Below are positions 1 to 64,000 of a DNA stretch of 64,000 nt, in pieces (position 1 is the first letter of the stretch; every line of letters starts with the position of its first letter). Origin of the DNA: an uncultured Gemmatimonadales bacterium (GTDB lineage Bacteria; Gemmatimonadota; Gemmatimonadetes; Gemmatimonadales; Gemmatimonadaceae); the NCBI GenBank assembly GCA_963793305.1, contig CAWBZV010000005.1, forward strand, positions 672,001 through 736,000. Direction: 5' to 3'. The notes under the pieces are model-generated. The model ran no database searches, was not told where the DNA came from, and saw nothing but the letters and a program-made list of their open reading frames with translations. Both the position numbers and the translations under genes were made by a program.

Positions 1-37
1 TCGAGCAGCGCTCATCAATGAAGTCGCAGCCCGCCTC

Positions 38-523
38 ATGAGCGCTGCATCGACGCGCGGCGGAGCCGCGTGGTGGGCAGCACTCCTCGTCGTCGCCGCC
101 ATCGGTCCCTGGGATATGAAGCTGTTCCCAGGGACCGTGGTACCCGACGCATCGGGCCAGGCACGACTCGTGTACGCGGCGTCGCCGTTCGGCGTCGCCG
201 TCACGGCTGATGGTCACGCGCGCTACGACATCCAGGTAACGGCGTCGGGTCTTCCGAAGCCGTCTACCCTCGGCAGCTACACCGCTTACGTCGCGTGGCA
301 GGCCTCGCCCGATCTCTCACACTGGACTCGCCTCGGCACGGTCACCAACGGCAAGACGACCGTCGGCTCGGCCGATCTCAACAAGTTCTTGTTCGTGGTT
401 ACCGCCGAAGCCTCACCCACACCGTCAACCCGCCAAGGTCCCACCGTGCTCCACGGGACCTCGCCCAGCGGCTGGCTCCAATCGTTCCTGACACATCCGC
501 TGTTCAGAGGCAACGCCCAGTGA
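38..523 (+). CDS. Secreted hypothetical protein, weak resemblance to the RskA C-terminal beta domain; partner of the multicopper oxidase
   Basis: Hydrophobic N-terminus (WWAALLVVAA); GLPKP..YVAW..FVVTAE..GPTVLHG pattern; its TGA overlaps the GTG of the next gene (GTGA 520-523). Confidence 0.7.
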   Translation: MSAASTRGGAAWWAALLVVAAIGPWDMKLFPGTVVPDASGQARLVYAASPFGVAVTADGHARYDIQVTASGLPKPSTLGSYTAYVAWQASPDLSHWTRLGTVTNGKTTVGSADLNKFLFVVTAEASPTPSTRQGPTVLHGTSPSGWLQSFLTHPLFRGNAQ

Positions 524-2197
524 GGTGCGCGGTCGCCGTCATGCTGATCGCATCGGTCGCGGCCGCCCAGACCGCGCCGTCTCGCGACACGAGCATGGCG
601 AACATGCCGGGAATGTCCAACATGCCGGGCATGGCGATGATGCCGATCCCGATGCCGCCAGGAATGGTGGTGATGCCTGGTCTCATGGGGCTTACGCCGG
701 CAGTAGCCAAGACGTTCCTGCCGAGTGGATCAGCCGAATCCGACGCCGTCGCTCGCAAAGAGATTCATCTCAAGAACGGCGACACGCTCGACCTGGCCGC
801 CACGCTCGTGCGCGAGATGATCGGCGCTCACCCGACGATCGCCTACGCGTACAACGCGCAAATCGCCGGCCCGCTGATCCGCGTCCCGCAAAACGCGACG
901 ATCATAGTCCGGTTCACGAACAAGATCGACCTGCCGACCGCGGTCCACTGGCACGGCGTCCGCCTCGACAACGCGAGCGACGGCGCGCCGGGATTGACTC
1001 AAGACCCGGTAGCATCCGGCAAAGGCTACCTCTATCGCGTGCATTTCCCGGACGCCGGGATCTACTGGTACCACGCGCACGTCCGCGAGGACATCGAGCA
1101 GCCGCTAGGCCTCTACGGCAACATCATCGTCGACTCGCCCGATCCGCACTACTACGAGCCGGCGAATCACGAAGAGGTCCTGATGCTGGGCGACATCCTC
1201 GTCAATCAGGACACGTTGATCCCATTCGGCGCCGAGCAGCCGGACTTCACACTCATGGGCCGCGTCGGGAACGTCATTCGGGTCAACGCCCAACCGACCT
1301 ATGCGGTCACCGTGGCGCAGGGCTCCGTCGTCCGGTTCTACCTGACCAACGTCGCCAGCTCCCGAACCTTCAACGTCTCGTTCGGCGACGCGCCGATCAA
1401 AGTCGTCGCATCCGACGAGAGTCGCTTCGAGCACGAAGAGCTGGTGCCGAGCGTGGTCCTCGGCCCAGCGGAACGCTACGTCGTCGACGTGCGTTTCCCG
1501 CATCCCGGCCGCTACGCGTTCGTGAACGCGGTCCAAGCCATCAACCACTTCCAGGGCGAGTTCATGCCCGAAGTGGACACGCTCGGCGTCGTCACCGTGA
1601 GCGCCACCCCGGCCGCGCCGAGCTACGCGTCGAGCTTCGCGACCCTGCACGCGAACGCCGCGGTCTCAGCCGACATCGCACATTATCGTCCGGCATTCGA
1701 TCACACCCCGGACAAGACGTTCCGCCTGACGCTCAAAACGAACGGCTTGCCGCTCGCCACCGTTCAGTTCATGAGCATCGACACGTCGTACTACGCTCCA
1801 GTCGAATGGGTCGACGGCATGCCCGACATGAACTGGCTGTCGACGGCCTCACAGGTGCGCTGGGTCATCCACGACGAGGCGTCGGGCAAAGACAACATGG
1901 ACATCGACTGGCACGTGCCCGGTCGGATCCACGCCGGTGGTCCGCATCATCAACGACGATCGATCGTTCCACCCAATGCAGCACCCGATCCATCTCCACG
2001 GCCAGCGGATGCTGGTCATCTCCCGCGACGGCGTGCCGACCAAGAACCTCGTCTGGAAGGACACGGTGATAATCCCCGTCGGCTCGACCGTCGACCTCCT
2101 CGTCGACGCCTCAAACCCCGGCGCGTGGATGCTCCACTGTCACATCTCCGAGCATCTCGAGTCGGGGATGATGACGGTCATGCACGTGGACCGGTAG
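520..2197 (+). CDS. Multicopper oxidase with Met-rich N-terminus (apparent +1 frameshift near 1918-1922)
   Basis: All four Cu motifs: HWHG and WYHAH in the 295-frame; HPIHLHG and HCHISEHLESGM in ORF 1937..2197; signal peptide from GTG 520. Confidence 0.9.
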
Positions 2198-2213
2198 CGC
2201 ACCTGAATGGGGT

Positions 2214-2597
2214 TCAGGGGGTCTCGGGTTCAAGTTCGGCGTCCCGATCGCGCCCCCTTTTTCCCCGGTAAGCAGAGCTTTTCAGGTAGTGTTCAAGTCG
2301 CCGCCCCACACTGAGCGTCAGCGCCATCGTTGCGGCGATCCACATGGGGAGTGCGAGCGGGGCAATGTGATGGAACCGGAAGGCCGTAGCGAGGTCTCCG
2401 TGCAGCGTGGCATTCCAGGCGCGTGTGGTGCCACACAGTGGGCAAGGGATACCCGTGAGCGCCAGAAATGGACAAAGCGGCGGGTGAAGCGCGGGCAGCG
2501 TGCGGAGCGTGTATGCGTATCCCAGGTAGCTCCACCCGACCATGGCCAACGCCGCACGGCCGAGCTGCTGGCGAGTGGCTTCGGGCACGAGCGTCAT
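2214..2597 (-). CDS. DUF2752-family membrane protein
   Basis: CPFLALTGIPCPLCGTTRA..LHGDLATAF signature flanked by TM helices. Confidence 0.8.
   Translation of the reverse strand: MTLVPEATRQQLGRAALAMVGWSYLGYAYTLRTLPALHPPLCPFLALTGIPCPLCGTTRAWNATLHGDLATAFRFHHIAPLALPMWIAATMALTLSVGRRLEHYLKSSAYRGKRGRDRDAELEPETP
2216..2262 (+). terminator. Possible intrinsic terminator / REP-like hairpin after the oxidase gene
   Basis: GGGGG (2217-21) pairs with CCCCC (2253-57), inner TCGGG/CCCGA, followed by TTTTT. Confidence 0.35.
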
Positions 2598-2857
2598 GCC
2601 GTGGCCGGAAGATTCACGACGGTGATCTCAACGATCTCAACGTCGGGCTGCATGGCGTAAATGATGAGATAGATGAGGAGCGGGAGGAGGCAGAGGACGA
2701 ATCCCACGACTGCCCATAGGACGCTGAACTCTTTCTTCTTCTGCAACGTCGTGGAGGTCAACGTCTTGTTGGCAACCACGAACCCCTTGGCCAGATAGCT
2801 GAGGATCGTAGTCTCCATGTCCTGCGTCGACCGCACGTGCACCTTGCTGATTGCCAC
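2594..2857 (-). CDS. Small hypothetical membrane protein
   Basis: GGAGG RBS before GTG 2857; hydrophobic hairpin VLWAVVGFVLCLLPLLIYLIIYA; 4-bp overlap with DUF2752 gene. Confidence 0.7.
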   Translation of the reverse strand: MAISKVHVRSTQDMETTILSYLAKGFVVANKTLTSTTLQKKKEFSVLWAVVGFVLCLLPLLIYLIIYAMQPDVEIVEITVVNLPATA

Positions 2858-3242
2858 GCCATCGCCTCCAAGTAGTGGACGAATGCAGCCGCCCAAATCA
2901 TAGCCACACTAGAGCAATCACGCGAGCGTGCGGCGTCCGCGGCCGACTATGTCGACCGGGTTGCCCGCGCAGATGGCTGCCACGCTATCGTCGTTGTTAT
3001 CGCGACGGTTCGATGTCACCACGCAGTACTTTTGAGTGCGGTTTGCGGTAAATCGGGAAGTGGCGAAGGGGGCGGCTAGGTCGGGACTAGCCTGCATTCG
3101 TGTTGCTTATGACTCATCAATGTCAGAAAACAGCCCCTTTGTGTCAGAATCGTGCCCTGTCGATTGTTCCAGAACGCGAGTCTTTTACTTCGCCACCTAG
3201 GTAACCCACTCGCTCAGCGGGCGCCACTATCGGAGTCACCCT

Positions 3243-3722
3243 ATGCATTCCATTGCCCCACCACTAAGTCTGGTGACGCCCGAGGATCTTTACATACACG
3301 CTTACGACGCATTGAAGAAGGAGATTGCGGAGTCGGTAAAGGACGCTCGTGCGATGGAGCGAAATTCACTGTTGGCTTGTGGTGGGATTTTGACCTATCT
3401 CGCTGGGCGTTGCCCGAATCCGGCGCCCGATGTTCTCTGGTACGTACCTCTAGCGCTTGCACTTTTTGGTGCGTTTCGGACGGCGGCTCTGATGATAAGT
3501 ATCAGACCGCGGGCGATGTACCTCAGCGAGATTGAAGGGCGTAGCCTGCGGAATCAACCGCTGGAAGGATGGGAGCAATACTTCCGATCTCACTACCGCC
3601 GTGGAGTAGGAATCACGATAATTGTCTTCTGGCTTGGCTTGGTAAGCGCGACGGCGGCGATTCCTAGGTCTGCCCCTCGCTTTTGCAGGACGACGAGCGC
3701 CGCGCCTGCAGCGCACTCCTAA
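3243..3722 (+). CDS. Orphan 3-TM membrane protein (start may be GTG 3273)
   Basis: 159-aa ORF with three hydrophobic segments; atypical AT-richer codon usage. Confidence 0.55.
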   Translation: MHSIAPPLSLVTPEDLYIHAYDALKKEIAESVKDARAMERNSLLACGGILTYLAGRCPNPAPDVLWYVPLALALFGAFRTAALMISIRPRAMYLSEIEGRSLRNQPLEGWEQYFRSHYRRGVGITIIVFWLGLVSATAAIPRSAPRFCRTTSAAPAAHS

Positions 3723-3855
3723 GTGCACGGGGATGGCGCGAGCCTGCTCGCCGACGGCGACCTGGCGCCGGAGCCCATGCGCGCCGGCGACTCGGTCGCC
3801 CTCGCCGTCAGACTCGGGCGTCCTTCGGCCCGACGCCTTTGTCGACGGCCTTCGG

Positions 3856-4743
3856 TCACACCCAGACGAGCCCTAGGCCAATGGCGATCCAGATCATCTC
3901 GCGGATGCGACTGACGATCAATGCGTAGACGCCAAGGTCCGGCGGCAGGCCGAGAAGACTGAAGATCAGCGACATACTGCCTTCTTTGGTGCCGAGCTCG
4001 AACGGGATAAAGAACGTCGCGTTCGTGATAAACTGCGAGAACGCGCCGATCATGAAGGCGGTGGGATAGTCAACGTCGAGGCCGAGTGCCCGGGTAATGA
4101 ACAGATATTCGAGCATCGACAAGCACCGGCCCACGAACTCGGCGCCGACCGCCATGAAGATCGTCCCGCGGGAATACGCCGCGATCTGCTCATGGATCGC
4201 ATTTAGCTTGGGCCAGCGGCGGAACAATCGGGTCCGAGGACGAAAGAGCGCCGCCAGCGCGAGCGAGCCGCCGGCAAACACGGCCGCGAGCGCAATCAGC
4301 GAGACCGTGGTAGCCGGCGTCCGAGGCAGGAGCACGAATGCGACGGGAATCGCGGTGACCCAGAAGATGAGCTGTCCGAGCGTATGGATCACACGAAACC
4401 CAACAACGGACGCGGTCGCGCGCGACGGTTCGACCCACTTCGAAGCAGCGGCTATCCGGAACGGCTCGCCACCCAAGGGTACCAGCGGCGTGACGTAATT
4501 GATCGCGAAGCTCGAGACGCTGATCACGTACGCGCGCCCGAACGGGATGGCTCCGTCGAGCAGCGCGCGCCAAGCAATCGTGTTGCACGCATACACGAGC
4601 GCCCAGGCGACCACCGATGGCACGATCGCCCAGCGCGCCGAAACGAGATTGTGAAGGAGCCCGCGCACCCCAGCGTGCGCGATGAGCACGACAAAGAGCA
4701 CCAAGGCGCCGGCAAATACCAGCGCCTGAATTTTTTTGTTCAC
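3856..4743 (-). CDS. Lysylphosphatidylglycerol-synthase TM region / flippase-like protein
   Basis: Multi-TM; NYVTP..LGGEPFR and P.ELGTKEG motifs; GTG 4743 overlaps upstream stop. Confidence 0.85.
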   Translation of the reverse strand: MNKKIQALVFAGALVLFVVLIAHAGVRGLLHNLVSARWAIVPSVVAWALVYACNTIAWRALLDGAIPFGRAYVISVSSFAINYVTPLVPLGGEPFRIAAASKWVEPSRATASVVGFRVIHTLGQLIFWVTAIPVAFVLLPRTPATTVSLIALAAVFAGGSLALAALFRPRTRLFRRWPKLNAIHEQIAAYSRGTIFMAVGAEFVGRCLSMLEYLFITRALGLDVDYPTAFMIGAFSQFITNATFFIPFELGTKEGSMSLIFSLLGLPPDLGVYALIVSRIREMIWIAIGLGLVWV

Positions 4744-5729
4744 ACGCCCACGGCGCAGCCAGAGCGCGCGGATGCATATGCGGCCTCGACGACCGCCGCC
4801 ACGCGCGTGATGTCCGCGAGCGCCTCGTCGGCCTCCCCACGATCCATCGCGTCGGCGAACGCGCCGAACAAGCCGGCGAACCAACTGGCGTACGATCGCT
4901 TATCGAGCTGCGCGGAGTAGTCGACCTCTTGTCGCGGCTCGCCGGCTCGCTCGAGGCTCAACGTGCCGCCATGCCAGTCGATGGTCCCGCGCTCGCCGAT
5001 GATGCGCACGCGGTTCTCGCGATGCCCGGCGGCCCACGTCAACAATATCGTCGCGATCCGGTCGGCAAACCCAACGAGCAGGTGCGCGGTGTCCTCGACC
5101 TCGTACTCCTGATGTCGCAGTCGTCCAGTCCACGCCTGGACCGTCCGCGGTTCGCCGCCGAGATCGAACAATGAGTACAGGAGATGCGTGCCATGATCGA
5201 GCAAGATGCCACCGCTGCTGTCGGCACGAATTGATCTCCAAGGCACCGCACCGCCGTCAGCCTGAAGCCGATACACAGACAGCTCGGCCAGATGCCAATG
5301 TCCAATGGCTCCCTCCCGCACCCATTCGCCAATCTGCCGCCAGACCGGATTGAACCGATACTGGTGGCAGGGGATGACCACGCGACCGGCCTTCCGCGCG
5401 GCCGTAGCCAGCGTATCCGCGTCCGCACGAGTCACTGCCACGGGCTTCTCGCACAACACGTGGAGGCCGTTCTCCAGCGCCCACAACGCTAGCGGCAGGT
5501 GCGATGATGGCGGCGTGCAGATGTCGATGAAATCGAGCGGCCCAGCAGCAAGTAGGGACGGCCGGTCCCTGAAGAGAGGCACGCCATCGATCGGTCCGAC
5601 GTTGGGATCCGAGTCGAGCGCCGCCACGATCTCCATGCGCGGTGCAGCCGCTTTAAACCCCGGAAGGTGCGCCGTGCGGGCGATGCCGCCCAGGCCGATT
5701 ACCGCGCCTCGATATGCTCGGCGTCCCAC
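4740..5729 (-). CDS. Gfo/Idh/MocA family NAD(P)-dependent oxidoreductase
   Basis: IGLGGIA Rossmann motif, HVLCEKP, GGILLDHGTH; start reassigned to GTG 5729. Confidence 0.9.
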   Translation of the reverse strand: MGRRAYRGAVIGLGGIARTAHLPGFKAAAPRMEIVAALDSDPNVGPIDGVPLFRDRPSLLAAGPLDFIDICTPPSSHLPLALWALENGLHVLCEKPVAVTRADADTLATAARKAGRVVIPCHQYRFNPVWRQIGEWVREGAIGHWHLAELSVYRLQADGGAVPWRSIRADSSGGILLDHGTHLLYSLFDLGGEPRTVQAWTGRLRHQEYEVEDTAHLLVGFADRIATILLTWAAGHRENRVRIIGERGTIDWHGGTLSLERAGEPRQEVDYSAQLDKRSYASWFAGLFGAFADAMDRGEADEALADITRVAAVVEAAYASARSGCAVGV

Positions 5730-6529
5730 ACGAACACGAAGAGGACGAGATTGAGCGGCACCACCGTAATCCACAGCATGGCCGCCGGCCACCCCGGCAC
5801 GACAGTCACCAGCAGCAACAGCCACCGCACGTTCTGCCCGAGCCACATGCACCGCCCGAGCAGCGGCGCCGCGTGTCGGACGTACGCCTCGCGCGCCGCG
5901 GCGGACAGCGTCCCTTGCCGGCGCTGCCGCTCCAGCGCGACCGTGGCCGGGAACATGCTCGCCTGTCGCCGCACCCACGAACCATACAGCCAATTTTTGA
6001 GCGAGCCGCCTTGAAGGTCCTCAGGCAGCTCCAGCTCCGAGTCCTGCCCGCTCATGGCCAGAAACGCGTGCCGTATGAAATCGACGGCCGCCGCCTGCCA
6101 CGTATGGCTCAGCAGCGCGGCCAGCGCCAGCGCGATCGCGCCGGCCACGGGCCACCCGAGGAAGACGATGAGCCGCGCCCCGAGATGCGCGTACAGGTTG
6201 ATGAACCGCGCGCTGTCCGACAGCCCATCGAGCATGCGCCCCAGCGGCGTCGACGTCCCGCGCAGCCGCGCCAGTTGCCCGTCGACGCTATCGAAGATGT
6301 CGGAGACGATGAAGAGCACCCATCCGATCGCGTTGATCTCGATGCTCTGATAGAAGAACAGGTGCCCGGCGACGAGACCCGTCGCCAGGCTCCACATCGT
6401 CACCTGATCGGGCGACACCCGCGTCGGCGCCAGCGCTCGAGCGAGTCGAATCCCGATGGGCCGAAAGAAACGGAGGTCGAGCCACTCCTCGACCTCGTCC
6501 CCTTTCGTCGCCAGCGTGCCAGTCGTCAT
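5699..6529 (-). CDS. CDP-alcohol phosphatidyltransferase family protein
   Basis: DIFDSVDGQLARLRGTSTPLGRMLDGLSD matches DxxDGxxAR..G...D...D; ATG 6529 overlaps upstream TGA. Confidence 0.92.
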   Translation of the reverse strand: MTTGTLATKGDEVEEWLDLRFFRPIGIRLARALAPTRVSPDQVTMWSLATGLVAGHLFFYQSIEINAIGWVLFIVSDIFDSVDGQLARLRGTSTPLGRMLDGLSDSARFINLYAHLGARLIVFLGWPVAGAIALALAALLSHTWQAAAVDFIRHAFLAMSGQDSELELPEDLQGGSLKNWLYGSWVRRQASMFPATVALERQRRQGTLSAAAREAYVRHAAPLLGRCMWLGQNVRWLLLLVTVVPGWPAAMLWITVVPLNLVLFVFVWDAEHIEAR

Positions 6530-7860
6530 ACCCGCGCGGCGGCTTCGCCCAACACACCCTTCATGACGGCGAGCGCGCTCATCGCCTGCTCGGTCGTGAT
6601 CACGAGCGGCGGGTTGATCCGCACTTCGGGGTTGTAGATCATCGCCAGCACGCCCCTCGCGAGGAGCGTGTCGAAGATCCATCGCGCGATGTCTTTCGGC
6701 AGAAGCTTGGTCGTGCCCGGATAGACGAGATCCATGCCGATCATGAGCCCGCGCCCGCGGACGTCACTGACGATCGGGATGTCTTTCTCCCACGTTTTCA
6801 TCTCGGCCATCATAGTGGCGCCGAGCACACGACTATGCTCGACGAGCCCCTCTTCGATGATGGTCTCGATGCTCACCCGTGCCGCCGCGGCCGCCAGCGG
6901 ATTCCCGCCGTAGCTCGACGAGCTCCCGCTCGGATTCGCCCAGGGCTTGGCCCGCGCGATCTCCTCGCGCGCGATGATGCCCGTCATCGGGAATCCACCG
7001 CCGAACCCTTTCCCGACCGTCATGATATCGGGCAACACCTCCTCGTGCTCGATCGCGAACATCTTCCCGGTTCGCCCGAACCCGGTCAGCATTTCGTCAG
7101 CAATCAGCACGGCGCCGATGCTATCCGCGAATTTTCTGAGGATCCGCAGGTAGCCGGGGGGCGGCACGATGTTGCCCGCCGTCCCCTGGATCGGCTCGAC
7201 GATGATCGCCGCGACGTCATTCGAGGTCTCGAGCGCGATTTTCTTTTGCAAGAACTCGACGCAATGCCACTCGCACGAGGGAAATGTCTTGTCGAACGCG
7301 CAGCGAGCACAGGAGGCGTACGGCGAGCTGTAGGTACCCGGCATCAGCGGCCCCAGCCCGTGCTTGAAGGAGCCACCGAGCAAGGGAAGGACGCCGGCGG
7401 TCTTGCCGTGGAATCCGCCCCAGAAGCCGACAAACTCGGTCTTCCCAGTCCACGCCTTCGCTAGTCTGAATGCCGACTCGACGGCCTCGGCGCCGCTCGA
7501 ATAGAGCTGTGTCCGATTGAGATCCCCGGGCGTGATGTCGGCGATCAGCTTGACCAGCGCAACCCGATGCTCCGACGTAAAGCTGCCGACATGCACCCGT
7601 GCAACTTGCCGCTGCATGGCCGCGACGAACTTGGGATGCGCATACCCGAGACTGGCCACGCCGACCCCGGCCAACAGATCCGTGTAGCACTTCCCGTCGA
7701 CATCATAAAGGAGCGCGCCTTCGCCGTGGTCGATGCTCAGCTTGCTGAACAGCGCGACGCTCTGCGTACCGGGCGCGAGATAGGCGGACTCGGCGTCAAA
7801 CGCCGCCAAAGACTTTGGACCGGCCGCTGTCTCTGGCCGTGGCTGAACCGTCAACGTCAC
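6526..7860 (-). CDS. Class III PLP-dependent aminotransferase
   Basis: SSGAEAVE, GGFHG, VEPIQG, DEMLTGFGRTG, PDIMTVGKG, SYGGNP. Confidence 0.92.
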   Translation of the reverse strand: MTLTVQPRPETAAGPKSLAAFDAESAYLAPGTQSVALFSKLSIDHGEGALLYDVDGKCYTDLLAGVGVASLGYAHPKFVAAMQRQVARVHVGSFTSEHRVALVKLIADITPGDLNRTQLYSSGAEAVESAFRLAKAWTGKTEFVGFWGGFHGKTAGVLPLLGGSFKHGLGPLMPGTYSSPYASCARCAFDKTFPSCEWHCVEFLQKKIALETSNDVAAIIVEPIQGTAGNIVPPPGYLRILRKFADSIGAVLIADEMLTGFGRTGKMFAIEHEEVLPDIMTVGKGFGGGFPMTGIIAREEIARAKPWANPSGSSSSYGGNPLAAAAARVSIETIIEEGLVEHSRVLGATMMAEMKTWEKDIPIVSDVRGRGLMIGMDLVYPGTTKLLPKDIARWIFDTLLARGVLAMIYNPEVRINPPLVITTEQAMSALAVMKGVLGEAAARV

Positions 7861-8753
7861 TTCGACTGAATCCTCGGTGGAAGCGGGGGGTCCGGGGGGC
7901 GTACTTGGGGTTGCCCCCCGGAGGCGAACCGACCAGTCGAGCGGCGCGCCAGCGCCGAATCGACGAGCCGCGGAGCGGCTTCGTCAGCGTACGCGGCAAT
8001 GTGCCGCGCTGCCTCGTCGCGAAATGGCGCGAAGCTCGGCCAGTCGTTGAGATCAATCAGCACGGGCCGATCTGGTTCCGGAAACGCGACATCACCCCCG
8101 AAAACGCCCAGCCCAAGCCGCTCGGCGGCGGCAAACGCCAAGGTCTTCAACCGCTCGCCGTCCACGTCATCGGCGCCGTAGTACCGGAAGAATCGCCCGT
8201 CGGCGACGCCGTAGAACTTCACGATCGGCCCGGCCACGTGTTCCTGCATCGCCACCCGCGCGATGCCGCGCGCGGCAAACACGCGCAACGCCTCGGGGAT
8301 CTCCTCGCGCCAGAGCGATACGACATCCTCGGCCCGCTCGGCGTGCACGTCGCCGCGCTTGAGCCAGACGCGCCGCCCGTCCGCGCCAAACCCGTCGAGC
8401 TCAGGATCGCCGCTCGTCGGAACGATCGCGGTGCGCGGAATCTGATCGCCGAGGAGCACCACCATCTTGTGCCGGTGACACCCGAGCACGCTCGACGGGC
8501 GATTCATGATCGGCAGCCCCGCGTGCTCGAGCGAAAGCAAACGCTCCGACGCCGCGGGTCCTTGGCACATGTTCAGCACCAGATCGGCGTCGGTCAGCAG
8601 CTCCAGCTCGAAGGTGCTCTCGTTGGCGCGCGTCGCCGACCAGCCGAGGGCTTCCAGCTCGGCCACCGTGGCATCGAGAATGGCGGTGTCGTTCGTCCGA
8701 TGCTGATTCGGCGAGTACGACGCCTGCCGATAGAGCGCGACGAGCCGCTTCAC
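7857..8753 (-). CDS. ATP-grasp fold protein with ITPK1-like motifs
   Basis: VWLKRG, MQEHVAG..KFYGV, LGLGVFGGD, IDLNDWPSF. Confidence 0.75.
   Translation of the reverse strand: MKRLVALYRQASYSPNQHRTNDTAILDATVAELEALGWSATRANESTFELELLTDADLVLNMCQGPAASERLLSLEHAGLPIMNRPSSVLGCHRHKMVVLLGDQIPRTAIVPTSGDPELDGFGADGRRVWLKRGDVHAERAEDVVSLWREEIPEALRVFAARGIARVAMQEHVAGPIVKFYGVADGRFFRYYGADDVDGERLKTLAFAAAERLGLGVFGGDVAFPEPDRPVLIDLNDWPSFAPFRDEAARHIAAYADEAAPRLVDSALARRSTGRFASGGQPQVRPPDPPLPPRIQSK
7885..7985. repeat. REP-like palindromic element inside the 3' end of the ATP-grasp gene
   Basis: Perfect 9-bp inverted repeat CCGGGGGGC (7892-7900) / GCCCCCCGG (7913-7921); hairpins CGGCGC-GCCA-GCGCCG and GCCGC-GGA-GCGGC; 19-mer 7961-7979 identical to 41378-41396. 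Confidence 0.55.
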
Positions 8754-9469
8754 AACGCCAATGCCTCAGTGGCGAGCAGCGCGTCGGCGGCGTCGATATC
8801 GCGCTTGTGGTCGAGATCGACGATCAGCGCCACCTCGGTCGTCGCCACGCGGGCGCCCTCGTCGACGAGCGCCGACAAGAAATAGCGCATGCGGGATCCG
8901 CCGTCGCGCCAGACGCGCAACGCCGTTGTCCGCGCCCGTGGCCCGAACGCGTAGACGCCACCCGTCACGCACGGCGGCATCACCGGCCGGCTGCCGATCC
9001 GAATGGCGTCGCCACCCGGGGCCCGCTCGACCCACAGGGGCCGCTCGTCGTCGACATGCGGCGTCACCGCGAGAACGACGTCAGCGCTGTCAGCGATGTG
9101 ACGAATCGACTCGTCATAGACTCGTTGCCAATCGCGCGCGGGCATGACGGTATCGACCATGCTGCAGAACACCGGACCGGGCGGCATGCGGAGCAGCGCC
9201 TCGGCGAGCGTATGCAGCGACAATGGGGTCTCGCACGCGATCACCCGAGGACGGCCGATCGACAACTCGATGTTGCGCACCGAGGCGATGACCTCGGGGA
9301 AGGTCGACCGGATCATGCAGGTGATGTCCTGACATCCGATCGCACCGAACGTCTCCGCGAGCCGCAGGATCTGCGATCGCCCCGCGACGGACACCGCCGC
9401 CTTCGGCTCGGCCACGCCATCGGCCGCGAGTCGCGAGCCCTCTCCGCCCGCGAGGATCAGGCCGTGCAC
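8750..9469 (-). CDS. NTP-transferase (sugar/polyol-phosphate nucleotidyltransferase)
   Basis: LILAGGEGSRL..PK motif; C-terminal DLD; start reassigned to GTG 9469. Confidence 0.88.
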   Translation of the reverse strand: MHGLILAGGEGSRLAADGVAEPKAAVSVAGRSQILRLAETFGAIGCQDITCMIRSTFPEVIASVRNIELSIGRPRVIACETPLSLHTLAEALLRMPPGPVFCSMVDTVMPARDWQRVYDESIRHIADSADVVLAVTPHVDDERPLWVERAPGGDAIRIGSRPVMPPCVTGGVYAFGPRARTTALRVWRDGGSRMRYFLSALVDEGARVATTEVALIVDLDHKRDIDAADALLATEALAL

Positions 9470-10155
9470 ACGACCTCGGGCAGCTCGGTGAGCGACGCGA
9501 TGCGCGCGGTCGGCGCGCAATCGTTCGGCGTCTCGCGCTCGGGCTCCGTCAGCCAACACGTACAGAGTCCCAGCGTGCGCGCGGGCCGAATGTCGGCGTC
9601 GAGATTGTCGCCGACGATCCACGCCGCGCCGGGCTCGACATCGAGCGCGGCCAACGTCGCGTTGAAGATCTCCGGATCGGGCTTCGACGTGCCGAGCACG
9701 CCCGAGTCCGACACCGTCTGGAAGTAGTTCGTGAGGCCGAGCTCCGCGAGACAGCACGACAAATTGCCGGTGAAATTCGAGACGATGCCGAGTCGATACC
9801 GATCCGCCAGACTGGAGAGCACGCGCGCGTTCCGTTCGGTCGTGCGCACGGCGTCGCGGTGAAAACGATCCGCGACCTCGGTGAAGTCGATAGTGGCGCC
9901 GTCGGGTACCATCTCCTGCAGCAGCTGCGCTTGGGCATCGATCATTGCGCGAAATCCGAGACGCCGAATATCCGGCCGTCTCTCGAGTGCACGATCAGAT
10001 GCTCGGAAGACCGTCTCAAAGTTCCCGGAATCCAGGGAGCCGCCGAGTCCCCTATAGGCCGCGTGGAAGCGAGTGCTCCACCTCAGGCCGTCAGCGTCGA
10101 GCGTTCCGCCAAAGTCGAAGAGTACCGCGCGAACAGGGGTGGCTGATTGCACCAC
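9457..10155 (-). CDS. HAD-superfamily hydrolase
   Basis: FDFGGTLD, VSN, KPDPEIF, VGDNLDAD. Confidence 0.9.
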   Translation of the reverse strand: MVQSATPVRAVLFDFGGTLDADGLRWSTRFHAAYRGLGGSLDSGNFETVFRASDRALERRPDIRRLGFRAMIDAQAQLLQEMVPDGATIDFTEVADRFHRDAVRTTERNARVLSSLADRYRLGIVSNFTGNLSCCLAELGLTNYFQTVSDSGVLGTSKPDPEIFNATLAALDVEPGAAWIVGDNLDADIRPARTLGLCTCWLTEPERETPNDCAPTARIASLTELPEVVCTA

Positions 10156-10195
10156 GTACTGTATCGCTCAGGTAACGAGGCGGCAAGCCGAAATG

Positions 10196-11923
<1,728 letters not shown>

Positions 11924-11984
11924 GACGTTCCCCAGGGTATAACGCGTATACTATCCCCGCCAGATCACCTCCCAGAGTCGCCAC

Positions 11985-12428
11985 GTGAACACTATCCTCA
12001 TCCTCGCCGCCGCCGCGGCCGGCGGGCTCTTGGCGGTACAAGTTGCCGCCAATAGCGCGCTCGGCATCCACCTCGGACGGCCTGCCGGCGCGACGCTAGT
12101 GTCGTTCCTCGTGGGTTCGGCCGGCCTCGTGCTGTATATGCTGGTCATCCGCGAGCCTCCTCCGGCGGTCAAAGCCCTGGCCCAGACACCTTGGTGGGCG
12201 CTGATGGGTGGCCTTTTGGGCGCGGCGTACGTGATGGCGACTGTTGTCGTCACGCCACGCCTCGGACCAGGCCTCACCTTGGGCGCGGTCGTCGCCGGTC
12301 AGATGGTCGTCGCGCTGGCCCTGGAGCAGGCGGGCGCGTTGGACGTCGCCCGCCATCCGATCACGCTGGGGAGGGTTCTTGGTGTGTTGCTGGTCGTTGC
12401 CGGGGTGGTGTTGCTCCGCAAGACGTAG
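11985..12428 (+). CDS. DMT-family small transporter (YdcZ/DUF606-like)
   Basis: GGLLAVQVAANSAL, PWWALMGGLLGA, AGQM. Confidence 0.85.
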   Translation: MNTILILAAAAAGGLLAVQVAANSALGIHLGRPAGATLVSFLVGSAGLVLYMLVIREPPPAVKALAQTPWWALMGGLLGAAYVMATVVVTPRLGPGLTLGAVVAGQMVVALALEQAGALDVARHPITLGRVLGVLLVVAGVVLLRKT

Positions 12429-13554
12429 CGCGCGCCGGTGCCATCGCAATGGACGCCTCGGCACCCCGCTTCAGCGTGATCCGAGTCACCTCCGGCTGAG
12501 CGCCGAGACGGAAAGGCAACCCCCAGTAACCCGTGCCGGGGTGGATATACAGCATGCTGTTTCCGTCGCGGTGAACGCCCATGGCCCGCGTCTGGAACGG
12601 ACTGGCCAGGCTCCAGCCGAGTTGGGGTATGGCGAACTGGCCCCAGTGCGTGTGCCCGCTGAGCGTGAGCGCCACACCTCGCTCTGCCAGTGCCGGCCAG
12701 AGCGCCGGATTGTGCGCCAACGCGATGATGGTAGTCCCGGGGTCGATCCCCTCGAGGGTTCGGCCGATATCCGGCGCCGCGTTGCCCATGCGCCGGCCGG
12801 CCGGATCACCTGTTCCCGCTATAGCGATGCGCGCCGAGCCTCGATCGAGAATGGCCGCCGAGTTCACGAGGACCGTGGCGGGGAGGCGCGAGCGCAGCGA
12901 GCGCTCAACCTGATCCCACCCGGCGTAGATATCGTGATTCCCAGGGATGGCGTACACGCCGAGCGGCGCCCGGAGTGTGCCCAACCCCTCGGCGAATGCC
13001 GAGACGTCCTCGGCCCGATCGTCGATGAGATCCCCGGTAATCGCGATAATGTCCGCGCCGAGCCCGGCGACAGTGCGAGTGACACGCCGGAGGAACGCCT
13101 GTGACGTCTGCGGCCCCACGTGCAAATCGGAGATCTGCGCGATCGTGAGCCCGTCGAACTCGCTCGGGAGGTTCGGCACCGAGACGCGAACGTCGCGGAC
13201 GACGAGCAGCTTGCTCCCGACATACCCGAAGGCGAACAGGACCAGCAGGACGCCCAGCACGATCGTCGCCGCAATGCGACCACCAGCCATGGGCGCCCCG
13301 ACGATCGCCCCGATGCCGAGCCCGACGATGCCCGCCACGCTCACCAGCGGCAGCGCGAGTTGGACGTAGAGTACGGGCCGCACCACGAACAGCCGAAAGG
13401 CCGCGGTCGGGTACCTCCGCCATCCGCGTCTGGCGTAGAACGCGACGAGCGGAGCCGTCGTCAGGACTGCCACGGCCAGCACCCACCATCGCCCCCCGGG
13501 AACCAAAAGGGCGATAACTGACCAACAGAAGATGTCGTAGATGAACGCTCGCAT
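12361..13554 (-). CDS. Membrane-anchored metallophosphoesterase (YkuE/YaeI-like)
   Basis: SDLH, TGDLID, GNHD, LAHNP, SGHTHWGQ; N-terminal TMs. Confidence 0.9.
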   Translation of the reverse strand: MRAFIYDIFCWSVIALLVPGGRWWVLAVAVLTTAPLVAFYARRGWRRYPTAAFRLFVVRPVLYVQLALPLVSVAGIVGLGIGAIVGAPMAGGRIAATIVLGVLLVLFAFGYVGSKLLVVRDVRVSVPNLPSEFDGLTIAQISDLHVGPQTSQAFLRRVTRTVAGLGADIIAITGDLIDDRAEDVSAFAEGLGTLRAPLGVYAIPGNHDIYAGWDQVERSLRSRLPATVLVNSAAILDRGSARIAIAGTGDPAGRRMGNAAPDIGRTLEGIDPGTTIIALAHNPALWPALAERGVALTLSGHTHWGQFAIPQLGWSLASPFQTRAMGVHRDGNSMLYIHPGTGYWGLPFRLGAQPEVTRITLKRGAEASIAMAPARATSCGATPPRQRPATHQEPSPA

Positions 13555-13558
13555 TTGG

Positions 13559-13564
13559 TAGATT
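13559..13564 (+). promoter_or_regulatory. -10 box (TAGATT) of a probable leaderless promoter
   Basis: 7 nt upstream of ATG 13572; only 17 bp separate the divergent start codons. Confidence 0.55.
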
Positions 13565-13571
13565 TGATTTT

Positions 13572-14192
13572 ATGGTCTCTATCGCCGAACGCGTGAAAGG
13601 CATCCTGCTGCACCCGCGCGGCACGTGGGCCACGATCGACACAGAACAGACGACGACCCGGGCGCTGTACCTCCATTACATCGCGCCACTCGCCGGACTT
13701 TCGGCCCTTGCACGGCTAATCGGCGTGGCGTTCGTCGGGTTCCCGGTCATCGCCCGCCCACCGTTCTGGCAGGTGCTCGTCTGGGCCGCGCTCTACTTCC
13801 TGTTCGAGCTCCTCGCGGTCAACGTCATCGCGTTCGTCATAGACTGGCTTGGCCCGAGACTGGGGTGTCCCGAGTGCGAGGGGATACCGCGCCACATTCA
13901 AGCGCTGAAGGTCGCCACCTATGCCCGCACGCCGCTGTGGATCGCCGGACTCGCCCTGATCGTTCCCACGACCGAGGTCGTCGCCATCGCGATCGGCGCT
14001 CTCTACTCCGTCTACTTGCTCTGTCTCGGCCTTCCGGAGTTAATGAAGGCACCGAAGCATCGGGTCCCCGTATACGCAATGGTAACGGTCGTTGCGGCCG
14101 CCGGGGTCTACGGGCTCCTCCGGATACTCGTGAACACGATTCTTGCGATGGCGTTTGGGTTCGCCGTCGACGCTCGGGACTACACGTCATGA
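13572..14192 (+). CDS. Yip1-family membrane protein
   Basis: ERVKGILLHP..W..I, ALKVATYARTP.W, YLLCLGLPELMKAP. Confidence 0.85.
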   Translation: MVSIAERVKGILLHPRGTWATIDTEQTTTRALYLHYIAPLAGLSALARLIGVAFVGFPVIARPPFWQVLVWAALYFLFELLAVNVIAFVIDWLGPRLGCPECEGIPRHIQALKVATYARTPLWIAGLALIVPTTEVVAIAIGALYSVYLLCLGLPELMKAPKHRVPVYAMVTVVAAAGVYGLLRILVNTILAMAFGFAVDARDYTS

Positions 14193-15095
14193 ATACAAGA
14201 CCGCTCGGTAACTCCGATCTTCATATCACGCCGCTCGGCTTCGGCGCCTGGGCGGTCGGTGGCGCCTGGCAATTCGGTTGGGGACAGCAAGACGATAACG
14301 ACTCCATCAGCGCGATAGAGCGTGCACTGGATCTCGGCATCAACTGGATCGACACGGCGGCCGTATATGGCCTCGGCCACTCCGAGGAAGTCGTCGCGCG
14401 CGCGCTCGTGGGTCGCGCGAAGCGTCCGTACGTGTTCACGAAGTGCGGGCTCGTGTGGGATGCCCAGGGCAACACCACACGGTCCCTCGCATCAGTGCGG
14501 AGCGAGCTCGAATGCCAGTCTCCGTCGTCTCAAAACGGACGTCATCGATCTCTATCAGGTGCACTGGCCTCCGGCGAACCTGGCCGAGCTCGAGCCAGGC
14601 TTGGAAGCACTCGTCGAAGCGCAACGCCAAGGAAAAATCCGGCACATTGGCGTGTCGAACTTCAATGTGCCGCTCATGGAACGCGCCCGTCGCGTCGCGC
14701 CCATTGTGTCTTTGCAACCGCCTTACTCGATCATTCGTCGCGATATCGAGTCGGAGATTCTGCCGTACTGTCAACGAGAGCACATCGGCGTGATCGTGTA
14801 CTCGCCGATGGCGTCAGGGCTCTTGTCGGGTGCGATGACGCGCGAGCGTATTGCGAACCTGCCGGCCGATGACTGGCGGCGGCGGTCGTCGGCGTTCAAC
14901 GAGCCCAATCTTTCGCGCAACCTCGCGATCGTCGAGGAGCTCCGCGAGCTCGGTTCGCCGGGGGAAGTGGCCATCGCCTGGACACTGAAAAATCCGGCGG
15001 TCACGGCGGCGATCGTTGGCGCGCGGAACGCCGAGCAAGTCGACGGCTGGATCGGCGCGGCCGCGCTCGATCTTTCAAACGTCGCGGTCGTATGA
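14189..15095 (+). CDS. Aldo/keto reductase (apparent +1 frameshift near 14511-14513)
   Basis: LGFGAW, GINWIDTAAVYG in the first frame; SLRRLKTDVIDLYQVHWP, IGVSNF, YSPMASG in the second. Confidence 0.9.
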
Positions 15096-15559
15096 GTGCT
15101 TGGGCTTTGGCGCTGGCGCTCGCGCTCGCGCTCGCGCTCGCGGTGTCTCCGCCGCATCCAATGCCATCGCTCTCCCCCGGCCAGGTGGTCGAGATCGTGC
15201 TGACTGCGCTGCAGCACAACGACAACCCCCAGCCGGATGCGGGCATCGCGACGACCTTCGAGTTCGCCTCGCCCACCAATCGCCTGGAAACCGGTCCGCT
15301 GCAACGGTTCGCGTCAATGATCAAGAATCCCGCGTATCGCGTGATGCTCGGGTTCCGGAGCGTGACCAAGGGGCGGCTCGAGCTCGATGGGAATCACGCG
15401 CAGCAACGCGTCGTGATCGTCGGTCGGGATGGCTCGCAGGTCACCTATTTATTCTTGCTCTCGAAACAATCGGACGGTCCCTACGCGAACTGCTGGATGA
15501 CCGACGGCGTGATTCGGCAAAAGGACCCCGCGCTCCCGCCCGGCACGACGGCTACCTAG
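15092..15559 (+). CDS. DUF4864-like secreted protein
   Basis: Signal peptide; LTALQHND..FEFASP.NR..GP..RF..MI, WMTDGV. Confidence 0.7.
   Translation: MSAWALALALALALALAVSPPHPMPSLSPGQVVEIVLTALQHNDNPQPDAGIATTFEFASPTNRLETGPLQRFASMIKNPAYRVMLGFRSVTKGRLELDGNHAQQRVVIVGRDGSQVTYLFLLSKQSDGPYANCWMTDGVIRQKDPALPPGTTAT
15110..15142. repeat. Hexanucleotide microsatellite (GCGCTS)5 encoding an Ala-Leu run in a signal peptide
   Basis: GCGCTG then GCGCTC x4 then GCG. Confidence 0.7.
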
Positions 15560-15601
15560 CGTTACATGCTCGCGACGTACATCTGCTAACATGCGGGTCT
15601 C

Positions 15602-16976
15602 ATGACGGTCGCACCAGAAATCTTCCGTGAGTATGACATCCGCGGCTTGGTCGGCTCGGAGCTCGACGCCGACACGGCGCGCGACGTCGGCCGCGCCTTT
15701 GCCGTCTATCTCGACGACATCGGCGTTCACGGACCGATCGCGGTGGGGCGCGACAACCGGCCGAGCGGGGATGCCCTGCGCGACGCACTCGTTGCATCGC
15801 TCACCGAGTCTGGAGTCGATGTGATCGAACGTCGGGGTTGTGCCGACGCCGACGCTGTATTGGGCGCTCGAGAAACTCGGAGTCGGAGGCGGGGTCCAGA
15901 TCACCGCGTCTCACAATCCAGCGCCGTATAACGGGTTTAAGGTCTGCGTCGGTACGAACGCTCTCTACGGCGAGGACATTCAGAAGCTTCTGGTGCTCGT
16001 TGAAACGGGGAAGCGGGTCACCCCCAACACGCCAGGCTCGGTACGACAAGAGGCGATCCTCGACCGCTATCTCGACGATATCGTTTCCCGCATCGGCCCA
16101 TTGGCCCGCCCGTTGTCGATCGCGCTTGACTGCGCCAACGGCGTCGGCTCGCTCGTCGGCCCGCGCCTCATGGACCGCCTGGGCGTCAAGGTCACGCAGT
16201 GCTTGCTGTGCACGAGCGATGGCCGGTTCCCCAAGCGGCAGCCAGACCCGAGTCAAGCGAAAAACCTGGCCGATCTCCAACAAGCGGTTCGCGCCACATC
16301 CGCCCAGGTGGGTATCGCGCTTGACGGCGACGCGGATCGAATTGGCGTCGTCGACGAGCACGGCGAAATCGTCTGGGGCGACCGCGTGCTCGCGATCTAC
16401 GCCCGCAATGTGCTGGCACGGAATCCGGGCAAGCCCGTGATCTTCGACGTGAAGTGCTCCGAAGCACTGCCGCAAGCGATCACGGCGGCTGGCGGCAAGC
16501 CATTCATGTGGCGCACCGGACACTCGCTCATCTTGGCGAAGATGCACGAGATCCACGCGCCATTGGCCGGCGAGCTCTCGGGGCACATGTACATCGCCAA
16601 TGGCTACTACGGTTATGATGATGCTCTGTACGCCGCCGCCCGGCTGCTCTCGATCATGGCGTCGTCTGGTAAGACCATCACCGAGCTGCTCGCTGGCGTT
16701 CCGGTCTACCCGTCCACGGACGAGATTCGCGTCGATTGCCCGGACGACAAGAAGTTTGGCATCGTGGCCAACGCGGTCACCCACTGGCAAGCGAATCACA
16801 CGGTGATCAACGTCGACGGCGCGCGCGTGTTGTTCAATGGCGGCTGGGGCTTGATCAGAGCGTCGAACACGCAACCCGCACTGGTGCTGCGATTCGAGGC
16901 GCACACGCAGCAAGAGCTCACGTCGATACAGAACGAAATGCAAGGCTGGCTCCGCCAACAGGGTGTCGCCATCTAA
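15602..16976 (+). CDS. Phosphomannomutase/phosphoglucomutase (apparent +1 frameshift at 15828-15829)
   Basis: IFREYDIRG, VGRDNRPS; ITASHNP, DGDADR, GELSGH, IRASNTQP. Confidence 0.92.
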
Positions 16977-17437
16977 TGCGGATTGCCGTCGCCTCCGACC
17001 ACGCGGGGTACAACATCAAGGTCAATGTGGCCACGGCGCTTCGCGCTGCCGGTCACAATGTCACCGACTTGGGCACGTATGACGAGACCCCGGTCGACTA
17101 TCCAGACTACGCCGAAAAAATCGGGACGGCGATCGTAGGGCAGACGGTAGAGCGCGGCGTCTTAGTGTGCGGCAGCGGTGTCGGCGCGTCGGTGGCCGCG
17201 AATAAGATTCCGGGAGTCAGAGCCGGCCTCTGCCACGACACCTACTCCGCACACCAAGGCGTGGAGCACGATGACATGAACGTCCTCGTGCTCGGCGGCC
17301 GCGTGATCGGAACCGAGGTCGCCAAGGAGCTGGCCCGCACGTTCGTGTCCGCGCGCTACACGCACGAGGAACGCCACGAACGCCGGCTGGCGAAAGTACG
17401 AGCTATCGAGACGCACTATCTTCGGGAGATGACATGA
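16976..17437 (+). CDS. rpiB: Ribose-5-phosphate isomerase B
   Basis: SDHAG, DYPD, CGSGVG, ANKIPGVRA, RHERR; ATG 16976 overlaps upstream TAA. Confidence 0.95.
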   Translation: MRIAVASDHAGYNIKVNVATALRAAGHNVTDLGTYDETPVDYPDYAEKIGTAIVGQTVERGVLVCGSGVGASVAANKIPGVRAGLCHDTYSAHQGVEHDDMNVLVLGGRVIGTEVAKELARTFVSARYTHEERHERRLAKVRAIETHYLREMT

Positions 17438-19125
17438 CGACTGTGACGGCCCTGTCGGCCGATCTGGGATCCTACACGGAGCCGGTGGGGAAGACGCTGG
17501 CGCGCGCACATTCGGAGCAGATCCTGGCCCGCATCAATCGCGGCGACTACACCGTTTGGAAACCCCAGCCCACCGAAATCACCAACCGACTCGGCTGGCT
17601 CACGATCGCCGATCGGATGCGCGATGAGATTCCCGCCATTCGAAAGGTCGTCGAGGCGGTCCGCAAAGACGGCTATACCCACGCGCTATTGCTCGGCATG
17701 GGCGGCTCGAGCCTGGCGCCAGAAGTGTTTCACAAAGTCTTCGGCACAAAGGCCGGCTATCTGGACCTCCACGTGCTCGACAGCACGGACCCCGACGCGG
17801 TCACCGCGGCGATTGCTCCGCTGGATCTTGCGAAAACTCTCTTCATCGTCTCCACGAAATCCGGTGGAACCGTCGAGACGTTCTCGTTCTTCAGAACGTG
17901 CTATCGCCGCGTCATAGCTGCCCTCGGCGCCGAACACACCGGGGAGCACTTCATTGCCATTACCGACCCGGGGAGCGCCCTCGCGGACACGGCCAGCAAA
18001 TATCGCTTCCGCGCGACATTCTTGAACGACCCGAACATCGGCGGCCGATACTCGGCGTTGTCGCATTTCGGCTTGGTGCCAGCCGCACTCGTCGGCGTCG
18101 ATCTCAACAAGCTGCTCGACAGCGCAGTCAAGGCCGAGGGCGACCAAGAGAGCGCCTTGGAGCTCGGCGCGATCATGGGTGAGCTCGCCGTCGCTGGCCG
18201 CGACAAATTGACATTTATCTGCTCGCCGGGCATCGCCGCGTGGGGCTCATGGGTCGAGCAACTCGTGGCCGAAAGCACGGGCAAAGAAGACAAGGGCATC
18301 CTCCCGGTCGCCGACGAACCGATTGGCGCACCTGGTGTCTACGGGAACGATCGTCTGTTCGTCTCGTTGCGCCTCGCGCGTGAGACGTTGAGCGACGCCG
18401 CGTTGGCCGCGCTGCGCGCCGCCGGTCAGCCCGTCGTGCAGATCGATCTCGCCGATCCGTACGATTTGGGTGGCGAGTTCTTCCGCTGGGAGCTCGCGAC
18501 TGCCATCGCCGGCTGGCGCCTCGGTATCAACCCATTCGATCAGCCGAACGTCGAGGCCGCGAAACAGCTCGCCCGCCTGATGGTCGATACGTATCAGAAA
18601 AGCGGCGCCCTGCCGACGTTGACGCCGAATGTGACGATCGATGGCCTGGCCCTGTACGCGACCAGCCCGGACCTCACCGATGCATCCCAAGTCATATCGG
18701 GTTTCGAGGGCGCGATCAAACCCGGCGATTATCTCGCCATCCAAGCGTGGATCGCGCCGACGACAGAATCGACGGCATCACTGGCGCGCATGCGCGTAGC
18801 GCTGCGCGACCATTATAAAGTGGCGACCACACTCGGCTACGGCCCACGGTTCCTGCACTCGACCGGTCAGTTGCACAAAGGTGACGGGGGCCATGGCGTG
18901 TTCCTGCAGATCGTCACGCCGCCACCCGCACCGGCGAACGATGTGCCGATTCCCGAGACGGCCGACGCCGACACGTCGAACATCACGTTCGGAGTGCTGA
19001 AAGAGGCCCAAGCGCTCGGCGATCGGCGCGCGCTGCTGGACCGTGGCCGGCGTGTCCTGAGAGTCGATGTCCCGCGCGATGCAACTGCGAAGGGCTTGCA
19101 GCAACTGGCGACTCTGCTCTCGTGA
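17434..19125 (+). CDS. pgi: Glucose-6-phosphate isomerase (type seen in Tal/Pgi fusions, here without the Tal domain)
   Basis: GMGGSSL, STKSGGTVET, IGGRYSALS, QLVAESTGK, NPFDQPNVEAAK, GPRFLHSTGQLHKG. Confidence 0.9.
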   Translation: MTTVTALSADLGSYTEPVGKTLARAHSEQILARINRGDYTVWKPQPTEITNRLGWLTIADRMRDEIPAIRKVVEAVRKDGYTHALLLGMGGSSLAPEVFHKVFGTKAGYLDLHVLDSTDPDAVTAAIAPLDLAKTLFIVSTKSGGTVETFSFFRTCYRRVIAALGAEHTGEHFIAITDPGSALADTASKYRFRATFLNDPNIGGRYSALSHFGLVPAALVGVDLNKLLDSAVKAEGDQESALELGAIMGELAVAGRDKLTFICSPGIAAWGSWVEQLVAESTGKEDKGILPVADEPIGAPGVYGNDRLFVSLRLARETLSDAALAALRAAGQPVVQIDLADPYDLGGEFFRWELATAIAGWRLGINPFDQPNVEAAKQLARLMVDTYQKSGALPTLTPNVTIDGLALYATSPDLTDASQVISGFEGAIKPGDYLAIQAWIAPTTESTASLARMRVALRDHYKVATTLGYGPRFLHSTGQLHKGDGGHGVFLQIVTPPPAPANDVPIPETADADTSNITFGVLKEAQALGDRRALLDRGRRVLRVDVPRDATAKGLQQLATLLS

Positions 19126-19811
19126 TCCGCGCCATCATCTTCGACCTCGATGGCACGCTCGTGCAAACGGAAGCCCTCAAGGCCATCTCGTATGCCCGCG
19201 CGGCCAAGCGGTTGAAGCCAGCACTCGACGAAGATGAAATCGTCAGGCGATACGACGACATGATCGGTCGATCGCGCAACGAGGTAGCCGAAGCGTTGGT
19301 CGAGCGATTTGGGCTGAACGTGACATGGCAGGGGTTGATCGACATTCGCATGAAGATCTACGACGACATGCTGGCCGACCCGGGCTTGCTCAAACAACAA
19401 GAATATCCGTACGCGACCGCTCTTCTGCGAAAGGTCAAGGGGATGGGCTATCCAACCGGGCTGTGCACAATGTCCTACGCCCCGGAGACCGCGGTCGTGC
19501 TGAAAACGCTCGACATCGGCCAGTACCTGGATGTGGTCGTTACACGAGACCAGGTATCGAAGCCAAAGCCGGATCCGGAGATCTACCGCCTGGCCGCCAC
19601 CAAGCTCAATGTTCAGCCAGCCGAGTGTCTCGTAGTCGAGGACTCGGAGCCGGGCGTCGATTCCGCGATCGCGGCCGGGACGCAGTGCGTGGTGGTGCCG
19701 AGCGACTTGACCCGGGAACGGGTGCTGGCCCACGCGCCGCTCAAAGGCGAGGTGATCGTGAATGACCCCGCCGATCTCGATCGCATAGTCATGACACTAC
19801 TGGGGAGATAA
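19122..19811 (+). CDS. HAD phosphatase (beta-PGM/CbbY-like)
   Basis: FDLDGTLV, KPDPEIY, VEDSEPG. Confidence 0.88.
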   Translation: MIRAIIFDLDGTLVQTEALKAISYARAAKRLKPALDEDEIVRRYDDMIGRSRNEVAEALVERFGLNVTWQGLIDIRMKIYDDMLADPGLLKQQEYPYATALLRKVKGMGYPTGLCTMSYAPETAVVLKTLDIGQYLDVVVTRDQVSKPKPDPEIYRLAATKLNVQPAECLVVEDSEPGVDSAIAAGTQCVVVPSDLTRERVLAHAPLKGEVIVNDPADLDRIVMTLLGR

Positions 19812-19818
19812 CGCACCA

Positions 19819-20733
19819 ATGCAATTAGGGATGATCGGGCTGGGGAAGATGGGCGCGAATATGACGACCCGGCTCGTGAAAGGTGGTCACACGATCGTCG
19901 TCTACGATCGCGACGCGCACGCGATTTCAACGTCCGTCTCCGGTGGCGCGACCGGGTCTTCCACGCTCGCCGACTTGGTCGCGAAGCTCACGCCGCCGCG
20001 TGCCGTGTGGATCATGGTGCCGGCCGGTGACCCCACCGAATCCACGGTCCGCGAATTGGCCAAGTTACTGTCCAAAGGCGACACGATAATCGACGGCGGC
20101 AATAGCAATTACAAAGACGACATGCGCCGCCAAGTTGAGTTGAACCCGCTCGGCCTCCACTACGTGGATGTCGGCACGAGCGGTGGTATCTGGGGCTTGA
20201 AAGAGGGCTATAGTCTCATGGTCGGCGGCGATAAGGCAGCCGTCGAGCGCCTGCGCCCAATTTTCGAGACGCTTGCCCCCGCCAAGGACCAGGGTTGGGG
20301 TCGCATGGGCCCAACGGGATCTGGCCATTTCGTGAAGATGATCCACAATGGCATCGAGTACGGCCTCATGCAGGCGTATGCCGAAGGGTTCGCCATTATG
20401 GAGGCAAAGAAAGAATTTGCGCTGGATGTCGCGCAGATCGCGGAGGTCTGGCGCTATGGATCGGTGGTGCGGTCCTGGCTGCTCGATCTCGCGGCCAACG
20501 CGCTCAAAGAAAACCCGACGCTGAAAGGCATTGCGCCGTACGTCGTCGATTCCGGCGAGGGACGCTGGACGGTGGCCGAGGCCATCGACCTCAATGTTCC
20601 GGCGCCGATCATTACCCAATCGTTGATCGAGCGGCTCCGGTCGCGCGATGACGATTCCTACAGCGACAAGATGCTGGCCGCACTGCGCAACCAGTTCGGT
20701 GGGCACGCCATCAAAACCGAGGCCGCCTCGTGA
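19819..20733 (+). CDS. gnd: Decarboxylating 6-phosphogluconate dehydrogenase (short form)
   Basis: IGLGKMG, IDGGNS, GTSGG, HFVKMIHNGIEYG, LRNQFGGH. Confidence 0.95.
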   Translation: MQLGMIGLGKMGANMTTRLVKGGHTIVVYDRDAHAISTSVSGGATGSSTLADLVAKLTPPRAVWIMVPAGDPTESTVRELAKLLSKGDTIIDGGNSNYKDDMRRQVELNPLGLHYVDVGTSGGIWGLKEGYSLMVGGDKAAVERLRPIFETLAPAKDQGWGRMGPTGSGHFVKMIHNGIEYGLMQAYAEGFAIMEAKKEFALDVAQIAEVWRYGSVVRSWLLDLAANALKENPTLKGIAPYVVDSGEGRWTVAEAIDLNVPAPIITQSLIERLRSRDDDSYSDKMLAALRNQFGGHAIKTEAAS

Positions 20734-22230
20734 GTCAACCGACCGTCGATCCGAGCATATTCGTCGTCTTCGGCGCCACGGGCGATCTGGCGCACCGCAA
20801 GATTCTGCCCGCGCTGTATCAGCTGCACAAGCACAACCTGATCGGGCCCAAGAATCTGATCCTCGGCATCGGGCGCGACACCGATACCGACGACGCCAAA
20901 TTTCGCGCCGATATCAAGGGCTCGCTCACGGGCCCCGACACCTCGGCCAATGACCTCCAGGCGTGGCTCGACTCCGTGCTCTTCTATCAAGGTATCGGCG
21001 CGTCGACGCCGGCGGATTTCCAAGCACTCAAGACGCGGCTCGAGACGCTGGAGCGCGATCATGGCCTCCCAGGGAATCGCGCCTTTTATCTCTCACTGCC
21101 GCCGACGGCTTTCCCGTCGACCATCGCGGGACTCGGTGCAGCGGGGCTCAACCAGAGCGCGGGCTGGACGCGAGTGGTGATCGAAAAGCCATTCGGCCGC
21201 GATCTCGAGTCGGCGCGCGAGCTGAACCGCCTGGTGCATCAGTTCTTCGACGAATCCCAGGTCTATCGCATCGATCACTATCTGGGCAAAGAGACCGTCC
21301 AGAACCTGTTGGTGTTCCGATTCGCCAACGCAATGTTCGAGTCGCTGTGGAATCGCGACCATATCGAAAGCGTGGAGATCACGGTCGCCGAGGAGCTGGG
21401 TGTCGAACAGCGCGCCGACTACTACGAACACGCGGGCGCGTTGCGTGACATGGTCCAGTCGCACTTGACGCAGCTCTTCGCCCTCGTCGCCATGGAAGTG
21501 CCGACGGCGTTCGAAGCCTCGGCCATCCGCGACGAGAAGATCAAAGTCTTGCGCTCGATCGCGCCACTCGGCCCGCGCGACGCGGTGCGTGGACAGTACG
21601 TGGCCGGCGAGATTGACGGCAAGCCGGTGGTTGGCTATCGCACCGAGCCTGGCGTGGCCCAGCGGTCGAACACCGAGACGTTCGTCGCGCTCAAGCTGAG
21701 TCTCGACACCTGGCGGTGGCAGGGCGTCCCGTTCTATCTCCGGACGGGCAAGCGCATGGCACGCCGACTCACGGAAATCCGCGTGCGCTTCCGCCAGGCG
21801 CCCGTCTGGATGTTCCGCGCGCTGTCCGGATCGCAGCCAACGGCCAACACGCTGGTGATTACGCTGCAGCCCAACGAGGGCTTCCGCTTGTACTTCAACG
21901 TCAAGGCGCCCGGCGAGCCATTTCGTCTACAGCGTCTCACGCTGCACTTCGATTACGGCGAGGAGTTCAAGTTCTTGCCGGAAGCGTATCAAACGTTGCT
22001 GCTCGAACGTCCTGCGCGGCGATCAGACGCTGTTCGTGCACGCCGACGAGGTCGAAGCGTCGTGGCGTGTCTATGCGCCGCTGCTGGCGCTCAAGGACAC
22101 GCCGTACTTCTACGAGGCCGGCACGTGGGGCCCGCCGCAGGCCGCCACCGTAATACCAGAGCGTGAGCCACGGGAGAAGTACACGACCGAAGGAGCAGCA
22201 ACGGGAGCGGGAGCCGGTGCCGCCGCTTGA
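20730..22230 (+). CDS. zwf: Glucose-6-phosphate 1-dehydrogenase (apparent +1 frameshift at 22006-22007)
   Basis: [36 protein letters not shown]-terminus [21 protein letters not shown] in the shifted frame. Confidence 0.93.
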
Positions 22231-22234
22231 GCCA

Positions 22235-22960
22235 GTGCCGCTCGAAGTCCGCGAGGTCCCGGACGCAGCCGGTCTCTGTCGCGCCGCTGCCGATCTGATC
22301 GCGACAACGGCCGCCGCGGCAGTCGCCGCGCGCGGCCGTTTCACGCTCGCCCTCTCTGGCGGCAACACGCCACGCGCCCTATACCAATTGCTCGCCAGCG
22401 AATTGGTGACGCGCGTGCCGTGGGCCTCAACGCACCTGTACTTCGGTGATGAACGTTGCGTGCCGCCGGATGACCCGGACAGCAACTATCGCATGGCGTT
22501 CGAGTCGCTCCTATCGAAAGTCCCGGGTCTTGTCGAACGCACGGCCCGCATCGAAGGCGAACGCGAGCCTGCGGAGGCGGCGAAGCGTTACGATGCCGTT
22601 CTGCGCAAAGCGTTCGTCGATGGCACAACGTTCGACATAGCGTTGCTGGGAATAGGCGAAGATGGCCACACGGCGTCGCTCTTCCCGGGGAGTCCGGCGC
22701 TCGACGAGCGCACACGGTGGGCGGTTGCCACCGAGGCGCCGCCCACGATGAAAACGCGCCGTCGTGTCACGCTGACCTATCCGGTGTTCGCCAACACGCG
22801 CATGGTTGTCTTTCTCACAGTGGGGAAAGACAAGCATCGCATTCTCACCGATGTTCTCGCCGAAGCCGGCAACCCGCTCGCGCACTATCCCGCTGCTCGC
22901 ATCACGGCGCGCGAGCAATTGATCTACCTCGCCGATCACGCCGCACTGTCACCGACCTGA
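22235..22960 (+). CDS. pgl: 6-phosphogluconolactonase (start uncertain, 22163 or 22235)
   Basis: ALSGGNTP, FGDERCVPP..SNY, LLGIGEDGHTASLFP. Confidence 0.92.
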   Translation: MPLEVREVPDAAGLCRAAADLIATTAAAAVAARGRFTLALSGGNTPRALYQLLASELVTRVPWASTHLYFGDERCVPPDDPDSNYRMAFESLLSKVPGLVERTARIEGEREPAEAAKRYDAVLRKAFVDGTTFDIALLGIGEDGHTASLFPGSPALDERTRWAVATEAPPTMKTRRRVTLTYPVFANTRMVVFLTVGKDKHRILTDVLAEAGNPLAHYPAARITAREQLIYLADHAALSPT

Positions 22961-22986
22961 CAGGTCGGCTGGCTAACGTTCGCGCC

Positions 22987-23883
22987 ATGAAGAAACTTCT
23001 CGCCTTCCTCGCGCTGCCCGTCGTCGCGTCGGCGCAAACGAGCTTCCTCGTGATCGGCGACTGGGGCCGCGATGGGGCTGGATTCCAGACCGCCGTCGCG
23101 ACGCAGATGGCCGCGGAGGCGGCGAAAATCCACGCGGCGTTCGTCGTCTCCGTCGGCGACAACTTCTACGAAGAAGGCGTGCAGAAGCCGACCGACAATC
23201 AATTCAAAACGTCGTTCGAAGATATCTACAAAGCCCCATCACTCCAGATCCCGTGGTTCGTCGCGATCGGCAATCACGACTATCACGGCAACGTGGACGC
23301 CGAGATCGACTACAGTAAGGTCGACCCGCGCTGGCACATGCCCGCCCGGTATTTCACGGTGCACCAAAAGATCGACGACACAACGTCGCTCGATCTCTTT
23401 TTCTTGGACACCTCGCCGTTCGTCACCCAGTACCGGACCGAGGACAAGTACAAGTCACACGTCGCGGGGATCGATACGAAGGCACAGGTGCATTGGCTGG
23501 ACAGCGCACTCGCGGCATCGACCGCGCAATGGAAGATGGTGATCGGCCACCACCCGATATACTCAGCGAGCCCGAAGCACGGGAACACGCCCGAGCTCAT
23601 CGCCGCCATTAATCCGTTGCTCGTGAAGTACCACGCGCAGGTCTACCTCTGCGGCCACGACCACAACCTGCAGCACCTACACTTGGGGCATATCGACTAC
23701 TTCGTGTCCGGTGGCGGCTCCGAGGCGCGCCAGGCAGGACATGGCGCCCACACATTGTGGAGCGCGACGAGCCCGGGATTTCTGGCGGTCGAGATGAGCG
23801 CCACCACCATGCGCGCCCAGTTCATCAATCAGCGAGGAAGGATCCTCGACTCGACCGCGGTTCGAGCCACGGCCAAACTCTGA
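22987..23883 (+). CDS. Secreted purple-acid-phosphatase-like metallophosphoesterase
   Basis: Signal peptide from ATG 22987; GDWG, GDNFY, GNHD, GHHP, GHDH. Confidence 0.9.
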   Translation: MKKLLAFLALPVVASAQTSFLVIGDWGRDGAGFQTAVATQMAAEAAKIHAAFVVSVGDNFYEEGVQKPTDNQFKTSFEDIYKAPSLQIPWFVAIGNHDYHGNVDAEIDYSKVDPRWHMPARYFTVHQKIDDTTSLDLFFLDTSPFVTQYRTEDKYKSHVAGIDTKAQVHWLDSALAASTAQWKMVIGHHPIYSASPKHGNTPELIAAINPLLVKYHAQVYLCGHDHNLQHLHLGHIDYFVSGGGSEARQAGHGAHTLWSATSPGFLAVEMSATTMRAQFINQRGRILDSTAVRATAKL

Positions 23884-24238
23884 TCGCGTGGTCCAGGGCG
23901 CTGGCGCGCGCCATATCGCGCACCATGTCGCCCGTTGGACTCTCGCACATCTGTCGCACGTCCTTCGCCGCGCGGCACACCGCGACCGTCGCCTCCATTC
24001 GCGTCGACCCGTCCATCCGTCGGGTCTGGACCCGCTCGGCCACCGCGTACGGCGTGGTGCTCGAGTAGAGCACCTCGACCGTCACGGTTTTGATATCCCC
24101 CTCGGTTTCCGCACACGTCGCTTCGGCCGAGCCTAGCTTCCATCCGGTGAACGAGACCGCGGGGCCGTGGTCGTTGACCAGCACCACGTGCGTGGGTGCC
24201 CCAAACAATCGCTCTGCGGCCAGCGTTCGTGTCATCAT
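23825..24238 (-). CDS. Hypothetical protein
   Basis: Fills the gap divergent from dinB; globular-looking composition; start reassigned to ATG 24238. Confidence 0.5.
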   Translation of the reverse strand: MMTRTLAAERLFGAPTHVVLVNDHGPAVSFTGWKLGSAEATCAETEGDIKTVTVEVLYSSTTPYAVAERVQTRRMDGSTRMEATVAVCRAAKDVRQMCESPTGDMVRDMARASALDHAIRVWPWLEPRSSRGSFLAD

Positions 24239-24341
24239 ATTCGGAAGGCCTAAATTGCAAACGCCGGGCCCAACGGTAGAGCCCGTCTTTTCTCGCCCCA
24301 ATACTGGAGTCTGTCGCAAGTGCGCCACAGACTGATCGACG

Positions 24342-25655
24342 ATGCCGCATCGCCGCATCCTACTCGCTGACTGCGACCAGTTTTTCGTCGCGGTCGCTCG
24401 CCTGGCCGACCCCGAAGGGGCGGGCAAAGCGCGCCTTTTGATCGTCGGCGGCACCCGGGAAAGCCGCGGAGTCGTCTGCTCTGCCTCATATGAGGCTCGG
24501 CGCTTCGGCGTCCGGTCGGCCATGCCGATAGCCCGCGCGCTGCGCCTATGTCCAGACGCCGTTTGCGTCCCGGTGCCGCGCAAAGCCTGCATCGAGAAGA
24601 GCCGCGCGGTAGCCGCGGTGCTCCGGCGCTTCTCGCCGATCGTGGAGCCCGCGTCGGTCGATGAGCTCTATTTGGATCTGACCAACACAGAACGCCTGTA
24701 TCGGGATGAACCGCTGGACCAGACCTCGGTCCGTATCCGAAACGCCGTACTCGCCGAGACCGGTCTCTCGGTCTCGATTGGCGGTGGCACGTCGAAGCTC
24801 GTCGCGAAGCTCGCCACCGAGTATGCGAAGCCGCGCCCGGGCACGAGCGCCACGGGTGTCTTCATCGTGCCTCCGGGCGAGGAAGCCGAATTCGTCGCGG
24901 GTCTCGCGCTGGCCGAGCTGCCGGGGGTAGGGCCGCGCTTCCAGGAGCGGCTCGCCGAACACGGCTGGCGCGTGGTGGCCGACGTACTCCCGCTCGACCA
25001 AACCGCACTGACGCGCAACCTCGGCGACCGCGCTGGCGAGTGGCTCTATCAGCGCATTCGCGGGATCGACCCATCAGTCGTCCACGAGCGCGACCACGCC
25101 AAATCGGTGAGTCGCGACGAGACGTTTCCACGCGATCTCAACGACGACGAAGATCTCGAGCGCGAGCTGGTGCGACTGGTCGACCGTGGCGCGGCCGATA
25201 TGCGCGAGTCGGGCCTCGCCGCGCGGACGATCACCGTTAAGCTGCGCGACTACGACCGAACGACGCGCCAGGCGAGCCGCACGCTGCGCGCCCCGGTGAT
25301 CGCCGATCGCGCGATCCTGGCGCTGGCGCACGAGTTGCTCGCGCGACTCCGCGCCGCCCGCCGCGTGCCAGCCCGGCTGATCGGCGTCGCGCTCTCGCAG
25401 TTCGCCGACGTTGCGCAGCTCGATCTGCTCGACGTGAGCGAAGCCGAAGTCGAGGTCGACCGCGATCGTCGCCTGACGCGCGCGGTCGACATCGTGCGCG
25501 AACGATTCGGGAGAACGGCCCTGACGCCCGGCGTGCTCGCCGTCAGTGCTGCGTCAGGGAAAAAACGAATCCCTGGCGCACGAGCTGACGCACACGGCGA
25601 CCGCCGACCAGCGCCGGGTGGTACCGCGTCCCGGCCAGCGCGTCGCGAACGCTGA
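24342..25655 (+). CDS. dinB: DNA polymerase IV (Y family)
   Basis: LADCDQFF, SASYEARRFGVRSAMP, SVDELYLD, KLVAKLA, LPGVG, little-finger TITVKLR. Confidence 0.92.
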   Translation: MPHRRILLADCDQFFVAVARLADPEGAGKARLLIVGGTRESRGVVCSASYEARRFGVRSAMPIARALRLCPDAVCVPVPRKACIEKSRAVAAVLRRFSPIVEPASVDELYLDLTNTERLYRDEPLDQTSVRIRNAVLAETGLSVSIGGGTSKLVAKLATEYAKPRPGTSATGVFIVPPGEEAEFVAGLALAELPGVGPRFQERLAEHGWRVVADVLPLDQTALTRNLGDRAGEWLYQRIRGIDPSVVHERDHAKSVSRDETFPRDLNDDEDLERELVRLVDRGAADMRESGLAARTITVKLRDYDRTTRQASRTLRAPVIADRAILALAHELLARLRAARRVPARLIGVALSQFADVAQLDLLDVSEAEVEVDRDRRLTRAVDIVRERFGRTALTPGVLAVSAASGKKRIPGARADAHGDRRPAPGGTASRPARRER

Positions 25656-26196
25656 CGACGAACGCATCCGCGGCGCTCGACAGGGTGCGCACGGACCCTC
25701 GTTCCACGCGCCCCGTTGTATCGACGACGAACTCCAGCGTGACCTCACCTTCTATCCCCGCCTGGCGCAGCGTTTCGGGATATACCGGCGTGGGTGCGCC
25801 CGGATACGGTGTGACCTGCACTTCGACGACGTCGGCCGAAAGCGGACCCGACGTCGCGGTCTCGTTGCCACCGCCGCTGTTTCGCGACGGACCATCCCAC
25901 ACGTCGACAGCGCTCGCTCCAGTCGGCCTCGTCGGATCTGTGAGCTGGACGTCGACGCCCGGAATCTCGGGCGGCACCGGTCCCTTCGCGTCGGCGGGCA
26001 TGCACATCTCCCGACACGAAGGCCCTGCGCTAGTGAGCGTCGTAGAGTAATGCTCGACGTGATGGACCGGCTCCGTGTAAAACAGGAGCGGCTGCTCTCG
26101 TTGTCTCGGTCGCGCGTTCAACTCACGCGTGCCATAGGGGATCACCAGACCGATCACGAGAACGTGAATCATGATGCTGACGAGTGAGCTCTTCAT
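25543..26196 (-). CDS. Energy transducer TonB
   Basis: N-terminal TM with SxxxH; C-terminal YPETLRQAGIEGEVTLEFVVDTTG..YHPA. Confidence 0.88.
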   Translation of the reverse strand: MKSSLVSIMIHVLVIGLVIPYGTRELNARPRQREQPLLFYTEPVHHVEHYSTTLTSAGPSCREMCMPADAKGPVPPEIPGVDVQLTDPTRPTGASAVDVWDGPSRNSGGGNETATSGPLSADVVEVQVTPYPGAPTPVYPETLRQAGIEGEVTLEFVVDTTGRVERGSVRTLSSAADAFVVSVRDALAGTRYHPALVGGRRVRQLVRQGFVFSLTQH

Positions 26197-26253
26197 GGGC
26201 CGATGGTAGCTTCGCTACCCGGTCACCATCATGATCGTCGCGTGACGATCCGA

Positions 26254-27255
26254 TTAATCGAGCGATCGCAACATGCGCAGCGCCGAGATGCCCTCCGGCG
26301 GCAGTTGATCAAACGTGCATTGCCGCGGCGCCTTGTCCGGTCGCCACCGTCGAAACGTGGTCCCATGTCGAAACCGGCCATCACTGAAGTGATCGTACGT
26401 CACTTCGACGACAAGCGTGGGTTCGAGCGGCTGCCACTCCCCGGTTCGCTCCGTCGCCCACCGACTCGGCCCCCCTGGCGCCCGCCCCGTGAAACCGGGC
26501 GGTTGGACGAGCGGCTCGACTTTCGTGCGCAGCTCCAGTCGTTCACCAGCCTTGAACGACGACGTAAATCCGACGTGATGGAGCAGCCCGTCGTCGTCAT
26601 AGAGCCCGAGCAGCAGCGACCCGATGCCGCCCCCTTTCGCCGCGTAGCGAAATCCGCCGACGACGCAATCGACGGTCCGTATGTTCTTGACCTTCTCCAT
26701 GCCGGTCCTGAGACCGGCCTGATACGGCAGGTTGTGTCGCTTCGCGACCACGCCATCCAACCCAACCTGCTCGCCGCGCAGCCACTGTTGCGCGACATCG
26801 AGCTCTGACGTGATCGGCGAAAGCTTGACGGTGGCCGAATCGGGAAACGCGCGCGGCAGGAATGCCTCGAGCTGGTGTCGTCGCGCCGATAAAGCCGCAT
26901 TGACGTCCGCAAGCAGATCGAAGACGATGTATTGCGCGGGCCACTCCGCCGCCAACTTGCGCACCCGACTCTCGGCGGGATGAATGCGCTGCAGCAGCGC
27001 GTCGAACGACAGTTGTTCTTCGAGCGGCACCACCAGCTCACCGTCGAGCACAAACTGTCTCACCGGCGATGCCAAGAGGGCCTCCGCGATCTCCGGGAAA
27101 TATCGCGTCAACGGTTTCCCGGCTTTCGACATCAGTTCGATGTCCGAGCCGTCGCGAGATGCGAGGCACCGGAACCCGTCCCACTTGGGTTCGTACCACC
27201 ACTCGGGTCCGACCGGAAGCTCGTCGACGAGCTTCGCCTCCATGGGCTCGATCAT
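26254..27255 (-). CDS. ligC: ATP-dependent DNA ligase, LigC type
   Basis: YEPKWDGFR, LDGELVV, FDLL, DGVVAK, VVEVTYDH..RFRHG..RWRPDK. Confidence 0.85.
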   Translation of the reverse strand: MIEPMEAKLVDELPVGPEWWYEPKWDGFRCLASRDGSDIELMSKAGKPLTRYFPEIAEALLASPVRQFVLDGELVVPLEEQLSFDALLQRIHPAESRVRKLAAEWPAQYIVFDLLADVNAALSARRHQLEAFLPRAFPDSATVKLSPITSELDVAQQWLRGEQVGLDGVVAKRHNLPYQAGLRTGMEKVKNIRTVDCVVGGFRYAAKGGGIGSLLLGLYDDDGLLHHVGFTSSFKAGERLELRTKVEPLVQPPGFTGRAPGGPSRWATERTGEWQPLEPTLVVEVTYDHFSDGRFRHGTTFRRWRPDKAPRQCTFDQLPPEGISALRMLRSLD

Positions 27256-28142
27256 AAGACGGTGCGCAGATCGAATCGTCCATGTGCCGCGCGCACCGGT
27301 TCCCAGAGATCGCCGACGGCTTGCACACGCTCAGCCACGTTCGTCAAATCAAAGTCTTCAATCGCGACGCCCGCGGCGAGCTCGTCCCACGACACGGGCG
27401 TCGAGACAGTCGCGCGCTCGGTCGGCCGGACCGAATACACGGATGCCAACGTCCGCCCCCACGCGTTCTGATTGTAGTCGACAAGGACATGCTTCGGCGG
27501 CCGGTGCGCCACGCGGTACTCCGAGGTGAGCAGCCCCGGCTCGAGCTTCGCCATGGAGATCGCGAATCGTTTGGCAAACGTCCAGACCTCTTTCTGATCC
27601 GGGCCCCGAACGATGGGCACGTACACGTGCACGCCTCGCGATCCACTCGTTTTCGCGACACACGGCATACCGAGACCGGTCAGCCCATCGCGCACGAGCA
27701 ACGCGGCTCGCCTCACGTCCTCGAACGTCGCACCCGGCGTCGGATCGAGATCGAAGTGCAGCACGTCCGGCTTGTGCACGTCATCGCACGTGGAATACCA
27801 CGGATTGAGATCGATGCATCCCAAGTTGATCACCCACAAGAGCGCCGCCTCGTCATCGATGACGGGGAAGTCGATCTCGTTGCCGGATCCGTGCCGGATG
27901 CAGCACTGCACGAGCCACTCGGGGTGCGGGGTCGGCGTCCGTTTCATGAAGAACATCTTGCCGGCGATCCCGTTCGGGTACCGCTTCATGACCATGGCGC
28001 GGCCCTGGATATACGGCACGAGCACCGAAGCCACGTCCCCGTAGTACCGCACCAGGTCGCCCTTCGTCAGGCCGAGCGAGGGCCAGAAAATCTTGTCGAG
28101 ATTCGTGAGCCGAACGGTACGGCCACGGATGGTGACCTCCAT
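27252..28142 (-). CDS. Stand-alone LigD-polymerase-type primase-polymerase (Prim-PolC/PolD-like)
   Basis: LTNLDKIFWP, RYPNG, FDLDP, KTSGSRGVHVYVP, DYNQN..RTLASVYSVR. Confidence 0.9.
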   Translation of the reverse strand: MEVTIRGRTVRLTNLDKIFWPSLGLTKGDLVRYYGDVASVLVPYIQGRAMVMKRYPNGIAGKMFFMKRTPTPHPEWLVQCCIRHGSGNEIDFPVIDDEAALLWVINLGCIDLNPWYSTCDDVHKPDVLHFDLDPTPGATFEDVRRAALLVRDGLTGLGMPCVAKTSGSRGVHVYVPIVRGPDQKEVWTFAKRFAISMAKLEPGLLTSEYRVAHRPPKHVLVDYNQNAWGRTLASVYSVRPTERATVSTPVSWDELAAGVAIEDFDLTNVAERVQAVGDLWEPVRAAHGRFDLRTVL

Positions 28143-28152
28143 GAGGCAAATA

Positions 28153-28161
28153 TGCTAAACT
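28153..28161 (+). promoter_or_regulatory. Extended -10 (TGcTAAACT) of a probable leaderless promoter
   Basis: 6 nt upstream of ATG 28168; no SD sequence; 25-bp divergent gap. Confidence 0.6.
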
Positions 28162-28167
28162 GCTGCC

Positions 28168-28776
28168 ATGACAACCATGTGGCACTTCGACATCGCGTGG
28201 CAAGAGAAGGTCGTCCGGACGATCGTGGTGTATGTGTTTCTGCTCATCGGCCTGCGCTTGGCCGGCAAACGGGAGCTCGGTCAGTTCAATCCGTTCGACC
28301 TCGTCGTGCTCCTGCTGCTGTCGAACACGCTGCAAAACGCGATCATCGGCAATGACAACTCCCTCGCCGGCGGTCTCCTGGGAGCGGCCGTCCTGCTGGC
28401 CGTCAATTATACCGTCGTGCGATTCCTGTACCGGCACCCCGCGATCGAGCGTCTCGTCGAGGGCGATCCCGATGTGCTCGTCCGCGACGGCGAAACGATC
28501 CAGCATCGGATGGAGCGCGAGCTGATCACGAAAGATCAGCTCGAGGCTGCCGCCAGGCGACAAGGCATCGACTCACTCGATCGCGTACGGGAGTGCCGTC
28601 TCGAGACCGGCGGCGCGCTCACCTTCATCGAGCGCAAGCCCACGGGCGACGAGGAGCGCCACTCCGAGCTCGTCACGCGGCTGAACGAGCTGGCGGAGCA
28701 GCAGGCGCGGCTCAGTTCGCAGCTGCTCGCGCTGCAGACACAACAGGCGCCGGCTCGCTCGGCGCCGCCGTCGTAA
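28168..28776 (+). CDS. DUF421 (YetF) family membrane protein
   Basis: LRLAGKRELGQFNPFDLV, EGDP.VLVRDG, LETGG. Confidence 0.9.
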   Translation: MTTMWHFDIAWQEKVVRTIVVYVFLLIGLRLAGKRELGQFNPFDLVVLLLLSNTLQNAIIGNDNSLAGGLLGAAVLLAVNYTVVRFLYRHPAIERLVEGDPDVLVRDGETIQHRMERELITKDQLEAAARRQGIDSLDRVRECRLETGGALTFIERKPTGDEERHSELVTRLNELAEQQARLSSQLLALQTQQAPARSAPPS

Positions 28777-29977
28777 GCGGCCCGAGGCGCCGGAGCTCGG
28801 GCCACTTCCACGCCACAGCTGCCACGACGACCATCGTCCCGATGGCGCCCGAGACGACGGACACGACCGGCGTAAAGAGTCGTGCGACCACGCCAGACTC
28901 GAAGCCGCCGAGCTGATTCGAGGTCCCAATAAACAGTGAGTTGATCGCTCCCACCCGTCCCCTCATGTGGTCGGGCGTGAGCAGCGGCACGAGTGTCCCT
29001 CGCACGACGACGCTCACCATATCGAGGCCGCCGAGCAGTACCAACATGCCGAGGGAAAGCAAGAACGATCGCGACAGCCCAAACACGAGGGTCGCTGCCC
29101 CAAATCCGAACACGGCCCAGAGCAATGTCGGCCCGGCCTTCTTGAGCGGCACCCGCGCTAACGCCACCGCCACGATGACCGCGCCAACACTCGGCGCCGC
29201 ATCCATCCACCCGAGTCCTTCGGGTCCGACGTGCAAAATATCCTTTGCATACACTGGCATGAGCGATGTCGCTCCGCCGAGCAATACCGCGAAGAGATCC
29301 AGCGTGATCGTCGCCAAGATGAGCTTCGTGTGCAGAACGTATCGCGCGCCCGCGACGAGCGACTCGAACGTGATTGCCCTCTTCTCGCGATCGACCGGGC
29401 GATAGTGTAACAACACAGCGCACGTAAGAAAAACAAGCGCGCCAGTCGCGCCACACAGGTAGACGAGTGCCGGTAATCGGAACGCCCCGATCATCAGCCC
29501 GCCGATCGCGGGCCCGATGACCGCGGCCAGCTGCCACCCGCCGGAATTCCAGGTCACGGCGTTTGGCAGCACCTCGGATGACACGAGTGACGGCAGTATG
29601 GCGTTCCGGACGGGTTGTTGAAACGCGCGCGCCGCTCCCATGACGAGAAAGCAGGCATAGATCGCGAGCACCGGCGCATGGAACCATGACACGGCCGCGA
29701 GCCCGACCGACGCACTCGCCATGGTCGCCTGCGCGCAGATGAGTACCCACCGCCGATCAACGGTATCCACGATGTGTCCCGCGGGCAGGACGAGCGCGAG
29801 GAGCGGAATGACGCTGACGAGCCCGATGTAGCCGAGGGCCAGGGCGGAGTGAGTGCGCTCGTAGAGCTCCCACCCGACAGCTGTTCCCTGCATCTCGAAT
29901 CCGACCGTGCCGGCGAACGCGCCGAGCCAGAACAACCGGAAGTCACGCGCCCGGAGCGCCGCAAACGGTGAGTGCAC
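28712..29977 (-). CDS. MFS transporter (MFS_3/EntS-like)
   Basis: RDFRLFW, AGHIVD, LDLFAVLLGGA, MRGRV; start reassigned to GTG 29977. Confidence 0.9.
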   Translation of the reverse strand: MHSPFAALRARDFRLFWLGAFAGTVGFEMQGTAVGWELYERTHSALALGYIGLVSVIPLLALVLPAGHIVDTVDRRWVLICAQATMASASVGLAAVSWFHAPVLAIYACFLVMGAARAFQQPVRNAILPSLVSSEVLPNAVTWNSGGWQLAAVIGPAIGGLMIGAFRLPALVYLCGATGALVFLTCAVLLHYRPVDREKRAITFESLVAGARYVLHTKLILATITLDLFAVLLGGATSLMPVYAKDILHVGPEGLGWMDAAPSVGAVIVAVALARVPLKKAGPTLLWAVFGFGAATLVFGLSRSFLLSLGMLVLLGGLDMVSVVVRGTLVPLLTPDHMRGRVGAINSLFIGTSNQLGGFESGVVARLFTPVVSVVSGAIGTMVVVAAVAWKWPELRRLGPLTTAAPSEPAPVVSAARAAAN

Positions 29978-30048
29978 GCTTGGAAATCTGGCGGGGAGTG
30001 AGCCTCGTGTGCTACGATAGCGACATTCCTCCAACGGACGGGACGGCG

Positions 30049-30615
30049 ATGGCGATCTTTCCTGGCGCAAAGGCCATGATCATCCAGCACAACTTCCAGC
30101 CGTGGATGCGGAAGCCGCTCCGCGGGCTCATCATCCACATCGATGGTGGGGCGTGGGTGAACGCGACGAAAACGACCCAGGCGCATTTCGCGCATGGGTC
30201 GATTAACGGCGTTTTCGGCGAATTCAATACTGCCGGCAAGGGGAAGTCAGCGCATTTTGGTGTCGACAAGCAAGGCAACATCAACCAATTCCTCGACACG
30301 TCGAAGAGCGCGTTCGCCGTCGACGGGACGTATGACGGCGTCGACTCGCACTGGGTCAGCGTGGAAAACATCGCGGTCCCTGGTGAGGAGCTGACGGACG
30401 CGCAGATCGAGTCGTGTGCCGACATATTTCGATGGCTGCACCAGACGGAGGGTGTACCATTGCGGCTCGCCGGGCACAGTACCGACAAAGGACTCGCCTA
30501 TCACTCGCTTTTTCTCTCGGAAGAGGGCGCCAAGAGACACCCGTGCCCGACCTTGAAAGTGATCAATCAGCTTCCGGACATCGTGGACGCGGCACTGGCG
30601 TTTTGGGACAGCTGA
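30049..30615 (+). CDS. N-acetylmuramoyl-L-alanine amidase (Amidase_2/PGRP-like), no signal peptide
   Basis: LIIH, SAHFGV..G.I.QF, SVEN, LTDAQ, YH..CP zinc-amidase pattern. Confidence 0.8.
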   Translation: MAIFPGAKAMIIQHNFQPWMRKPLRGLIIHIDGGAWVNATKTTQAHFAHGSINGVFGEFNTAGKGKSAHFGVDKQGNINQFLDTSKSAFAVDGTYDGVDSHWVSVENIAVPGEELTDAQIESCADIFRWLHQTEGVPLRLAGHSTDKGLAYHSLFLSEEGAKRHPCPTLKVINQLPDIVDAALAFWDS

Positions 30616-32771
30616 CCGACGCTCCCCTCTGGAGCCCGTCGCCCGAGCGCGTGGCAAGGTCGAACATGGCCGCGTTCGCCGGGCCGGGCTCCGCGTACGA
30701 TGCACTGTATCGGTGGTCGATCGCCGAGCCGGCAGCGTTCTGGGACAAGGTCTGGCGTACGCACGGCATCATCGGCGAGCGCACGTCCCACGTGGTCCAC
30801 GGCCTCGACCGCATGGCGCCGCCCGACCCCGATCTCGGGCCGACCTGGTTCCCCGGCGCGCGGCTCAATTTCGGCGAGAACCTCCTTCGGTACGACGACA
30901 GCCGCCCCGCTTTGATCTCCTGGACCGAGCTCGGTCCACGGTCCACGCTCTCGTTCTCCGATCTCCGCGCCGAGGTGGCCGCCTGCGCCTCTGCGCTCCA
31001 CTCTGCCGGCGTCGTACCAGGCGACCGCGTCGTCGGCTTCTTACCAAATTGTCCCGAGGCCGTTATCGCCATGTTGGCGACCACGAGCCTCGGCGCAATC
31101 TGGTCGAGCTGCTCGCCCGATTTCGGCGTCGCAGGCGTGCTCGATCGCTTCGCTCAGATCACTCCCACGGTCCTGTTCGCCGTCGACAGCTATCGCTACA
31201 ACGGGCGCCTCATCGACCTCCGCGACCGTATCGCCGCCATTCGCTCGAGTCTCACCTCGCTGCGCTCGGTAGTGATTGTCGCATACGCGGCTAAGACTTC
31301 AGCGACTCCCGCGACTCCCGCGACTCCCGCGACTCCCGCGACTCCCGCGACTCCCGCGACTCCCGCGACTCCCGCGACTCCCGCGACTCCCGCGGCACCC
31401 GCGGCACCCGCGGCACCCGCGGCACCCGCGGCACCCGCGGCTCCCGCGGCACCCGCGGCTCCCGCGACTTCTGCGGCCTCTGCGAGTTCTGCGACGCGAG
31501 TGGCTCAAGCCACCCAAGGGACTCGAGTGGCTCAAGTAGCTCGGCTCGCAGGCGAAGTCTCATGGGACGAATTCTTAGCGCAGGCGCGAAGCGCCGCGCG
31601 CACAGTGTTTGAACGCGCAGCGTTCAACACGCCAGTGTACATCCTGTATTCGTCAGGCACGACGGGGTTGCCGAAGTGCATTGTCCATGGTGCCGGAGGA
31701 ACTCTTCTGCAGCACGTGAAGGAGCTGGCGCTCCACACGGATGTCCGAGCCGGCGACCGCGTGTTCTACTACACAACCACCGGCTGGATGATGTGGAACT
31801 GGCTCGTCAGCGCCCTGGCCTTAGGCGCGACGCTAGTCTTGTACGACGGCGCCGCGATGCCAGACGCAAACCCGTCGATCCTCTGGGACCTCGCCGCCCG
31901 CGAGCACGTAGCCGTCTTCGGCACGAGCGCCAAGTACCTGAGCCTGGCCGAGAAACGCGGGATCAAGCCGCGCGATCTCGCCGCGCTGCGTACGATCCTA
32001 TCAACCGGCAGCCCCCTAGCCGATCACAGCTTCGATTACGTGTATCGAGACGTAAAAGACGATGTTTGCCTGAGCAGCATCAGCGGCGGCACCGACATCG
32101 TCTCCTGCTTCGCCCTCGGCAACCCAACGTCGCCGGTCTGGCGAGGCGAGCTCCAATCACTCGGCCTCGGTATGGCCGTCCAGATCTTCGACGACCACGG
32201 CCGCCCCACAGACGATGCCGGCGAGCTCGTCTGCACGATGCCGTTTCCCAGCATGCCGGTCGCATTCTGGAACGACCCCGGTGGCGCCCGCTACCGGGCC
32301 GCCTACTTCGAGCGCTTCAATGGCGTCTGGCGCCACGGCGACTGGGCACGCAAGACCGGACACGGCGGCCTCGTGATCTACGGCCGGAGCGACACAACAC
32401 TCAACCCCGGCGGCGTGCGCATTGGCACAGCCGAGATCTACCGTCAGGTCGAGCAACTACCCGAGATCCTGGAAAGCGTCGTCGTCGGCCAAGAGATCGA
32501 CGGCGATGTCCGCATCGTCCTCTTCGTACGCCTCGCACCGGGCGCAGTGCTGGACGACGCTCTCCGCGATCGCATCAAGCGATCGATCCGGCAAAATGCC
32601 AGTCCGCACCACGTGCCACAGGTGATATGCGCAGTACCAGACATTCCCCGGACCGTAAGCGGAAAAATCGCCGAGATGGCCGTGCGAGACGTGCTCCACG
32701 GGCGGCCTGTCAAGAATGTCGACGCACTCGCCAACCCTGAGTCACTGAAGGACTTTCGATTAGATTCCTGA
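30603..32771 (+). CDS. Acetoacetate--CoA ligase with in-frame repeat insertion (start uncertain)
   Basis: [64 protein letters not shown]. Confidence 0.9.
31302..31490. repeat. 9-bp minisatellite inside the acetoacetate--CoA ligase gene
   Basis: GCGACTCCC x10 (31302-31391), GCGGCWCCC x8 (31392-31463), then three degenerate units. Confidence 0.97.
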
Positions 32772-32772
32772 C

Positions 32773-33894
32773 ATGGCCACGCAGACGAAACCGACGCCCA
32801 CGCCGACGGATACGTTCCCGATCAACGGAACCGACTATATCGAGTTCTACGTCGGCAACGCCAAGCAATCATCGATCTACTATCGCACCACATTCGGGTT
32901 CCGGCTGACCGCCTATCGCGGCCCGGAAACGGGCACGCGAGATCGCGCGAGCTACGTGCTCGAGCAGAACAAGGTCCGCCTGGTCCTGACCTCGCCACTC
33001 CGCCCCGAGGGGTTCATCGCCGACCACGTCGCGCGCCACGGCGACGGCGTGCGCGACCTGGCGCTGTGGGTCGATGATGCCACGGACGCATACCAGAAGG
33101 CCGTCGAGCGCGGCGCAACGTCGGTCCAGGAACCCACCCGGTCCTCCGACGACCACGGCGAAATCGTCACCGCCGCAATCCAGACCTACGGCGAAACGAT
33201 CCACTCACTCGTCGAGCGGAAGAACTATCGCGGCCAATTCATGCCGGGTTTCGTCCCGGTCGAATCCCGCTACGCTCCGCCGCCAGTCGGCTTCCAGTAC
33301 GTCGACCATTGCGTCGGCAACGTGGAGCTCGGCGCGATGAACAAGTGGGTCGCTTTCTATGAGAAGGTGCTCGGCTTCTACAATCTGATCTCGTTCGACG
33401 ACAAGGCGATCTCGACCGAGTACTCGGCCTTGATGTCGAAAGTCGTGTCGAACGGCAACGGTCGCATCAAGTTCCCGCTGAACGAGCCAGCCCAAGGTCG
33501 CCGGAAATCCCAGATCGATGAGTATCTCGAGTTCTACAAGGGCCCAGGTGTCCAACACATCGCGATCGCAACAGACGACATCGTTGCCACAGTCCGAGCG
33601 ATGAGAGACCGGGGCGTAGAGTTCTTGCGGGTGCCGACCACGTACTACGACACGGTCCTCGACCGCGTCGGCCATATCGACGAGGACCTCGCACCGCTAC
33701 GCGACCTCGGCATCCTGGTCGACCGCGATGACGAAGGGTACCTACTGCAAATCTTCACGAAGCCAGTAGAAGATCGTCCTACGGTCTTCTATGAGGTCAT
33801 CCAGCGCAAAGGCGCCAAATCATTCGGCGCCGGCAACTTCAAGGCGCTGTTCGAGGCGATCGAGCGCGAGCAAGCCCTGCGAGGGAACCTCTGA
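32773..33894 (+). CDS. hppD: 4-hydroxyphenylpyruvate dioxygenase
   Basis: HGDGV, DHCVGNV, KFPLNEP, SQIDEYL, GVQHIA, LLQIFTKP, FGAGNFKALFEAIEREQ. Confidence 0.96.
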   Translation: MATQTKPTPTPTDTFPINGTDYIEFYVGNAKQSSIYYRTTFGFRLTAYRGPETGTRDRASYVLEQNKVRLVLTSPLRPEGFIADHVARHGDGVRDLALWVDDATDAYQKAVERGATSVQEPTRSSDDHGEIVTAAIQTYGETIHSLVERKNYRGQFMPGFVPVESRYAPPPVGFQYVDHCVGNVELGAMNKWVAFYEKVLGFYNLISFDDKAISTEYSALMSKVVSNGNGRIKFPLNEPAQGRRKSQIDEYLEFYKGPGVQHIAIATDDIVATVRAMRDRGVEFLRVPTTYYDTVLDRVGHIDEDLAPLRDLGILVDRDDEGYLLQIFTKPVEDRPTVFYEVIQRKGAKSFGAGNFKALFEAIEREQALRGNL

Positions 33895-35089
33895 TGCCGA
33901 TCTACCACACGCTCGGCCAGATCCCCCGCAAACGCCACACCGCCTTCCGCAAGCCGAACGGCGGCCTCTACGCCGAGGAGCTCATGGGGCACGAGGGCTT
34001 CGTCGGCACCTCGTCGCTCCTATACCACACGCATCCTCCGACGACCGTCAAGTCCGTGCGCCGCGTACGCGAGATCTCGTACGAACCCGACCCGGACCAG
34101 ACGCTGCGGCACCGCCATTTCCTCACGGGTCGCGTGACAAAAGGTGGCAGCCCCACACTCGATCGGATCCCGCTCCTGTTCAACGCCGACGTTGCGATGC
34201 TCTACGTCGAGCCGGACGAGCAAGACCCGCATTTCTATCGCAACGCCCAAGGCGATGAGCTGGTCTACGTCAGCAAGGGCGCCGGCACGCTGGAGAGCGT
34301 GTACGGCGACCTCCCGTATCACGAAGGCGACTATCTCGTGATTCATCGCGGGATCCTGCATCGCTACAAGCTCGACATGAGCGGCCGGACCGACGAAGCT
34401 CGTCGATCATCGAATCGCGCGGTCATATCCGCTGGCCCAAGCGCTATCGCAACGACGTCGGCCAGCTGATCGAGGGTGCGCCGTATTCCGAGCGAGATAT
34501 CCGACGGCCCGAGACGCTGCGATCGCACGACGAGATGGGCGATTTTCGCCTGCTGGTCAAGCAATACAACGGCATCAACGAGTTGATCCTCGATCACCAC
34601 CCGTTCGATGTCGTCGGCTGGGATGGGTATTTCTATCCCTGGGCCTTCAACATCATGGACTTCGAGCCGATCGTCGGCCGCGTCCATCAACCGCCCCCGG
34701 TCCACCAGACGTTCCAGGGCGATGGCTTTGTGGTCTGCTCGTTCTGTCCACGCCCGTTTGACTTCGATCCGAACGCCGTCCCAGCCCCGTACAATCACAG
34801 CAACGTCGACTCCGACGAGGTGCTGTACTACGCGTCGAGCGAGTTCATGAGCCGGAAGGGCATTGAGTTTGGGAGCGTCACCCATCACCCGGACGGGATT
34901 CCCCACGGCCCACATCCGGGACGTGCCGAGGCGAGCATTGGCGCCAAGTACACGAACGAGCTCGCCGTCATGATGGACTCGTTTCGTCCCCTGAAGGTGG
35001 CAAAGGCCGCGATCCCGATCGAGGATCCGAACTATCACCGTTCCTGGATCGAAGCCCAACACGCCGGATTCAACCCGCCGACAACGTGA
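33894..35089 (+). CDS. hmgA: Homogentisate 1,2-dioxygenase (frame break near 34385-34405)
   Basis: IPRKRH, EELMG.EGF, RNAQGDE; HPFDVVGWDG, HQPPPVHQTF, PYNHSNVDSDE, HPDGIPHGPHPG. Confidence 0.9.
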
Positions 35090-36399
35090 GAGTGGTCGTC
35101 GCGGCCCTCGCCGCGCTGTGCACAACCGCCGGGGCCCAGATGCCCAGGTTGGCCATCGAACGCTATACGCTCCCCAACGGTCTCACGGTCGTCCTTCAGC
35201 CCGACCACTCGGCCCCCGTCGTCGCCGTCCGCATCGAGTACCATGTCGGCTCGGCCGATGAGCGCCCCGGCCGGACGGGCTTCGCCCACTTGTTCGAGCA
35301 CATCATGTTCATGGGCTCCGAGCACGTACCCCTGGGCAAGTTCGACCAGTGGCTCGAAGCGGCCGGCGCCAACAACAACGCCTACACGACCCACGACGTC
35401 ACGAGCTTCTACGAGTGGATGCCGTCGAACGCGCTCCCGCTCGCCCTGTGGCTCGACGCCGACCGCATGGGTTGGCTCCTGCCGACGATGACGCTCGCGC
35501 GCGTCGACGTGCAGCGCGACGTCGTGAAGAACGAGCGACGCCAGCGCATCGACAACGCGCCATACGGTCGCGCCAACGAGACCATTCTGGCCGCGCTCTA
35601 CCCGTCGGCCGATCCGTACTCCTGGTCTGTGATCGGCTCGATGACAGACTTGTCGGCGGCATCACTCGGCGACGTGCAAACATTCTTCAAGACCTATTAC
35701 GCGCCGAACAACGCGACCCTTGTCGTCGTCGGTGACTTCGCGCCGGATTCGGCGAAACATTGGATCGCCGCTGATTTCGGATCGATCCCACGCGGCTCCG
35801 TGGTGCCCACTCGCCCGACCGTCGCGCCGTTCGCGCTTGCGCATGACACGACGCTGACCCTCCAGGACCGCGTCCAACTGCCGCGCGTGTACTACGCATG
35901 GCACGGCGTCAAGGTCTACAGCCCGGACGATGCGGCGCTCGATCTCCTCGCCTATATCTTGGCCGGCGACAACGCGTCGCGCCTCTACACGACGCTGGTG
36001 CACGACCGCCAACTCGCACAGGACGTCGGTGCACAAAACCAAGACTTTCGTCTCGAGGGCCTGTTCACGATCGTCGTCACCCCGAAACCGAATATTTCAA
36101 CCAACGCCGTGGACTCGGTACTGCAAGCCGAGCTGTCGCGAGTCGTCGACAGTGGCGTAACAGATGCCGAGCTGACGCGCGCCAGAAATGTCCAGCGTAC
36201 GGCGATGCTCGACCGACTGGCGGGCGTCACTGAGCGCTCCGATCAGCTGGCCTTCTACGATTATGTCGTTGGCACCCCGGACTACGTCTCGCAGGATCTC
36301 GAACGCTACGAGCACGTCACGCTCGCGGATATCCAGCGCGTCGCTCGCACGTACATTGGCGCTCATAAAGTGATGCTCACCGTGGTCCCGCAAGCATGA
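35086..36399 (+). CDS. M16 (pitrilysin) zinc peptidase, catalytic subunit
   Basis: TGFAHLFEHIMF (HxxEH), VKNERRQ, YYAPNNA; signal peptide. Confidence 0.93.
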   Translation: MRVVVAALAALCTTAGAQMPRLAIERYTLPNGLTVVLQPDHSAPVVAVRIEYHVGSADERPGRTGFAHLFEHIMFMGSEHVPLGKFDQWLEAAGANNNAYTTHDVTSFYEWMPSNALPLALWLDADRMGWLLPTMTLARVDVQRDVVKNERRQRIDNAPYGRANETILAALYPSADPYSWSVIGSMTDLSAASLGDVQTFFKTYYAPNNATLVVVGDFAPDSAKHWIAADFGSIPRGSVVPTRPTVAPFALAHDTTLTLQDRVQLPRVYYAWHGVKVYSPDDAALDLLAYILAGDNASRLYTTLVHDRQLAQDVGAQNQDFRLEGLFTIVVTPKPNISTNAVDSVLQAELSRVVDSGVTDAELTRARNVQRTAMLDRLAGVTERSDQLAFYDYVVGTPDYVSQDLERYEHVTLADIQRVARTYIGAHKVMLTVVPQA

Positions 36400-37835
36400 A
36401 ACGTCTGCCACTCCTGGTGGTATTGGCCGCGGCGACCGCACATGCGCAGGCCACCGCGCCCGCGGGCCGGACCACGCCGCCAACGCTCGGTCCGCCGCCA
36501 AAGATCTCGCTCCCGCCGATTCACGAGCGGAACCTCCCAAACGGGATGCGACTCCTGGTCGTTGAACGCCACGAGATTCCGCTCGTCGACGCCGTTCTGG
36601 TGCTTGGCACGGGCCCGGAAGCCGACCCCACGGGCAAGCCGGGCGTCGCCACACTGGTCGCGAGCATGCTCACGCGCGGCACGCCGACGCGATCCGCCGC
36701 GGACATTGCCGCGCAGACCGCGACCCTCGGGGCGTCGCTGGACGCCGGATCCTCGTGGGATCACACGGTGGTGTCGCTGCACGTTCCGACCGCGACGCTG
36801 GACAGCGCCTGGTCGCTCTTCGCCGACGTCGTGTTGCACTCCGCGTTCCCGGACTCCGAGTTCGTGCGCGTCAAGCGTGAACGCCTCACCGATCTCGTCG
36901 AGCTCTCGGACCGCGCCCCGGAAGTGGCCGACCGCGCGCTCGCGACGATCCTCTTCGGCCCCGACCACCCCTACGGCCGTCCATCGCTCGGTAGCGAACA
37001 GTCGGTCAACGCGATCACGACCAGCGACGTCCGCGGCTTCTACGACGCGACATTCACCGCCGGGAACGCGACGTTGATCGTCGTCGGCGATGTCACCGTC
37101 GACGGGGTCGACGCCAAAGCCAAGGAGTTATTCGGCGGCTGGAAGCGCGGCTCCCCCAACGCGGATCCCGTCCCCTGGCCGTCTCCGCCGGCCCTGGCTC
37201 CGACCACGATCTACGTGATCGACAAGCACGACGCGCCGCAATCGTCGATTCGCATCGGCTCGGTCGCGGTCGCGCGGTCGACGCCCGACTACTTCTCGAT
37301 CGACGTGATGAACACGATCTTGGGCGGCGCGTTCACCAGCCGGCTGAACGAGAACCTGCGCGAAACGCACGCCTATACGTACGGCGCATTCTCGGGGTTC
37401 GGCATGCGGCGCAACCCGGGTCCGTTCCTCGCCGAGGCCGAAGTGGTGGCGACGAAAACGGATTCGTCGCTGTTGCAGTTCATGCACGAGCTCACTGCGA
37501 TTCGCGACACCGTGCCAATGACCGAGTTGCGGAAAGCGAAGCGCTATCTGGAGCTGCAGCTGCCCGGCGAGCTCGAAACGTCGCGCGACATCGCCGGGCA
37601 ACTGGTAAGCGTCGCCGTCTATCATTTGCCGCTCGACTTCTATAACACGTACCAGGCGCACATCGCCGCGGTCACCCGTGCCGATGTCCAGCGCGTCGCG
37701 CGGGCCTATGTCGACCCCACGCACGTGGTCGTCGTCGTCGTCGGCGACCGCGCCGCGATCGAGGCGTCGCTTCGTGCGACGCACGTCGGCCCCGTGCAGG
37801 ATCGGAATCTCGACGGACTCCCCACTACCCAGTGA
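36396..37835 (+). CDS. M16 peptidase, non-catalytic partner subunit
   Basis: LPNGM, no HxxEH, LGGAFTSRLNENLRE..YTYGA. Confidence 0.9.
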   Translation: MKRLPLLVVLAAATAHAQATAPAGRTTPPTLGPPPKISLPPIHERNLPNGMRLLVVERHEIPLVDAVLVLGTGPEADPTGKPGVATLVASMLTRGTPTRSAADIAAQTATLGASLDAGSSWDHTVVSLHVPTATLDSAWSLFADVVLHSAFPDSEFVRVKRERLTDLVELSDRAPEVADRALATILFGPDHPYGRPSLGSEQSVNAITTSDVRGFYDATFTAGNATLIVVGDVTVDGVDAKAKELFGGWKRGSPNADPVPWPSPPALAPTTIYVIDKHDAPQSSIRIGSVAVARSTPDYFSIDVMNTILGGAFTSRLNENLRETHAYTYGAFSGFGMRRNPGPFLAEAEVVATKTDSSLLQFMHELTAIRDTVPMTELRKAKRYLELQLPGELETSRDIAGQLVSVAVYHLPLDFYNTYQAHIAAVTRADVQRVARAYVDPTHVVVVVVGDRAAIEASLRATHVGPVQDRNLDGLPTTQ

Positions 37836-37836
37836 T

Positions 37837-39901
37837 ATGCGCGCTCTGCGACTGCTGGCTCTCGGCACTTCGGCGCTCCTGTCCCTCGCCCTGACGAGCG
37901 ATCAGCATCCGATAACGTTCGACGAGTTCGCCGCGGTCGGCGCGGTCTCCGAGCCGCAGATCTCGCCCGATGGCCACACGGTGCTGTACACAGTCACCAC
38001 GGCTGACCTCTCGACGAATAAGCGCGCCTCCGTCACCTGGCACGTCGCCTCATCCGGTGGCTCCGCGCGCCGATTTCCTGACGATACGACAAAGGCAACC
38101 GAGGCGCGCTGGTCACCCGATGGCCGACGCGTGGCGTATATCGCGGGTGGCCAACTCTGGATCGCCAGCGCCGAAGGCGCCGCGCGCAATCAAGTCACCA
38201 GGTTGACGGGCGAAGCCACGGGTCCGAAGTGGTCGCCAGACGGCGCCAAGATCGCGTTCACCTCGCGTGTCTATCCGACGTGCATGGATGACGCATGCAA
38301 CGCCAAGACGGCGAAAGCAAGCGATGCCAACCCGGTCAAAGCGCACATCGCCGATCACTTGCTCTATCGCCATTGGAACGCCTGGGACGACGGCACGCGA
38401 GCCCATCTCTTCGTCATATCCCCGGACGGTGGCACGCCGACGGATCTCACGCCGGGCGCTCCATATGATGTCCCGCCTGGCCCGTTTGGCGGAAGCGAAG
38501 GCTACGCCTTCTCACCCGATGGCAAAGAGCTCGCGTTCAGCGCCAAAGACCAGGGCGCATCGGATGCCTGGTCAACCAACGTCGACGTGTACACGGTCCC
38601 GGTGACGGGCGGCCAGATCACCGACATCACGCGCGACAACCACGGCGCCGACGACAACCCGGTGTACTCGCCGGATGGTCGCTCCATCGCCTATCAATCA
38701 CAGGCCCGCGCGGGATTCGAGTCCGACCGCTGGCGCCTCATGCTCTACAACCGCCAGACCAATCACGCCGCCGAACTGCTCCCGTCGTGGGATCGCAACG
38801 CCGACGCCTACGAGTTCACGCCGGACAGCGCGTTAGTGATCGGCACGGTCGACAAGAGCCGAACCAAGATCTATCGCGTCCCCGTGACTGGCGGTACGCC
38901 GACGCTGCTCGTGGCGGATCACAACAACGCCGCATTCACGTTGTCGTCAGACGGCCACACGATGGCTTGGGTGCGCGACGCCGCCGATCATCCGGCCGAG
39001 GTCTATGTCGGGTCGTTGGGACCCCGCGGCATGGCGCAAGTCAAGCAGGTCTCGCACGTGAATGATGCGCTGGTCGCTCGCCTCAAGGTCTACCCGTTGG
39101 AAGAGTTCTGGTACGCCGGTGCCGGCGGCGACAGCGTGCAGGGCTTCGTCTTGAAGCCGCCGCAGTGGGACCAGGCAAGGACCTTTCCGGGTGTGGTGCT
39201 GATTCACGGTGGCCCGCAAGGCGAGTGGCTCGACAACTGGCATTCCCGTTGGAACTACCGAGATGTTCGCCGCGCCGGGTTTTGGCGTGATCATCGTCAA
39301 TCCGCGCGGTTCCGCGGGCTACGGCCAGAAGTTCGTCGACGAGGTGTCGAAGGACTGGGGTGGCAAGGCGTACACCGACATCATGGACGGCGTCGACGCC
39401 GCGCTCACCCACGCCCCCTGGATCGACCGCACCCGACTCGGCGCCGCCGGCGGCTCATACGGCGGCTACATGGTGAACTGGATTGCCGGGCACACCGACA
39501 AGTTCAAGGCGCTCGTCTCTCATGCGGGCCCGTACAACCTCGAGAACATGTACGGCGCCACGGAGGAAGTCTGGTTCCCCGAGTGGGAATACGGCGGGCC
39601 GTTCTGGGATTCGACGGCGATGGCCACGCAGTATCGCACGTATTCGCCGCACCTGTACGCGAAGAACTTCAAGACGCCGACGCTCGTGCTCCACGGGGAG
39701 CGCGACTATCGCGTGCCGTATACCGAAGGGCTCTCGATGTTCACGGCGCTGCAACGCCAGGGCGTTCCCAGCCGTCTCGTGGTCTTCCCCGACGAGGGGC
39801 ACTGGATCGGCAAGCCGCAGAACCAGCGGCTCTGGTGGTCGGAGGTGCAGGGCTGGTTGACCAAGTACTTGTCACCCCCGACCACGAAAGCGAGTCGCTA
39901 G
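37837..39901 (+). CDS. S9 family peptidase (dipeptidyl-/acylaminoacyl-peptidase-like; apparent +1 frameshift at 39258-39259)
   Basis: PD40-like SPDG repeats, IHGGPQ; NPRGS.GYG, GGSYGG, HGERDYRVP, FPDEGHW. Confidence 0.92.
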
Positions 39902-41280
39902 ACGATCGCCAGTTGCCGGAGCGCGCCCGGCGTCGTTGCCGCGACCTCTTTGAACGTATCGTCGAGGCGGCTCACAACCTCTTCGAGCAGCGGCTGCGGG
40001 ATATTGAGCGCCGGCTCGAGGCGAATAGTCTGTGCCTTCGAGTACGTACCAGCGACGAGTACGCCGCGCTTGAATAATCCCGATGCAACCTTCCACCCGA
40101 TCTCTTGGGTCGGAAACTCCATCCCGATAAGCAATCCCTTGCCGGTCGCCTCTTTCAGCACACCGGGATACTTCGCGCGAAGGATGTGGAGTTGTCGCAG
40201 CACATAGTCGCCCTTCGCGGCAGCTTGACCCGGTAGGTCCTCGTCGAGCGTGACGGTGATCGCGGCAATGCCCGCGGCGCACGCGATGGGATTGCCACCG
40301 AACGTCGTCGAGTGGATGATCGGATTCGGGATCATGACTTCCCAAATCTTCGCCGTCGACACGAACGCCGAGAGCGGCATGACGCCGCCGCCGAGGGCCT
40401 TGCCGAGGCACATGATGTCGGGCACGACGCCCCAGTGGTCGAGACCCCAGAGCTTGCCCGTTCGCCCCATGCCGGTCTGCACTTCGTCGGCGATGAATAG
40501 CGCGCCGTACCGGTCGCAGATCTCGCGCACTCTCGGGAAGTAATCGTCGGGCGGCACGACGCCGCCGGCCTCGCCCTGCACGGGCTCCAAGACGACACCG
40601 GCTACGCCCACCCCGATCGCGTCCAGCCGCTCGAACTCAGTCGCCAGCGCATCCGCGTCGCCATACGGGACGAATCGCACATCCTGCATGCCGCTCTGAA
40701 ACGGTGCGCGGAACGATGCTTTTCCCATGAGCGACAGCGATCCGAGCGATTTGCCGTGAAATCCCGACAGTGCGGCGATAAACGTAGACCGCTTCGTGTA
40801 TAAGCGGGTCAGCTTGAGTGCACCTTCGATGGCGTCGGTGCCGTTGTTGATGAAGAATGAATTCTGCAGGTCACCCGGCGTGATTTCCGCGACCAACCGG
40901 GCCAAGGCTCCGCGCCACGGCTCCAACAGCTCCTGGCTGTTGAGCGCCATCCTGGGGAGCTGGGTGCTGACGGCCGCGACGATGCGCGGGTGGTTGATGC
41001 CGGCGGAGAAGATGCCGTAGCCGCCGAGGCAGTCGATGTATTCTCGACCGAGTATGTCTTTCAGGATCGAGCCCTGGCCCGACCACTCGAGGGCGGCATA
41101 CTGGCCGGCCTCGGTTACCGACTTGCGATAGCTGATGAAGCCGCGGTTGTAGTACTCCGCGTAGTTCTGCACGGTCTCGGTGATGAGCGCGTGCGACTCG
41201 TCCAGCGTCAGGTTGGTGGCCGACAGCAGGTTGAGGTAGTGCTCAGCGTGCTGTAGCACCTCGGTGTTCGGCAAACGCAA
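39898..41280 (-). CDS. patA: Putrescine aminotransferase (PatA/YgjG-like)
   Basis: GFISYRKSVTE, DCLGGYG, SQELLEP, EPVQGEAG, DEVQTGMGRTG, HSTTFGGNP, GVLVAGT. Confidence 0.85.
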   Translation of the reverse strand: MRLPNTEVLQHAEHYLNLLSATNLTLDESHALITETVQNYAEYYNRGFISYRKSVTEAGQYAALEWSGQGSILKDILGREYIDCLGGYGIFSAGINHPRIVAAVSTQLPRMALNSQELLEPWRGALARLVAEITPGDLQNSFFINNGTDAIEGALKLTRLYTKRSTFIAALSGFHGKSLGSLSLMGKASFRAPFQSGMQDVRFVPYGDADALATEFERLDAIGVGVAGVVLEPVQGEAGGVVPPDDYFPRVREICDRYGALFIADEVQTGMGRTGKLWGLDHWGVVPDIMCLGKALGGGVMPLSAFVSTAKIWEVMIPNPIIHSTTFGGNPIACAAGIAAITVTLDEDLPGQAAAKGDYVLRQLHILRAKYPGVLKEATGKGLLIGMEFPTQEIGWKVASGLFKRGVLVAGTYSKAQTIRLEPALNIPQPLLEEVVSRLDDTFKEVAATTPGALRQLAIV

Positions 41281-41377
41281 TTAATCGGCGCTCCTGGTAA
41301 AGGTATGCTAGTAAGGTCGGCATACGCCCGATCGGAGCGCAAGTACAAGTGCTTCGCAGGGCACCCTGACACGACGG

Positions 41378-41396
41378 CGACGAGCCGCGGAGCGGC
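41378..41396. repeat. Intergenic copy of the REP-like 19-mer CGACGAGCCGCGGAGCGGC
   Basis: Identical to 7961-7979; lies between the potD-like stop and the patA start. Confidence 0.55.
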
Positions 41397-41413
41397 GAGG
41401 AGGTTAGTTGCAG

Positions 41414-42494
41414 TTACGCCGATTTGATCTCCGTCCAGATCTGGTCCCAGACTGCCGTATCGCGGCCGAGATCAACTTGCAACTCCAGTCGCCGCAACTC
41501 GTCGGCCGTCGGATACGGCACCGGATGCTGCATCAGCTTGAGCGCCGCCGCGTTAGGCGTACCGTAGCCCGTAAAGTCAGAGATCGTGGCCTGCACGTCG
41601 GGCCGCAGGATGTAATTCATGAACTCATGCGCCGCCCGTTTATGAGGGGCCGATCGCGGGATCACGAGCGAATCCTCCCAAATGGTGCAGCCTTCTTTCG
41701 GCACGACATACCCGATATTCGGCTGCTCGACTTTCGCCTGCGTGGCATCGCCGTTCCACAACTGCGCGATCCACACGTCCCCGGAGATGAGCTGCCCTTT
41801 GACGGGCGCCGAGATATATGCCTTGAGGTTCTTCTTGGCCGCGATCGCATCGAGCTTCGCATGAGCGAGCTCGTCCGAATCTTCCGAATTGAGGCTGTGT
41901 CCGCGATAGCGAAGCCACGAGCCGATGACATTCCCGCCCGTCGTCCATCTGCGTCATCTTGCCGCGATACCGCGCGTCCTGCAGCACGGCCCAACTATCG
42001 GGCGCGTCGACTTTGTCCGACCGGAACGCGATTCCGGTCACACCCCACTGCCACGGCACGGTGTGCGCGTTGCCGGGATCGAACGGCGGGTTCAAGAACA
42101 GGGGCGCAATGTTGCCCCAGTTCGTCAGATACTGCCGATGAATCGGCGATGCAATCCCCACCGCTTTGAGCACCGACACCGCATAGCTCGACGGAAACAC
42201 GAGGTCATACCCCGTCGCGCCGGTGAGCAACTTGGCGAGCATTTCTTCGTTGCTCTCATAGACGTCATACGTGACCTTCACCCCGAACTCCTTCTCGAAG
42301 TTCGAGATGGTGTCGGGCGCCACGTAATCCGACCAGTTGTAAATACTGAGCCGCTTCTCGATCGGCCCCAACGGCTCGGCCGCTTCAGCCGCATCCGCCG
42401 CCGTCCGCTGCTCCGGCGTCAGGGTATCCCGCAACTGCCGGCACGCGGCGAGGAGCGACCCCAGGCCGAGCGCGATCAGCTCACGCCGATTCAC
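41414..42494 (-). CDS. potD: Spermidine/putrescine ABC substrate-binding lipoprotein (apparent +1 frameshift at 41931-41932)
   Basis: RR-containing signal with LAAC; IYNWSDY, YESNEEM, PWQWG; WNGD, PKEG, WTEIKS. Confidence 0.82.
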
Positions 42495-43260
42495 GAGTCA
42501 GTTTCTCCGCCACATACAACATGATGGATGTCCCGAGCACGATCAGCGTACTGATCGCGTTGATGCTCGGCTCGACGTTGCGCCGCACCATGCTATAGAT
42601 GATCAGTGGGAGCGTACTCGACCCCGATCCGGCGACAAACGACGTAATCACGAAGTCGTCGAATGACAAAATAAAGGTCAGCAGCGCCGCCGAGACGATA
42701 CCGGGCCAGAGCAGCGGCACGGTGACCTTCCAGAATGCCGTGATCTCGTCAGCGCCGAGCGTCATGGCGGCTTCTTCGAGCGTCTCGTCCATCCCCGCGA
42801 GCCGCGACAACACCACGACGACCACGAAGGAGATAGAGAACGCCACGTGCGCGATGACAATTGTCCCGAGTCCCAATGGGATACGCAAAAACACGAACAA
42901 GATAAGCAACGATATTCCCGTGACGATCTCGGGCGTGACGATGGGCACGTAGATGAGCCCCTCGTACAGCGTCCGCCCCCGGAACCGGTGCCGCGCCAGC
43001 GCCAGCGCGATCAGCGTGCCGAATGCGGTGGCGATCACCGTCGCCGAGACGCCGACGATAAGGCTGGCGCGAAGCGCCGCCAGAATATCCTCGCGCTCGA
43101 GCAGCCGCTGATACCAGTGGAGCGTAAACCCGGTCCAACTCACCGAGAACTTCGATGCGTTGAACGAGAAGGCCACGAGCACGAGTACGGGCAGATGCAT
43201 CAGGAACAGCACGATGGCCGTAAATGCCACGAGCCACCGGGGCATCCTATTCACGTTCAC
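42481..43260 (-). CDS. potC: Polyamine ABC permease (PotC-like)
   Basis: FSFN, PEIVTG, LEEAAMTLGA, LSFDDF, P.INA. Confidence 0.82.
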   Translation of the reverse strand: MNVNRMPRWLVAFTAIVLFLMHLPVLVLVAFSFNASKFSVSWTGFTLHWYQRLLEREDILAALRASLIVGVSATVIATAFGTLIALALARHRFRGRTLYEGLIYVPIVTPEIVTGISLLILFVFLRIPLGLGTIVIAHVAFSISFVVVVVLSRLAGMDETLEEAAMTLGADEITAFWKVTVPLLWPGIVSAALLTFILSFDDFVITSFVAGSGSSTLPLIIYSMVRRNVEPSINAISTLIVLGTSIMLYVAEKLTRESA

Positions 43261-44110
43261 GCCCGACCCTGAGATATAGCAGCGCCGCCACCAGCACGAG
43301 GGTCATCAAGATCAGCGAGGCTGCCGAGCCGAATGGCCAGTTGCGGGCGGTCGAGAACTGGTTCTGGATCAAATTGCCAACCAGCAGTCCCTTGGCTCCT
43401 CCCAGCAGATCAGATGTGAGAAACGATCCGAGCGCGGGGATGAACACGAGCAATGATCCAGCAATGAGCCCTGGCCCCGACAGCGGCAACGTGACTCGCC
43501 AAAATCGCGCGGCGGGCTTGGCGCCGAGCACTTCCGCGGCTTCCAGCAGCGAGGGGTCGATTTTCTCGAGCGACGCATACACGGGCAGGATCAGAAAGGG
43601 CAGGTACCCGTACACGAGCCCGGCAAAAACGGCGAAGGGCGTGTAGAGCATCTCGATCGGCTGCTTGATGATGCCAAGCCCGATCAGCCAGCTATTGACG
43701 AGCCCCGTATCGCGCATGAGGAAAATCATGGCGAACGTGCGCACCAGAAAACTCGTCCAGAATGGCAGCACGACGAGAAACAGCAGCAGCGTGCGCCATT
43801 TGCCGCTTCTGGTGATCGCGTACGCGACCGGGTACCCCGCCAGCACACAAAACGCCGTGGTGAGCACGGCGATCACGAACGTTCGCTCGAGGATGACGAG
43901 GTACACGGGATGCAGGAATCGCGCGTACGCTTCGAGCGTGAACCCGGGATCGACCCCGCCATATGTGCCGCGCGGCATGAAGCTGTACGCGCACATGACG
44001 ACAACGGGGACGATGAAGAACACGATCATCCACAACGTCCCCGGCCCCAGCAACGCCCACGCCTCGGCCTCCGGCCGCCGCGCGAGCCAGGCCAGGAGCC
44101 GTCGCCTCAC
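43247..44110 (-). CDS. potB: Polyamine ABC permease (PotB-like)
   Basis: PFWTSFLVRT, LPFLILP, LLEAAEVLGA, NWPFGSA. Confidence 0.82.
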   Translation of the reverse strand: MRRRLLAWLARRPEAEAWALLGPGTLWMIVFFIVPVVVMCAYSFMPRGTYGGVDPGFTLEAYARFLHPVYLVILERTFVIAVLTTAFCVLAGYPVAYAITRSGKWRTLLLFLVVLPFWTSFLVRTFAMIFLMRDTGLVNSWLIGLGIIKQPIEMLYTPFAVFAGLVYGYLPFLILPVYASLEKIDPSLLEAAEVLGAKPAARFWRVTLPLSGPGLIAGSLLVFIPALGSFLTSDLLGGAKGLLVGNLIQNQFSTARNWPFGSAASLILMTLVLVAALLYLRVGRERE

Positions 44111-45213
44111 TCATCCTCCAGGATCTGGCAGTCCTCTGGCTTCCACGCCACGACGGCTTCGTCTCCGCGACGCCACGGCAGCGGATTGATCAACTGTCCC
44201 TCGTTTCGTAGCGCCACCGTCATGTCGGTTCCCCCAGGGAGCGACACGACCACGTGCATGGTCTCCCCGAGATAGATGACGTCGCGCACGGATCCACACA
44301 GGGCATTCTCGCCGGGCGGCACATTGCCGGGCCGCACGAGGTCCAGCCACTCGGGTCTGACAGCGATACGAATGGTCTGTCCCGGCTGTACCCCATGTGC
44401 GCTGGGCACCCGAAATGTGGTGTCACCCCATTGGACGTCCCACAGGGCACCGCTTTGCCGGAGAACCTGACCATCGAGAAAATTCGACTCACCGATGAAC
44501 TTGGCGACGAACGCGGTCCGCGGATTTTCGTATATCTCGGCCGGTGTCCCGAGCTGCGCCACGCGCCCATTCGACATGACGGCGATCCGATCGGACATCG
44601 TGAGCGCTTCTTCTTGGTCGTGCGTGACGTAGATGAACGTCGTGCCGAGCTGTTTGTTGAGTGACTTGAGCTCGAGCTGCATCTCCTTCCGGAGCTGCAG
44701 GTCGATCGCGCCGAGCGGCTCGTCGAGCAACAAGATGGTGGGCTCGAGCACCAGCGCTCGCGCGAGCGCCACCCGCTGCCGCTGCCCACCCGACAACTGA
44801 CTCGGGTTGCGCCGGGCGAACGTCCCGGGATCCAATCGGACCAGCGTCAACGCGTTTCGGACGCGGTCCCCGATCTCGTTCTTTGGCGTTTTCCTCTGCT
44901 CGAGGCCGAACGCGACGTTGCGCTCGACCGTCAAATGCGGAAAGAGCGCATAATTCTGAAACACCATCGCCAACCGGCGTTCGTATGGCCGTTGGTCATT
45001 GACGACCGCGCCCATGAGTCGGACCTGACCGCCATCCGCGTCCGGCGTCTCGAACCCCGCGATGAGCCGGAGTGTCGTCGTCTTCCCACACCCCGACGGC
45101 CCGAGCATCGAGAAGAACTCGCCGCGCTCGATCGCGAACGAGACATCGCGCACGGCCTGTGTGCCATTGAAGCTTTTCGATACGCCTTTGAGCTCGACGA
45201 CCGGATCGGCCAT
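44107..45213 (-). CDS. potA: Polyamine ABC ATP-binding protein (PotA-like)
   Basis: [38 protein letters not shown] tail; start reassigned to ATG 45213. Confidence 0.85.
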   Translation of the reverse strand: MADPVVELKGVSKSFNGTQAVRDVSFAIERGEFFSMLGPSGCGKTTTLRLIAGFETPDADGGQVRLMGAVVNDQRPYERRLAMVFQNYALFPHLTVERNVAFGLEQRKTPKNEIGDRVRNALTLVRLDPGTFARRNPSQLSGGQRQRVALARALVLEPTILLLDEPLGAIDLQLRKEMQLELKSLNKQLGTTFIYVTHDQEEALTMSDRIAVMSNGRVAQLGTPAEIYENPRTAFVAKFIGESNFLDGQVLRQSGALWDVQWGDTTFRVPSAHGVQPGQTIRIAVRPEWLDLVRPGNVPPGENALCGSVRDVIYLGETMHVVVSLPGGTDMTVALRNEGQLINPLPWRRGDEAVVAWKPEDCQILEDE

Positions 45214-46508
45214 CAGCGGGTGGCCTGGAGCGCCGCGCCCAACACCGCGAGCCCCTCGTCGACGATGGGGTCCTCGATCGTCAGTGGCGACAGAATTCTG
45301 ACGACATTGCCGAATGTCCCGGCCGAGAGGAGGACGAGCCCTCTCGCCAGCGCCTCTTTCAGCACGCGCCCGGTGCGCTCTTTGTCCGGCGCCTTTCCGT
45401 CCCGCACCAGCTCGATCGCCTTCATCGCGCCGAGTCCCCGCACGTCGCCAATCCCCGGATCCGCCTCGGCGAAGCATTGAAGCTGCGCGCCGACTCGCTC
45501 GCCAAGTCTCGCCGCTCTCCCAGGAATGTCGTCCTGGTCCATCGCGTCGAAGACGGCGAGAGCGGCCGCGCACGCCAGAGGATTCCCGCCATACGTCCCG
45601 CCGAGCCCCCCGACTTGAGCCGCATCCATAGCGTCCGCTCGCCCGGTGACCGACGCCAAGGGCAACCCACTGGCGAGCGACTTGGCGCTGATCAGGAGAT
45701 CCGGCACCAGATCGTAGTGCTCGCACGCGAAGAGCTTTCCGGTCCGAGCGAACCCAGTTTGAATCTCGTCGTCAATGAGCAGAATGCCGTGGGCTTTCGC
45801 GAACGCCGCGAGCGATCGGACATACGCCGGCGGCGCGGGCACGAATCCCCCTTCGCCCAGTTGCAGCTCGATGATGATCGCAGCCACTGACTCAGGATCG
45901 ACGAGCCCGGCGAACAGACTTTCGTCGAACACGCCAGACTCCGGATACCGATAGGTGTACGGGAAGGGGAGCCGATAGACTTCGGGCGCGAAGGGTCCAA
46001 ACCCTTTCTTGTACGGATTGACCTTCGCGGTCAATGCCATCGCCAGATTCGTCCGACCGTGGAACGCGTGATCGAAGCACACGATCGCCTGGCGCCCGGT
46101 GAATGTCCGCGCGATCTTGACCGCGTTCTCCACGGCCTCGGCGCCGCTGCTCACAAACATCGTGCGCTTCTCGTACGTCCCGGGCGTGCGTGCGTTGAGG
46201 CGCTCGGCCAACGCGATGTACGGTTCGTACGACGCGACGCCAAAGCACGTGTGCGTGAACGCCTCGAGCTGCGCCGTCACCGCATCGATGACCCGCGGAT
46301 TTCGGTGCCCGACATTCATGACGCCGATGCCGCCCGCGAAGTCGATCAACCGGTTGCCGTCCACATCGGTCAGCACGGCGCCCTCGGCGCGCGCGATGGC
46401 GATCGGCGTGGTCGCGGGCACGCCGCGCGGAACGGCACGCGCGCGACGCTCCATGAGCGCGCGGCTTGCGGGTCCTGGCACCGCCGTTCGAAGCTCGATG
46501 ACCCCCAT
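45213..46508 (-). CDS. gabT: 4-aminobutyrate aminotransferase
   Basis: DFAGGIG, FTHTCF, SGAEAVENAVK, AFHGRT, PYKKGFGPF, GGTYGGNP; GGAG RBS. Confidence 0.9.
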   Translation of the reverse strand: MGVIELRTAVPGPASRALMERRARAVPRGVPATTPIAIARAEGAVLTDVDGNRLIDFAGGIGVMNVGHRNPRVIDAVTAQLEAFTHTCFGVASYEPYIALAERLNARTPGTYEKRTMFVSSGAEAVENAVKIARTFTGRQAIVCFDHAFHGRTNLAMALTAKVNPYKKGFGPFAPEVYRLPFPYTYRYPESGVFDESLFAGLVDPESVAAIIIELQLGEGGFVPAPPAYVRSLAAFAKAHGILLIDDEIQTGFARTGKLFACEHYDLVPDLLISAKSLASGLPLASVTGRADAMDAAQVGGLGGTYGGNPLACAAALAVFDAMDQDDIPGRAARLGERVGAQLQCFAEADPGIGDVRGLGAMKAIELVRDGKAPDKERTGRVLKEALARGLVLLSAGTFGNVVRILSPLTIEDPIVDEGLAVLGAALQATR

Positions 46509-46554
46509 TGTCTCCTCTCTCGACGCGGCTCGTGGGACGCTATAAGATGGTGCG

Positions 46555-47715
46555 ATGAGCCGTTACACTCCAGCACTGCTCGCGTTCGCGCTCGCCTGTG
46601 GTAGCGGCGCGGACCACACGCCGGCGGCCAGCCACGGCCCCGTCACCCGGATCGCGATCGCGCGGACCAGCGACGCGCGGGCCGACGCGGTGACGTACCT
46701 GGCGAAGCTCTGCCCCAAGCCGATCGGCGGTGAGCTGAATTTCATGGTCTGGGAAGGGTACACGGACACGCTGTTCACGGCGCCGTTCGAGCGCGCCTGC
46801 GGCGTCAGGGTCAACCCGACCTACATGGGCTCGAGCGACGATCTCGTGGCCAAGCTGCGCGCCGGCGGCGCCCAGTCGGTCGACCTCATCTCGCCCTCGA
46901 GTGATGCGGTCACGGAGATCATCCAAGCCGGCCTGGCCTCGCCACTCGATCTGTCTCGCATTCCCACCTACGCGGAGCTTTCGGCGAGCTTCCGAGCGCT
47001 CCCTCTCGCTAAGAAGGACAGCCAAATATACGGGCTGCCCTGGGCATTCGGTCCCAACCCGCTGATTTACGACACGACAAAAGTCCACCCGGCACCGACC
47101 TCGTGGTCCGTGCTCTGGGAGCCGGCATATCGCGGCAAAATCTCCTTGCAAGACGACATTGCGACCTTGTACATGGTCGCCCAGTACCTGGGAATGGACG
47201 ACCCGAACGACAAGAGCAAACTCTACAACCTCTCCGACGCCGACCTGGCCAAGGTCAAGGCAAAGATGCTGGAGCTGCGACCCGGCGTCCGGAAGTACTG
47301 GGCGACCGCGGGAGATCTGACGCAACTCTTCCAGAGCGGCGAGGTCACACTCGGCGAAGGCTGGCCACTCATGACGCATCAGTTGCGCCTCGCCAAGTTC
47401 CCGGCGGGCGAGATCATTCCAAAAGAAGGCACAACCGCTTGGGCCGACCACTGGGTACTCACGTCCGGCGCCCAGAATCTCGATGCCGCATACGCGTGGC
47501 TGGAGTACGCCGCGCAGCCCTTCACCCAGAAGCTGCTCGCTGACGTCACCGGGTACATCGTCGCCAACCCGGCCGCCAGGACGTACATGACGCCGGACCA
47601 GGCCGCCGGCCAACACGACGTCGCCGACTACGGCGCGCACGTCAACTTCTGGCAGTGGAGTCCGCGACGCGAGAAGTATCAGGAGATCTGGAACGAGGTC
47701 AAGGCCGCCAAGTGA
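46555..47715 (+). CDS. Second polyamine-family ABC substrate-binding lipoprotein
   Basis: Lipobox ALAC; WEGY, PWAFG, PKEG..WAD, WNEVKA. Confidence 0.85.
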   Translation: MSRYTPALLAFALACGSGADHTPAASHGPVTRIAIARTSDARADAVTYLAKLCPKPIGGELNFMVWEGYTDTLFTAPFERACGVRVNPTYMGSSDDLVAKLRAGGAQSVDLISPSSDAVTEIIQAGLASPLDLSRIPTYAELSASFRALPLAKKDSQIYGLPWAFGPNPLIYDTTKVHPAPTSWSVLWEPAYRGKISLQDDIATLYMVAQYLGMDDPNDKSKLYNLSDADLAKVKAKMLELRPGVRKYWATAGDLTQLFQSGEVTLGEGWPLMTHQLRLAKFPAGEIIPKEGTTAWADHWVLTSGAQNLDAAYAWLEYAAQPFTQKLLADVTGYIVANPAARTYMTPDQAAGQHDVADYGAHVNFWQWSPRREKYQEIWNEVKAAK

Positions 47716-48668
47716 GTCTCCTCGAACTGAGGGAGTTGTCGCGACGCTTTGGCGACTTCGTCGCGCTCGATAGCGTCAATCTCTCCGTTCAAGCGGGCGA
47801 GTTTCTGACGGTGCTCGGCGCGTCGGGCTCGGGAAAGACGACCACCCTCCGGTTGATTGCTGGCTTCGACCGCCCAACGTCGGGCTCGATCTGGATGGAG
47901 GGGACCGACCTGGCGCCACTGCCGCCATTTCGCCGCCCGGTTAACACGGTCTTCCAGCATTACGCCTTGTTCCCGCACATGAGCGTGCGCGACAATGTCG
48001 GCTACGGACTTCGGATGCAAAAAGTCGCGCCGGCCGAGATCGCGCGTCGCGTGGACGAGGCCCTCGCGATGGTGCGACTCGGCGACTTTGGCGGTCGCGC
48101 GCCCAAGCAGCTCTCCGGCGGCCAACAACAGCGCGTGGCGCTCGCCCGTGCCTTGGTCAACCGTCCCCGCGTGCTCCTCCTCGACGAGCCGCTCGGCGCG
48201 CTCGACCTGAAACTCCGGCGCGAGATGCAGCTGGAGCTCAAGCAGCTCCAGACCCAGGTCGGCATCACGTTCATCTACGTGACGCACGACCAGGAAGAGG
48301 CTCTCACGATGTCCGACCGCATCGTCCTCATGCGCGCCGGCCGCATCGAGCAGATCGGCACGCCGCGCGAGATGTACGACAGCCCGCGCTCGCGCTATGT
48401 CGCCGACTTCATCGGCGACACGAACCTGCTCCGTTTGGGTGGCGACGAAGTGTCCGTGCGTCCCGAACACGTCCAGTTGATCGCGGCCGACGGTGGCGGC
48501 ATGCCCGGGCTCGTCGATGCCGTCACATTCGTCGGATCGACCTATCGAGTCCGAGTGGCGCTGGCCGATGGCCAAAGGGTCGTGGCCCTCCAGAGTGCAC
48601 CACGAGAGATCGGGCAGCGCGTCGCGGTGCAGTGGGACCCGAGCCGCGGCGTGATCGTCCGTGACTGA
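47712..48668 (+). CDS. ABC ATP-binding protein (PotA family)
   Basis: [37 protein letters not shown] 47712. Confidence 0.9.
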
Positions 48669-49521
48669 CCGCCGCCGCCCCTGGGTCATCGTCGGCACGG
48701 CGATCCCACTCGTGTGGGTGGCCGTCACGCTGCTGCTGCCCTACGCGCTCCTGCTCGTCCAATCGTTCTGGCACCAGGGCGCGAACGGGCGACCGACGCA
48801 CGACCTGACGCTCGCCAACTACGTCCGGCTGTTCAGCACGTCGCTGTACCCGTCGACGATCCTGTATTCGGCCGGCGTCGCGCTGCGCGTGACCATCGCG
48901 TCGCTGCTGTTGGCCTACCCGTTAGCGTATCTCCTCGCTTTCAAAGTGCAGCGCCACAAGCAGCTGCTGTACATGGCGGTGATCATCCCGCTGTGGGTCA
49001 GCTACCTCGTTCGTGCCTACGCCTGGAAGATCATCCTCGGCCAACAGGGCGTCGTGAACGGCGTCCTGATGTCACTCGGGATCGTCCACGCCCCAGTGAC
49101 ATTCTTCCTCTACAGCACGGCCGCCGTCGTGATCGCGCTCACGCACATCTACACACCGTTCACGCTGATGCCGATCTACGCGGTCCTCGAATCGATCCCG
49201 CCGTCGCTGCGCGAAGCGAGTCATGATCTCTACGGCAATCGCTGGCGCACCTTCTGGCACGTGACGCTCCCGCTGTCGCTGCCGGGCGTGCTCGCCGGCT
49301 GCACATTCGCGTTCGTCCTCAGCATGGGCGACTTCCTCGCGCCGCAGCTCCTGGGCGGCAACGACAGCGCGCTCATGGTCTCGAATCTCGTCTGGAGCTT
49401 GTTCGGCGTCTCATCCGACTGGCCACTCGGCGCCGCCGTCTCGGTCGTGATGCTGGCACTGACGCTGACCTTGCTCTGGATCGCCAACCGCGCCAGTCCC
49501 GCAGCCCGCAAGTATCGATGA
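48661..49521 (+). CDS. ABC permease (PotB family)
   Basis: PLWVSYLVRAYAW, EAS.DLYG, DWPLGAA. Confidence 0.88.
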   Translation: MTDRRRPWVIVGTAIPLVWVAVTLLLPYALLLVQSFWHQGANGRPTHDLTLANYVRLFSTSLYPSTILYSAGVALRVTIASLLLAYPLAYLLAFKVQRHKQLLYMAVIIPLWVSYLVRAYAWKIILGQQGVVNGVLMSLGIVHAPVTFFLYSTAAVVIALTHIYTPFTLMPIYAVLESIPPSLREASHDLYGNRWRTFWHVTLPLSLPGVLAGCTFAFVLSMGDFLAPQLLGGNDSALMVSNLVWSLFGVSSDWPLGAAVSVVMLALTLTLLWIANRASPAARKYR

Positions 49522-50309
49522 TGAAGCGCGATTGGCCACTATACGCATACAGCACGGCGGTCTTTGCTTTTCTGTATCTGCCGCTCGTGGTGGTCGTGAT
49601 GTACTCGTTCCACACCGAGAGCATCATCGCCTGGCCCCTCAAGCTCGGCACACTCAAATGGTACGGTGTCCTCGCGCACGACCGTGCCATGCTCTCCGCG
49701 ACGTGGGCCAGCCTCGAGCTCGCCGTCATGGCGGTCGCGATTGCCATACTCGTTGGCGTGCCCGGCGCGTTTGTGCTGGACCGCGTCGAATTTCCGGGGA
49801 AGGAAGCATTCCGGCAGCTCGTCTTGCTGCCGCTCATACTGCCGGGCATTATCACCGGCGTCGCACTGCTCAGCTATTTCTCGTTCCTGCATCTGAGCCT
49901 TTCGGCAGGCTACCCCACGATTCCGGGCTGGCCCGTCGTGATCGGTCACGGCGCAGCCCTCACCTCGGTTGTCGTCACACAAGTCTTCGCGCGACTCCAA
50001 CGCGTGGATCGATCGCTCGAAGAAGCCAGCGCAGACCTCTACGCCAATCCGTGGCGCACGTTCTGGTACGTGACGCTGCCCACGATTCGCACCGCGCTCC
50101 TCGGCGCCGGCCTCCTGGTCTTCACGTTGAGCCTGGATGAGATCGCGGTGACCTTTTTTCTGATCGGCCGCCAGAATACGCTTCCCTTACAAATCTGGGG
50201 CGTCTTGAGGCGCGGCATCACGCCGGAGGTCAACGCGATCTCCACGCTGATCTTCGCCGTGTCCGTCGGCGTTATCGTTCTGTGGTCCCGCTTAATGGAA
50301 GAGGCTTAG
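49518..50309 (+). CDS. ABC permease (PotC family)
   Basis: FLYLP, LEEASADLYA, SLDE, TPEVNA. Confidence 0.88.
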   Translation: MMKRDWPLYAYSTAVFAFLYLPLVVVVMYSFHTESIIAWPLKLGTLKWYGVLAHDRAMLSATWASLELAVMAVAIAILVGVPGAFVLDRVEFPGKEAFRQLVLLPLILPGIITGVALLSYFSFLHLSLSAGYPTIPGWPVVIGHGAALTSVVVTQVFARLQRVDRSLEEASADLYANPWRTFWYVTLPTIRTALLGAGLLVFTLSLDEIAVTFFLIGRQNTLPLQIWGVLRRGITPEVNAISTLIFAVSVGVIVLWSRLMEEA

Positions 50310-50315
50310 GGCACT

Positions 50316-51765
50316 ATGCGCGCATATCGCATGTACATCAACGGGAAGTTCGTCGACGCGGCGGACAAATCCACGCTCCCCGTCTACGAGCCCGCGACCG
50401 AAGAGGTGATGGCGACCGCGCCGGCCGGCAAGGCCGCCGATATCGATCGCGCGGTCGCCGCCGCCAAGACTGCCTTCTACGAGGTCTGGCGCGGGACCAA
50501 TGCGCAAGAGCGCGGCCGCATTCTCTTTCGCATCGCCGAGCGCATCCGCGCCCGCCGGGCCGAGCTGGCCGAGATCGAGACGCGAAACTCGGGCAAGCCG
50601 ATCGTCGAAGCCGAGTACGACATGGATGACTCGGCCACGTGCTTCGAGTACTACGGCGGGCTGGCCACCAAGATCAACGGCGAGGTAATCCCCGTTCCGG
50701 CGCCCGCGATCACGCTCGCGCTGCGTGAGCCCATGGGTGTGGCTGGCCAGATTATTCCGTGGAACTATCCACTCGGCATGGCCGCCTGGAAACTCGGCCC
50801 AGCGTTAGCCGCGGGTTGCACGGTCGTGATCAAGCCGGCCGAGCAAACCCCGCTCTCCTTACTCGCTCTCGCCGAAGACTTCGAGTCAATCGGACTCCCA
50901 GCAGGAGTCGTCAACATCGTGACCGGCGATGGTCCCGGCGCCGGCGCGCCGATCGTCCGCCACAAGGACGTTCCGCAAAATCGCATTCACGGGCAGCGCC
51001 GCGGTCGGCCGCACGATCATGCGCGAAGCGGCGGACACACTCAAGCGGGTATCACTAGAGTTGGGTGGGAAATCACCCAATATCTTTTTCGCCGACGCCG
51101 ACTTTGAAGCAGCAATAGACGGCGCGCTATTCGGTGTATTTATCAACCAAGGCGAAGTCTGCTCGGCCGGCAGCCGTGTCCTGGTCCAGAAAGACATCTA
51201 CAAGAAGTTCGTCGACGCGATGGCCGAGAAGACGAAGACGATCACCGTCGGCAACGGCCTCGATCGCGCCACAAAAATGGGGCCACTAGTGAGCGCCGAG
51301 CAGCGCGACCGCGTCCGCGAGTATCTCGCGATCGGTGCGAAAGAAGCGAAAGTCGCGGCAGGCGGGGGCGTACCGAAAGGAAAGGGCTGGTACGTCGAGC
51401 CCACGATCTTCTACGACGTCGACAACAGCGCCCGGATCGCCCAGGAAGAAATCTTTGGTCCCGTCGCCTCCGTCATCCCGTTCAAGGACGAAGCCGACGC
51501 GATTCGCATCGCCAACGCCACTGACTACGGCCTCGCCGCCGCCGTCTGGACGCGCGATATCTACAAAGCGTTCCGAGTCGTCAAAGAGCTCGAGGCAGGT
51601 ATCGTGTGGGTGAACCACATGCAGCCCACGATGATCGAAGCCCCATGGGGTGGCTACAAAGCCTCCGGCTTCGGCCGCGAGCTCGGCCACTGGGGCGTCG
51701 AGGAGTATCTCGAGACCAAGCAGGTCTACATCAACCTCGACGAGAAGCCGATCGGCTGGTACTAG
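50316..51765 (+). CDS. Aldehyde dehydrogenase, probably aminoaldehyde/betaine-aldehyde type (apparent +1 frameshift near 50971-50974)
   Basis: IPWNYP, KPAEQTP; AFTGS, ELGGKSP, QGEVCSAGSR, EEIFGP, GYKASGFGRE. Confidence 0.9.
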
Positions 51766-53172
51766 CTAGAGGCCCATCGAGACGTACTTCGTCTCAAGGA
51801 ACGCCTCCATGCCTTCCGATCCCCCCTCGCGCCCGAGGCCCGACTCTTTGTAGCCACCAAACGGCGCCTGCGCCGTCGAGGGCAGGGGATCGTTGATGCC
51901 GACGATGCCATAGTCGAGACGCTCGGCGACTCTCCACGCCCGGCTCAAATCCCGCGTATAGAAGTACCCTGCGAGCCCGAACGGCCCGCGATTCGCGCGC
52001 TCGATCACCTCATCCTCCGATTCGAACGTCGCGATCGGCGCCACCGGCCCAAAGGTCTCCTCGCGCATCACGAGCATGTCGTCGCGCACGTCGGTGAGGA
52101 CCGTCGGCTCGAAGAAGTACCCGTGATCGCGCTCCGCAGGCCGATGTCCACCAACGCGCACCCGAGCGCCATGGCTCGTGGCATCGCGCACATGTGCCTC
52201 GACCTTGTTCACTCCCGCCTGATCGATGAGCGGCCCAATCTGCACGCCGGCATCAACGCCATTGCCCACTTTCAACGCCGCAACCAACGGCACAAACGCG
52301 TCGGTGAACGCCTTCGCGACCGATGCGTGCACATAGATGCGATTCGCGCACACGCACGTCTGCCCGGCATTCCTGAATTTCGATGTTATCGCGCCTTTCG
52401 CCGCCGCCTCGATATCCGCATCAGCGAAGACGATAAACGGTGCATGTCCCCCGAGCTCCAACGAGACCCGTTTCACCGAGGCCGCCGCCTCGCGCATCAA
52501 GTACTTGCCGACCTCGGTCGAGCCGGTGAACGTGATCTTTCGCACCAGCGAAGACTTGAGCAGCTCGTTGCCCACCGCCGCCGGATCGCTGGTGGTGACG
52601 ACCGTGAGCACCCCCGGCGGCAATCCGGCCTCGGCGAGAATCTCGGCGATGGCGATCGCCGTGAGCGGCGTCTGCTCGGCCGGCTTGAGCACAACGGAGC
52701 ACCCGGCCGCGATGGCGGGGCCGACTTTGCGTGTCACCATCGCCGCCGGAAAATTCCACGGCGTGATGGCGCCGACGACGCCAACGGGCTGACGAATGAC
52801 CATCAGCCGCTTGCTCGCCTGCGACGCGGGGATGGTCCGCCCATAGACCCGCTCGGCCTCCCCGGCAAACCAGCCAAAGAAGCTCGCCGCATAGGCGATC
52901 TCGCCCCGCGCCTCAGCGAGCGGCTTGCCGCCTTCCAGTGTCAGCGTTCGCCCGAGCGCGTCGGCGCGCTCCAGCATCAGCGCCTCCGCCCGCCTCAGCA
53001 CTCGCGCCCGCTCGATCGCTGGCACTGCCGTCCAGGCTGGCATGGCGTGCGCCGCGATCTCAATCGCCTCACGCGCGTCCTCTGCCGTCGCATCAGCGAC
53101 GTCTGCGAGGTGCTCCAACGTCGCCGGATTGTGCACCGCGAACGTCTTCGCGGCAGTCAGTGTCTCGGTCAT
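51766..53172 (-). CDS. gabD: NAD(P)-dependent succinate-semialdehyde dehydrogenase
   Basis: TPWNFP, FTGSTEVG, ELGGHAPF, KFRNAGQTCVC, EETFGP, GREG. Confidence 0.9.
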   Translation of the reverse strand: MTETLTAAKTFAVHNPATLEHLADVADATAEDAREAIEIAAHAMPAWTAVPAIERARVLRRAEALMLERADALGRTLTLEGGKPLAEARGEIAYAASFFGWFAGEAERVYGRTIPASQASKRLMVIRQPVGVVGAITPWNFPAAMVTRKVGPAIAAGCSVVLKPAEQTPLTAIAIAEILAEAGLPPGVLTVVTTSDPAAVGNELLKSSLVRKITFTGSTEVGKYLMREAAASVKRVSLELGGHAPFIVFADADIEAAAKGAITSKFRNAGQTCVCANRIYVHASVAKAFTDAFVPLVAALKVGNGVDAGVQIGPLIDQAGVNKVEAHVRDATSHGARVRVGGHRPAERDHGYFFEPTVLTDVRDDMLVMREETFGPVAPIATFESEDEVIERANRGPFGLAGYFYTRDLSRAWRVAERLDYGIVGINDPLPSTAQAPFGGYKESGLGREGGSEGMEAFLETKYVSMGL

Positions 53173-53179
53173 GCGTTTT

Positions 53180-53229
53180 AAGATAAACCCGGGGATGTCA
53201 TTGACACGCTTTCATGTGTTCTCTATATA
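53180..53229. promoter_or_regulatory. Divergent promoter region gabD/susC
   Basis: Plus strand TTGACA (53201-06), 17 nt, TATATA; minus strand TATCTT 7 nt before the gabD ATG; palindrome TGTCA-T-TGACA 53196-53206. Confidence 0.55.
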
Positions 53230-53430
53230 GCCGAACTGTGATCGCGCCCAGCGCCTCACGTTCGTGTCCTCAGTCGCCCATTGCCCCCGATGCGCATCCC
53301 TCGCGCTCGGGACAATTCCGTCGCGCCGGCCCGTAACGCGCCGGGTCGTCTCGTTTCGCATCCGTTGGTCATGCACCACGTCGGCTCCTTGGGCCGACGG
53401 GCGCTGTCACCTTTCAGTCGAGGGCGCATC

Positions 53431-56400
53431 GTGAGTCGCATCTGTCGTCTATTTCTGTTGGCCGCCGTTGGCGCGAGTCCCCCCGTCGGCGCGCAGCAAG
53501 CGCTGACGTTGCGCGGCACCGTCACCTCGGCCGCGGGACTCCCGCTCGACATCGCGCAGATCGTGGTCCCGTCCCTGGGGCTCGGCACACAGTCGCGCGA
53601 CGATGGCCGGTACACGTTGACCATCCCGGCCACTCTCGCGACCGGCCAGACCGTCATGGTGACGGCGCGCGCCCTCGGCTACAAGGCCAAGACCGTCTCA
53701 GTGGTCCTCCAGGCCCCGTTGGCCGACGTGAGCTTCACGTTGGAGGCGAACCCACTCCAGCTGGGTGAGGTCGTCGTCACTGGAGCCGGCACCACCCGCG
53801 AGGTCGAGAAGATCGCCAACGCGCGATCGAGCGTCGACTCCGGCCTGATCGAGAAGAGTGGCGAGACGAACATCGTCGCCGCGATCTCGGCGAAAGCGCC
53901 CGGCGTGAACGTGACGTTCGAACGCCGGCGATCCCGGTGCATCGGCGTCGATCCGCATTCGCGGCGCCAACACGATCGGACGGCCGAGCGATCCACTGAT
54001 CGTCGTCGACGGGGTCCCGGTCGACAACTCGACGAACACCGTCGCCACGCTCGACCCGCAGACCGGTGGCCCGCAGGGCGGCGTCGCCTCGCCGAACCGC
54101 GCGATCGACATCAACCCCGACGACATCGCGTCGATGGAAATCCTGAAAGGCGCGGCGGCCGGCTCGATCTACGGGGCGCGCGCGGGGCAGGGCGTGATTC
54201 TCATCACGACGAAGTCCGGGCACTCCGGCGCGACCGTGACGACATTTCGCAGCCAGTACGGCTTGAGCGATGTGAATCGGTTCCCCGATCTGCAACGCCA
54301 ATACGGGGAAGGGACCGGCGGCGTCGCCGATCCGTGCTCCTCTGGCCAACTCGGTTTCGACTGCCTCACTGATGGATTCAGCTGGGGACAGCCGCTCAAC
54401 GGCGCGCCGACGTACGACCATACGAACGAGGTGTTCCAGACCGGCGCGATGACCGACAACACCCTCAGTGTATCGGGTGGTGACGCGAAAACGACGTTCT
54501 TCTCCAGCGGCACATACACGGACCAGAATGGACCGGTCATCGGCCCGCACGACTACCTGCACCGCACGTCGGTACGCCTCAAAGCCGACCATGAGGTCGC
54601 GCCGACCCTGCGGCTCAACGGCAACGTGCAGATCGCCAACACGAACCAGGACGCGGTGCAGAAGGGATTCAACTTCTCGAGCATCACATGGACGTCGTGG
54701 CTGACGCCGCCGAACTTCAACAATCTCCCGTACCTGAACCCGAAATACGGAGTCCAGCGGTCATTCCGGTTTCCATTCCCCAGCCCGGTCTTCGCCGACA
54801 GCTCGAAGGGGTACGACAACCCGTTTTTCTCGGCGTACGACAACCAGAGCTCGACGAGCACGAACCGCGCCGTCGGCAGTGTCGGGGCGACCTGGGAGAC
54901 TTTTCCCTGGTTGACGTTCCAGTACACGCTCGGCATCGATTACGCGCACGACAATCGCATTCAGGGCGAGCCGATCGGCAACTCGCAGACCGCGCTCCCG
55001 ACGGGTCAGGTGCTCTCGCTCGATCTCGATCATTGGCAGCTCGACCACAATCTGTCCGGCACCGCCAAATGGTCCCGCGGTCCGAACATCGAAGGCACGT
55101 TCACGCTCGGCCAGAACCTCAACGCCCGCAGCGAGCAGATCACCGGCATCGTCGGCGACGGGTTGTTCCAGGACTTTCAATATTCGTTGAACAACACGAA
55201 CGCCGAGCGATCGCCCGTCCTCAACGCGCAAAGCTATATCCATAACGATGGATACTTCTCTCAGGGCACGCTGGATCTCGCGCAGCAACTGTTCTTGAAG
55301 GCCGGTATCCGCTACGACGGATCATCGACATTCGCGCGCAGCAACCAGTACGCCTGGTTTCCGAGCGCGAGCGCCGCATGGGAGTTCACGAAGCTCTTGC
55401 ACCCGCGCGGCGTCTCGGACGTCCTGTCGTTTGGCAAACTCCGCGTCGCCTACGGCGAGAGCGGCACGGAGCCCGCACCGTACCAAACGGTGCACTTCTA
55501 TCAAGCGGCGAGCGCCTTCAGCGACGATTTCAGCGCCGCCAACCTGGCGGAATTCCTGAATGGACAGTCCGGGCTCTTCTCTGCGGACACGCTGCCTGGC
55601 AACTTGAAGCCCGAGCGTACGCGGGAGCTCGAAGGGGGCGGCGACTTCGGGCTGTTCGGCGACAAGTCGGATCTGTCTCTTACCTACTATCACAAGTCTA
55701 CGAACAACGTGATCCTCCCGATCGTGGTCGCCGCATCATCGGGCGCCACGAACCAGTGGGCGAACGGTGCGTCGATTCGGAACGACGGCGTCGAGGCCTC
55801 GCTCAACGTCCGGCCGATTCAGAACAAGTTGCTCTCATGGGAAGTCGGCGGGACCTACGCCGCGAACTGGAACAAGGTGCTCTCGCTCTCCGGTCTCCAG
55901 TTCATTCCGTACGGCGGCAGCGGCAACTTCGGCAACGTGTCGGGCTCGGGCGGCAACGCCGTCACGCTGCTCGGCGGCAGCGTCGACAACTTCTTCGGCT
56001 ACGACTACGTTCGCTGCGGCAACGGCGTGGTTCTGGTGGACGCTGGCGGCAACCCCTACATCGTCGATGCGCATTGCTCGGGGAGCCAGAAGCGCAACCA
56101 CGCGCTGTTCATCGCCGACGGCAATCTCGCGGCGAACAACTCGACCGAGGGACCCGGCTACCCGATCCTCGATCCGACGCAACGCGGGATCGGCAACCCC
56201 GACCCCCGTTGGACGGGCAACATCCATACGACCCTGCGGATCAAGCACTTCACGATCAGCGGACTGCTCGATATCCGCCAGGGCGGTTCGGTGTACGACG
56301 CCACGCTGCAGACGCTCGACTACTACGGAGCGTCGGCCGAGACCGGCGAGCTGCGCAACAAGAGTGTCCTGTTCGGCTCGTCCTTCATGCCCGGGCCGGT

Positions 56401-56758
56401 CGCGGGTCCCGGGGTCGGCACGCACGCGGTGCTGGACCAGACGTTCTTCCAGAACTATCGCGGTGCGATCCTGCCGTCCCCGTACGCAACGGCGCCGTTC
56501 ATCGTCGATGGCTCGTTCATCCGGCTCCGCGAGATCTCGGTCGGTTACACGTTCCAGGGACGGTTCATCTCGCACAACCTGGGATTGGGCAGCATCGACC
56601 TCCGGGTCGCTGGACGGAACCTCGCGATCTGGACGAAATACCAAGGCGCCGATCCTGAGGTCAGCGCGGGAGGCGCCGAGAGCGGCGCGCAAGGCATCGA
56701 TTACTTCGGCGTGCCGCAGACCCGCACGTTCCTGTTCACATTGACCATCACCCGGTGA
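53431..56758 (+). CDS. SusC/RagA-family TonB-dependent receptor (apparent +1 frameshift at 53917-53918)
   Basis: CarboxypepD-like N-domain, EVVVTG; IRIRGA..PLIVVDGVP, DINPDDI..ILKGAAAGSIYGARAGQGVILITTK, LKPERT.E, ADPE, PQTRTF. Confidence 0.92.
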
Positions 56759-58140
56759 CTCCCATGCGACGCGTGACAACGTTGTTCGGCGCCGCCGGCG
56801 TGCTCCTGACGCTCGCGGGCTGCCGCCAGTTCCTCGACAGCAAGAACCTCACGCACAACCCGAACGATCCGTCGGTCGCACCGACCGGCGCGTTGTTCGT
56901 CGCGGCACAGATCGACTTCTACTCGCAGGAGGAAGGGCAGCTCGGCCGCACGATCTCGGTCTGGACGGAGCAGTTCAGCGGCCAGGTGTCTCCGTTCAAC
57001 GCCCTCGGCAGCGGGTATCAGTACGGCGCCGACGACTATTACAACAACTGGTCCCGGACCTATGACGGCGGTGGATTGATTGATCTCCGAACGGTCGAGC
57101 AACGATCGTTAGCGGTCGGCGACTCGATCTTCGCCGGCCAGGCGATCGTGCTCGAGGCCATGGAGGTCGGCGAGGCCGCGGATATCTGGGGTGATATCCC
57201 GTACTCCCAAGCATCCCAACCGTCGACCTACCCGCATCCAAAAGTCGACCCTCAGCAGACCGTCTATGACAGCTTGCGGCATTCGCTGGCGACGGCGATC
57301 CAGTTCCTGGCTGATACCGCCCCCGCTCATCTCGTCACGAACGCGGGCGCGGGGAGCGCCTTCGACTTCACGTATGGGGCGCTCCCGTCGCTCGACGCCG
57401 AATCAGCCGCGTGGATCGCGCTCGCCCACACGCTCCGCGCGCGGATCTTCCTGCACATGGCCGCGAAGCTCGGGGCGACCATGTACGACTCCGCGTTCAA
57501 CGACGCCAGCCAGGGGATCCTCGATCCGACTGGCGCCGGGAACTACGTGACGGTGCATGGCGCCACGGCGACAACGGCCAACGTGTGGTCCGACTTCAGC
57601 AGCATCTATCCCGGGTACATCGTGGCCGGCAACACGATGATCAATCTCATGAACGCGTCGAGCGATCCACGGCTGCCGCTCTACTGGTCCACGGCGACGG
57701 TCAACACCTACGTCGGCGCGCCATTCGACTCGATCGTGGGGTATCCGGCCTCCGGGCTCTCGGGCACGCGCACGGCGCAGACCTTCTCGCAACCGGTCGT
57801 GACGTATGCCGAGAACGCCCTGATTTTGGCCGAGGCGTCGTGCCAGCTGGGCAACAAGCCAAATGCGCTGGCCTATCTCCAGCAGGAGCAAGCCGCCGCT
57901 GGCGCTACGCAGACGACGGCCGTGTCGCTCGCGGCCATCATGAATGAGAAGTACATCGCGATGTTCCAGACCGTAGAGGCGTGGAACGACTACAAGCGGA
58001 CCGGATTCCCGGTCCTCGGCGGGTCCCCGCCGCGGCGGTTGACCTATCCGCAGACGGAGCGCGAGGCGAATCCGAGCATTCCCGCCGACGGGGCGCGCAA
58101 CTGGAACGATACGGGGCCGGTCTCGTCGAACTGCGGGTGA
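56755..58140 (+). CDS. SusD/RagB-family lipoprotein
   Basis: Lipobox LAGC; NPNDP, WGDIPYSQA, DPRL, LILAEA, EKYIAMF..EAWNDYKRTGFP..PRRLTYP. Confidence 0.92.
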   Translation: MTPMRRVTTLFGAAGVLLTLAGCRQFLDSKNLTHNPNDPSVAPTGALFVAAQIDFYSQEEGQLGRTISVWTEQFSGQVSPFNALGSGYQYGADDYYNNWSRTYDGGGLIDLRTVEQRSLAVGDSIFAGQAIVLEAMEVGEAADIWGDIPYSQASQPSTYPHPKVDPQQTVYDSLRHSLATAIQFLADTAPAHLVTNAGAGSAFDFTYGALPSLDAESAAWIALAHTLRARIFLHMAAKLGATMYDSAFNDASQGILDPTGAGNYVTVHGATATTANVWSDFSSIYPGYIVAGNTMINLMNASSDPRLPLYWSTATVNTYVGAPFDSIVGYPASGLSGTRTAQTFSQPVVTYAENALILAEASCQLGNKPNALAYLQQEQAAAGATQTTAVSLAAIMNEKYIAMFQTVEAWNDYKRTGFPVLGGSPPRRLTYPQTEREANPSIPADGARNWNDTGPVSSNCG

Positions 58141-58142
58141 CA

Positions 58143-58151
58143 TGCTACAGT
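58143..58151 (+). promoter_or_regulatory. Extended -10 (TGcTACAGT) of a probable leaderless promoter
   Basis: 7 nt upstream of ATG 58159. Confidence 0.55.
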
Positions 58152-58158
58152 AGTAGGC

Positions 58159-59775
58159 ATGAACGAGCAGTACAATTTGCTCGCGGAGTTCGGGCGGGTG
58201 GACGGACAGACCGTCTACCTCGCCCGAGACCGCGCCACCGGAGAGGTGGCCATCGCCCGGCGTCCCTCTGACGATCCGTCCGGGCCACTCACGATCTCAC
58301 ACGTGCTCGACGCCACCGTCCCGGCCGACGGCGCGGTGTGCTCGTCCTGTATGGACGACCTCCGGACGTGGGGGCGATTCTGTCCCAGCTGCGGTCGGGA
58401 GGTCTTCGGCGCGCAGCCCGCGTCCGCGGACTCGCCCTCGGCCGAGCAACTCCTCGACGCCGTCCGGCACGCCGCCGAGGGACGGTTTGACATCCTCGGC
58501 TCGATGCCCCGCGCCGAGGGTGGCGACACGATCTACTTCGCGGTCGATCTCAACACCGCCGACGTAGTGGCGCTCCTCCTCAATCGCGAGGGCATCGAGG
58601 CAGACGGCACGCTAGCGTACTCGCTTGAGTTGCCGCTGACGCTCTCGCCGGTCGCGAAGGGCCCAGCGGCCGCGACGGCGACGCCGGCACCACCTCCGCC
58701 TCCGCCCCCGAAGGCCGACTCGTTTACGGCGATGTTCGGCGCCGTTCCACCGCCGTCAGAACCGCCGCCAGCCGCATCGCCAGCGCCGATGGTAAAGTCG
58801 ATGGCGCCGCCGCCTGTCGTGCCACCGCCAGTCTTTGCGCCGCCGCCAGTCATGCCGCCGCCACCGGTGAGCGCGACGCTGGGACCGATGCCGGTAGCGG
58901 CGCATGCACCGGAGCGAATGCCAGAGCGCACGCGCCGCACGACTGCGCCCATTCCCGAGCCGTCAACGCCGGTCCTTTCACCACCGCCGGCGCGCCAGCG
59001 CCCGGCGGTGCCGAAGGGAGTCCTCATCGCCGGAGTCGCTGCCGTACTCGGGTTAGGCGTGCTATTCGTCGTGCTCGCTCTGCGCCCGAAGGCAGCGCCG
59101 CCCCCGATCGCCGTCGCCCAGGACACGACATCGCCGACGCCGGCCCCGGTCCCGGCCGATACCGCGAAACCGCAACCGCCGCCCGACACGACAACGGTCG
59201 CCGCGGAGACGCCCCCGCCCGTGGCCCCCGCCCCCGTAGCTCCAGCCGTCACAAAGCCGGCGCCCCCAACGCCTCGCCGCAAACGGCTCACCGGTCGCGA
59301 CACCCTCGGTCTGGCCGAGGCAATCCATGACTGCTCGACCTCGACGCTCGCCGGCGACTGGTCGACCGCGGCCCCCGTCTGCGAGCGCGCGGCCGCCGCG
59401 GGCGACCCGGACGCCGAGCTGTCACTCGGGATGATGTATCAGCGCGGCAATGGCGTTCCGGGCAGCTTGGCTGACGCGTTCAAGTGGTTCCAAAAGTCTT
59501 CCGACGGCGGAAGCATTCGCGCGACGAATTATCTGGCGTGGGCCTACGCGAACGGCGACGGCGTGAAACGCGACGGCGCGGCGGCCATCAAGCTGTTCCA
59601 AAAGAGCGCCACCGCTGGCAATGCCCAGGGCGAGTACGGGCTCGGGATGATGTACGCCAATGGAACCGGTGCGAGGCGCTCCGATAGCCTCGCGGCGCAG
59701 TGGTTCCGCAAGGCGGCGGCTCAGGGCGATCCGCTTGCCCGAGATGAGCTCACGCGCCGCGGGTTGACTCCGTGA
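58159..59775 (+). CDS. Single-pass membrane protein: two kinase-N-lobe-like segments, zinc ribbon, Pro-rich linker, Sel1 repeats
   Basis: CSSC..FCPSCG; TM GVLIAGVAAVLGLGVLFVVLAL; three A...LG.MY..G.GV......A..WF.KAA repeats. Confidence 0.85.
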   Translation: MNEQYNLLAEFGRVDGQTVYLARDRATGEVAIARRPSDDPSGPLTISHVLDATVPADGAVCSSCMDDLRTWGRFCPSCGREVFGAQPASADSPSAEQLLDAVRHAAEGRFDILGSMPRAEGGDTIYFAVDLNTADVVALLLNREGIEADGTLAYSLELPLTLSPVAKGPAAATATPAPPPPPPPKADSFTAMFGAVPPPSEPPPAASPAPMVKSMAPPPVVPPPVFAPPPVMPPPPVSATLGPMPVAAHAPERMPERTRRTTAPIPEPSTPVLSPPPARQRPAVPKGVLIAGVAAVLGLGVLFVVLALRPKAAPPPIAVAQDTTSPTPAPVPADTAKPQPPPDTTTVAAETPPPVAPAPVAPAVTKPAPPTPRRKRLTGRDTLGLAEAIHDCSTSTLAGDWSTAAPVCERAAAAGDPDAELSLGMMYQRGNGVPGSLADAFKWFQKSSDGGSIRATNYLAWAYANGDGVKRDGAAAIKLFQKSATAGNAQGEYGLGMMYANGTGARRSDSLAAQWFRKAAAQGDPLARDELTRRGLTP

Positions 59776-60313
59776 CGCCGCCCGAGACGACGAATGCCAT
59801 GGCCTCGGCGCTCGGCGTCGTCAGCCTCACGACCTCTGACGCCGGATAGATGAACAGGCGGCCGGACAGGCTATACGAGAACGGCAGATAGACGGCGACG
59901 TGATCGGTGAGCCCGAAGCGGGTCAGCGATTCCTGCGTGACGAACCCCACCGCTTTGGCCATTGGCGCGTCCGGCGCGGGGACCAAGACCGGCGTGTCGA
60001 ATCGCCGCTTCTCGCCGACGAACGCGTTCAGCAGGTCCTTCGTCGACGAATAGAGCAAACGGACAAACGGCAGTCGGGCGATGAGACTGTCGAGCGCAGT
60101 GATCAATCCACGCGCCAAGAGGGTCGATCCGAGAAATCCGACCAGCGTGATGACCACCACCGTGAGCGCGAATCCCAGGCCTGGGACCGACAGCCGCAGG
60201 AATTGATCAACGATCGAGAACGCGTCGAAGATCCGGTAGCAGACGTAGACCGTGATCGCGATCGGCGCGACGAAGGCGAGCCCACGCACGAAGTAGGAGA
60301 CGAGGCGGCGCAT
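59750..60313 (-). CDS. DUF502 family membrane protein
   Basis: YFVRGL..PIAIT, LPFVRLLYSSTKD, VYLPFSY..SG, AMAFVVSGG. Confidence 0.9.
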   Translation of the reverse strand: MRRLVSYFVRGLAFVAPIAITVYVCYRIFDAFSIVDQFLRLSVPGLGFALTVVVITLVGFLGSTLLARGLITALDSLIARLPFVRLLYSSTKDLLNAFVGEKRRFDTPVLVPAPDAPMAKAVGFVTQESLTRFGLTDHVAVYLPFSYSLSGRLFIYPASEVVRLTTPSAEAMAFVVSGGVTESTRGA

Positions 60314-61415
60314 GCGGGAAATTAGCTCGGCGCAGCCGAGCTTTGTCCAACCGACGGCTAGACGGGCGCGCAGCGCCCTGTCTAGCGAACCCTCGGTCTC
60401 TTACGCTGTCGCCCTCTTGATTGGCGCCAGCCTGCTCGCGATAGCGGCCGGCGGTGTTCGCGCCTATCTCGAGCGCGTCCAGGAGTTCCCCGATATGGCG
60501 AGCTATGCCGAAGCCGCGACGGCGATTCGGCACTGGCACCTGTCGGGAATCCCGGCGCGCCAGTTCTGGGGATATGCGGATGCGGGCGCCTTGCTCTCGC
60601 TGGTGCTCCCGGGCCTGCCGATGCTGGTCGTTCTGGTCATCATCTCGACGATCTCCGGATGCGTCGCCGTCGCGCTGGCCCACCGGTTATGGGGTGGCTG
60701 GACTGCCGTGTACCTGACCGCCGTTGGCTGGCAATGGGTGCAACGCGAGGCCTTCGGCGGGTCCGAGCCACTGTTTATGGCGCTGATCTTCGCGGCGTTT
60801 CTCTCAACCCGGCAGGATCACACGCGACGCGCGGCGCTCTGGGCCGCGTTGGCCACGGTTGTCCGGCCCATCGGTATCTTCGCGCTCGGCGCGGTGCTCG
60901 TTCGACGCAAACCAACCGAGGTGCTGCTGGGCCTTGGCATTGCGGCCATTGTGTTTGGCCTGTATTGCGTGCCGCTCGCCTTCACCGGCGACGTCCTCGG
61001 AAACATCCATTGGTACGCGCCGCAAATGACGGGGGGAACGGTGTGGGGCACCCTCATCGCCGGCGAGGTGAGCCCGGTTCGCGATATTCTCGTCGTTGGC
61101 GCTATCGCCGTCGTCCTGATCGCGCCATTGGTGGTGTTTGCCAGAGAGCAAAAGGGTCGTTGGGCTGAGAATCTTTTCGCCCTCGGCACGTCGTGCTTTC
61201 TGATCACGTTGAACTGTCAGCCGTGCGCATGGGCCTTTCCTCGTTTCGCGATCGTCTCGATTCCGTTCGCGCTCATCGTCATCCGGCAATGGTTGCCGCG
61301 CGACGATCGCGTCGTATGTGTGCTGTCGATTGTCTCAGCGCTGATCGCTGCGGCGATGCAGTTCAACGATCGAGACCCCGGTACGGCCCTTTTACACCTG
61401 TTCTCACTGCATTAG
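60312..61415 (+). CDS. Polytopic membrane protein, GT-C glycosyltransferase-like (start uncertain)
   Basis: DMASY in first loop, GSEPLF, ATVVRPIG, FPRF; many TMs. Confidence 0.6.
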   Translation: MREISSAQPSFVQPTARRARSALSSEPSVSYAVALLIGASLLAIAAGGVRAYLERVQEFPDMASYAEAATAIRHWHLSGIPARQFWGYADAGALLSLVLPGLPMLVVLVIISTISGCVAVALAHRLWGGWTAVYLTAVGWQWVQREAFGGSEPLFMALIFAAFLSTRQDHTRRAALWAALATVVRPIGIFALGAVLVRRKPTEVLLGLGIAAIVFGLYCVPLAFTGDVLGNIHWYAPQMTGGTVWGTLIAGEVSPVRDILVVGAIAVVLIAPLVVFAREQKGRWAENLFALGTSCFLITLNCQPCAWAFPRFAIVSIPFALIVIRQWLPRDDRVVCVLSIVSALIAAAMQFNDRDPGTALLHLFSLH

Positions 61416-61488
61416 TTGACTTCGGTTTGGGTGTCCGTACATTGGCGCTGGCCCTAGCGTCCGGGGGGAGTGTCTGAAGCACAAGATT

Positions 61489-62394
61489 GTGTGCGCAGGG
61501 CTGCTGGTCTGTGCCGCCGCCTGCCACCCAGCAACTGGTGTGGCGCCTGCGCGCGCCGCCGCCGATAGCGCCGCTCGTGCCGCCATTGCCCACGAGCGGT
61601 CCATTGATGTCAACTCGTTCGCCGCCCGATCGGTTGGCGTCGCGCCGCTCGCGGCCGACTCCAGCGATCCGGTGGCCGGACCCCTCGCATATGCGTTGCC
61701 AGATTTGCTCATGGCGGATCTGGCACAGAGTCATCAAGTGGTCGTCGTCGATCGCATTCGACTCGACGCGATGCTCCGAGAGCTGCATCTCGTCTCGTCG
61801 GGCCGAGTCGACACCACGACCGCGCCACGCGTCGGCCGCTTGATCCAAGCGCGCCGCTTACTCATCGGCCGCCTCACCACGGTGAACGGCGGTCAGCAGA
61901 TCAACGTCAACATCCGCATCGCCGACGTGGCGTCGTCGTCCGTCGCCCCGGCGGTGCAATCGCGCGCGACATCGGCGGACATTCTCGCGGCCGAGAAGGA
62001 GTTGGCGTTCCGGGTGCTCGATGCGCTTGGCGTGACATTGACGCCGGCGGAGCGCACCGCGATCGAGCAGCGTCCAACCAAACGGGTCTCGGCCCTCTTG
62101 GCCTACGGACGCGGCGTGCGCGACGAAGCGGCCGGCGAATATGGCGCCGCGTCGCAGCAGTACGCACAGGCCCTCCAGATTGACCCGTCATTCTCGCGGG
62201 CCCGTGCGCGATTGGCGGCGGTCCGTCAGTTGAGCGGCGACCAGGAATCGTTGTCTCGCGCGTCACTCACCGCTGCTGATGGCCTCAATCCGAGCCTCAC
62301 GGACCCCTCTGACGTGAACCATATCGGCGGCGCAGCTGACCCCTCGTTCCCACAGCCGGTGACGGTGATCCTGACGATCACCAACGTTCCATGA
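61489..62394 (+). CDS. CsgG/TolB-N-like lipoprotein with a TPR motif (start may be CTG 61474)
   Basis: Lipobox AAAC; VVDRIRLDAMLREL..SGRVD..TAPRVGRLIQARRLLIG; YAQALQIDPSF. Confidence 0.8.
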   Translation: MCAGLLVCAAACHPATGVAPARAAADSAARAAIAHERSIDVNSFAARSVGVAPLAADSSDPVAGPLAYALPDLLMADLAQSHQVVVVDRIRLDAMLRELHLVSSGRVDTTTAPRVGRLIQARRLLIGRLTTVNGGQQINVNIRIADVASSSVAPAVQSRATSADILAAEKELAFRVLDALGVTLTPAERTAIEQRPTKRVSALLAYGRGVRDEAAGEYGAASQQYAQALQIDPSFSRARARLAAVRQLSGDQESLSRASLTAADGLNPSLTDPSDVNHIGGAADPSFPQPVTVILTITNVP

Positions 62395-63588
62395 TGCGCC
62401 GAGTATTGCTCTTGGGCTTCCTGCCGGTCGCCGCCGGAGCGCAGGGACGTTCTGACGGGCGTGACGAACAGCGACGCCACGCCGCAGATCAATTACTGGT
62501 CATTCTCCTCCGGAAGCGCGGTCCAGCCGGACCAACTGGGCGGTGACAGCGTCCGTGTCGCGCACGTGTGGCAGTTCTCGATCCCCATCGATGTCGCGAT
62601 CCCCATCGGCGATCGCTTCACGATCGACGCCAGCGGCGCATATCAGACGGGCACGGTGCAGCTCGCGGGGCAGGACACGGCGCTTCACACGGATCATTAC
62701 ACATTGAGCGGCATCACGGACATCAAACTCCGTCTGGTGGCCCGGGTGATTGGCGATAACGTGTTGCTGACCCTCGGCGTCAACGCCCCGACTGGCACCA
62801 CGAATCTCAACGCCGAGCAATACAAGGCCATTCGCATTCTCGCCGCGCCGGCGCTGGAGTTGCCGAACGCGACGCTCGGCACGGGCCCCGGCGGGGTCGT
62901 CGGCATCGTGCTCGCCAAACACATCGCCGGCTGGTCATGGGCCATCGGCGGATCGTACGAGATCCGTGGGAGCTACGTCCCGATCGAGGCATACGCCGCG
63001 TTCGCGGCCGCGCCCAACTACCAGCCGGGGAACACGGCCCACTTCGAGCTCGGCGCCGACGGCTACATCGGTTCGAGCAACATGACCTTGGGGCTTACCG
63101 GCAACGTCTACGCGCACGACGCCCTGACCACCACGGACTCGGGCGGCGCGAAATACACCGCCAACGTGCACCTGGGCCCGAGCTTCCAAGGGACCTGGCA
63201 ATGGACGTTCGCCACGCCGGGATTCCGTGATCTGAGCCTCTACGCGGTCGACCGCTATCGGACGAAGTACGACGAGGGCGGACCCGCCATCGCCGGGACG
63301 AGCGGCAACTATCTCGACGCGGGGTTGCGGGCCGCGCTCCCCATTGGCGAGTCCACCAGTTGGACGGTGGGTCTTGGCTTCGTCGACCAGACGGGCCTCT
63401 CGATCGACAACTCGTTCGCCACCGCCGGCATCACCGCGGGAACGGTGACACTCGGACTCGCCCAGGATTTTGGCGCATATCGTCTTGAGCCGTTCGTGCG
63501 AGGCGGATATGGAAAACTCGACATGGGGTCGCACAACCCGACCGCCGCATCACTGGGCGGCGGCGTCGTGTTTCGGCTGAAGATCTGA
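62391..63588 (+). CDS. Putative outer-membrane beta-barrel protein (apparent +1 frameshift near 62444-62451)
   Basis: Signal peptide MMRRVLLLGFLPVAAGAQ from ATG 62391 (ATGA overlap) joins ORF 62461..63588; alternating amphipathic strands, C-terminal GVVFRLKI. Confidence 0.7.
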
Positions 63589-64000
63589 TGCCAACGCGGT
63601 CGGTCTCTCAACGGTGGCGGGCGCCGATCGCGCTGATCGCGCTGGCGCTGCTCTTCGCGTGCCTCAAAGGCCGCTCCCCAACTGATGGCAGCGCCAACGA
63701 CGTACGCTTCGATTTGAGCGCGCAAGTCAGCGGCGGCTCGGTGCTGCACATCACGGTCGTCTATCTCGACCAGCCGACGAACAGCGAGACGCTCGTGCCG
63801 GTGATCCTGCTCGACCAACGGATCAACGTGGCAGCCGGCACCCAAAGCCTCCCGCTGACGATCGACCTCACGCGTTGCCTCGCCGATCCGCTGCACCTCT
63901 CGGGATCGACGTGCGAGCTCGAGGCCGGCGTCGTGCTAGAGCAGAACGGTCAGGCCGTCGATAGCGTTGGCGTCGGACCGATAGCGGTCACACCGGGCCA
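63588..64000 (+). CDS. Lipoprotein, beta-rich, truncated by window end
   Basis: My translation MPTRSVSQRWRAPIALIALALLFAC..; open to 64000; ATG overlaps upstream TGA. Confidence 0.7.
   Translation, partial: MPTRSVSQRWRAPIALIALALLFACLKGRSPTDGSANDVRFDLSAQVSGGSVLHITVVYLDQPTNSETLVPVILLDQRINVAAGTQSLPLTIDLTRCLADPLHLSGSTCELEAGVVLEQNGQAVDSVGVGPIAVTPG

Follow-up and report, generated by a model that had tools for sequence, protein, structure and literature searches.

A seven-gene operon of Gemmatimonadota that may direct the synthesis of an amino-inositol phosphate lipid

An uncultured Gemmatimonadales bacterium, belonging to the soil-type Gemmatimonadota, carries within the 64,000-nucleotide stretch of DNA analysed here (the window) an operon of seven genes on the minus strand (3856..10155). 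Five of them, encoding a HAD hydrolase, an NTP-transferase, an ATP-grasp enzyme, a CDP-alcohol phosphotransferase and a flippase-like protein, are orthologous by sequence comparison to the 'alternative' inositol-lipid cluster of gut Bacteroidales, while the genes for a dehydrogenase and a class III aminotransferase form a pair added to this core. The probable product class of the operon is an amino-inositol-phosphate (inosamine) lipid. The preliminary description had already proposed an amino-cyclitol phospholipid; gene set, orthology and linkage of the pair, from which the activities and the product are deduced, support that reading, to which the points on the ATP-grasp enzyme and on ceramide are added here.

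Gene content of the operon

The open reading frames follow the order previously given, namely HAD, NTP-transferase, ATP-grasp, aminotransferase, CDP-alcohol transferase, Gfo/Idh/MocA dehydrogenase and LPG-synthase-TM protein, and the overlaps announced for every junction are found at all six. Four are indeed 4-bp RTGA overlaps (8750-8753, 7857-7860, 6526-6529 and 4740-4743), and the other two measure 13 bp (HAD/NTP-transferase) and 31 bp (CDP-alcohol transferase/dehydrogenase). Six of the domain calls pass the Pfam gathering score, the seventh gene, for the ATP-grasp enzyme, being without such a call. Among the 80 best-matching genome loci, 57 contain all seven genes in the same order and 20 keep the order with an intervening contig end; two are rearranged with inositol-3-phosphate synthase (ino1) added, and one (L047) consists of the ATP-grasp gene alone.

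The HAD-IA hydrolase (PF00702/PF13419, 232 aa, 9457..10155, likely start 10155) is proposed as an inositol-3-phosphate phosphatase. It retains the nucleophile Asp14, Ser126, Lys158 and Gly182-Asp183, with Gly16 in place of the second Asp of motif I and a conserved Asp20 close by; in the family (n=168), D14 and G16 are each found in 167 members and D20 in 163. The usual general-acid Asp is missing, a point against the proposed pathway. The NTP-transferase (PF12804, 239 aa, 8750..9469, likely start 9469) is a candidate IPCT-like cyclitol-phosphate cytidylyltransferase. Its profile matches the IPCT structures 2xme, 4jd0 and 4mnd over nearly the full 237 positions, whereas sugar-1-phosphate nucleotidyltransferases score at least as high but over at most 185 positions.

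The CDP-alcohol phosphotransferase (PF01066, 276 aa, 5699..6529, likely start 6529), a putative CDP-inosamine:lipid transferase, belongs to its family by fold and by a complete DxxDGxxAR...GxxxDxxxD motif. The closest fold is that of AF2299 (Z 18.6, rmsd 3.5, 207 residues aligned), followed by IPCT/DIPPS (16.7, 3.1, 187), PIP synthase (Z 15.0) and CHPT1 (11.5). The IPCT/DIPPS model NF041135 gives this transferase 32 bits against 580 and does not match the window's NTP-transferase. The LPG_synthase_TM (MprF/AglD-like) membrane protein (PF03706, 295 aa, 3856..4743, likely start 4743), the proposed flippase, matches TIGR00374 and HpnL below cut-off.

As for the pair, the Gfo/Idh/MocA enzyme (PF01408/PF22725, 329 aa, 4740..5729, likely start 5729), proposed as an inositol dehydrogenase, aligns with EKP and D-x3-H motifs in place and reaches 76.5 bits with the inositol 2-dehydrogenase IolG model TIGR04380, under the cut-off of 355. 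Its top matches include the nucleotide-sugar dehydrogenase 3q2i, presumably WlbA, the partner of an aminotransferase acting on a nucleotide sugar. The class III PLP aminotransferase (444 aa, 6526..7860, likely start 7860), a candidate inosose aminotransferase, is a clear member of PF00202 (310 bits versus 30.5) with invariant Lys284, Asp255 and Arg414, and FHGKT or YHGKT occurs in 139/139 of these aminotransferases. It scores below every NCBIfam cut-off shown, including the GABA and acetylornithine equivalogs, and alignment to PuuE/GabT places Lys153 and Thr227 at the GABA-aminotransferase Arg and Glu positions, taken here to be the substrate-carboxylate Arg and the switch Glu. Neither member of the pair nor the NTP-transferase reaches a substrate-specific family, and for the dehydrogenase and the NTP-transferase, sugar enzymes are as close as inositol enzymes.

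A putative inositol-lipid core and its add-on pair

The Bacteroidota cluster of NTP-transferase, HAD and CDP-alcohol transferase genes mentioned in the preliminary description exists and is orthologous here: Heaver et al. 2022 (PMC9246714) present it as the putative 'alternative' cluster of Bacteroides (Phocaeicola) vulgatus and Prevotella, with functions stated as unconfirmed. Against the profiles built in this work, the orthologues of B. finegoldii and P. nigrescens reach 144-275 bits, and the window's NTP-transferase is orthologous to the 'NDP-sugar synthase' adjoining ino1 in Bacteroides finegoldii. The three orthologous genes stand together in the window as in that cluster, ino1 lying elsewhere in the genome; exceptions to its vicinity, such as P. 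copri, are mentioned in PMC9246714. The same source describes PI-dihydroceramide from B. vulgatus and P. veroralis, both devoid of BT-type genes, and proposes the HAD protein as PI-DHC synthase, while its main text contains neither 'ATP-grasp' nor 'aminotransferase'. The ATP-grasp gene is part of the core cluster and not of the amination step; it is kept in all pair-less clusters too. The conserved 'hypothetical' gene of the Bacteroidales cluster encodes an ATP-grasp enzyme, probably a kinase.

Across phyla, the dehydrogenase and aminotransferase genes accompany the core, and they are acquired or lost as a unit. Indeed, the 20 Bacteroidota loci comprise 14 with both genes, 6 with neither and none with a single one, and the held-out metagenome loci that extend 3.5 kb or more downstream are divided in the same way (21, 15 and none, respectively). 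The first refuting condition named in the preliminary description, a lack of conservation of the two genes with the core in other genomes, is not borne out. Presence of the pair changes five times on the core-gene tree.

Residues shifting in charge with the pair are found in three core proteins, and a column scan across the core proteins showed no such shift in the NTP-transferase or HAD. Asp77 of the CDP-alcohol transferase (codon 6299-6301) precedes the first Asp of the motif by one turn of the helix. This residue is Asp/Glu in 114/116 loci with the pair versus 3/36 without; where both genes are present it is D/E in 107/107 loci, and where neither is, N/Q in 15/15; loci without the pair carry Gln in one lineage (L135) and Asn in others. 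In held-out data, 14 loci with the aminotransferase have 12 D/E, 2 S and no N, and 27 genes without it have 23 N and 4 D. The exceptions are Asp without the pair at L171, where 18.8 kb are free of it, L183, L189 and L213, and Ser despite the pair at two loci. Glu249 of the flippase-like protein (codon 3997-3999) is Asp/Glu in 97/102 loci with the pair versus 1/8 without. Gln64 of the ATP-grasp enzyme (codon 8562-8564) is invariant in 117/117 loci with the pair and replaced by Arg in 33/38 without, Gln also occurring in the pair-less L113 and L135-L138.

These counts come mostly from close Gemmatimonadales relatives, some genomes being entered twice, and the charge filter was passed by 13 of 1304 columns, several of them opposite in direction and seemingly tracking the gut Bacteroidales clade. 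For the residue pattern, three contrasting pairs on starred branches all point in the same direction (p 0.25, three pairs being too few to reach 0.05). With three well-supported independent contrasts and the exceptions above, the shifts in transferase, flippase and ATP-grasp enzyme fit a cationic head group, and residue 77 suggests a head group other than the PI of the Bacteroidales cluster.

Probable kinase, lipid acceptor and competing readings

The unnamed ATP-grasp enzyme (298 aa, 7857..8753, likely start 8753), proposed as an inosamine/inositol kinase of the ITPK1 type, has no Pfam match at E<=0.01 and no NCBIfam match at E<=0.001. Its model (pLDDT 89) adopts an ATP-grasp fold with Z of about 20, rmsd of about 3 and some 244 residues aligned to Ddl/LysX/RimK; the best 50 fold matches are ligases and synapsins (Z 18-20), with amide ligases closest and no ITPK among them. 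The ITPK1 signature of a Lys in the KFY strand and an Asp-x-Asn metal motif is present, Lys179 and Asp234-x-Asn236 occurring as in AtITPK4 (7pup), and is nearly invariant in the family (n=115; K179 115, D234 113, N236 114). The gathering score of the ITPK1 family PF05770 is not attained, 6/31 members matching with a best E of 0.04, far below the cut-off. Gene fusions of NTP-transferase with ATP-grasp are seen, P0158 joining HAD, NTP-transferase and ATP-grasp and P0259 joining HAD and ATP-grasp. Because of the ITPK-type residues and of these fusions, the enzyme is probably a kinase. It could otherwise be a RimK/LysX-like amide ligase acylating the amine or another group on the same scaffold, with oxidation and amination on inositol-3-phosphate or CDP-inositol and an N-acyl or aminoacyl inosamine as head group. 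This is improbable: the best fold matches (Ddl, LysX/ArgX, RimK), a wider profile that PsnB and RimK match as well as ITPKs do (PsnB 1.7e-7 ties with AtITPK4 2.7e-7) and the 3q2i match speak for it, but RimK and PsnB have Arg and Glu at the positions of Lys and Asp, the enzyme persists in pair-less clusters, where no amine forms, and the acidic residues of transferase and flippase are easier to reconcile with a free amine than with an amide.

Regarding the acceptor, a putative Spt-bCerS-CerR triad lies 5.3 kb from the operon end. The Spt-like protein has NF047600 as best model (532 bits versus a cut-off of 640), above BioF/Kbl; the names bCerS and CerR were assigned from gene context together with GNAT and NAD-epimerase matches. 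In the fetched flanks of 100 loci, at least one triad gene occurs in 18 and all three in 16, and the putative triad adjoins the cluster in two phyla. Putative ceramide genes and cluster form one same-strand run at L005, L006 and L015 and at the Bacteroidota loci L111 (with ino1) and L112, and MlaE/F/D genes are found inside Ignavibacteria-type clusters. A bCerS-like gene is present in 22/22 Gemmatimonadota genomes with the operon marker and in 26/26 other carriers. In the main carrier family, however, 71/72 genomes have such a gene, and 142/151 of the phylum sample have ino1, so that genome-level co-occurrence says little within the phylum. Ceramide is the more likely acceptor than diacylglycerol and, given an amino-inositol-phosphate lipid, its chances are somewhat better than even. 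These neighbourhoods also bear on a soluble product, an aminated di-myo-inositol phosphate analogue made as a compatible solute by a split IPCT/DIPPS pair. The AF2299 and IPCT/DIPPS folds nearest to the transferase, and the AF2299/DIPPS-like transferases of some other-lineage clusters, are in line with it, but the flippase-like gene with its own charge shift, the gene runs shared with Mla and putative ceramide genes and the PI-dihydroceramide reported for core-cluster organisms (PMC9246714) make it distinctly unlikely.

The operon was correctly described as lacking ino1, and several other-lineage loci lack it as well. A search of the genome located a single copy (C5:972096-973403), about 290 kb away and adjoining a PIP-synthase-like gene. 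Elsewhere, ino1 occurs in 19/20 Bacteroidota-phylum loci, including 14/14 with the pair, in 4/4 further pair-bearing Bacteroidota loci, in five metagenome loci with the pair and within those Ignavibacteria-type clusters that bear the amination genes. Head groups of the amino-pentanetetrol or amino-hexose phosphate type are known from Aquificae and methanogens, and the Gemmatimonadota substrate might likewise be another polyol or sugar. The loci without ino1, the closeness of dehydrogenase and NTP-transferase to sugar enzymes and the separate ino1-PIP-synthase pair of the genome would agree with this, but all complete Ignavibacteria-type loci examined carry ino1 together with orthologues of the dehydrogenase and of the aminotransferase (the latter 56-58% identical), and such a substrate is as unlikely as the soluble diester. 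Least probable of all, a pair altering the ring without leaving an amine, by epimerisation to scyllo- or chiro-inositol or by PLP-dependent elimination, would yield a stereoisomeric or deoxy PI-type lipid, for which class III racemases and ammonia-lyases among the top aminotransferase matches and Thr227 in place of the GABA-aminotransferase Glu can be cited, against the invariant amino-donor Arg414, Lys284 and Asp255 and the altered charges of three core proteins, which fit an amine.

For the favoured amino-inositol-phosphate lipid, a Kennedy-type route may be drawn that ends on a membrane lipid, with ceramide as the most likely acceptor. The distant ino1 would supply inositol-3-phosphate, from which HAD would strip the phosphate; the Gfo/Idh/MocA enzyme would oxidize inositol to inosose and the aminotransferase convert it to inosamine. 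The ATP-grasp enzyme would then phosphorylate inosamine, the NTP-transferase form CDP-inosamine and the CDP-alcohol transferase place inosamine-phosphate onto a lipid hydroxyl, before the LPG-synthase-TM protein flips the product. Even given this product class, the exact order of steps has slightly less than an even chance of being right.

Significance and relation to known systems

An amino-inositol lipid would be a lipid without prior description and would extend the unproven pathway proposed for gut Bacteroides. In its widest form, the proposal remains tentative: several phyla of soil and groundwater bacteria may make a zwitterionic inosamine-phosphoryl-ceramide, the amino-inositol analogue of IPC, by a Kennedy-type route with a bacterial ITPK1-like ATP-grasp kinase, one acidic transferase residue, along with kinase and flippase shifts, switching between anionic inositol and zwitterionic amino-inositol, and the same kinase filling a gap in the PI-ceramide pathway of gut Bacteroidales. 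If true, this would define a new class of membrane lipids, lower in mass by 0.984 Da than PI-ceramide or PI, with computed head-group ions at m/z 258.038/240.028 instead of 259.022/241.012, and thus a candidate biomarker for uncultured soil and groundwater lineages, minable in existing lipidomes. It would also link the synthesis of membrane lipids with an aminocyclitol chemistry familiar from antibiotics, make the open Bacteroidales pathway question testable via the ATP-grasp enzyme, probably a kinase, and allow head-group selection by CDP-alcohol transferases to be tested at a single site, residue 77.

In streptidine biosynthesis (StsC), a phosphatase, a dehydrogenase and an aminotransferase lead from inositol phosphate to inosamine. 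The front end of the hygromycin A pathway follows the same route as proposed in PMC10949010, with the synthase Hyg18, the phosphatase Hyg25, the PF01408 dehydrogenase Hyg17 (assayed) and the aminotransferase Hyg8; the phosphatase, PF01408 dehydrogenase and aminotransferase have counterparts in the window operon, likened by proposed function and family. Both aminocyclitol gene sets feed antibiotics, whereas those of the window stand beside genes for a proposed CDP-activating enzyme, a membrane transferase and a proposed flippase.

With the ITPK1 kinases of PMC6900528 and PMC7614388, the ATP-grasp enzyme has in common its fold and the KFY and D-x-N-x-P-S-F motifs, but it is bacterial, scores below the Pfam cut-off and sits in lipid clusters; in that literature, Asgard ITPK1 genes also flank ino1. 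The Rhodothermus marinus dialkylether PI is made by an IPCT/BEPIS CDP-inositol route (Jorge et al., as cited in PMC4587543), in which, as proposed for the window operon, the head group and not the lipid is CDP-activated. The passage describing it places ino1, IPCT and the CDP-alcohol transferase together in one operon, has a dialkyl glycerol ether as acceptor and mentions no amination or kinase step. The Bacteroidales cluster shares the NTP-transferase, CDP-alcohol transferase, HAD and LPG-synthase-like genes and the CDP-inositol logic, from which the window operon departs by its extra dehydrogenase and class III aminotransferase, its ino1 elsewhere and Asp rather than Asn at transferase residue 77. 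Finally, the three-step logic of kinase, cytidylyltransferase and CDP-alcohol phosphotransferase is that of the Kennedy pathway as outlined in PMC11696302, where Ala97, a TM2 residue of yeast CPT1 adjacent to the first Asp of the motif, contributes to the choice of head group; Asp77 of the window transferase lies on the same helix. The operon differs from the Kennedy pathway in its proposed cyclitol head group and in a transferase nearer to AF2299/DIPPS than to CHPT1.

Operon structure and distribution

Seven open reading frames on the minus strand (window 10155-3856) constitute the operon, encoding successively a HAD protein, an NTP-transferase, an ATP-grasp enzyme, a class III aminotransferase, a CDP-alcohol transferase, a Gfo/Idh/MocA dehydrogenase and a flippase-like LPG-synthase-TM protein. 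ORF and domain analysis bears out all the domains and overlaps listed in the preliminary description. Its ATP-grasp label, unseen by Pfam and NCBIfam, is upheld by a confident structure model and a fold search, and its overall idea, an operon for an aminated cyclitol lipid head group, is retained. Longer, upstream-extended ORFs for the NTP-transferase, CDP-alcohol transferase, dehydrogenase and LPG-synthase-TM genes were rejected because the homologues start later.

The junction between the CDP-alcohol transferase and dehydrogenase genes (window 5699-5729) lacks about 100 bp relative to L002, the closest relative, apparently via a short repeat, so that the final codons of one gene are the first codons of the next; locus L003 shares this short form. 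The ATP-grasp protein carries a C-terminal extension of about 30 residues (window 7861-7988), modelled with low confidence and missing from relatives, and contigs from three RNA runs have 33 other bases in place of this stretch. No sigma-70 promoter was found for the operon, and its terminators were at chance level only.

The nearest relatives of the operon stand in Gemmatimonadaceae genomes. Among the best 80 loci, 57 retain the complete seven-gene order, 20 are broken at contig ends, two are rearranged with ino1, which encodes inositol-3-phosphate synthase, and one is a lone gene. Across an evenly drawn sample of the phylum, the ATP-grasp marker gives a strong match (E below 1e-70) in 22/151 genomes, every one belonging to the window's taxonomic order, and is found in only two of the 31 other genomes of the window's family; the operon is thus patchy. 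No relatives were found in viral contigs, and plasmid matches to the aminotransferase are distant (at most 40%). Fifteen soil metatranscriptomes contain small shares of the operon sequence, and relatives' contigs in four RNA runs span parts of all seven genes; as contigs are unable to show transcription, the RNA-run contigs are not counted as evidence.

A gene at window 10196-11923 (minus strand), encoding a Ser/Thr protein kinase whose tail is TPR-like, stops 41 bp short of the HAD start. It is not a conserved neighbour and was rejected as a part of the system, its cluster occurring in 9/80 loci, a count for which the ORF filter missed some genes. Two plus-strand genes, labelled from their translations, appear to be split: a multicopper-oxidase-like gene (window 295-2271), apparently frameshifted near 1937-2070 with its C-terminal copper motifs in another frame, and an aldo/keto-reductase-like gene (window 14190-15095), spread over two frames near 14440. 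Downstream of many Gemmatimonadales operons are found a GT4 glycosyltransferase (15/80 loci), a polysaccharide deacetylase (8), a second CDP-alcohol transferase (14) and MlaE (14), as at L052:16810-18575, L036:15471-16121 and L078:9011-9811; these may serve further decoration or movement of the lipid.

Core cluster, add-on pair and co-varying residues

The Bacteroidota inositol-lipid cluster named in the preliminary description does exist: Heaver et al. 2022 (PMC9246714) describe NTP-transferase, CDP-alcohol transferase and HAD genes beside ino1, with function unconfirmed, and show that B. vulgatus and P. veroralis make PI-dihydroceramide. In annotated records, B. finegoldii and P. nigrescens have these cluster genes together with a 'hypothetical protein' that is the orthologue of the ATP-grasp enzyme. 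From these orthologues, five of the seven operon genes form the core of the Bacteroidales cluster, to which a dehydrogenase and aminotransferase pair is added. The operon represents an extended version of a CDP-inositol lipid pathway that is proposed and as yet unproven.

Co-occurrence of the pair with the core was checked by a locus survey, which found both genes or neither and no single cases away from contig ends. In an even sample of the Bacteroidota phylum, 23/401 genomes gave a strong match, and 19 of these 23 provided 20 loci: both pair genes are present in 14, neither in six and a single one in none, while ino1 occurs in 19/20. Later loci give the same picture. A distant query drew 80 metagenome loci; where these extend at least 3.5 kb downstream, 21 have both genes and 15 have neither, and single-gene cases occur only at contig ends. 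A tree built from the NTP, CDP and HAD proteins shows five state changes of the pair. One genome has clusters of both types (L085 and L090). Another locus seemingly has two cluster types side by side, at L191:9847-12566, where PgpA-like, GtrA-like, PIP-synthase-like and AUR1-like genes, labelled from translations, lie between the ATP-grasp and transferase genes of the alternative cluster. Other lineages keep a HAD-NTP-ATP-grasp-aminotransferase-dehydrogenase block with a different CDP-alcohol transferase nearby, and the cluster names of some family members point to Deltaproteobacteria and Elusimicrobia.

An amine placed on the head group by the pair would be expected to bring adaptation in the enzymes that act downstream. 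Among the 45 loci of a discovery set, a single column of the CDP-alcohol transferase splits perfectly: residue 77 (window protein numbering), three residues ahead of the first motif Asp, is D/E in 34/34 pair-bearing loci and N in 11/11 pair-less ones. Over all genome loci, the counts are D/E 107/107 with the pair and N (once Q) 15/15 without. Within the same transferase subfamily, the held-out metagenome loci have 12 D/E, 2 S and 0 N with the aminotransferase, and 23 N and 4 D without it. In the pooled full-length proteins, D/E at this position is found in 114/116 with the pair versus 3/36 without, flippase Glu249 in 97/102 versus 1/8, and ATP-grasp Gln64 in 117/117 versus Arg in 33/38. All three shifts would fit a pocket suited to a cation. 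The charge filter was passed by 13/1304 columns, some pointing the opposite way, and the counts are dominated by kin, with some genomes entered twice; the tree contains only three starred independent pairs, all concordant (p 0.25). The ATP-grasp Gln/Arg site was rejected as a strict rule, given its exceptions among genome loci. Four Bacteroidales-like clusters (L171, L183, L189 and L213) are exceptions to the residue-77 pattern, with Asp yet no pair; into that of L171 are inserted a gene for a Ser/Thr kinase and one with RCC1-like repeats. Head-group selection in yeast CPT1 is helped by a residue on the helix that corresponds to the one bearing Asp77 (PMC11696302), and Asp77 may face the head group.

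Probable ATP-grasp activity and cyclitol substrate

The ATP-grasp enzyme occurs with and without the pair, so its role does not require an amine, and it is with moderate confidence predicted to be a kinase. Its profile matches AtITPK4 best among PDB sequences (E 2.5e-5), and at two diagnostic positions it has Lys179 and Asp234 as in ITPKs, versus Arg and Glu in RimK/PsnB. For a ligase instead, a profile from 110 diverse members places PsnB level with AtITPK4, with RimK and a further three ITPKs coming next; protein atlas neighbours are mixed RimK/ITPK, and the fold search, with no ITPK structure among the top 50 matches, leaves kinase and ligase unseparated. Among 150 representatives listed, ten (one partial) have this predicted kinase fused to the NTP-transferase, and one each has it fused to HAD plus NTP-transferase, to HAD or to a CDP-alcohol transferase. 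PMC6900528 gives inositol monophosphates as substrates of ITPK1, whose gene flanks ino1 in Asgard archaea. Two tandem ATP-grasp genes are found in clusters with the pair at L085, L087, L091 and L093. Where position 64 was read in the tandem copies, one has Arg and one Gln (several loci), and the arrangement suggests a putative enzyme for inositol beside one for inosamine.

The genome search for ino1 located a copy about 290 kb away, outside the operon and with a PIP-synthase-like gene. Since ino1 occurs in almost every genome of the phylum sample (142/151), inositol supply is no obstacle, yet this is no proof. A proof-like link of the pair to inositol is provided by Ignavibacteria-type genomes, in which the orthologous pair and ino1 share one gene run. 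Searches of PDB and NCBIfam assigned none of four enzymes, the dehydrogenase, the aminotransferase, the NTP-transferase and the HAD protein, to a substrate-specific family. The aminotransferase, which the protein atlas places only in generic class III clusters, keeps the residues for PLP and the amino donor and lacks the Arg that binds the carboxylate in GABA-type enzymes. Motif I of the HAD family (window 10096-10116) reads D-x-G-G-T-x-D in nearly all 168 members, without the usual general-acid Asp, for which the conserved Asp20 may stand in.

Probable acceptor lipid and comparison with known systems

A Spt-like gene, a GNAT gene and a NAD-epimerase-like gene lie 5.3 kb from the operon end, just left of the window (C5:667147-670572, locus L103, on the same contig), transcribed towards the operon. 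They are putative ceramide synthesis genes, bCerS being a GNAT. Of the first 100 loci, 18 have at least one of the three within the flanks retrieved, positioned either in tandem upstream or convergently downstream. The triad opens a single same-strand run that contains the core in two Bacteroidota genomes, and at L111 this run includes ino1. Within the window's family, a bCerS-like gene is present in only 5/31 other genomes, both operon carriers among them with the gene adjacent, and it occurs in 26/26 carriers reached through other tools. Mla lipid-transport genes break into many Ignavibacteria-type clusters. The CDP-alcohol transferase fold is nearest to AF2299 and IPCT/DIPPS, which would fit a soluble CDP donor; given this modelled likeness, a soluble product is also possible.

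The literature searched, mostly open-access and including the main text of Heaver et al. 2022, gave no description of an inosamine or amino-inositol lipid and no paper on Gemmatimonadota lipids. The word 'inositol' is absent from the main text of a Black Sea sphingolipid paper, and a 2026 membrane review was of no help.

The three neighbouring genes match the Spt, bCerS and CerR set described in PMC11087976 and PMC11334938. The hygromycin A aminocyclitol route, which in PMC10949010 comprises a synthase, a phosphatase, a PF01408 dehydrogenase and an aminotransferase, is a precedent for the inositol-to-inosamine steps proposed for the operon. By family scores, the operon enzymes are not IPCT/DIPPS, IolG or ITPK1, though they probably function like them.

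Follow-up and report, generated by a model that had tools for sequence, protein, structure and literature searches.

The window, by which is meant the whole 64,000-nucleotide stretch of DNA that was analysed, contains a run of seven overlapping or abutting genes on the minus strand, the third of which encodes an ATP-grasp protein. In operon order, with a repeat that lies inside the third gene, the features are:

9457..10155, minus strand: HAD-family phosphatase, the operon's first gene (PF00702, E 4e-15)
8750..9469, minus strand: nucleotidyltransferase (PF12804), with ATP-grasp-domain fusions in relatives
7857..8753, minus strand: ATP-grasp protein of an unnamed family (domain approximately residues 1-267); predicted catalytic residues R94, K132, H137, K179, D221, D234 and N236; putative acceptor-side residues (roles inferred) R9, D22, Q64, R133, D135, D143, D237 and W238
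7881..7980, no strand assigned: palindromic genomic repeat of ~95 bp, inserted without a frameshift in the 3'-terminal part of the ATP-grasp gene (recognised as an insertion and by BLAST)
6526..7860, minus strand: class-III PLP aminotransferase, part of an optional amination module (PF00202, E 2e-92)
5699..6529, minus strand: CDP-alcohol phosphotransferase (PF01066)
4740..5729, minus strand: Gfo/Idh/MocA NAD(P) dehydrogenase, part of the optional amination module (PF01408/PF22725)
3856..4743, minus strand: LPG-synthase TM (flippase-like) membrane protein, the operon's last gene (PF03706, E 7e-23)

The first-pass annotation had set the ATP-grasp gene between the nucleotidyltransferase and the CDP-alcohol transferase; its downstream neighbour is in fact the class-III aminotransferase, and the CDP-alcohol transferase follows one gene further on. 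The aminotransferase is 54-80% identical to 17 orthologues and reached no curated equivalog model, whilst the dehydrogenase, whose GTG start at 5729 was inferred from the reading frame, has a weak IolG match far under the cut-off. The best PDB profile match of the CDP-alcohol phosphotransferase is AF2299. The nucleotidyltransferase is probably, judging by profile comparison, a cyclitol-phosphate cytidylyltransferase: its top PDB profile scores belong to generic sugar-1-phosphate enzymes, and the inositol-1-phosphate cytidylyltransferases 2xme, 4mnd and 4jd0 (the last so described in PMC12275187) are the only ones among the 60 PDB entries listed whose best stretch spans its whole profile. The single MIPS gene of the window genome (C5:972096-973403) lies ~290 kb from the operon and adjoins a PIP-synthase-like gene, so that ordinary PI has a separate route in this genome. 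A serine-palmitoyltransferase-like gene is found ~5-9 kb past the operon end, outside the window (NF047600, 532 bits against a cut-off of 640), and is followed by two genes which we take to be a ceramide synthase and a reductase.

The ATP-grasp open reading frame runs from 8753 to 7857 on the minus strand and encodes 298 amino acids from a GTG start. The three motifs quoted in the first-pass annotation were found in it as claimed: QEHVAGPIVKFYGV at residues 170-183 (8246-8205), LGLGVFGGDV at residues 213-222 (8117-8088) and IDLNDWPSF at residues 233-241 (8057-8031). Their occurrence is not a matter of chance, because conservation extends across 117 aligned family members, in which K179, N236 and P239 are invariant, R94 is found in 117/117, D221 and D143 are each found in 116/117, and D234 is found in 116/117 and is never replaced by Glu. 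The predicted structure (pLDDT 96.2) bears out the assigned ATP-grasp fold, which is confirmed at the level of the model. The closest relatives are from Gemmatimonadaceae MAGs (identity 82-95%). Relative to the two closest loci (L001/L002), the window gene carries a 93-base in-frame insertion made of the palindromic repeat, which has 87 BLAST matches in the genome, itself included, 25 of them of at least 90 bp; the C-terminal ~31 residues encoded by this insertion therefore lie outside the ATP-grasp domain.

The protein had been likened to ITPK1 rather than to RimK-type ligases, and as a statement about family this was contradicted by both structural and profile comparison. The window protein is nearer in fold and profile to RimK/LysX/Ddl than to ITPK1, with RimK/LysX nearest in fold (a ranking that fails to separate kinases from ligases), and the family profile gave E 1.4e-19 against RimK/LysX versus 1.9e-9 against the ITPKs. 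It falls short of the gathering cut-off of the ITPK1 model PF05770, with no match at E ≤ 1; nine of the 117 family members match at E ≤ 0.05 (best 0.0022), nothing in five family-carrying genomes passes the cut-off, and eukaryotic ITPK controls score 105-275 bits. The PF17927 pre-ATP-grasp domain, found in 4/4 eukaryotic ITPK controls (three over the cut-off), is listed for 0/117 family members at E ≤ 0.05. The cut-offs of the RimK/LysX-type models are not reached either: the window protein has no NCBIfam match, PF08443 matches weakly in 8/117 members, and in a test with PF08443/TIGR00768 the protein P0329 scored 30.9 bits with the RimK/LysX-type model, for which the cut-off is 143.4. A quick tree of 79 rows placed the family in one clade (99) and the ITPKs in another (100), the deep branches being poorly supported at 54-82. 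Membership of the ITPK1 family is ruled out by the unmatched Pfam models, by the absence of two substrate residues and by the nearer fold and profile of RimK/LysX; by sequence comparison this is a large, unnamed ATP-grasp family separate from the eukaryotic ITPK1 family. ITPK1 proteins (PF05770 with PF17927; PDB 2qb5, 1z2n, 7pup and 8oxe; Lokiarchaeal LcIKA-D) are concerned with soluble inositol polyphosphates, whereas the window family belongs to a CDP-head-group lipid pathway. The kinase domain of Asp1/Vip1/PPIP5K (PDB 3t54; PMC9765450) is 12% identical to the window protein, in which there is no sign of the nine-basic-residue cage that holds IP6/IP7 and no phosphatase domain of the Asp1/PPIP5K type.

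The residues predicted to carry out catalysis were compared by profile alignment with 13 eukaryotic ITPKs, gathered from metagenome contigs with a search motif (four were checked with PF05770), and with 18 RimK/LysX-type proteins. R94, K179 and D234 align with R, K and D in 13/13 ITPKs, of which the search motif itself had selected for the D and left the R and K unselected, whereas the same columns hold K, R and E in 18/18 RimK/LysX-type proteins. D234-x-N236 matches the ITPK DxN; this feature alone is not diagnostic of kinases, because among 15 ATP-grasp-like matches in the window genome two other uncharacterised proteins share it. The DK lysine, DxR arginine, ExN glutamate and GxxGxG loop that mark RimK/LysX/ArgX are all replaced in the window family, the glycine loop by KRGDVHAxxxxDV with D143 where RimK has G, and the lipid-pathway gene context is also unlike that of these ligases. 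The kinase residues of Asp1 have been given as Arg123, Lys197, His204, Lys260, Asp321, Asp333 and Asn335, Lys260 forming a bridge between gamma-phosphate and acceptor (PMC9765450), and R94, K132, H137, K179, D221, D234 and N236 keep this order (the match is one of order, not of superposition). The predicted catalytic set is thus of the kinase type seen in ITPK1 and Asp1/PPIP5K and not of the ligase type.

On the acceptor side the likeness to ITPK1 is partial. In ITPK1 the most conserved inositol-phosphate contacts are K199, H167 and R212 (PMC6900528); the H167 column corresponds to the variable residue 142 (E/G/D) of the window family and the R212 column to residue 192 (mostly Y/F), although H137 may substitute for H167. 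The His of the ITPK1 'QEF..H' motif is likewise unmatched, H172 pairing with the Phe of QEF. The R/K/DxN kinase type therefore stands, whilst equivalents of the 'QEF..H' His, H167 and R212 are absent; the reading of the motifs as kinase rather than ligase survives in the R, K and D found where RimK/LysX has K, R and E, but not as membership of the ITPK1 family. The acidic residues D22, D135, D143 and D237 are kept in the family whereas ITPK1 H167 and R212 are not, a pattern that suits a polyol which is neutral or carries an amine more than it does a polyphosphate.

Gene neighbourhoods were examined at 145 loci, 118 of which came with sufficient flanking sequence; two pairs of loci each represent one piece of DNA, and related loci are not independent of one another. 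Within the 118, the nucleotidyltransferase and the CDP-alcohol transferase are each found at 117, the HAD protein at 115, the LPG-TM protein at 92 and MIPS at 61. Among 12 long relatives of the ATP-grasp protein, seven are fused to the nucleotidyltransferase only and one to HAD and nucleotidyltransferase together; HAD and the CDP-alcohol transferase are each the fusion partner of one more, and two have no Pfam match. A similar set of genes has been described by Heaver et al. 2022 as a 'putative alternative inositol lipid cluster', carriers of which (B. vulgatus and P. veroralis) make PI-DHC, and for which these authors drew a model with CDP-inositol formed directly from inositol phosphate; the route is unconfirmed even in B. 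vulgatus (PMC9246714). The nucleotidyltransferase, CDP-alcohol transferase, HAD and LPG-TM proteins of this Bacteroides (Phocaeicola) vulgatus/Prevotella cluster are homologous to those of the window. Identity to B. finegoldii, scored as a cluster carrier in the table of Heaver et al. 2022 (PMC9246714), is 30-31% (31% for HAD, 30% for the CDP-alcohol transferase), and the window NTP transferase, CDP-alcohol transferase and HAD match the B. finegoldii genes at E 4e-27, 6e-35 and 2e-24. The order in B. finegoldii is MIPS, NDP-sugar synthase, a hypothetical protein of the ATP-grasp family (34% identical to the window protein), CDP-alcohol transferase, LPG-TM and HAD, and the P. distasonis and P. 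nigrescens clusters resemble it; in the four named Bacteroidales records searched, three of which were viewed, the ATP-grasp-family gene lies between the nucleotidyltransferase and the CDP-alcohol transferase. The word 'ATP-grasp' occurs 0 times in the main text and eight supplements of PMC9246714, and the accessible parts of that paper make no mention of BVU_RS13100, which from locus-tag order appears to be the B. vulgatus member of the family. The ATP-grasp gene is therefore a constant part of the alternative Bacteroidetes inositol-lipid cluster, and the published model of this common route omits a gene in the middle of the cluster. The literature searched, mostly outside subscription journals, yielded no paper that names or assays the family.

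The window operon departs from the cluster of Heaver et al. in adding the dehydrogenase and the aminotransferase, and in having MIPS ~290 kb away and not next to the cluster. It also resembles, in forming (as proposed below) a CDP-inositol-type intermediate for a CDP-alcohol transferase, the IPCT + BEPIS route of Rhodothermus marinus and the IPCT/DIPPS route (PMC4587543; PDB 2xme, 4mnd and 4jd0). In the available account of those routes, however, inositol phosphate is taken straight from MIPS and no kinase is described (PMC4587543), and their sequences are only distant relatives of the window proteins.

The aminotransferase and the Gfo/Idh dehydrogenase behave as one module, both being present at 69 of the 118 loci, neither at 49 and a single one at 0; the 49 loci imply that the core reaction of the ATP-grasp enzyme needs no amine. 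Residue 64, which lies in the loop that follows strand three, two residues past the position aligned with the conserved ITPK lysine of that loop, is the only column of the family that separates clusters with and without the module across lineages. It is Gln in 73/73 informative single-copy clusters with the module (53/53 informative Gemmatimonadota proteins and 20/20 single-copy Ignavibacteria-like clusters) and Arg in 51/51 without it (5/5 and 46/46, respectively), the lineage of unnamed loci having been judged from their resemblance to titled ones. Of the four tandem pairs, three combine a Gln copy with an Arg copy and the fourth is Arg/Arg. Six loci fall outside these classes: four have the module and Gln, L287 has no module and Arg, and L139 has Gln without the module, no aminotransferase having been found in its genome. 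The orthologues of P. distasonis (WP_122115030.1) and B. finegoldii (WP_007749659.1) belong to the Arg64 type. No column of the nucleotidyltransferase or of the CDP-alcohol transferase tracks the module. The pattern suggests that the ATP-grasp enzyme meets the aminated product, and is to be taken as a lead rather than a result, since no more than 1 to 3 of the contrasts behind the Gln/Arg link are independent (p = 1 in a sign test) and one control pattern also yielded one column.

Whether such a cluster calls for a kinase depends on the source of inositol. MIPS was found in 48/50 and 37/38 family-carrying genomes (85/88), so the ATP-grasp enzyme does not serve solely in salvage, and the nucleotidyltransferase could use inositol 3-phosphate directly, as in the model of Heaver et al., in which case a kinase is not strictly needed. 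Making CDP-inositol from free inositol, by contrast, needs an inositol kinase. In Supplementary Table 5 of Heaver et al., a MIPS hit is lacking for 11/49 species that possess the full trio of cluster genes (PMC9246714; a visual count over parts 3-4 of 5), and two of these 11, P. distasonis (in a strain other than that of the table) and P. chinchillae, carry the ATP-grasp family. T. forsythia is also MIPS-less and has been shown to take its lipid inositol wholly from the medium, with no candidate inositol kinase found (PMC4587543); no IPCT is reported for it in the accessible text of Megson et al., and it is absent among the 120 family matches listed. The family is thus a candidate for the missing myo-inositol kinase of Bacteroidales. 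The argument is weakened by the MIPS-less P. distasonis cluster, which keeps a HAD protein without inositol 3-phosphate to remove, and by six other Prevotella with BT-type genes and without the full alternative cluster, which also have no MIPS hit (PMC9246714).

From the observed gene, fold, residue set, neighbourhoods and co-variation we infer a kinase chemistry, an acceptor, an order of steps and a lipid product. That the ATP-grasp protein is a head-group kinase of one kind or another is probable; that it prepares a free cyclitol, in the window operon probably inosamine, for CDP activation by phosphorylating it is a narrower claim, to which we would give a little less than an even chance. 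The enzyme would be an Mg-ATP-dependent kinase whose target is a hydroxyl group on the cyclitol head group in its free form. In the basic cluster, that of Bacteroidota, it would act on myo-inositol, which would come either from the medium or, through the HAD phosphatase, from MIPS-made inositol 3-phosphate; in the window cluster the dehydrogenase and aminotransferase would first turn inositol, via an inosose, into inosamine, which the Gln64-type kinase would then phosphorylate. The nucleotidyltransferase would form the CDP-cyclitol, the CDP-alcohol transferase would pass the cyclitol phosphate head group to diacylglycerol or ceramide, and the LPG-TM protein would flip the resulting lipid. In its widest form the proposal is distinctly tentative: the family would be a third, bacterial lineage of ATP-grasp kinases apart from ITPK1 and PPIP5K and would be the sought myo-inositol kinase of free-inositol-using Bacteroidota, the Arg-to-Gln change would retune it to inosamine in Gemmatimonadota and Ignavibacteria, and the operon would make an undescribed amino-inositol phospholipid or phosphosphingolipid.

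A less likely alternative is that the acceptor already bears a phosphate: inositol 3-phosphate, or its aminated form, would be phosphorylated at a second position, the bisphosphate would be CDP-activated and the HAD enzyme would act last, or, in a variant, ADP-mediated phosphate transfer would isomerise the monophosphate. The kinase-type residues are the same as those of ITPK1, which takes both I(3)P1 and I(1)P1 as substrates, and Asgard ITPK genes adjoin inositol-phosphate synthase genes (PMC6900528). The frequency of MIPS (85/88) and the HAD kept without MIPS agree with this order of steps, the HAD-membrane transferase fusion of P. veroralis suits a late step (PMC9246714), Arg64 of the basic cluster could bind phosphate, and plant ITPK4 has a reported IP4 isomerase activity (PMC8024741) in keeping with the variant. 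Against it, retention in MIPS-less species is unexplained unless inositol phosphate is imported, the equivalents of ITPK1 H167 and R212 are absent, and PI-DHC is the lipid detected in P. veroralis and B. vulgatus, the available portions of PMC9246714 reporting no polyphosphorylated product.

It is improbable that the phosphate goes to another acceptor, such as a nucleotide (in CMP/CDP recycling), a lipid acceptor or a different polyol head group. The kinase-type residues are uninformative about the acceptor, the nucleotidyltransferase scores best with generic sugar-1-phosphate enzymes, and the ceramide kinase CpgB of Caulobacter has a cytidylyltransferase and CDP-alcohol transferases as its partners (PMC12275187); but the ATP-grasp domain is soluble with a polar conserved site, MIPS is adjacent at 61/118 loci and the residue-64 switch tracks a module that modifies the head group. 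Similarly improbable is a carboxylate-activating ligase that, via an acyl-phosphate, would join an amino acid or an acyl group to the head group by an amide or ester bond, the inosamine amine being one possible site. Against it, R, K and D stand where RimK-type proteins have K, R and E, there is no glycine loop, the amine-forming module is missing from 49/118 loci, basic-cluster species produce unmodified PI-DHC (PMC9246714) and the fold rank does not discriminate between kinases and ligases.

The preferred reading, a kinase of free cyclitols, proposes chemistry of a known kind, that of the ATP-grasp inositol kinases, in a cluster already published as putative. The inositol lipids that Bacteroidota of the gut and mouth make influence fitness within the host (PMC9246714), and if the ATP-grasp gene encodes a cyclitol kinase the alternative route gains a step and MIPS-less species could use host or dietary inositol. 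The search for the missing inositol kinase of bacteria (PMC4587543) would then come down to a single-enzyme assay. ATP-grasp inositol-kinase chemistry would also extend beyond eukaryotes and Asgard archaea, and the variant with amination predicts a cationic inositol lipid, of which no description was found in the literature searched. A chemical logic like that of the proposed dehydrogenase, aminotransferase and kinase steps is known from the streptidine pathway, in which inositol is converted to scyllo-inosose, scyllo-inosamine and then inosamine phosphate, by enzymes of different classes and towards an antibiotic end product.

Among the comparison loci (L141-L214) is a second, prokaryote-looking family of ATP-grasp proteins that carries the motif DVNYFPGYKG. 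This family is nearer to the eukaryotic inositol phosphate kinase family ITPK1 than the window family is (profile E 1.9e-26), and several of its proteins exceed the PF05770 cut-off. Its paralogues are found in runs of two to four, beside a mannitol-dehydrogenase-like gene and an MFS transporter gene, with an inositol monophosphatase or phytase gene sometimes present. Example loci are:

L159:513-6027
L197:195-4570
L187:1095-4988
L182:348-5433

Within the window family, tandem duplicates of the ATP-grasp gene (L121, L123, L124, L127) are confined to clusters with the amination module, and one genome (G105) carries an additional second cluster without it. The alignment of the family (A2) also contains a subfamily in which N-A/S-W-P replaces N-D-W-P (P0153, P0205, P0221, P0245, P0260, P0265 and others), and here position 64 is mostly Glu (9/13). 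Two further ATP-grasp-like proteins of the window's genome, both uncharacterised, have DxN and not ExN:

G000:C3:162616-164670, DxN ATP-grasp-like protein
G000:C19:29281-30303, DxN ATP-grasp-like protein

Two sets of lipid genes are found elsewhere in this genome:

L331:9123-12569 (G000:C5:667123-670569), three-gene run just outside the window
L081 (G000:C5:971383-973403), PIP-synthase-like gene directly before the inositol-phosphate synthase (MIPS) gene

The run includes a serine-palmitoyltransferase-like gene and an NAD-dependent epimerase/reductase gene; the remaining gene, which we take to be bacterial ceramide synthase-like, had no NCBIfam match. This run suggests ceramide as a possible acceptor. 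At L081, the PIP-synthase-like gene scores 166.5 bits against a cut-off of 170 and the MIPS is the only one of the genome; together they are a separate canonical PI route.

Further elements were noted in the window and in related loci:

window 7881-7980, GC-rich palindromic repeat of ~95 bp, an in-frame insertion in the 3' end of the ATP-grasp gene
window 10196-11923, minus strand like the operon that lies downstream of it, Ser/Thr protein kinase carrying a zinc ribbon and TPR
L059:5383-7883, and at L067, L070 and L080, MlaE/MlaF/MlaD-like trio
window 15602-16976, apparently split phosphomannomutase-like gene
window 295-2271, apparently split multicopper-oxidase-like gene

The repeat gave 87 BLAST matches across 13 contigs of the window's genome. 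One of the two closest loci (L001) seems to have ~90 additional bases at a different junction of the same operon. The position of the Ser/Thr protein kinase gene is conserved in the two closest loci only. In several Ignavibacteria loci a putative ABC transporter trio, its identity read from the sequences, lies between the nucleotidyltransferase and ATP-grasp genes. The last two genes, likewise named from sequence, each appear to be divided across two frames, possibly through frameshifts or assembly errors.
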